Translations under genes and position numbers: made by a program | The notes under the pieces: model-generated | What the model was told of the DNA's origin: nothing | The model's input: the letters and a program-made list of their open reading frames with translations, nothing else | The model's database searches: none | Assembly (NCBI GenBank): GCA_964473825.1 | Contig: CAYYQL010000043.1 | Coordinates: forward strand, 2,840 to 20,413 | Length of the DNA stretch: 17,574 nt | Direction of reading: 5' to 3' | From: an uncultured archaeon | GTDB taxonomy: Archaea > Asgardarchaeota > Thorarchaeia > Thorarchaeales > Thorarchaeaceae | Shown here: in pieces, positions 1 to 17,574 of the stretch | How positions within the stretch are numbered: position 1 is the first letter of the stretch | Layout: each line of letters starts with the position of its first letter

Positions 1-2
1 AC

Positions 3-3000
3 GATCGAGATGCGGGAGATGCGCAGATAGCCGACTCCCTTGATAATGTGACTGTGGGTTCTCAGAGTTTCGACCAGCTAGAGTTTGAGTACGATACAAG
101 TGCGTGGACTGTCGGCGAATACCAGCGTACTCTGACAGTTTATCCCGACAATGACAAGTACTACTCTACGAGCATGCTTGTCAACTTCACAATCTTAGCA
201 CATGAGACCTCTGTCGTTGTGAATGCGGAAACCAACATTCCTTGGGGAGAGAACTCATCCTTCTCAGTTAGTTGGTATGACCGTGACGATGGCAATTCAT
301 TGATCTCAGGAAACCTGGAGAACATCACTGTTGACACACAGGCCTTCGACACTCGTACTTTCGATTTGGTGACAGACGACTGGAGCACTGGCACGTACAG
401 GTTGGACCTTGTGTTCTACTCTTCAAGTGTGAACTACATGCATGCAACGACGCAGGTCAATATCACAGTAAGGGCTCATCATACTGCAGTGTCTGTAAAA
501 GGCAGTCTGACTGTTCCTTATGGCAATGGCACCCCGATCACTGTTGTGTTCTGGGATACGGATTGGAATGTAGAGGTGCCAATATACAACGTGTCAACAG
601 ACGGAATCCTGTTCGACGCGGGTGCATATGGAACTGAAGCCTTCAATAACTATTCACCAACCCTCTCAACCGATACGTGGAGTGTAGGCGAGCACTCGGT
701 CACGCTCACAGTGACATCTCTGGGAGATGGCCTCTACTATGATAATGCAGTACATGGTTTCAGCGTCACAATACGGAGACTCGGAATCCGTGTGGTTCAC
801 GAACCCACTGACATGATCATCCCCTTCGGCGACGACTTCAACATCATCTTGAGGGTTAATGTTTCAGAGATTGGTAATCAATATGATGGAGACTCTGTGC
901 TGGGACTCGGCGTTTCCGATCTACTGGTCCAAAACTCCACGTACACATTCCCCTTTACTCTCGACGATCTTGGGGACGGACGATACAATCTGACTATAAG
1001 CAACTCTGAACTCACAGACGAGTCCTATAGAATCACTATCACAATCCGACGTTCTGGCCTTATCTACGGAAGCGACTACATCACAATCGAGTTCAGCTAC
1101 AGGGATGCCAGAAGTTATCTCTCATCTCCGAACTATCCGAGGGTGATTACACCATATGCGACTGATGTCACGATTAGTCTAAATTATACTGATGTTGACC
1201 GGGACATCGGCATAACCACAGGGACGGTTACTGCTGAGGGTATTGAAATCTACGATGAGGGCCATATTGGGAGCGGCGTGTATGAAGTCACGCTGAATGT
1301 GACGAATCTAGACCGCGGTGATTATGAATTCAATATAACAATCAGTGCACAGCAGTATGAGGATAAGACACTGTCCTTCATCCTGACAATACGAATTGTC
1401 TACACTTATGCGATTCCCTCGGTGGGGGCACTGGACATTCCCGTTGGTAATGATCCTGTATTCTACGTGGACTACTGGGACACCGACCACGACGTTCCCG
1501 TGGAAGATGCCATCTTGTATCACAACTGGAGTGGCACGGTCGACATCGTCTATTTACCAGGTGAAGAGCGCTATCAGCTAACTTTCATCACTGAAGACAC
1601 TGATCCGTTGGAGCAGAACAGGATAGTTGAGTTCAATTTCTCCAAGGGTCCGAACTATCAATTTGGAATCTTCACAATTACGGTGACAATCCGTACCCAC
1701 CAAACGGACTTTCGACTTGTCAGTGCGGTAGAGCCAACGAGCTATAATGGGATCATAAACATCTCCCTATTCTATGGTGATATAGACAACAATATCGGAA
1801 TCGACTCTTCGCTCGTGGCTCATCGAGCAGTCAACGAAAGCGGTTCCGGAGTTGAAGTATCGTCCAGTCTCGTCAACGAGGGCTTCGGGTATTACACCGT
1901 GCAGATACCAGCTACTCAATTTGGGGTACTTGGAACCCAGAACTTTTTGATATACTTCAACTGGACTGGAGATGTCTACAAGTACGAGAATAAGACCATC
2001 ACCGTGGGGGCAAACATCATCGGTGAGGACTCGGAGTACACTCTGCTGTTCTCATCTGAACCCACTCCCTACTTGAACAACATGAGTTACACATTCCTTT
2101 ACTCTGAGCTCTATAGCGGACAGGGAATCAGCAATGCGTCTGGAAATGTGTACATCTATGTTTCCTTCGAAGACGAATCAATTGACTTGAACAAGATTGA
2201 CATCTGGGAGGTCATGGATGCAAACAAGACACCGGGTGAATATGCCATCCAGTTCAACACGACGACCTTCGGTCGTACGGGACGCTTCTATATGACTGTG
2301 TACATCAACTGGTCTGCAGGAGAAGAGCCCTTCTACACCAACAGGACTGATACAATCTCGGTCAGAATCCTTCCACGCGATACCCTGGTATCCGTGGTTC
2401 CACCGACGCCGACGTCTCATGGTGAGAACGCAACTTTCTCGTTCACATTCGACGATGTGACTGGTGGGGAATCAGTACCGATTTCTGATGATCCCAGTCT
2501 CTCGATATCACTCAGTCTTGCGGATTACTCTATCACGTATGACTCAGAGACCAAGGAGTTCACCATATCGTTCGATACGAGCCAGTCGCCAGTCGGCGAT
2601 GAGCCACTAGGACAGAAATCGTTCATTTTGAATGTTACTTGGAACGGGGAACCCTACTATGCAAATCGGACTGGACGAACAATCTTTGTCAGTGTCACGG
2701 CTCGCCAGACCGTGGTAGATTACCAGTCCCCTGCACCGACACAGTATCTGGATAATGTGACCTTCTCAGTTGATTGGACAGATGTGACTGGTGTGACGGC
2801 AGTTGGTATTGAAACTGGGATCATTACACTATACGATGGTCTGACCGAGATTCCCGCCAGCTTCTACCATGTGGACAACCTAGGGGAGGGTGCTTACAGC
2901 GTAGAACTCACCACGACCTACTACCCTGAACCTGGAACGTATGATGTCACTGTGGGACTCCACACTGATGAGTTCTATATACTTGATGTGAACACCACAC

Positions 3001-6000
3001 GGCAGTTCTCTGTCAGATATCGAGTAACACTGTTGTCAGCTGAACCTGTTGGTAAGAGCCCGTACAACTCATCAATTGAAGTTATTCTCAACTTCCAAGA
3101 CCTTCTCACTCTGGATAACATCGCTAACAACTCAGACGTCACTTTTGCAATAATGGATGGTTCAAGCTGGACCTACACAATAGAATGGAAACCTGCCTTC
3201 GGGTACTACCTTCTTGTGCTGGATACCTACAATCATCCTGAGCTTGAAGTGGGTGTGCCCTTCGTTCTCCAGTTCAATATGAGTTATGACTATCAGGATC
3301 CCTACTACCGTTGGGATGACACTTACGTTTCGTTCGAGATGAGAACTAGGAAATCGTCCCTCGAACTCGAAGAGGCACCCCTGCCAACTGCTTATCTGGA
3401 CTATGTCGACTTCACGGTCTTCTATAGGGATGTTGATGGCACAGGAGGAATATCGAGTGCCACAGTGTCAATCTACAAGGGCATGACTGAGCTTCAGGCG
3501 GGCATCGACTACTCAGCTATCGAAGTATCAGCTGGCCTTTGGAGTGTTTCTGTTAACACCACCGCATTGGACGGTCTTGGGATAACCGAAGTACAAGTGA
3601 GAGCAAACTGGTCAAATACCTCACCCCATCATGACAACGCAACACTCACTGTGAGCCTTCGTACGATTAGACGTCAGACCAATGTGGAAGTGATCAGTCC
3701 ACCCGGACAGACGCCATATCTAGAGAACGTCACTTTCACGTTCAGCTTCACGGACATCGGTACTGGAAATCCCATCACCGGAATCACAGTAGACCAAATC
3801 ATCGTGTATAACGATTTGACCGCTCTTGTACCAGGTGAATACGTACTCAGCATTGTGGGGAGTTCCTATGAGATTCAGGTGAGCTCTACAGTGATTGATG
3901 CACAGCTTGTGACAAATAGAAACCTGACGATTGTTGTTGACTGGGACGACGGAATGGTCCCCTATTATGAGGATGATCAGACTTCAATCAAGGTAACAAC
4001 CGTGAAACGGACAGTTCTGGTGTCGGTCGGTCAGATATTGGATACGCCACTGGGCGACTTGATGAATATATCATTCACTTACAGCGATCAGGAGACTGGC
4101 AATGGGATTGAGGGAGCGATAGTGCTCTTCAGTTGTGCGGAGGTTTCTGACCTGGTAGAGAACACTGACTACTGGGTCACCAATGGCACTGGAGCAGAGG
4201 CAGGCCAATACCTCATCTCGCTAGATACTGATGCTCTGGGCGGTATCAGTGCTTTCACTTTCTATTTGGACATCCACTGGGATCCAGCACAGCAGCCTTA
4301 TTACCGAAATGCGACGACATTCGAGGTTCGCGGTTCCACACGGCTTATACAGACTTCTCTGAGTAATGATGCGCCTTCGCCCGGAACAGTCCCTCTCAAT
4401 GATGAGGTGTCAGTCATCGTCACCTTCAATGATGTTGACCATGGCGAACTCGTAGATGGCGCAGGAGCGGCCATCTCAGTGATATACAAGAGCAGTGGCT
4501 TGGAGCCAGCTGACTGGAGCTATGATCCCTTGGGGAGCGGCCAGTACAACATCACTGTTGATACTGATGATGCAGGAGGTGCGGGAACCAAGGCAATCGT
4601 GATACGGATAGATTACTACCCATACTTGCCTCTTGAGGTGCAGGTGACCTTCCAGATACGCTTGCGAGTTGGAGTCGTATCCATCGAGTATTTGCCAGAT
4701 GCAATCTACGCTGGAGATTCAACGTACGTCATCCTCAACCTCACTGATGCCGATGCAAATAGTGCGCTCGTAAAGGATGCTATTCTTAGCCTGACTTGGC
4801 CGGACTCAACGAAGAGCTGGGATGATCTTGGGAATGGACGCTACAACATCTCGCTGGGAACATCAGAACTCAACTATGGCCTCAGGCGTCTGACCGTGGA
4901 AACATCGTTACAGAACTACACGGTCCAGACCGTATCATTTGATCTGGACCTGCTTGCTGTCACAACCGATTTTCTATCATCTTCTGATTTCTACGAGTTG
5001 TACTTCATGGATTTGCAGACCTTCTCAGTCTACCTGAACGATACTGTTCATGACACTCCGATATCAGGCGCTGATGTAGACTGGAGAGCAACCTCCTCGG
5101 TCCTTGGTTCCATGACCGAGACTACACCTGGAAACTATTCCTACACGCTTGATACGTCATTGCTCAGCGCTACGACAGTTGTCGTTAGAATCACGGCACA
5201 GAAACCAAACTACGTGACAGTATCTGTGCAGATCACTCTGAGCATCTTGCCACTTCCTGTGGAGATTGTACCGGTAGATGGCCAGTTCGTCTTCTCATTG
5301 ACCAGAGGTGAAAGTGTACATGTCGATGTTTGGCTCAATGAAACCGTAAATGGTGCCCTTGTCGACGGTGCTGAAGTGACTGTTTCCTGGGACTTCAACA
5401 CAACTCAGCTGACTGGTGTCGGCCCCGGTAGATACGAAGTATTTCTGAATACCGACGAAACTGAGGTCAAGTCCTATACGATCTCAATAACAGGTCTTAA
5501 GCAGAACTATCTGGTGGCTCCAACTACACTCACTGTATCCGTCAGACAGACGATGACGGTTGTGCAATTCTCATCAAGCAGCCAGGCAAACTACAGCTCT
5601 ACTATCGCCTCGTTCTTCTGGAGCGAGGTACCCTATATCGAGGTCTATGTGTTTGCTCCATATCTCTCAGAAGCAGACGCAAACAGATCTGATGCCATTG
5701 TATCGTGGAGCCTCATAGCCGAAGGAGCATCTGATGGTGGCTTCATGCAGAACGGCAGTGCCACTCTAGCAGGGATGTACTATCTCTACCTCAATACATC
5801 AGAATTCGATGCTAACACATACACACTAAGGGTATCTGCTGACGTGATGAGTCCCGCTTACACCGACAACAGCACTGCCACCACGATGACGATTCGAAAC
5901 ATACGAACAGCGGTCGAAGTGCCCGATATTGAGCCGGTCTATTGGGGGAACAGCTCGTGGTACTACTTCAGCTATTTCGATACAGATCGAGATCTCCCTG

Positions 6001-6880
6001 TTGAGGGCGGCTCTGTCACGTATACATGGGCAGATCTGGAGTACGATGCCGTCTATGTGGGAGAAGGAGTATACGGAATCTTCATCGATACTCACGAAGT
6101 GCTTCCCAGTCCTACTCGATACCCAATAGTGGTCGCCTTCGGGAAACAGAACTTCGACAGTCAGCAGAGAACAACATACCTCCGCGTGAATGAGATTCCA
6201 ACCGAACTTGTTCCCTATGCATCTGATGTGAACAGGGTAGATGATAGTTCCTCCCGCCTCCAAGTTCCCTATGGCGACGAACTTACTGTATACATCTACT
6301 ACAACGTAACCGCTTATCCGTATGAAACACCATATATAGGTGGGATTGCTGATGCAACGAGATGGGCTCAATTCACTGAACCTTTTGACGACCTGAATCT
6401 GACAGATCTGGGCGGAGGAAACTACAGCTTCACCTTCACCACAACTGACTATGATATACGCGATGACGCCTACAGGATTACCGTTGATATGCGTCAGGAT
6501 AATAGAACCAGAGCGAGCATTTCTATCTCGATTTTTGTGATAAGCGTTCCAACCACCGCACAAGCCTCCCTCCCGACCACGACCGTTCAGATGTACTATG
6601 GAGATACAATGGACTTCACGGTGACTTATTCTGACACATGGCCAGGGCACGACTTTGAGAGCATCGATGAAGCAATCATCTCAATTGGCTCTGACAATCC
6701 GGATCTTGTGAATATCACCTACTTGGGTCCTGTTACAGGCCAACCTGGAACCTACAGATTCAGGATAACAATAAGCCGAGGCATTCTACCCAATGTCAAC
6801 CAGCAGGTGGCCAGTGTAAACATCACTCTCAGCAGAGAAAACTACAATCCTCACTCCATATCTTTGACTGTCAGAATGGG
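3..6880 (+). repeat. Protein-level tandem repeat array (~22 units of ~105 aa)
   Basis: Inter-domain linkers recur: ILAHETSV, VRAHHTAV, IRRLGIRV, YRDARSYL, IRIVYTYA, IRTHQTDF, IIGEDSEY, ILPRDTLV, VTARQTVV, VRYRVTLL, MRTRKSSL, TIRRQTNV, TVKRTVLV, TRLIQTSL, IRLRVGVV, LLAVTTDF, ILPLPVEI, VRQTMTVV, IRNIRTAV, VNEIPTEL, VISVPTTA. The units are highly diverged, with no obvious DNA-level identity. Confidence 0.8.
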
Positions 6881-7730
6881 CCCAAGTCCCGAGGACCAGA
6901 CTCTGTCAAGCGCCATCAACCTGGGTATGCCATTGGCAATTCTTGTTCTTCTCATAGGAGTTCTATGGGTCCGAGTCTTCAGCGTACCCAAGAAGCTCCG
7001 CAAGCTGAACGGGCAAATCAAGACATTACGTAAGGGGAACATTCCCAAGCCGTTGGATGACGCGAAGGACCGGAAAGAGATTGTTGCACAGCTCTTCAAT
7101 GACACATATGCCCAGTACAATGAGAAGCTTGAGGAGGGCCGTCGCATCACTCGCAAACCCGATGAGATGCCTCCCGAGGCAGTTGAGGTAGACATACCTG
7201 AGATGGGCGAGCTGCTGGTGCAGCTATCAATCCTTACCCGATTGAGTCCTGAAGAGCTAGACGAGTTCAAGGGAGACATTGCAAAGATGCGTCTGAGTGA
7301 ACAGGCCAACTTCGTGAAAGAAGTCATCCACCAGGAGGCCATCAGGGCAGCTAGGCGCGAGAACAAGACTGTCGAGGAGATCATTGACGACGTTCAGCAG
7401 CAAGCGAAGCGGAGGCTGGGTGAGTTTGAGGGCGAGGTTCCTGAAACCGTGAGTCGCCGCATACCTGACGAAGATCTTGTCATTCTTGAGGAGACTCGAG
7501 AGCCCCCCAAGCGTGAGACAGAGGAACTACTCAGGAAGGAGCGACTCGAAGAGGTAAAGGACTCTGAACTACCCGCCGACAGACTCAGTCCCTTTGAGAT
7601 TGAGGATCTCAAGAAGAAACTTGAATCACTCGGCGTGCCCCCGCATGAGATTGACACAATCCTAGAGCAGGCGAAGCATCTCTCACGAGAAGATGTTGAA
7701 GAACTGGTTCGTAGTCTTGGTGGAGAGTAG
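3..7730 (+). CDS. Giant single-pass cell-surface glycoprotein with tandem Ig-like beta-sandwich repeats and cytoplasmic C-terminal domain (5'-truncated by window)
   Basis: The frame is open from base 3 (DRDAGDAQIADSLDNVTV...), so GTG48 is not the true start. It contains about 22 degenerate ~90-120 aa Thr/Val/Tyr/Asp-rich repeats with recurring YxDxD and GxGxYxhxhxT motifs, many N-x-S/T sequons, a hydrophobic helix LGMPLAILVLLIGVLWV at 6921-6971 followed by a basic stop-transfer segment, and a charged helical tail. Confidence 0.88.
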   Translation, partial: DRDAGDAQIADSLDNVTVGSQSFDQLEFEYDTSAWTVGEYQRTLTVYPDNDKYYSTSMLVNFTILAHETSVVVNAETNIPWGENSSFSVSWYDRDDGNSLISGNLENITVDTQAFDTRTFDLVTDDWSTGTYRLDLVFYSSSVNYMHATTQVNITVRAHHTAVSVKGSLTVPYGNGTPITVVFWDTDWNVEVPIYNVSTDGILFDAGAYGTEAFNNYSPTLSTDTWSVGEHSVTLTVTSLGDGLYYDNAVHGFSVTIRRLGIRVVHEPTDMIIPFGDDFNIILRVNVSEIGNQYDGDSVLGLGVSDLLVQNSTYTFPFTLDDLGDGRYNLTISNSELTDESYRITITIRRSGLIYGSDYITIEFSYRDARSYLSSPNYPRVITPYATDVTISLNYTDVDRDIGITTGTVTAEGIEIYDEGHIGSGVYEVTLNVTNLDRGDYEFNITISAQQYEDKTLSFILTIRIVYTYAIPSVGALDIPVGNDPVFYVDYWDTDHDVPVEDAILYHNWSGTVDIVYLPGEERYQLTFITEDTDPLEQNRIVEFNFSKGPNYQFGIFTITVTIRTHQTDFRLVSAVEPTSYNGIINISLFYGDIDNNIGIDSSLVAHRAVNESGSGVEVSSSLVNEGFGYYTVQIPATQFGVLGTQNFLIYFNWTGDVYKYENKTITVGANIIGEDSEYTLLFSSEPTPYLNNMSYTFLYSELYSGQGISNASGNVYIYVSFEDESIDLNKIDIWEVMDANKTPGEYAIQFNTTTFGRTGRFYMTVYINWSAGEEPFYTNRTDTISVRILPRDTLVSVVPPTPTSHGENATFSFTFDDVTGGESVPISDDPSLSISLSLADYSITYDSETKEFTISFDTSQSPVGDEPLGQKSFILNVTWNGEPYYANRTGRTIFVSVTARQTVVDYQSPAPTQYLDNVTFSVDWTDVTGVTAVGIETGIITLYDGLTEIPASFYHVDNLGEGAYSVELTTTYYPEPGTYDVTVGLHTDEFYILDVNTTRQFSVRYRVTLLSAEPVGKSPYNSSIEVILNFQDLLTLDNIANNSDVTFAIMDGSSWTYTIEWKPAFGYYLLVLDTYNHPELEVGVPFVLQFNMSYDYQDPYYRWDDTYVSFEMRTRKSSLELEEAPLPTAYLDYVDFTVFYRDVDGTGGISSATVSIYKGMTELQAGIDYSAIEVSAGLWSVSVNTTALDGLGITEVQVRANWSNTSPHHDNATLTVSLRTIRRQTNVEVISPPGQTPYLENVTFTFSFTDIGTGNPITGITVDQIIVYNDLTALVPGEYVLSIVGSSYEIQVSSTVIDAQLVTNRNLTIVVDWDDGMVPYYEDDQTSIKVTTVKRTVLVSVGQILDTPLGDLMNISFTYSDQETGNGIEGAIVLFSCAEVSDLVENTDYWVTNGTGAEAGQYLISLDTDALGGISAFTFYLDIHWDPAQQPYYRNATTFEVRGSTRLIQTSLSNDAPSPGTVPLNDEVSVIVTFNDVDHGELVDGAGAAISVIYKSSGLEPADWSYDPLGSGQYNITVDTDDAGGAGTKAIVIRIDYYPYLPLEVQVTFQIRLRVGVVSIEYLPDAIYAGDSTYVILNLTDADANSALVKDAILSLTWPDSTKSWDDLGNGRYNISLGTSELNYGLRRLTVETSLQNYTVQTVSFDLDLLAVTTDFLSSSDFYELYFMDLQTFSVYLNDTVHDTPISGADVDWRATSSVLGSMTETTPGNYSYTLDTSLLSATTVVVRITAQKPNYVTVSVQITLSILPLPVEIVPVDGQFVFSLTRGESVHVDVWLNETVNGALVDGAEVTVSWDFNTTQLTGVGPGRYEVFLNTDETEVKSYTISITGLKQNYLVAPTTLTVSVRQTMTVVQFSSSSQANYSSTIASFFWSEVPYIEVYVFAPYLSEADANRSDAIVSWSLIAEGASDGGFMQNGSATLAGMYYLYLNTSEFDANTYTLRVSADVMSPAYTDNSTATTMTIRNIRTAVEVPDIEPVYWGNSSWYYFSYFDTDRDLPVEGGSVTYTWADLEYDAVYVGEGVYGIFIDTHEVLPSPTRYPIVVAFGKQNFDSQQRTTYLRVNEIPTELVPYASDVNRVDDSSSRLQVPYGDELTVYIYYNVTAYPYETPYIGGIADATRWAQFTEPFDDLNLTDLGGGNYSFTFTTTDYDIRDDAYRITVDMRQDNRTRASISISIFVISVPTTAQASLPTTTVQMYYGDTMDFTVTYSDTWPGHDFESIDEAIISIGSDNPDLVNITYLGPVTGQPGTYRFRITISRGILPNVNQQVASVNITLSRENYNPHSISLTVRMGPSPEDQTLSSAINLGMPLAILVLLIGVLWVRVFSVPKKLRKLNGQIKTLRKGNIPKPLDDAKDRKEIVAQLFNDTYAQYNEKLEEGRRITRKPDEMPPEAVEVDIPEMGELLVQLSILTRLSPEELDEFKGDIAKMRLSEQANFVKEVIHQEAIRAARRENKTVEEIIDDVQQQAKRRLGEFEGEVPETVSRRIPDEDLVILEETREPPKRETEELLRKERLEEVKDSELPADRLSPFEIEDLKKKLESLGVPPHEIDTILEQAKHLSREDVEELVRSLGGE

Positions 7731-7755
7731 CCGGAGCGTTATCAGCTCGGTTACT
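7726..7755. terminator. Hairpin between convergent genes, overlapping both stop codons
   Basis: AGTAGCC-G-GAGC-gttatca-GCTC-GGTTACT forms an 11-bp stem with one G-U pair, a 1-nt bulge and a 7-nt loop. Confidence 0.45.
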
Positions 7756-8515
7756 ACTCCTCCGCTCTGATGAAATGAGAGAGCGGCAGTGTTGTACCAA
7801 AATCTCGCCGCTTTGCTCTGGAGGTTTGCCTGATTGGATATTGGGGGTGCTTGGTGAGTATGTACTTGAAGTAGGACTTGCTCTCTGTCACATTGACATG
7901 AATCTGTGCACAGCTGGAGAGAGTCTTACCTCCTGCTGGAAACTTGGAGTTTCTCGATGAGGCTGGGGCTGTCACTATGGTGAATAGATTGTGACTCAGA
8001 GTGAAGGTCATCAGCTTGCTTGCCATGTGAGAGATCTGCTGCATTGCATCTCCTGATAGTCCTTCAGAGATGTAGAGATCTGGAAGTCCGGAAACAATGA
8101 GTAATCTTGCTGGAATGCGGTCTAAGAAATTCTCTAGTTGGTTCATTACGAGGTCATAGGTCTGTGACGAGTTGAATGCTCTAGAGATATAGATATGATC
8201 CATGACCTCTTCGGGTTTCAGCTCGACATCGAATGCAAAGTCTGCGATTTTCTCCATTTTGATTATGTTTGCACTGTCGATCATGACCGTTGGGCTGTCC
8301 ATTCCTCCTGACTCCTTGGATAGCTGTACATTGACTGCGGCGCGGATAATATCACTATGAAGCGAACGGTCGCCATAGAAGAGATGCATCAATCCCTTCT
8401 CCAATCCGCCGCCTAGTAGGGTGTCTATCGCTTTTGTACCCGTACTGACCTGTTCTCTCTTCATTTGGTCGGCTGTGGCGAATCCCAGTCTTAGGTCTGA
8501 TTTCAGCTTCTTCAT
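7754..8515 (-). CDS. RadA/Rad51-family paralog, predicted ATPase-inactive, lacking N-terminal HhH domain
   Basis: RadA hallmarks are GFATA, STGTKAIDTLLGGGLE, VQLSKESGG, hIDS, IYISRAFNS and PAGGKTL. Walker A reads YGDRSLHSD (no GKT) and Walker B reads LLIVSG (no Asp). Confidence 0.88.
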   Translation of the reverse strand: MKKLKSDLRLGFATADQMKREQVSTGTKAIDTLLGGGLEKGLMHLFYGDRSLHSDIIRAAVNVQLSKESGGMDSPTVMIDSANIIKMEKIADFAFDVELKPEEVMDHIYISRAFNSSQTYDLVMNQLENFLDRIPARLLIVSGLPDLYISEGLSGDAMQQISHMASKLMTFTLSHNLFTIVTAPASSRNSKFPAGGKTLSSCAQIHVNVTESKSYFKYILTKHPQYPIRQTSRAKRRDFGTTLPLSHFIRAEE

Positions 8516-8625
8516 TCCACCATGATGTTGGCTTTATGAAGTAATAATCCCCACCGAAAAGTGTGCATCCGACACTTAGTTTAATAGTCCCCCTTTCATA
8601 CCTTTATTGGCCGGGAGAAATTCAA

Positions 8626-8817
8626 GTGACGCAGAAAATCCGAGTCTGTCCTCGTTGTGGAAGCGCCAAGATATCCGAAGCAAAGAGCTCTGTTGGTGGG
8701 TGGCTGGTACCTTCCTCGTATTGTTGTCAGGAATGCGACTATGTAGGTCAGGTGTTCGTTGAAATCGAGATTTCAGATCTGAAGAAGCTTCAACAAGCCA
8801 TCAAGGGCGAGGCATAG
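8626..8817 (+). CDS. Small Zn-ribbon protein (~63 aa)
   Basis: CPRCGS...CQECDY pair of Cys knuckles. The likely start is GTG 8626 (in frame with the 8563 ORF), preceded by GGGAG at 8613-8617 and TTTAATA at ~8580-8586. Confidence 0.75.
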   Translation: MTQKIRVCPRCGSAKISEAKSSVGGWLVPSSYCCQECDYVGQVFVEIEISDLKKLQQAIKGEA

Positions 8818-8843
8818 CTCATTTTCGCTTCATATGCCCTCAA

Positions 8844-8888
8844 GAGTAAATCACTTAAGTACTTTCTAATCATCAACCAGTTTAGGTG
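8844..8888 (+). promoter_or_regulatory. Putative BRE/TATA and Shine-Dalgarno of the gcvH-like gene
   Basis: Purine-rich GAGTAAA, then TTAAGTA (8855-8861), then AGGTG (8884-8888) 8 nt before ATG 8897. Confidence 0.4.
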
Positions 8889-8896
8889 TCGCAATC

Positions 8897-9322
8897 ATGG
8901 TATCATATGAAGGGTTCGAATTTCCTGAGGACTTATACTATACTACTGACCAAGAATGGGTCAAGAAAGAAGACGGCAAGGTTCGGGTTGGCTTTACGAC
9001 TTTCGGCATGGATCTCGCTGGAAAGATCAAGTTCGTTCGACTCAGACCAGCTGGCCGTGAGATCAAGGCGGGTAAAAGCATCGGCACGCTTGAGTCTGGA
9101 AAATGGACCGGTCCGGTGAAAGCACCAGTCAGCGGTACATTGGTCGAGGTAAATGAAGAACTCAAGACCAATCCTAGTGTGTTGAATGAGGATCCATATG
9201 GCAAGGGCTGGATTGCAGTCATCGAGGCAACCAATCTTGAGGACGACCTTAAGGAGTTGCAGGGTGCAGACGGCCTTGAGGAATGGGTCAAGAAGGAATA
9301 CGCTGAGAAGACGGCCGAATAG
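8897..9322 (+). CDS. gcvH: Glycine cleavage H-family lipoyl carrier protein (GcvH/LbpA-like)
   Basis: Motifs PEDLYYTTDQEWV, VRVGFT, LESGKWTGPVKAPVSG (lipoyl-Lys) and VNEEL...P..LNEDPYGKGWI. Confidence 0.93.
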   Translation: MVSYEGFEFPEDLYYTTDQEWVKKEDGKVRVGFTTFGMDLAGKIKFVRLRPAGREIKAGKSIGTLESGKWTGPVKAPVSGTLVEVNEELKTNPSVLNEDPYGKGWIAVIEATNLEDDLKELQGADGLEEWVKKEYAEKTAE

Positions 9323-9325
9323 TTC

Positions 9326-9367
9326 CATGGGCGAGTGCGGTGTCGGAATGGTCCGGCACCACCCATG
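9326..9367. terminator. GC-rich hairpin between convergent gcvH-like and cdc6-like genes
   Basis: Inner stem GGTGTCGGA-atgg-TCCGGCACC (9339-9360, one G-U) and outer stem CATGGG/CCCATG, followed by a T-rich stretch on the + strand. Confidence 0.5.
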
Positions 9368-9375
9368 CCATTTTC

Positions 9376-10509
9376 TCATTTTCTACGCAACAACTCTCGC
9401 CGCATGGAGAGGGCTGCATCATAGAGGACTTCTGGTGGAGTGAGTACGTAGAGCAGGTTTCTAGAATAGCCAGACTCGAACACGATACTCTGAAAGATGA
9501 GCGTCTGCAGACTCTTCTCGATGTCATCGCGCGCATGCTTGATTCCCAGTTCTTCACACTTGATGAGTATCAGCTCGTTCAAGGTCTTTCGGTCGATATA
9601 GGTTTCAGTCTTGTATCTCATCAGATGCTCGGTCATTGCCTCAAGTACGAGTAGCGTCATGAAGTCATTCATCGCTACGGTTTCAACAATCTCCATGTAG
9701 TCTTGGTCGAGCCCAAATGTAGTTATGTTAGAGGTTGCTGATCTTACCATATCAGAATCAATCTCTTGTCCTCGTGAGGCAAGCGGCCAGAGGGCCTTCA
9801 ATGCCTCGATTGAGGTCTTGGGTTTTGAAGCATCAAACTCGCAGACCAGATCAGTGATGTAGCGGATCACCTCATCTGTCAGACCGAGCGGGAATGTGTC
9901 TTCTACTCGCATCCGAACAATCTCGTAGAGCTGACTCTGTGTGTACGTATCTAGAGGAATCTCAAAGTCATATGCCATGTCGGTGGCCGGTTTCTTTGTT
10001 AGGAGTCGATAGTCATGACTGTTGAGTACACCAATGGTGGACGCACGAATTTCCTTTGACAACCTGGCAAGTTTGAGATAGACATCTTCGTTTGTTTCGT
10101 CGATGTTATCAATCACAAAGACTGTCTTCTTGGCATCTGCAGCAGTGCGCTTGAATTGCATCCACAACACATCAAGATCAAAAGCCACAGTGATTGGTCT
10201 GTTGGTCTCTCTGTGAATCTTGTCATTCAGTTCTGCAACTATCTCAAGGAGGTCTTTCCGCTTTGCATCCACATATACAGTATGCGCATCGAATCTATCT
10301 GGAATGAGTGTTGTGAGAAAATAGCGAGAGAATACTGTCATGCCAACACCGGATATTCCGTGTACAAGACAATTGACTCCATAGTCTTCTTCGTAAGAGT
10401 CGGAGTATACGCCCGCTATGCTGTCCAGCTCCCTGTTTCTATGGAGTAGCTTTTCGGGCACATAGTATGGATCAAAAAGCCCCTTTGGACTACGATGCGG
10501 TCTTACCAT
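9376..10509 (-). CDS. Orc1/Cdc6-family AAA+ / winged-helix protein, divergent, predicted ATPase-inactive
   Basis: Family motifs FDPYYVPEKLLHRNREL, NCLVHGISGVGMT (Walker A position), FVIDNID (Walker B position) and YTQSQLYEIVRMRVEDTF, plus a C-terminal helical domain of wHTH size; 377 aa. Confidence 0.85.
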   Translation of the reverse strand: MVRPHRSPKGLFDPYYVPEKLLHRNRELDSIAGVYSDSYEEDYGVNCLVHGISGVGMTVFSRYFLTTLIPDRFDAHTVYVDAKRKDLLEIVAELNDKIHRETNRPITVAFDLDVLWMQFKRTAADAKKTVFVIDNIDETNEDVYLKLARLSKEIRASTIGVLNSHDYRLLTKKPATDMAYDFEIPLDTYTQSQLYEIVRMRVEDTFPLGLTDEVIRYITDLVCEFDASKPKTSIEALKALWPLASRGQEIDSDMVRSATSNITTFGLDQDYMEIVETVAMNDFMTLLVLEAMTEHLMRYKTETYIDRKTLNELILIKCEELGIKHARDDIEKSLQTLIFQSIVFESGYSRNLLYVLTPPEVLYDAALSMRRELLRRK

Positions 10510-10537
10510 AGTTATCGGACATCTGTTTCTTCCAACC

Positions 10538-10544
10538 TATATAA
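10538..10544 (-). promoter_or_regulatory. TATA box of cdc6-like gene (near-leaderless transcript predicted)
   Basis: TTATATA on the minus strand ends 29 nt upstream of ATG 10509. Confidence 0.55.
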
Positions 10545-10581
10545 GCACCACAGGGGGTTGACCGAAAGTATTCGCCCGTTT

Positions 10582-11049
10582 CTACGTCATCGACTCAAGT
10601 ATACTGTCAGAGTCTGGGTCGAAGATAAAAGGGTTGAACATTGCTCCGACTATCTCTCTGAGTTCTTGAAGCCTCTCGAGTTTCGCATCGTTGCTGAAGA
10701 TCCATTTGTGCTCTGGTTTTGGAGTTATGCGCAGTTCTTCGCAGAGGGTGACCATTTCCTTTACGACCTTGAATTTCTCGGCACCTGTTTTGTTGTCAGG
10801 CCGCATCTCGCGTGAGTGCATTATGATTCCATAGGCGGGTGCATTATTTCCGAGATACCACTTGCTTGGGGCATGCCCATACTTTGCAAGAGGGACAAAC
10901 ACATTCTCGAGCAACAGGTTGTCGATGCGTTCGATGCACTGCTGCATATTGGTGAGGATTTGGTCGTAGAACCCATACCCCTCGAAGAGAGCCATCTGGA
11001 CTCCCTCCCTTGGATTTCGCTTCGGCAGTTTCAAGCGGATGTCCTTCAT
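10582..11049 (-). CDS. Hypothetical protein, possibly a relic of an Fe-S / FAD-linked oxidoreductase
   Basis: 155-aa ORF overlapping the upstream stop (ATGA). VQMALFEGY resembles the VALFxGC start of CCG domains. The C-terminus (PEHKW...LQELREIVGAMFNP) weakly recalls the end of FAD-linked oxidase C domains. The frame stays open ~26 codons upstream of the ATG. Confidence 0.45.
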   Translation of the reverse strand: MKDIRLKLPKRNPREGVQMALFEGYGFYDQILTNMQQCIERIDNLLLENVFVPLAKYGHAPSKWYLGNNAPAYGIIMHSREMRPDNKTGAEKFKVVKEMVTLCEELRITPKPEHKWIFSNDAKLERLQELREIVGAMFNPFIFDPDSDSILESMT

Positions 11050-11359
11050 CGCTTGCGTCTCGCGTCTGATGAGTGATCTCTTCTCCGTGATATCAGATAA
11101 GCGCGTGTACGCTGTCTGTGCCAGATCTCAAGAAGATCAACATCGGAAGAACACATCTCCGCACATCTTCCGCACACGGTGCATTGGAAGAGGAGCCGTC
11201 TGAACTCTCTTCCAAGCTCCTTGTCGTCCTCAATCTGCTCCATGACTTGCAAGAGATACACCTTACTCTTGGTGATTACTGCTCCTCGCCGGTGACTCGG
11301 AACAACGGGCAGAAGCTGAGGCACGACCCACAGCGAACGCAACGTTCGTAATCTTCCAT
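11046..11359 (-). pseudogene. Disrupted 2x[4Fe-4S] dicluster protein (GlcF/HdrC/GlpC-type N-terminal domain)
   Basis: From ATG 11359 (or TTG 11404) the frame reads MEDYERCVRCGSCLSFCPLFRVTGEEQ-TAA(11278-11276)-SPR. After a frameshift near 11266 it continues KVYLLQ...CTVCGRCAEMCSSDVDL. The two CxxCxxCxxxC motifs lie in different frames. Confidence 0.82.
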
Positions 11360-11494
11360 TTCATGAAACCTCTCTTGGACAAGGTGTGCCAGTCTGTACT
11401 CCAAATGAGCGTGACGGTAGGAGATATTCCAGAGGATGCGTTTTGGGGTCTATTCCGCCTGTATTCCGCGATACCGTAACTGCTCTTTTCGGCG

Positions 11495-11505
11495 CATATT
11501 TATGC
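11495..11505. promoter_or_regulatory. AT-rich TATA-like element in divergent intergenic region
   Basis: CATATTTATG lies about 50 nt upstream of ATG 11552 and reads CATAAATATG on the minus strand. Confidence 0.3.
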
Positions 11506-11551
11506 AGTCAAGGATGGACACAAAGATGACGCATTCAGGAATCGATGAGAA

Positions 11552-13540
11552 ATGGAGCGAAAGAGACCCGTCGCAATCGTTTTGGTTCTGCTTATCGCAG
11601 GTAGTGTCGCCGTTGGCGCACTGTTGTTCCTGCCTAATGGTGATGAGATGTCGGACGACGATGAAGACGACGGAATTGAACCAACAGAAATCATCCCTCA
11701 TCCCTACAATGCATTGAACTGGTGGGATTTGCCTGGCAATTTCAGCTCCTTTTCGAACTATCTCGATGTTCTGAACCACTTTGCCTCAATAGGCATTCGT
11801 TATGACTACACTGATGGATACTACGATGCGGCAGAGTACGTGATGGGGTATCTTGAGGCCCGAGATATAGAAGCTGAGTTCTGGGGTCCCCATGACTCTG
11901 TGGTTGGAATTCAGAGAGGCTATGGTTCTGACAACCGAGCTATTGTCTTCGGAGCCCATCTAGATGGACCCCCTTCTACAACTGGCATCGACCAGAATGC
12001 AGGGGGCTGTGCCACCGTCATGATTGCTGCAAGAATCTTATCGCAATTCAGACTACCGATAGATATCTACTACTGCTTCTTCCAGGGAAATATGGAGTTC
12101 TTGGATGAGCAGCAGAAGAATCGTGCCATGTGGGGCTCACAAGAAGTGAGCCAGATTCTCCTCAGTCAGGGCGTAGATGTTTTGGCCATGTACAATTTCG
12201 ATGAGGTTCTTTATCACATACCAGAAGTAGAAGGTCCCAAACTTGATTTTGAGTACAAGTATCCCGGAACTGTTGGCTATCACTCAACGAAGCACTTGGC
12301 TGATTTGCTCTATGCCTTCATGAATGGATACGACCATGAAACCACTCTGCGAGTCAGACAATATGAACAGACCCAGACAGACCACTGGGCATTTTGGGAC
12401 CGAGGTTTCCCTGCAGTGAACGTGAGGAGCCCCGTTGGGGTCGATGAGATGCTTCCTTATTCTGATTCTGTCTTCTGGGACTTCTTCTATAAGGAGCAAG
12501 GATTCCATCTGGCACGAGCGGCCGCATCGGTTGCAGTGTATTTGGGTATGAAGGGTAAAGGTGAGCACACAAGTCAGAAGATCCAGACCCCTCTGGTAAC
12601 TGGTGAGTCCGACAGTCTTACCACGGTCTGCACGGTTGAACAGGAATTCCTCATCCGCGGAACAGTCCCTGAGAACGCAACACTGGCACTCACGGTGAAG
12701 CGGGGAAGCACAGAGTACCTTCCCACAGTAGAGGTTCAGGCGGGGAACTTCTCTATGAATACCACCACCTCAGTCGGTATCGGCCTTGTTACGCTTGAAG
12801 TCACCAATACTGGAGACACCAACGACACCTTCACTGTGTTCATGGAGTACTCCTCTGACACCAACGGAAATGGAATCCTAGACTCAGTCGAATATGAATG
12901 GCCTGAGCCTGATCCCCCGTTGGACTGGGATGGCGACGGTCTTCCGGATGCTAATGAAACCAGAATTGGTACAGACATTTTCAAGGTTGACACGGATGGT
13001 GACGGAATAAGTGACTACGTGGAGGTCCAGAACGGACTCAACCCTCTGCTTCATGACGCTAATGCTGACTATGATGAAGATGGGTTACCGAATCATCTGG
13101 AGCTTTCTTTGGGCTTAAATCCTCTTTCTAATGATACAGATGATGACAGCATGCAGGATGGCTGGGAGGTGACGAATGGTCTGGATCCTCTTGTGCATGA
13201 TAGCGCAGAAGACCCAGATAGCGACGGCCTCACCAATCTCGAGGAGTTCATTCATGGAACGGATCCTCATTTGGCTGATACTGATTATGACGGCATTGGC
13301 GATGCTGAAGAAGTCGGGAGAGGAATGGATCCCACTTCACCGGATTCAGACAGTGATGGGCTGCCAGACTTGCTGGAATTGCTAGAAGGCCTTGACCCAC
13401 TCAATCCGGACTGTGACTGGGATTTCGCGCTTGATGGCTCTGATCCCAATCCTGCAGTCAATAGATGGCTGGTAATCGGGATCATTGCTCTTGTCCCTGT
13501 CTTGATAGGCTCAATCATCCTCCGAAGGCGAATAAAATAG
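11552..13540 (+). CDS. Membrane-anchored M28 peptidase-fold protein with C-terminal Asp-rich (thrombospondin type 3-like) repeats; metal ligands degenerate
   Basis: N-terminal TM (PVAIVLVLLIAGSVAVGALLFL); M28 motifs VFGAHLDG, GIDQNAGG, MWGS, YNFDEV and TDHWAFWDRGFPAV; a beta-rich domain; nine DxDxDG..D..E repeats; C-terminal TM followed by RRRIK. Confidence 0.85.
   Translation: MERKRPVAIVLVLLIAGSVAVGALLFLPNGDEMSDDDEDDGIEPTEIIPHPYNALNWWDLPGNFSSFSNYLDVLNHFASIGIRYDYTDGYYDAAEYVMGYLEARDIEAEFWGPHDSVVGIQRGYGSDNRAIVFGAHLDGPPSTTGIDQNAGGCATVMIAARILSQFRLPIDIYYCFFQGNMEFLDEQQKNRAMWGSQEVSQILLSQGVDVLAMYNFDEVLYHIPEVEGPKLDFEYKYPGTVGYHSTKHLADLLYAFMNGYDHETTLRVRQYEQTQTDHWAFWDRGFPAVNVRSPVGVDEMLPYSDSVFWDFFYKEQGFHLARAAASVAVYLGMKGKGEHTSQKIQTPLVTGESDSLTTVCTVEQEFLIRGTVPENATLALTVKRGSTEYLPTVEVQAGNFSMNTTTSVGIGLVTLEVTNTGDTNDTFTVFMEYSSDTNGNGILDSVEYEWPEPDPPLDWDGDGLPDANETRIGTDIFKVDTDGDGISDYVEVQNGLNPLLHDANADYDEDGLPNHLELSLGLNPLSNDTDDDSMQDGWEVTNGLDPLVHDSAEDPDSDGLTNLEEFIHGTDPHLADTDYDGIGDAEEVGRGMDPTSPDSDSDGLPDLLELLEGLDPLNPDCDWDFALDGSDPNPAVNRWLVIGIIALVPVLIGSIILRRRIK
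12857..13453 (+). repeat. Nine DxDxDGhxDxxE-xxxGxDP Ca-binding-type repeats
   Basis: DTNGNGILDSVE, DWDGDGLPDANE, DTDGDGISDYVE, DYDEDGLPNHLE, DTDDDSMQDGWE, DPDSDGLTNLEE, DTDYDGIGDAEE, DSDSDGLPDLLE, DCDWDFALDGSD. Confidence 0.9.
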
Positions 13541-13553
13541 CATTGCTCCTTTG

Positions 13554-13581
13554 GTCATGATGCTTCTCTGAGCATGATGAC
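13554..13581 (+). terminator. Hairpin just downstream of M28-like gene
   Basis: GTCAT-G-ATGCT-tctctg-AGCAT-G-ATGAC gives 10 bp with one mismatch, 13 nt after the stop codon. Confidence 0.35.
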
Positions 13582-13730
13582 TCCAATAATACTGTGCTAT
13601 GTGATTCGTCATTCAGCAAGATGACAATGGATGAGGCACACGTGCCCCCTGGAGCGTGGAGTGTCTTCTTCGAAAATCCATTGACTCTCTGCGAATTCAC
13701 GTATTCAACTATGCCCGCCAACATTGCAGA

Positions 13731-13783
13731 TTAAAAAGAGTGATGAGGATGGAGGATAGTGCTCCATCCTGTTGCTTTTGTTT
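13731..13783. terminator. Perfect 9-bp hairpin with U-rich tracts on both strands (bidirectional terminator-like)
   Basis: AGGATGGAG-gatagtg-CTCCATCCT (13746-13770) is followed by GTTGCTTTTGTTT on + and CATCACTCTTTTT on -, 23 nt beyond the malic enzyme stop. Confidence 0.55.
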
Positions 13784-13793
13784 GATGAAGGAC

Positions 13794-15152
13794 CTAAAGA
13801 GGTGCCTGAGGAATGAAACCCTTTTCGTATAGGATTTCTGAGGATCCGCGTGCTGTCCGGATGACTTGCTCTGCATGCTTGTAGAGGTCTTTTTCTTCCC
13901 ACTCCTTACGGGCAATGCCTTGTTCAATGGCCTTCATTCCCACTGCGGTCGCTTCAAGAGGATAGAGTTCCCATTGGTCCATGGTTGGAATCACTTTCTT
14001 CTCGCTTGCCTCTTTTGCGCCAAGATCCGCCAGGGCTCTTGCAGCTGCAACGCACATCTCGTCTGTAATCGTTGTAGCCTGCACATCGAGTGTGCCGCGG
14101 AAGATTCCTGGGAAGCCGAGTGAATTGTTGATCTGATTGTCGAAATCACTTCTACCAGTGCCAATAACCGTTGCGCCTGCGGCTTTTGCGTCCCACGGCC
14201 AAATCTCAGGCATCGGGTTAGCGCAGGCAAAGACGATTGCATCATCAGCCATTTTCTCGATCCATTCTTTCTTTATGGTTCCTGGCACTGGACGAGATGC
14301 TGCAATAAGCACATCTGTGCCATCGATTACCTGCCCCAAGTCTCCGGTCATGCGGTCGGGATTTGTCTTCTGCGCCAAGTCATACTTGAAGGTGTCGTAG
14401 TCTTTCTCTTCGACGATGTCTTCACGGTCGGAATAAATCGCACCTGTACTATCTACCATCACTACGTTCTTGGGGTCTACACCAGCTGCGAAGAGTAGGT
14501 AGGCTGTGCGGGTGTTAGCTGACCCGACACCGAGCATCGCAACTTTGACGTTTTCGATATCTTTCTTCACAACATCTAGTGCGCCTATCACACCGGCGAG
14601 AACTACCGTTCCTGTGCCTTGTGCGTCATCGTGCCAGACTGGAATCTTGATATCAGGGTCGTTTCTCAACTCTTCAAGAACCCTGTAGCATTTCGGTTTG
14701 GAGATATCTTCCAGATTGATCCCGCCAAATGTTGGTTGGATCAGTTTCACGGTCTTGATGATGTCGTCTGGGTCCTTGGTGTCAAGGCATATGGGCCAAG
14801 CATCAACTCCGCCAAGGTACTTGAAGAGGATCGACTTGCCTTCCATCACGGGTCCTGCGCCGTAGGGGCCTATGTCGCCAAGTCCGAGCACTCTCGTTCC
14901 GTCACTCACAACTGCAACCATGTTACCTTTGTTCGTGTGTTCGTATGCAAGTTCTTCATTTTCTGCAATGGCACGACACGGTGCTGCAACACCTGGTGTG
15001 TACCATATAGCAAAATCCGAGAAATCCCGAACGGGTGCCTTCCCAATGGATTGGATCTTGCCCCGGTAGAACGGGTGCAATTCCATCGCATCCTTGGAGG
15101 GTTTCTCGGCCTTCTTCTTCAGTTCCTCAATGTCCACTTTTTCATCAGGCAT
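13794..15152 (-). CDS. mae: NAD(P)-dependent malic enzyme (small-subunit type)
   Basis: Motifs YTPGVA, VVSDGTRVLGLGDIG, PVMEGK, FGGINLEDISKPKC, PVWHDDAQGT, GVGSA, FACANPMPEI and TGRSDFDNQINNSLGFPGIFRG. Confidence 0.97.
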   Translation of the reverse strand: MPDEKVDIEELKKKAEKPSKDAMELHPFYRGKIQSIGKAPVRDFSDFAIWYTPGVAAPCRAIAENEELAYEHTNKGNMVAVVSDGTRVLGLGDIGPYGAGPVMEGKSILFKYLGGVDAWPICLDTKDPDDIIKTVKLIQPTFGGINLEDISKPKCYRVLEELRNDPDIKIPVWHDDAQGTGTVVLAGVIGALDVVKKDIENVKVAMLGVGSANTRTAYLLFAAGVDPKNVVMVDSTGAIYSDREDIVEEKDYDTFKYDLAQKTNPDRMTGDLGQVIDGTDVLIAASRPVPGTIKKEWIEKMADDAIVFACANPMPEIWPWDAKAAGATVIGTGRSDFDNQINNSLGFPGIFRGTLDVQATTITDEMCVAAARALADLGAKEASEKKVIPTMDQWELYPLEATAVGMKAIEQGIARKEWEEKDLYKHAEQVIRTARGSSEILYEKGFIPQAPL

Positions 15153-15192
15153 TCTAATCAGGCCTCACAATCGTACGAGACAGATTCTGCTC

Positions 15193-15230
15193 TGTCATTC
15201 AGACCAGAGTGACAATCGGCACGATTAAAA
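15193..15230. promoter_or_regulatory. Imperfect inverted repeat plus TATA-like element between divergent genes
   Basis: TGTCATTC-agacca-GAGTGACA (15193-15214; 7/8 matched) and GATTAAAA (15223-15230; TTTTAATC on the minus strand). Confidence 0.4.
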
Positions 15231-15309
15231 TCTATGTGTCCAACTATATCACTAGCGAGCCTTATTGACGAAGGTTCTATTGGAAGGCTATGCGAAGGAG
15301 AAGATTACA

Positions 15310-16056
15310 TTGACTGATAAAGCGGGTGACGAGTTCTTTCAGAAGACGAAGTATCAAAGTGGACAGCTACCTAGACACACGTTAGACTGGGACAGTAAAC
15401 CACCTGTGCTCAAGGACTATTCGTCGGCCCCCAAAGTATCCCTTCCACCTCCGAAGACATCGAATGGTCCTGACTTATGGCAAGTCTTGGAGAGCCGCCG
15501 CAGTGTGAGAGCCTATACTGAAGAACCATTGACGCGGCAGCAGATCTCCCAGCTGCTATGGGCAACACAAGGAATCACCGCGGAGGTCAGTGGAACGGGC
15601 CTTCGCACTGCGCCATCAGCCGGCGCACTCTATCCCATCGAAACCTATCTTTGCATCAATGACGTGAAAGGTCTGGACTCAGGGCTATATCACTATGACA
15701 TCAAGAACCATGGACTTGACGTCCTGAAGGAAGGTGACTTTTCTCGGGATATGAAGCGTGGCGCCCTAGATCAGCAGATGGCCCAGCAGGCGGCGGTTGT
15801 GTTCATCTGGAGCGCAGTGTTCCAACGATCAAAATGGAAATATCTCCAGAGGGCCTATCGTTACATCTTGCTGGATGCTGGTCATGTCGCACAGAATCTT
15901 GCTCTTGCAGCAGAGGGTATGGGTCTTGGGAGTTGTCAGATTGGGGCACTCTACGATGATCAGATGAATCGCCTGTTAGAATTGGACGGCAGTTCAGAGA
16001 GCGTTATCTATCTCAGCTCGGTGGGGTATCCAAAGAGAAAGCGCAAGAGAACCTGA
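15310..16056 (+). CDS. SagB/ThcOx-family nitroreductase (FMN-dependent dehydrogenase)
   Basis: Motifs RRSVRAY, LLWATQG, LRTAPSAGALYPIETY, GLYHY, KYLQRAYRYILLDAGHVAQNLALAA and GLGSCQIG. The likely start is TTG 15310 behind GAAGGAG (15294-15300); TTG 15265 is an alternative. Confidence 0.93.
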   Translation: MTDKAGDEFFQKTKYQSGQLPRHTLDWDSKPPVLKDYSSAPKVSLPPPKTSNGPDLWQVLESRRSVRAYTEEPLTRQQISQLLWATQGITAEVSGTGLRTAPSAGALYPIETYLCINDVKGLDSGLYHYDIKNHGLDVLKEGDFSRDMKRGALDQQMAQQAAVVFIWSAVFQRSKWKYLQRAYRYILLDAGHVAQNLALAAEGMGLGSCQIGALYDDQMNRLLELDGSSESVIYLSSVGYPKRKRKRT

Positions 16057-16071
16057 TTTCTCAATACAGGG

Positions 16072-17574
16072 TTATTCTTCCTGCTCGGCCTTCTCGATGA
16101 TCGGAATAAGCCCCTTCCTCTTTAGAGGCGCTGAGATTCTATTCCTCGCCTTTTCATTCTCTTCCTTGATTCTGTCGATACCGATGTCCTCAAGTCTCTG
16201 ATTGATTTCTTTCATTGTTCTTGCGAAGATGAGTCCCTCAGCTGCGGAGATCTCCTTCCATAGGAATCTCTCGGTGCTGATGCCTGCTCCTTCAAGCACC
16301 TTATGGTAGCGTTGGAACCTCTCATAGGCGATGATATTTCCGCTGATGTAGTGACAATCTGTGGGTCTGTGACATGCGCCCACCATGACTGCTCCAGCGC
16401 CCAATCTGTAGGCCTCTGCGACGAAGTCAGTGTCCACTCTGCCTGAACACATCACTCTGATGATGCGTGAATTGGGGGGATAGGTGAACCGACTTGTTCC
16501 CGCAAGATCCGACCCTCCGTAACAGCACCAATTGCAGGCAAAGACCAATATCTTCTCCTCGGGCTTGTCCTCCAGTGCTGCTCTGATCTGCGAGAAGATC
16601 ATGGGGTCAGTGAAGTGCATCTGCTCAATAGCATCGTGGGGACAAGACGCAACACACGTCCCACAGCCATGGCAATTGGCGACATTGATAACGGCAGCCT
16701 TACCGTCTAATGCCGTGATGGCGACGTAGGGGCATTTATCGACACAGATGCCACAGTCCCTCTCAAGATTTTTGCATTTCTCGGGATCAACAACAGCGAC
16801 GATGGGTTCTATCTCCACAGTGTCTTTCGAGAGAATGGTTGCAGCGCGAGACGCTGCACCGCTGCCAGCTGATACTGAGTAAGGTATGTCCTTGAGACCC
16901 TGACAGGCACCAGATAGGGTAATTCCATCAACAGGTGTATCGAGGGGCTTGAGCTTGGGGTGTGCCTCCATGAAGAATCCGTCGGCGCTTCTGGTGATGT
17001 GGAGCTTCCCACCTAGCTCTCCAGTTCCAAAGCTTGGCTCACCAGCAGTAGCTAGGATCAGCAGGTCGACCTCAACCTCGACCTCCCTTCCCAGGAGTAC
17101 GTCTTCAGAACGCACAATGAGATTCTTGGTCTCGGGGTCCTCGATGACCTCATATGGTCTACCCTTGATGAAAGTGAAGCCTGCCTCTCTTCCTCTTGTG
17201 TAAAAGTCCTCATATCCTTTCCCGGGAGTTCTAATGTCGATGTACCATATGAATATCTCAGTGTCAGGCTCGTGTTCCTTGATCAAGATCGAGTTTTTCA
17301 AAGTGTACATGCAGCAGAAATTGGAGCAATACTCGTACTTGTTGACATCGCGAGATCCAACACATTGGATGAAGCCCACACGATGAGGGTGTTTACCATC
17401 AGACCTGCGAATCACTTCGCCTCCTGTGGGTCCGCCCGCACAGACTAGTCGCTCTACTTCAAGGGCGGTAACGACATTCTCGAATTTCCCGTAACCATAG
17501 TACCCTTCTTGCGCCGCCGCAGATTCTCCTCCTCTGACAGGTTCGTACATGGAGTGATAGCCTGTAGCCACCGT
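16072..17574 (-). CDS. hdrA: Heterodisulfide reductase subunit A-like protein fused to MvhD (hydrogenase Fe-S subunit); 5'-truncated by window
   Basis: The frame is open to the window end (TVATGY). HdrA motifs: FIQCVGSRD, YCSNFCCMY, YIDIRTPGK, HPKLKP, GACQGLKDIP and two ferredoxin-type Cys clusters. MvhD motifs follow: FACNWCCYGG, RVMCSGRVD, GACHRPTDCHY and ISAAEG. Confidence 0.95.
   Translation of the reverse strand, partial: TVATGYHSMYEPVRGGESAAAQEGYYGYGKFENVVTALEVERLVCAGGPTGGEVIRRSDGKHPHRVGFIQCVGSRDVNKYEYCSNFCCMYTLKNSILIKEHEPDTEIFIWYIDIRTPGKGYEDFYTRGREAGFTFIKGRPYEVIEDPETKNLIVRSEDVLLGREVEVEVDLLILATAGEPSFGTGELGGKLHITRSADGFFMEAHPKLKPLDTPVDGITLSGACQGLKDIPYSVSAGSGAASRAATILSKDTVEIEPIVAVVDPEKCKNLERDCGICVDKCPYVAITALDGKAAVINVANCHGCGTCVASCPHDAIEQMHFTDPMIFSQIRAALEDKPEEKILVFACNWCCYGGSDLAGTSRFTYPPNSRIIRVMCSGRVDTDFVAEAYRLGAGAVMVGACHRPTDCHYISGNIIAYERFQRYHKVLEGAGISTERFLWKEISAAEGLIFARTMKEINQRLEDIGIDRIKEENEKARNRISAPLKRKGLIPIIEKAEQEE

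Follow-up and report, generated by a model that had tools for sequence, protein, structure and literature searches.

A Thorarchaeia protein placed by sequence in the inactivated RadA (iRadA) family carries a conserved RadA-type polymerisation motif

Introduction

What can a RadA-like protein do once its ATPase is dead, if it still carries the motif through which RadA polymerises? The question is raised by a gene in the window, the whole stretch of 17,574 nucleotides analysed here, which comes from an uncultured archaeon of the Thorarchaeaceae (contig CAYYQL010000043.1). A preliminary description had presented the product as an unclassified Rad51-paralog or Shu-like mediator; our analysis instead placed it in the PolB2-associated iRadA family, and thus in a known family and not in a new kind of Rad51 paralog.

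PolB2 is a polymerase that lacks proofreading, and PPB2 is a small trimeric protein. To our knowledge, what is known of the PolB2 mutasome comes solely from Sulfolobus genetics and in silico models. PolB2/Dpo2, PPB2/arCOG07300 and an inactivated RadA were brought together by Makarova et al. 2014 (PMC4104785), and a PolB2-iRadA-PPB2 model, clamp motifs and orc1/cdc6 neighbours were reported by Timinskas, Timinskas and Venclovas 2025 (PMC11791011). The three proteins are predicted to form an archaeal damage-tolerance complex, the "PolB2 mutasome", in which iRadA is the inactivated RadA subunit (PMC4104785, PMC11791011).

Results

The gene lies at window positions 7754-8515 on the reverse strand and encodes, in one uninterrupted reading frame, a 253-aa ATPase-dead RadA/Rad51 core. 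The N-terminal HhH domain is absent, and the protein begins 10 residues ahead of a GFATAD motif. Pfam Rad51 scored the protein at 59 bits, whereas the NCBIfam models fell well below their cut-offs (RadA, 86 bits against 259; RadB, 34.5-37 bits against 172-278). The monomer AF2 model had a pLDDT of 88.7 with a floppy N-terminal arm and C-terminal tail, and its top Foldseek matches were RAD51/RadA structures at a TM of 0.8.

As a reference for the motifs, we used the canonical RadA of the same genome (L001:1162-2220:+; 28% identity). In this alignment, the Walker A motif YGSFRSGKT of RadA is replaced by YGDRSLHSD (residues 47-55; 8351..8377, reverse strand), a remnant without GKT, and Walker B LLVLDS by LLIVSG (residues 138-143; 8087..8104, reverse strand), which lacks the Asp. 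The catalytic-Glu motif VDTE reads IDSA; the L1 segment HFRAEYTGRG is reduced to LYISE plus a four-residue gap, with loss of the arginines; and TNQV in L2 becomes TAPA, at the start of a shortened region (TAPA... PAGG, residues 182-196; 7928..7972, reverse strand) from which the NQ of RadA is missing. The insert VQLSKESGG pairs with VQMPPGEGG of RadA. The motif losses and the open frame noted in the preliminary description are thus confirmed. Lacking Walker A and B, the catalytic Glu, intact L1 and L2 and the HhH domain, and scoring below the family cut-off, the protein does not belong to canonical RadA.

The remnants are themselves conserved. Homologs with 55-95% identity number at least 229, almost all of them labelled Thorarchaeota, and we drew conservation counts from 121 of these as orthologs. 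Every motif quoted here is conserved across this set, and GKT occurs in none (0/121). The Walker A remnant is kept as YG[DE]RxLHxD, with D55 in 121/121, and at the Walker B remnant position 142 is T, A or S and G143 is invariant. Of 81 Thorarchaeia genomes, 70 encode a member of the family, as do 22 of the 24 high-quality ones. The dN/dS check that had been proposed for orthologs gave 0.18, 0.067 and 0.056, and the gene is under strong purifying selection. The loss of every catalytic motif is what a decaying, functionless RadA duplicate would display, but over 200 homologs have an uninterrupted frame, the motifs that took the place of the catalytic ones do not vary, the fold is predicted confidently and the family is near-universal across the class. 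With dN/dS at 0.06-0.18 over the ortholog set, a pseudogene or decaying copy is rejected as vanishingly improbable; the earlier view of a selected, ATPase-dead RadA paralog, as opposed to lineage-specific decay, holds.

We then compared the protein with the inactivated RadA-like genes found beside polB2, as the preliminary description had suggested, and it grouped with them. Its nearest relatives outside Thorarchaeia are operon-encoded iRadAs of other Asgard archaea; two (P0296 and P0134) are members of iRadA-DUF8156(PPB2)-PolB operons, and another (P0304) adjoins PPB2. In phmmer searches, operon iRadAs were matched at E values of 8e-32 to 4e-26, whereas the best RadA with an intact GKT reached 2.6e-16, and an iRadA profile built without Thorarchaeia sequences gave 168.7 bits to the Thorarchaeia protein versus 102.5 to the RadA of the same genome. 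In trees (75 rows in the full PMSF tree), the Thorarchaeia clade fell inside or beside iRadA, with SH-aLRT values of 87-99; the branch that separates RadA from every dead form had 99. In AU tests on a reduced LG+G4 tree, neither alternative placement of the clade was rejected (p 0.515 and 0.245, the latter with the clade held to RadA), so that common descent with iRadA rests on the profile scores, the shared derived motifs and SH-aLRT. The HhH-less RadA/Rad51 ATPase-core fold, the replaced ATP-binding and hydrolysis residues and the greater closeness to operon iRadAs than to RadA are all those of iRadA; the gene does not, however, share an operon or a neighbourhood with those for PPB2 and PolB2. 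On this sequence evidence, we assign it to the Thorarchaeia branch of iRadA, the PolB2-associated inactivated RadA.

Two other origins were considered and rejected. A RadB- or aRadC-type paralog was ruled out by the scores and the missing Walker A. Ancestry among Rad51 paralogs (RADbeta) or Shu proteins was rejected because the family profile, searched against the PDB, is far closer to RadA (139 bits; RadB 49, RAD51D 47, XRCC3 45, RAD51C 36); Shu proteins were not among the matches of this search.

The GFATAD motif (residues 11-16; 8468..8485, reverse strand) is a polymerisation (FxxA) donor motif of the RadA type in a disordered N-terminal arm, where pLDDT was below 50 in the monomer model. 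It aligns with GFETAD of the host RadA and differs from it in the third letter alone. As the preliminary description had stated, the FxxA motif is kept: GFxTAD occurs in 118 of the 121 orthologs (G in 115; F, T, A and D in 118 each), and in some genomes a second iRadA copy retains it like the first. Some operon-encoded Asgard iRadAs have a degenerate N-terminal motif ([FLM]xxA) or none, and GFxTAD is invariant in the Thorarchaeia clade alone. We found no description of such a motif for iRadA in PMC11791011, where the term "FxxA" does not occur and the supplements, as far as available, list no Thorarchaeota.

We next predicted the complex of iRadA with the host RadA. The ipSAE was 0.70 (runs of 0.71, 0.70 and 0.69), and the best of three control pairings gave 0.00. 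Among 80 solved complexes, 58 reach the ipSAE mark, as do 2 among 110 mismatched pairs; these counts apply only roughly to this pair because the alignments were self-made. At least 84% of contacts agreed between runs, with a partner pLDDT of at least 85. In the model, iRadA residues 8-18 touch RadA residues 176-228, and F12 packs against residues 176, 208-210, 221, 224, 225 and 228, the acceptor pocket. All three runs seated iRadA as the donor, although the RadA chain included its own motif. The interaction of the FxxA motif with RadA proposed earlier is therefore supported at the level of a predicted complex, in which GFATAD sits in the host acceptor pocket. RadA-RadA and RAD51-BRC complexes are solved structures, so the pass may reflect memory and shows likeness, not binding.

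This caveat leaves some room for an ordinary mutasome subunit in which GFxTAD serves a contact other than RadA, either head-to-tail self-association or a site inside the PolB2-PPB2 complex. The RadA-like pocket of iRadA could take its own motif, and the retention of GFxTAD by both copies would fit. The identity with host GFETAD at five letters and the donor placement in every run count against it, as does the published model, where a PolB2 loop occupies the pocket of iRadA (PMC11791011). We regard such a non-RadA contact as quite unlikely.

The pocket belongs to the most RadA-like and best-conserved stretch of the protein over the 121 orthologs (residues 77-130; 8126..8287, reverse strand), which includes IDSAN in place of IDTE and the hydrophobic residues I77, I85, M87, I90, V104, M105, I108, Y109, I110, L122, L127 and F130. 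The iRadA equivalents of the RadA residues that grip F12 in the predicted complex are conserved. In the published model, this pocket accommodates the PolB2 loop (PMC11791011). Further along, a K222-H223-P224 triplet (7844..7852, reverse strand) aligns with VDSPNLP of RadA, at the position of the DSP "ATP cap", and is nearly invariant (K222 and H223 in 121 and P224 in 120 of the 121 orthologs). In the predicted complex, residues 222 and 224-225 are part of the interface, opposite residues 147 and 152 of the RadA P-loop; the triplet may act in trans on RadA.

At the C-terminus, GTTLPLSHFI (residues 240-249; 7769..7798, reverse strand) forms a conserved PIP-box-like tail without the Gln typical of such boxes, a candidate motif for binding PCNA (encoded in this genome at L011:1039-1788:-). 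T242, L243, P244, L245, S246 and F248 are each kept by 119 or more of the 121 orthologs, and in the AF2 model the tail is flexible, with a short helix (245-249) beyond the last strand. It resembles PIP boxes of the same genome (QSTLTDFL in Fen1 and FTTLDQFF in PolB); in the same motif comparison, no PIP box was found in the PolB2 of this genome. Clamp-binding motifs on iRadA have been published with the pattern "either iRadA or PolB2", in that a fraction of iRadAs carry one at the C-terminus, usually where PolB2 has none (PMC11791011). Neither the conserved tail nor the conserved acceptor pocket had been remarked on in the preliminary description.

We further examined the genomic context. The iRadA gene forms a monocistronic unit that diverges from gcvH and a Zn-ribbon gene, and local operon partners were rejected. 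A 148-aa ORF at 8933-9379 on the reverse strand was dismissed as spurious because GcvH is encoded there on the forward strand. Two genes upstream of iRadA, with synteny conserved in Thorarchaeia, lies a divergent Orc1/Cdc6-like AAA+ gene (9376..10509, reverse strand) that has GVGMT as its Walker A, with Met in place of Lys, and scores 70.8 bits with NCBIfam orc1/cdc6, below the cut-off. Genes of the orc1/cdc6 type are enriched around polB2 operons (PMC4104785, PMC11791011), and the neighbour may be functionally linked with iRadA.

For PPB2 (DUF8156, PF26485), we searched with a local HMM made from three PPB2 sequences. The genome encodes PPB2 (L020:7239-7505:+; 72.8 bits) directly upstream of PolB (L020:7511-9781:+) on another contig (C28); this PolB2 has 756 aa and HGIVDS as motif C, and matches a PolB2 from an operon with 36% identity (521 bits). 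PolB2 and PPB2 were present in 75 of 81 Thorarchaeia genomes. Around five Thorarchaeia iRadA loci, no PolB or PPB2 was found within 8 kb, and nine PPB2-PolB2 loci had no adjoining iRadA; where a genome is a single contig, 0.2-1.2 Mb separate the two loci. In the Thorarchaeia genomes examined, iRadA never stands beside PPB2-PolB2, so that the operon link by which the family is defined is absent. No upstream motif common to the promoters of both loci was found, only lineage-conserved TATA-like boxes.

This separation is one ground for a different view, in which the protein has become independent of PolB2 and regulates RadA filaments on its own, acting on recombination through GFxTAD as a cap, mediator or inhibitor in the manner of eukaryotic Rad51 paralogs or BRC repeats. 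Beyond the unlinked loci in every Thorarchaeia genome examined, the invariance of GFxTAD in this clade alone and the filament-like interface predicted with RadA (0.70 vs 0.00) speak for it. So do the Bathyarchaeia relatives (group B), which likewise stand alone, with no PolB2 among the neighbours checked, and some genomes with iRadA in which PolB2 was not found, such as G017 at 93% completeness. Set against this are the retention of PolB2 and PPB2 in most genomes, the present one included, the fact that conservation is highest in the pocket where the published model docks PolB2, and a conserved tail of putative clamp type where PolB2 has none, as in the "either iRadA or PolB2" pattern (PMC11791011). 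Taken together, we find a regulator independent of PolB2 rather unlikely.

Discussion

We propose that Thorarchaeia iRadA is probably a PolB2-mutasome subunit that serves as a passive three-way adaptor between PolB2, PCNA and the end of a RadA filament. The hydrophobic acceptor pocket would hold a RadA-mimicking PolB2 loop, as in the published model, and the tail TLPLSHF[IL] would bind PCNA on behalf of a PolB2 without such a motif. The GFxTAD arm would enter the free acceptor pocket of the terminal RadA protomer and cover its ATP site, a contact that would be specific to the Thorarchaeia lineage and invariant within it. Having kept RadA's own docking peptide, iRadA may tether PolB2 to recombination filaments. 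Functional parallels would be the activation of Pol V at the RecA filament tip and the place of ImuA in bacterial mutasomes.

The adaptor might do so in a specific geometry. The XRCC3 pocket takes the FxxA of RAD51 at the 5' cap (PMC13186703); by analogy, a donor-type cap would be at the 3' end, which would put PolB2 at an invading or stalled 3' terminus. We tentatively suggest, as a possibility well short of probable, that Thorarchaeia iRadA caps the pocket-exposing, putatively 3' end of the RadA filament, with the invariant Lys222-His223 taking the place of the RadA ATP cap beside the terminal ATP, while it holds PolB2-PPB2 in its own pocket and PCNA on its tail. If so, the hand-off from recombinase filament to specialised polymerase would be direct and physical in the prokaryotes most closely related to eukaryotes, mirroring the RecA-tip activation of Pol V and prefiguring end-capping by Rad51 paralogs.

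An iRadA that keeps the recombinase's polymerisation motif, conserved across an Asgard class, makes recruitment of the mutasome by RadA filaments testable. The three mutasome genes can also be dispersed in a genome, and operon-based surveys therefore undercount iRadA. Even if only the ordinary part of our reading is true, the "mystery Rad51 paralog" of Thorarchaeota is placed in a published family.

Compared with published iRadA, the Thorarchaeia form likewise lacks the N-terminal domain and the ATPase residues, conserves the pocket, ends in a candidate clamp-binding motif, has an orc1/cdc6-like gene nearby and shares its genome with PPB2 and PolB2. It differs in being unlinked from PPB2-PolB2 across Thorarchaeia, in its strict RadA-type GFxTAD donor motif with predicted RadA docking, and in a tail (TLPLSHFI) that is PIP-like without Gln. 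With the canonical RadA of its own genome it shares the fold, the GFxTAD linker motif, the pocket region and the QLxxxxGG insert, but not the HhH domain, Walker A and B, the catalytic Glu or the L1/L2 DNA-binding loops; it has an additional tail at the C-terminus, and KHP where RadA has the DSP ATP cap. RadB (own copy, L005:1456-2169:+) is also a short RadA paralog without an HhH domain but keeps GSGKT and lacks FxxA.

Of the mediator analogies offered earlier, the apt one is ImuA, which is likewise an inactive recombinase homolog within a mutasome; the framing as a Rad51-paralog or Shu-like mediator was not supported. The RAD51 paralog caps (XRCC3-RAD51C-RAD51D-XRCC2) are likewise non-recombinase Rad51 folds that bind filament ends through FxxA and its pocket (PMC13186703), and PDB 9q29, 9svx and 9zzr were among the Foldseek matches of our model. 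XRCC3, however, accepts the RAD51 FxxA and caps the 5' end (PMC13186703), whereas Thorarchaeia iRadA is predicted to be the donor, and Walker motifs and N-terminal domains are still present in the human paralogs, which are not its orthologs. The bacterial mutasomes Pol V (UmuD'2C-RecA) and ImuA-ImuB-DnaE2 also join a recombinase-fold subunit to an error-prone polymerase, through an oligomerisation-motif/pocket contact, and bind the clamp by a short motif. Their polymerases are unrelated to PolB2, and the subunit of Pol V is an active RecA from the filament tip; ImuA is likened to iRadA by function only.

Gene, motifs and conservation of the inactivated RadA

The uninterrupted ORF at window:7754-8515 (minus strand) encodes P0001, a 253-aa protein whose sole Pfam match is Rad51 (59 bits, residues 22-170). 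RadA was the top NCBIfam model at 86 bits, far below its 259-bit cut-off, with RadB at 37 bits, and the best matches among PDB sequences were Pyrococcus RadA cores (E 3e-20). In the alignment with the host's own RadA, P0001 lacks the HhH domain, the P-loop YGSFRSGKT is replaced by YGDRSLHSD, VDTE by IDSA, Walker B LLVLDS by LLIVSG and TNQV by TAPA, and L1 is shorter and has lost its arginines. GFATAD of P0001 (residues 11-16) aligns opposite GFETAD of RadA and the QL....GG insert is kept, so that every motif loss and retention listed in the preliminary description was present.

The host genome (3.27 Mb, 96% complete) contains six Rad51-family genes: canonical RadA (477 bits), two tandem HhH- and GKT-bearing paralogs, a RadB-like gene, the P0001 gene and a second P-loop-less gene. 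The overlapping tandem paralogs (352 and 370 aa; L002:1363-3530, contig C15) both combine an HhH domain and GKT with divergent linker motifs (GFQSG, FPSE) and represent a RadA duplication in a Thorarchaeon. The other RadA-like gene without a P-loop encodes 242 aa (YSGERAPLT; the DS of Walker B is retained). It lies on the same contig in a four-gene same-strand cluster (L006:397-3459), whose other members are an XPG/Fen1-like nuclease with a canonical PIP box at its end (QSTLESFV) and two proteins without a Pfam match; scoring 45 bits to the iRadA profile, it was ruled out as an iRadA.

A search of 5.8 billion proteins yielded 229 P0001 homologs, nearly all 250-260 aa long with 55-95% identity, and Thorarchaeota in nearly all cases where a name is given. 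Among the 121 homologs in which motifs were counted, none had GKT, and the replacement motifs were themselves conserved (YG[DE]RxLHxD, IIDSAN, SRAFNSSQTYD, LxV[TAS]GLP). K222-H223-P224 was invariant, the C-terminal G[TG]TLPLS[YH]F[LI] near-invariant, and GFxTAD occurred in 118, confirming conservation of the FxxA motif. Comparison with two close orthologs gave dN/dS values of 0.18 (dS 0.14), and 0.067 and 0.056 (dS about 1). The gene was found in 70 of 81 sampled Thorarchaeia genomes, including 22 of the 24 high-quality ones. Two copies are common in one genus, g9 (e.g., genomes G011, G012, G014, and G015), where they are 45-51% identical to each other's clade, and both copies or subclades retain FxTA and the PIP-like tail. 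Because the replacement motifs are conserved, dN/dS is low and occurrence in the class is wide, the loss of ATPase motifs is ancestral and selected, and the objection of lineage-specific decay falls.

Probable assignment to the PolB2 mutasome

An AF2 model of P0001 built from a 114-row alignment (pLDDT 88.7, pTM 0.83) was matched by RAD51 and RadA filament protomers in Foldseek at TM about 0.8. When the family profile was compared with PDB sequences, RadA scored highest (139 bits), followed by DMC1 (109), RAD51 (96), RadB (49), RAD51D (47), and XRCC3 (45). This ranking indicates that P0001 is a RadA derivative and rules out a RadB- or RADbeta-type identity. In the model, residues 1-14, covering most of GFATAD, are disordered, the final core strand stops at residue 234, and the tail contains a less confident short helix (LSHFI, 245-249). 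Both predicted termini look as expected for flexible arms that each bear a short linear motif.

Outside Thorarchaeota, an exhaustive phmmer search detected as nearest relatives many further P-loop-less proteins of about 250 aa, which form two groups, A (Lokiarchaeota/Promethearchaeota and Ranarchaeia) and B (Bathyarchaeia and Hecatella). The loci of two Ranarchaeia proteins (P0296 and P0134) show the gene order dead-RadA, DUF8156 (87-89 aa) and family-B polymerase, and the gene of a third relative (P0304) precedes a DUF8156 gene. This gene order identifies the relatives of P0001 as the published family encoded in operons of PolB2, inactivated RadA (iRadA) and arCOG07300 (Makarova et al. 2014, PMC4104785), modelled as the "PolB2 mutasome", in which PolB2 and iRadA are joined by a trimer of PPB2 (Timinskas et al. 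2025, PMC11791011). The data of the latter study include Loki- and Heimdallarchaeota operons with an identical HGIVDS motif C, and Thorarchaeota do not occur in the accessible portion of its supplement text. The relatives from Bathyarchaeia and Hecatella (L021, L022; FIDGGN, VVISD) are stand-alone genes with no PolB2 or PPB2 neighbours, and one of them adjoins a type III CRISPR (Cas10/RAMP) cluster.

A group A profile built without Thorarchaeia sequences scored P0001 at 168.7 bits versus 102.5 for the host's own RadA, and the group B profile gave 142.5 versus 75. In a 75-row tree, the Thorarchaeia clade (support 100) fell within group A (93), beside the Ranarchaeia operon proteins (89), and groups A, B and Thorarchaeia were joined (87). 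A reduced tree separated GKT-bearing RadAs from all dead forms (SH-aLRT 99). AU tests on this tree rejected neither Thorarchaeia as sister of A+B (p 0.515) nor their constrained placement with RadA, which cost 15.75 log-likelihood units (p 0.245), and the trees alone are therefore no proof of common descent. The Thorarchaeia clade and the other dead forms also share derived features that add to the case: the N-terminal domain is lost, the motifs are replaced in the same way, L1 and L2 are both shortened, and an H-P signature and a C-terminal Lxx[FWY][LMF] tail are present. P0001 thus very probably belongs to the iRadA family already described, in a dispersed-gene arrangement. A new Rad51-paralog class was not borne out, given the operon-encoded relatives and the group A scores.

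Dispersed partners and genomic neighbourhood

A local HMM built from three PPB2 sequences found a single match in the host genome (72.8 bits), immediately 5' of the gene for a 756-aa PolB (contig C28). The PPB2 N-terminus, MGRTARTFR, matches the conserved N-terminal arm. The polymerase lacks canonical motifs A and C, with HGIVDS replacing YGDTDS, and shares 36% identity over its full length (521 bits) with an operon PolB2 (L016). PolB2 orthologs were present in 75 of 81 Thorarchaeia genomes; at the loci examined, PPB2 always preceded PolB2 and iRadA was never found nearby. Where a genome is a single contig, 0.2-1.2 Mb separates the two loci.

Conserved synteny around Thorarchaeia iRadA comprises malic enzyme, M28 peptidase, CCG/Fer4, FAD_binding_4, a divergent Orc1/Cdc6-like AAA+ gene, gcvH, a small Zn-ribbon gene, iRadA and a giant surface protein, with gcvH, the Zn-ribbon gene and the giant gene on the opposite strand. 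The Orc1/Cdc6-like gene (window:9376-10509, minus strand; 70.8 bits, cut-off 181) keeps a constant position two genes upstream of iRadA; its Walker A, GISGVGMT (Lys to Met), accompanied by Walker B VIDNIDE, suggests that this protein is possibly ATPase-impaired too. Since orc1/cdc6 genes are enriched beside operons of polB2, and the damage response of crenarchaea is driven by an Orc1 paralog (PMC11791011), this neighbour may be a remnant of an orc1/cdc6-polB2 association. The four-Cys Zn-ribbon gene (CPRCG...CQEC; window:8563-8817, plus strand) is divergent, 47 bp from the iRadA start, and occurs at the same position in all Thorarchaeia loci examined (67-84 aa); the short intergenic region contains two conserved TATA-like boxes. 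Convergent with iRadA is the 3' part of the giant ORF (window:3-7730, plus strand; > 2575 aa, no Pfam match), whose orthologs span 2471-5030 aa with faint DUF2341/Laminin_G_3 matches. At window:10582-11342 (minus strand), a deletion has removed about 1.7 kb that close relatives retain: a 98-aa ORF corresponds to residues 31-87 of a 368-aa CCG/Fer4 protein (82% identity) and a 155-aa ORF to residues 291-445 of a 445-aa FAD_binding_4 protein (68%), both from locus L013. The glycolate-oxidase-like two-gene unit of the host is truncated or fused.

The iRadA tail TLPLSHFI fits a PIP-box core (a short helix with the pattern h-x-x-aromatic-hydrophobic), though without the Gln of PIP boxes. Clamp motifs occur in many iRadAs, rarely alongside one in PolB2 (PMC11791011). 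Among the host C-termini compared, Fen1 ends in QSTLTDFL, the XPG-like nuclease in QSTLESFV and the replicative PolB in FTTLDQFF, likewise Q-less, and PolB2 has no PIP-like end. This pattern is consistent with a putative clamp contact carried by iRadA.

Predicted docking of iRadA on RadA filaments

In the published model, iRadA lacks the N-terminal domain and a PolB2 loop mimicking the oligomerisation motif occupies the iRadA pocket (PMC11791011); we found no mention in that paper of such a motif on iRadA itself. The GFxTAD of Thorarchaeia iRadA is the same motif as that of host RadA, whereas the homologous arm of other Asgard iRadAs is degenerate (MITA, LITA, FINA, FVEA, FIQA) or absent, making strict GFxTAD a Thorarchaeia feature.

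Predicted complexes of RadA residues 96-352, including its own GFETAD, with full-length P0001 gave ipSAE values of 0.71, 0.70, and 0.69 (median 0.70), against 0.00 for the best of three controls. Of 80 solved complexes, 58 reach the pass mark, as do 2 of 110 mismatched pairs; both counts are only rough here because custom alignments were used. At least 84% of contacts agreed between runs, with partner pLDDT of at least 85. In the predicted complex, iRadA residues 8-18 occupy the RadA acceptor pocket, with F12 against I176, V208, W209, A210, L221, Q224, A225, and M228, while residues 162-174, 200-204, and 222-225 face the RadA P-loop (147, 152), Walker B/L1 (244-251) and Q286. The predicted interface is filament-like, with iRadA as donor. 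Since RadA filaments, RAD51 filaments and BRC-RAD51 are solved, the score may reflect memory; it shows likeness and is no proof of RadA binding.

At the positions equivalent to the RadA pocket, iRadA keeps conserved hydrophobic residues and therefore has an acceptor pocket besides the donor motif. With PolB2 in that pocket, the donor arm would be left free for RadA. On balance, we lean slightly towards the view that the strict, unreported polymerisation motif docks iRadA, and PolB2 with it, onto RadA filament ends. The earlier idea of a cap or mediator is in part correct as to mechanism, but gives way to the PolB2 mutasome as the system concerned. The FxxA of RAD51 enters the paralog pocket in the human RAD51-XRCC3-RAD51C structure, and the paralogs are 5' end caps (PMC13186703); by analogy, a cap acting as donor would belong at the other filament end, the 3' end, where a polymerase is needed. 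Human XRCC3 is thus an acceptor of the RAD51 FxxA and a 5' cap, whereas Thorarchaeia iRadA is a predicted donor.

Follow-up and report, generated by a model that had tools for sequence, protein, structure and literature searches.

Does an archaeal initiator gene whose catalytic motifs have degenerated still encode a useful protein, and is that protein related to the non-catalytic subunits of the eukaryotic origin recognition complex (ORC)? The question was raised by an open reading frame in the window analysed here, a stretch of 17,574 nucleotides of Thorarchaeota DNA. To our knowledge, Orc1/Cdc6 paralogues are the sole archaeal initiators. One Sulfolobales Orc1/Cdc6 paralogue runs the DNA-damage response (PMC6061795). 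A preliminary description, made from the letters of the sequence, had read the product of this frame as an Orc1/Cdc6 paralogue with eroded catalytic elements, possibly resembling ORC2-5, that would be relevant to the origin of heteromeric ORC if the host were an Asgard archaeon; the host proved to be one. We therefore compared the protein, its relatives (hereafter family X) and its promoter with known systems.

Motifs and fold of the degenerate paralogue

The features of the gene and its promoter are collected in Table 1. Translation confirmed a full-length frame in which the Walker A Lys is replaced by Met and the Walker B DE by DN, and a TATA box of its own lies upstream, all as the preliminary description had stated. 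Its other motif claims also held: alignment to 2qby_A and 2v1u_A, together with comparison across the family, revealed no DPRxxSxL arginine-finger box in the Thor protein, the GDAR position of sensor-2 was occupied by SKPK, and the wing, which had been said to lack GRxGR, reads FESGYSRNLLY where canonical proteins have GRYGRT. The two canonical Orc1/Cdc6 genes of the same genome retain GKT, DE, GDAR and the basic wing.

Table 1. Coordinates of the degenerate Orc1/Cdc6 gene, its motifs and its promoter elements in the window
Feature	Position	Strand	Basis or remark
Catalytically degenerate Orc1/Cdc6 paralogue (family X), 377 aa	9376..10509	-	Stop-free open frame
LFDPYYVPE, N-terminal motif, residues 11-19, family X hallmark	10453..10479	-	Cross-family conservation
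GISGVGMT, degenerate Walker A, residues 51-58	10336..10359	-	Met57 is ATG at 10341-10339
Helical insert resembling the initiator-specific motif, residues 84-126	10132..10260	-	AF2 model
FVIDNID, degenerate Walker B, residues 131-137	10099..10119	-	DN for DE
SKPK at the sensor-2 GDAR site, residues 228-231	9817..9828	-	Alignment to 2qby_A and 2v1u_A
Acidic winged-helix (WH) domain, residues 283-358	9436..9663	-	Without the Arg pairs of recognition helix and wing
Extra C-terminal helix PPEVLYDAALSMRRELLRRK, residues 359-377	9379..9435	-	Model helix 359-376
TATA box TTATATA	10538..10544	-	28 nt before the ATG
DDRE-like promoter box GAATACTTTCGG	10562..10573	-	17 nt upstream of the TATA box

Conservation was found at other sites. 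The N-terminal motif is kept as (L/I)FDPxYxP in Thor, Loki-type and other members of family X, and Thor-clade proteins share the C-terminal pattern PP..L..(A/S)...(R)RELxRRK. W116 and F110-D111 of the helical insert, for which the AF2 model has two helices (87-102 and 112-125) after strand 76-81, are invariant across the Thor clade, as are the sensor-1 Asn163 and the first Walker B Asp. The sensor-2 region reads xxRPxxxI, with Pro230 near-invariant throughout the family.

The WH domain differed markedly in charge from that of canonical proteins: its mean net charge was -4.0 for the Thor clade and -2.7 for family X overall, versus +3.3. Its recognition helix is ARDDIEKSLQTL, compared with TQRRVSDLISEL in Orc1-1 of the same genome, and the calculated pI of the whole protein is 5.2, where its two canonical paralogues have 7.8 and 8.6. 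No Pfam match to Cdc6_C (PF09079) was obtained for the dead paralogue.

An AF2 model based on a deeper alignment reached a pLDDT of 90.9 (62 with a shallow, Thor-only alignment) and contained the complete three-domain fold, that is, an AAA+ base with an initiator-specific helical insert, a lid and a C-terminal winged helix. In the structure search the best match was 1fnn_A (Z 29.2, rmsd 3.7 A, 352 residues), so that the assignment to Orc1/Cdc6 was borne out. The closest relatives are thus the archaeal Orc1/Cdc6 initiators (TIGR02928; 1fnn, P. aerophilum Cdc6; 2qby_A, S. solfataricus Orc1-1; 2v1u, A. pernix ORC1), with which the protein shares this fold and the N-terminal YxP motif. Unlike them, it lacks the Walker A Lys, Walker B Glu, sensor-2 Arg and arginine finger, and it scored 70.8 bits against TIGR02928, below the cut-off of 181.3, whereas the canonical genes of the same genome scored 414 and 293 bits. 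Against equivalog models it reached 37-53 bits, with cut-offs of 311-501.

Conservation and distribution of family X

Since the ATG of Met57 is one base away from AAG, a sequencing or assembly error at 10340 could have produced the substitution, and a pseudogene or an initiator borne on a mobile element would be comparable explanations. We give almost no credence to any of these. The ORF was identical in contigs from three public runs (at least two samples from one microbial-mat study; agreement was judged from assembled contigs), which answers the doubt about position 10340 at the contig level. Among 108 Thor-clade cluster representatives, the Lys position held Met in 86, Arg in 14, Asn in 4, Ala in 2, Ser in 2 and Lys in none, so that more than 100 orthologues lack the residue; many members outside the Thor clade have GK[TS]. 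Gene order is kept across genera, the gene is single copy, and the subclades of family X track genome families, all of which argues against an artefact or a decaying gene.

The loss of the other catalytic residues extended further. In Walker B, 102 of the same 108 representatives had DN and the other 6 DG, and the catalytic Glu was absent from 40 of the 42 classified members of the wider family. Nearly every member has also lost the sensor-2 Arg and the arginine finger. Loss of the P-loop Lys, by comparison, was seen in Thor and a small number of relatives, and roughly half of the members in the wider family have an intact GxxGxGK[TS].

Mean amino-acid identity across nine Thor genera was 73% for the family X protein, 85% for Orc1-1 and 70% for Orc1-2. 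Synonymous sites of the family X gene were saturated (pS ~0.8) and dN was 0.21, well below the saturated dS, which again speaks against decay. The rate at which the dead paralogue evolves does not exceed that of genuine Orc1-2, and the gene is under strong purifying selection; a dead class is thus conserved on a par with a live one. The earlier proposal of a maintained pseudo-ATPase paralogue was supported in this respect, and for a conserved, non-decaying gene a structural or regulatory role is a sensible reading.

In an unrooted tree, family X formed a single clade (SH-aLRT 100) separate from both canonical archaeal classes. Its profile gave 262-413 bits for members versus at most 100 bits for canonical paralogues, scoring the Orc1-2 class (70-88 bits) slightly above Orc1-1 (62-69 bits). 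Searches, which covered the Asgard phylum, placed the family in 10 of 30 Asgard genome families, including Thor, Loki and Hermod-labelled ones. It was single copy in 61 of the 70 Thorarchaeaceae genomes and in 106/118, 11/11 and 13/14 genomes of three other Asgard families. The family with the gene in all 11 genomes is the one that we take to include the cultured Ca. Prometheoarchaeum and Ca. Lokiarchaeum; if this identification holds, the role proposed below is directly testable in culture. The profile search found no member in Odin-type genomes, and it gave 0/27 for the genomes of the family taken to hold Ca. Heimdallarchaeum, a result that applies to this profile and does not amount to proven absence.

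Neither Pfam nor NCBIfam has a dedicated model for family X, a literature search returned no description of it, and the Atlas clusters nearest to a homologue were generic Orc1/Cdc6 clusters only. The family defines a third, catalytically dead class of Orc1/Cdc6 that is near-universal and single copy in Thorarchaeia, Loki-type and several other Asgard lineages.

Relationship to eukaryotic ORC and to origins

Eukaryotic Orc2, Orc3 and the non-hydrolysing Orc4 and Orc5 resemble family X in their descent from Orc1/Cdc6, in combining AAA+ and WH domains and in the loss of catalytic residues. The family X profile, however, scored 96 bits for 2qby_A and 87 for 1fnn but 54 for human Cdc6, 45 for Orc1 and 33 for Orc5. 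Fold comparison gave Z-scores of 21-29 for archaeal proteins, ~20 for Orc1, ~17.8 for Orc4 and ~15.6 for Orc5, the last two lying below both archaeal Orc1/Cdc6 and eukaryotic Orc1. In both sequence and fold, family X lies closest to archaeal Orc1/Cdc6 proteins and not to eukaryotic Orc2-5; eukaryotic Orc1 follows the archaeal proteins, with Orc4, Cdc6 and Orc5 after it. No derived motif common to family X and the eukaryotic ORC subunits was seen. Together with the separate clade and the count of 0/27 in the Heimdallarchaeum family, which stands for the archaeal lineage nearest to eukaryotes and should have the gene if such subunits were ancestral, these results did not uphold the suggested link to ORC2-5. 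On this comparison the likeness is one of analogy, through parallel catalytic loss, and ancestry is not supported. The Asgard non-catalytic initiator paralogue would then have arisen independently of Orc2-5, which tempers claims of an ORC forerunner.

In line with the preliminary description, the protein could belong, as a non-catalytic subunit, to a heteromeric origin-recognition complex beside Orc1-1, Orc1-2 or both, as Orc2-5 do beside Orc1. The full fold with its initiator-type insert would suit this role, as would the near-universal single copy where a lineage has the gene and the combination of lost catalysis and strong conservation known from Orc2 and Orc3. We nevertheless consider it unlikely. 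In addition to the missing affinity to Orc2-5 and the result for the Heimdallarchaeum family, the protein has no arginine finger to offer a neighbour; Orc4 does supply one. Its WH domain is acidic, and its promoter box, described below, is held in common with Orc1-2 and not with Orc1-1.

The genomic setting also argues against this subunit role. A position beside ORB repeats is common, though not universal, for archaeal Orc1/Cdc6 genes, and the family X gene is not so placed. The spacer 5' of it is 72 bp long and holds only the promoter; neither ORB-like repeats nor any other repeat family was found around the gene, whereas TTCCAGTGGAAA-type repeats sit upstream of orc1-1. On the neighbouring genes, we considered an iRadA-gcvH-X module of two pseudo-ATPases and a Zn-ribbon protein and dropped it, because this order is confined to Thorarchaeaceae and is absent from the sister family and beyond. 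Non-Thor lineages have as a neighbour a Roadblock protein whose C terminus bears an EALRALG peptide.

Promoter box and candidate role

With the Walker B Glu gone from almost the entire clade, and the sensor-2 Arg and arginine finger missing as well, no member of family X should hydrolyse ATP or stimulate hydrolysis by a neighbour. The Thor protein, in which the P-loop Lys is also replaced (by Met here), probably does not bind nucleotide either. Arg in 14 of the 108 Thor proteins and GK[TS] in many non-Thor members make binding possible in part of the family, and these residues, together with the invariant Asn163 and first Walker B Asp of the Thor clade, would fit a switch that binds ATP or ADP in a non-canonical manner without hydrolysing it. 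Such a switch seems improbable to us, as sensor-2 is missing and the Lys position varies freely among Met, Arg, Asn, Ala and Ser in a protein with a mean per-column conservation of 79% in the Thor clade, which is unexpected for a residue that contacts a ligand.

With an acidic WH domain that has lost the basic residues of recognition helix and wing, origin-type DNA binding is also unlikely. The conserved fold, the N- and C-terminal motifs and the presence of the gene, all under strong purifying selection, point to a non-enzymatic protein-binding module, that is, an adaptor or regulator.

The promoter suggested what may control it. (T/C)TTATATA is conserved in orthologous promoters, and TA[CG]TTTC[GA][GC] was present at the family X promoter in 34/34 Thor genomes examined, with differing flanks; variants occurred in the family X promoters of four other Asgard genome families. 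The box was also found at Orc1-2-class promoters in 8 of 9 Thor genera and was absent from Orc1-1 promoters, and a similar box was seen at DUF763 promoters (~17/23 genomes). It is not a general promoter element, since the 11-mer occurs once exactly in this genome and its one-mismatch copies number 42 versus 46 expected. The iRadA gene nearby, which is plausibly damage-related, has no conserved box in its promoter.

The box of the family X promoter, AATACTTTCGG, agrees with positions 1-11 of the DDRE consensus of S. islandicus (AATAGTTTCRG..., with the core ANTTTC; PMC6061795) and, as is usual for that element, stands just ahead of the core promoter. In Sulfolobus, Orc1-2 binds the DDRE (AATAGTTTCRGWDTACTCWS), a copy of which lies in the promoter of orc1-2 (PMC6061795, PMC12490963); the Orc1-2-class gene of Thor genomes likewise bears the box in its own promoter. 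This common box suggests, by analogy, that an Orc1-2/DDRE circuit reaches from Sulfolobales to Asgard archaea. The Thor Orc1-2-class protein lacks the two Arg pairs of S. islandicus Orc1-2 and may not be its orthologue. As a search with the strict box pattern found no wider regulon in this genome, the term damage response is taken from the likeness to Sulfolobus.

Sulfolobales Orc1-2, the global DNA-damage-response regulator, is, like family X, a non-initiator Orc1/Cdc6 paralogue (PMC6061795, PMC12490963, PMC9738581). It retains ATPase motifs and the two DNA-binding Arg pairs of the WH domain, and the family X protein has neither, so that the latter is more probably controlled by such a regulator than a counterpart of it. 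In our best explanation, which we judge to have an even chance of being right, family X is an Asgard clade derived from Orc1/Cdc6 that has given up catalysis, and its product, devoid of catalysis, is a regulator or adaptor whose gene is under Orc1-2-type control. In the most likely wiring, an Orc1-2-class protein would bind the box and control three genes, namely its own, DUF763 and that of the dead paralogue, perhaps in response to DNA damage; the dead paralogue would then act on replication or repair proteins through binding and not through ATP turnover.

A further role was weighed against that of an adaptor under Orc1-2-type control. The family X protein might itself recognize the box as an ATP-free, autoregulating transcription factor in the manner of Sulfolobus Orc1-2, given that its promoter holds the best and most conserved copy in the genome. 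We regard this as doubtful in view of the acidic WH domain, and a box of the same sequence functions in Sulfolobales, from which we know of no member of family X. Orc1/Cdc6 paralogues can act as transcription factors (PMC6061795), but the Arg pairs absent here from recognition helix and wing are required for DNA binding by Orc1-2 (PMC12490963).

More speculatively, the Orc1-2/DDRE circuit could be older than the TACK/Asgard split, and its best-conserved target in Thor and Loki lineages could be a damage-inducible decoy, a dead anti-initiator that keeps the surfaces for MCM or for live initiators. Being unable to bind ATP or origin DNA, such a decoy would block or re-route helicase loading during repair. 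We think this rather unlikely.

A role as regulator or adaptor would have parallels elsewhere. The delta-prime subunit of the clamp loader is an inactivated paralogue that has been retained as a partner. The same applies to archaeal PolB2 and iRadA, inactivated replication and repair paralogues (PMC8764526). Although these three belong to other protein families, family X shares their logic, in which a dead ATPase or polymerase copy is kept as a structural or regulatory subunit.

Motif states and selective constraint of the degenerate paralogue

As the preliminary description had it, the gene for the catalytically degenerate Orc1/Cdc6 paralogue (hereafter dead-Orc) is a full-length frame with its own TATA box, and the motif losses were borne out. 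Walker A reads GISGVGMT, with Met57 in place of the Lys, and Walker B reads FVIDNID, with DN for DE. When aligned with S. solfataricus Orc1-1 and A. pernix ORC1, dead-Orc had SKPK at the GDAR of sensor-2 and no Arg in the stretch matching the arginine-finger box DPRVKSSL, and its wing lacked GRxGR (FESGYSRNLLY, versus KGRYGRTKK in the Orc1-1 of its own genome). The Orc1/Cdc6 subfamily model TIGR02928 aligned with the protein end to end but scored 70.8 bits, where its cut-off is 181.3 bits. Among Pfam models, the generic AAA_22 alone passed its cut-off, AAA_16 fell below it, and no Cdc6_lid or Cdc6_C match was found in the protein. The two canonical Orc1/Cdc6 genes of the same genome (Orc1-1 and an Orc1-2-class gene) scored 414 and 293 bits and kept GKT, DE(V/L)D and GDAR. 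The winged-helix domain is acidic: its net charge averages -2.7 across the family and -4.0 for the Thor clade, versus +3.3 in canonical proteins. The whole-protein pI is 5.2, and those of the two live paralogues are 7.8 and 8.6. In the recognition helix, dead-Orc has ARDDIEKSLQTL and Orc1-1 has TQRRVSDLISEL; the Arg pairs at the equivalent sites of helix and wing are required for DNA binding by S. islandicus Orc1-2 (PMC12490963). Judged from sequence, DNA binding by dead-Orc looks to have been lost as well.

Such a gene might be an assembly error or a gene in decay. The read check proposed around position 10340 was run on contigs: in three public runs of one microbial-mat study, from at least two samples (depths ~59x, 69x and 9x), contigs covered the ORF fully with zero differences, and a contig from a fourth public run spanned 10061-10439 of the window. 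The genome itself is a Thorarchaeota assembly of 3.27 Mb that is 96% complete. A word-indexed search gave 112 close homologues with 63-97% identity, the named ones nearly all from Thorarchaeota. Orthologues had been suggested as a check for GKT, and none of the 108 Thor homologues covering the site had Lys (M 86, R 14, N 4, A 2, S 2); their Walker B was DN in 102 and DG in 6, and SKPK-like sequences predominated at sensor-2. Mean amino-acid identity among nine Thorarchaeaceae genera was 85% for Orc1-1, 73% for dead-Orc and 70% for Orc1-2. Since synonymous sites were saturated (pS ~0.8), dN was 0.21 and the identities were comparable to those of Orc1-2, purifying selection constrains dead-Orc as strongly as it does a live initiator paralogue. 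The identical contigs, the more than 100 homologues without Lys and the low dN rule out both error and decay, and the dead paralogue is real.

Coordinates of dead-Orc and associated features (window positions unless a contig of the same genome, G000:C, or a compared locus, L, is named)
Feature	Position	Strand	Remarks
dead-Orc gene	9376-10509	-	uninterrupted frame, 377 aa
Met57 codon	10341-10339		ATG
TATA box of dead-Orc	10544-10538		TTATATA, ATG 28 nt downstream
Promoter box of dead-Orc	10573-10562
iRadA (RadA-like gene)	7754-8515	-	Rad51 Pfam
Small ORF between iRadA and gcvH	8563-8817	+	84 aa, two Cys pairs (CPRC...CQEC), Zn-ribbon-like
Remnants of GlcD-like and GlcF-like genes	10582-11049; 11046-11342	-; -	155 aa; 98 aa
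DUF763 gene	G000:C44:3349-4479 (L221, L225)	-	DDRE-like promoter box AGTACTTTCGG..CTGTTGTGCTTAT
Region upstream of orc1-1	L001:1300-1450 (G000:C30)		ORB-like elements
Region upstream of Orc1-2-class gene	L002:1146-1400 (G000:C2)		tRNA match, ~80-nt element
Roadblock/LC7 genes paired with dead-Orc	L041:9415-10122, L042:6903-7580, L044:9256-9951, L046:9182-9766, L048:5844-7106
Endonuclease dU and JAB/MPN genes	L044:7354-7938, L044:10035-10727

Distribution, phylogeny and fold of the family

Searched with a profile, 1.8 billion representative proteins yielded only 431 matches at E<=0.001. The best matches after the Thor proteins had family-specific features in common that were missing from canonical proteins: an (L/I)FDPxYxP motif at the N-terminus, a Walker B that lacks Glu (DN, DS, DD, NN, QN and others, in 40/42 classified members), a near-invariant Pro at the sensor-2 site (xxRPxxxI), no arginine-finger box, no GRxGR in the wing and a C-terminal S..YF..PP..L motif. 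GxxGxGK[TS] was kept in many non-Thor members, and others had GKN, GKK, GKG, GKH, GKA or GRT. We infer from these motif states that the family root had already lost hydrolysis and the arginine finger, and that repeated P-loop erosion followed, becoming complete in Thorarchaeia.

With a clean family profile, on which members scored 262-413 bits and canonical paralogues of the same genomes at most 100 bits, we scanned 332 Asgard genomes with completeness of at least 80%. Members, almost always one per genome, were found in Thorarchaeaceae, the family of the window itself (61/70 genomes), their sister family in the same order (1/1), the Loki-type family f9 (106/118), f24 (11/11, closed 4.4- and 6.0-Mb genomes among them), f12 (13/14), f19 (5/6), f30 (3/3), f15 (2/4), f6 (1/1) and f32 (1/2). 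Labels on named matches were Thorarchaeota, Lokiarchaeota/Lokiarchaeia, Ca. Harpocratesius, Hermodarchaeota and Promethearchaeota. The host, for which the preliminary description allowed an Asgard identity, is a Thorarchaeota archaeon. No member was found with this profile in 20 other coded families, which does not by itself prove absence; the counts with it were 0/27 in f5, 0/4 in f3, 0/3 in f13 and 0/2 in f4 (one record labelled Hodarchaeota). The two closed genomes of f5 genus g37 (3,081,793 bp and ~3.3 Mb) agree in size with the two published Ca. Heimdallarchaeum genomes, and the closed 1.418-Mb genome of f3 is Odinarchaeum-like by size.

A maximum-likelihood tree of 93 proteins set the family off by a branch with an SH-aLRT of 100. 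The two canonical classes lay apart from it, and the window's genome has one gene in each of them. The tree is unrooted and so singles out neither canonical class as the parent; the family profile scored Orc1-2-class Thor proteins (70-88 bits) slightly above Orc1-1 (62-69 bits). Dead-Orc belongs to a well-defined, apparently undescribed class of dead Orc1/Cdc6 paralogues that occurs in part of the Asgard phylum: no description of the class was found in the literature searched, and members are labelled 'orc1/cdc6 family', 'AAA family ATPase' or 'hypothetical' in databases.

An ORC2-5-like pseudo-ATPase had been proposed. The erosion of catalytic elements stands, but a particular kinship with Orc2-5 was not supported. 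An AlphaFold2 model from a deeper alignment was confident (pLDDT 90.9, pTM 0.87) and comprised an AAA+ base, a two-helix insert past strand 2, a lid, a winged helix and an additional C-terminal helix. Its top structural match was P. aerophilum Cdc6 (1fnn_A; Z 29.2, rmsd 3.7 A, 352 residues), followed by other archaeal Orc1/Cdc6 (Z ~21), eukaryotic Orc1 (18-20), Orc4 (17-18), Cdc6 (~17) and Orc5 (~15.6). The family profile ranked solved structures likewise (2qby_A 96, 1fnn 87, 2v1u 69, human Cdc6 54, Orc1 45 and Orc5 33 bits). Archaeal Orc1/Cdc6 were nearest by both rankings, neither of which gave a special tie to Orc2-5, and the likeness to eukaryotic ORC2-5 is analogy alone.

Promoter box and proposed role

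A TA[CG]TTTC[GA][GC] box, mostly GAATACTTTCGG, lies ~15 nt upstream of the dead-Orc TATA box in 34/34 Thor genomes examined, although the surrounding sequence, even the upstream gene, varies. The same box (AATACTTTCGG or ATTACTTTCGG) occupies a fixed position upstream of the Orc1-2-class gene in 8/9 genera; upstream of orc1-1 it was absent in the genera compared, and ORB-like TTCCAGTGGAAA repeats were found instead. Outside Thor genomes, variants of the box lie upstream of dead-Orc: AATACTTTCGG in f19, AATACTTTCAG in f12, GATAGTTTCAA in f15 and TACTTTTA in f9. Genome-wide counts in the window's genome rejected a general promoter element: the 11-mer had one exact copy, and its one-mismatch copies numbered 42 versus 46 for shuffled motifs. 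No further promoter with the strict degenerate pattern was found in the genome.

In S. islandicus, damage-induced promoters carry the consensus AATAGTTTCRGWDTACTCWS, which is bound by Orc1-2 and required for induction (PMC6061795), and the orc1-2 promoter itself has the element (PMC12490963). The Thor box matches this consensus at all of positions 1-11, and at 16/20 positions in many genomes (AATACTTTCGGACATCTCAG), which is strong sequence evidence for a homologous cis-element. By analogy, the Orc1-2-class protein is predicted to bind the Thor box in a damage response. In ~17/23 Thorarchaeaceae genomes, a DUF763 gene of unassigned function has a closely similar box upstream, A[CG]TTTCGG..CTGT.G.GCTTAT, and is on that account a candidate co-regulated partner.

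The structural or regulatory role first suggested was retained as a non-catalytic reading, given motif loss and purifying selection. Most likely, dead-Orc acts without catalysis, by binding proteins as a regulator or adaptor, and is linked to the Orc1-2-type regulator.

Gene neighbourhoods

Within Thorarchaeaceae, the order iRadA - gcvH - dead-Orc - glcD-like - glcF-like - M28 - malic enzyme - nitroreductase is kept. In the sister family, malic enzyme alone still adjoins dead-Orc, and the remaining lineages have none of these neighbours in common, so that a functional module was rejected and the order, being restricted to Thorarchaeaceae, is taken as inherited synteny. iRadA likewise adjoins dead-Orc within Thorarchaeaceae only, and no conserved DDRE-like box was found in its promoter. 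Other Thorarchaeaceae have full-length GlcD-like (FAD_binding_4, 445 aa) and GlcF-like (CCG/4Fe-4S, 368 aa) genes where the window's genome has lost ~1.6 kb and keeps remnants.

In four non-Thor coded families, dead-Orc forms a divergent pair with another gene, whose product combines a Roadblock/LC7 domain and a Pro-rich linker with a short C-terminal peptide that is conserved, DEKxAIxEAL(R/K)ALG. This product could be a partner of dead-Orc, or the two genes could share their promoter region. In the genome of the window, only bare Roadblock domains were seen, and no full-length counterpart was found. In f12 and f15, endonuclease dU (PF01949) and JAB/MPN genes flank dead-Orc.

In nine Thor genera, orc1-1 is preceded by ORB-like repeats together with a GTAATAC..CTTAT box that is conserved, and this region is likely the replication origin. 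The Orc1-2-class gene is preceded by an Rfam tRNA match that ARAGORN missed; at 95 nt it is long for a tRNA and possibly intron-bearing. The ~80-nt element that follows, conserved in nine genera and without an Rfam match, reads GGCGAG-TGATGA...ATGACCCC...GATGAT...GATCTTGAGT...GAGCTCGCC and may be a C/D-box-like small RNA.
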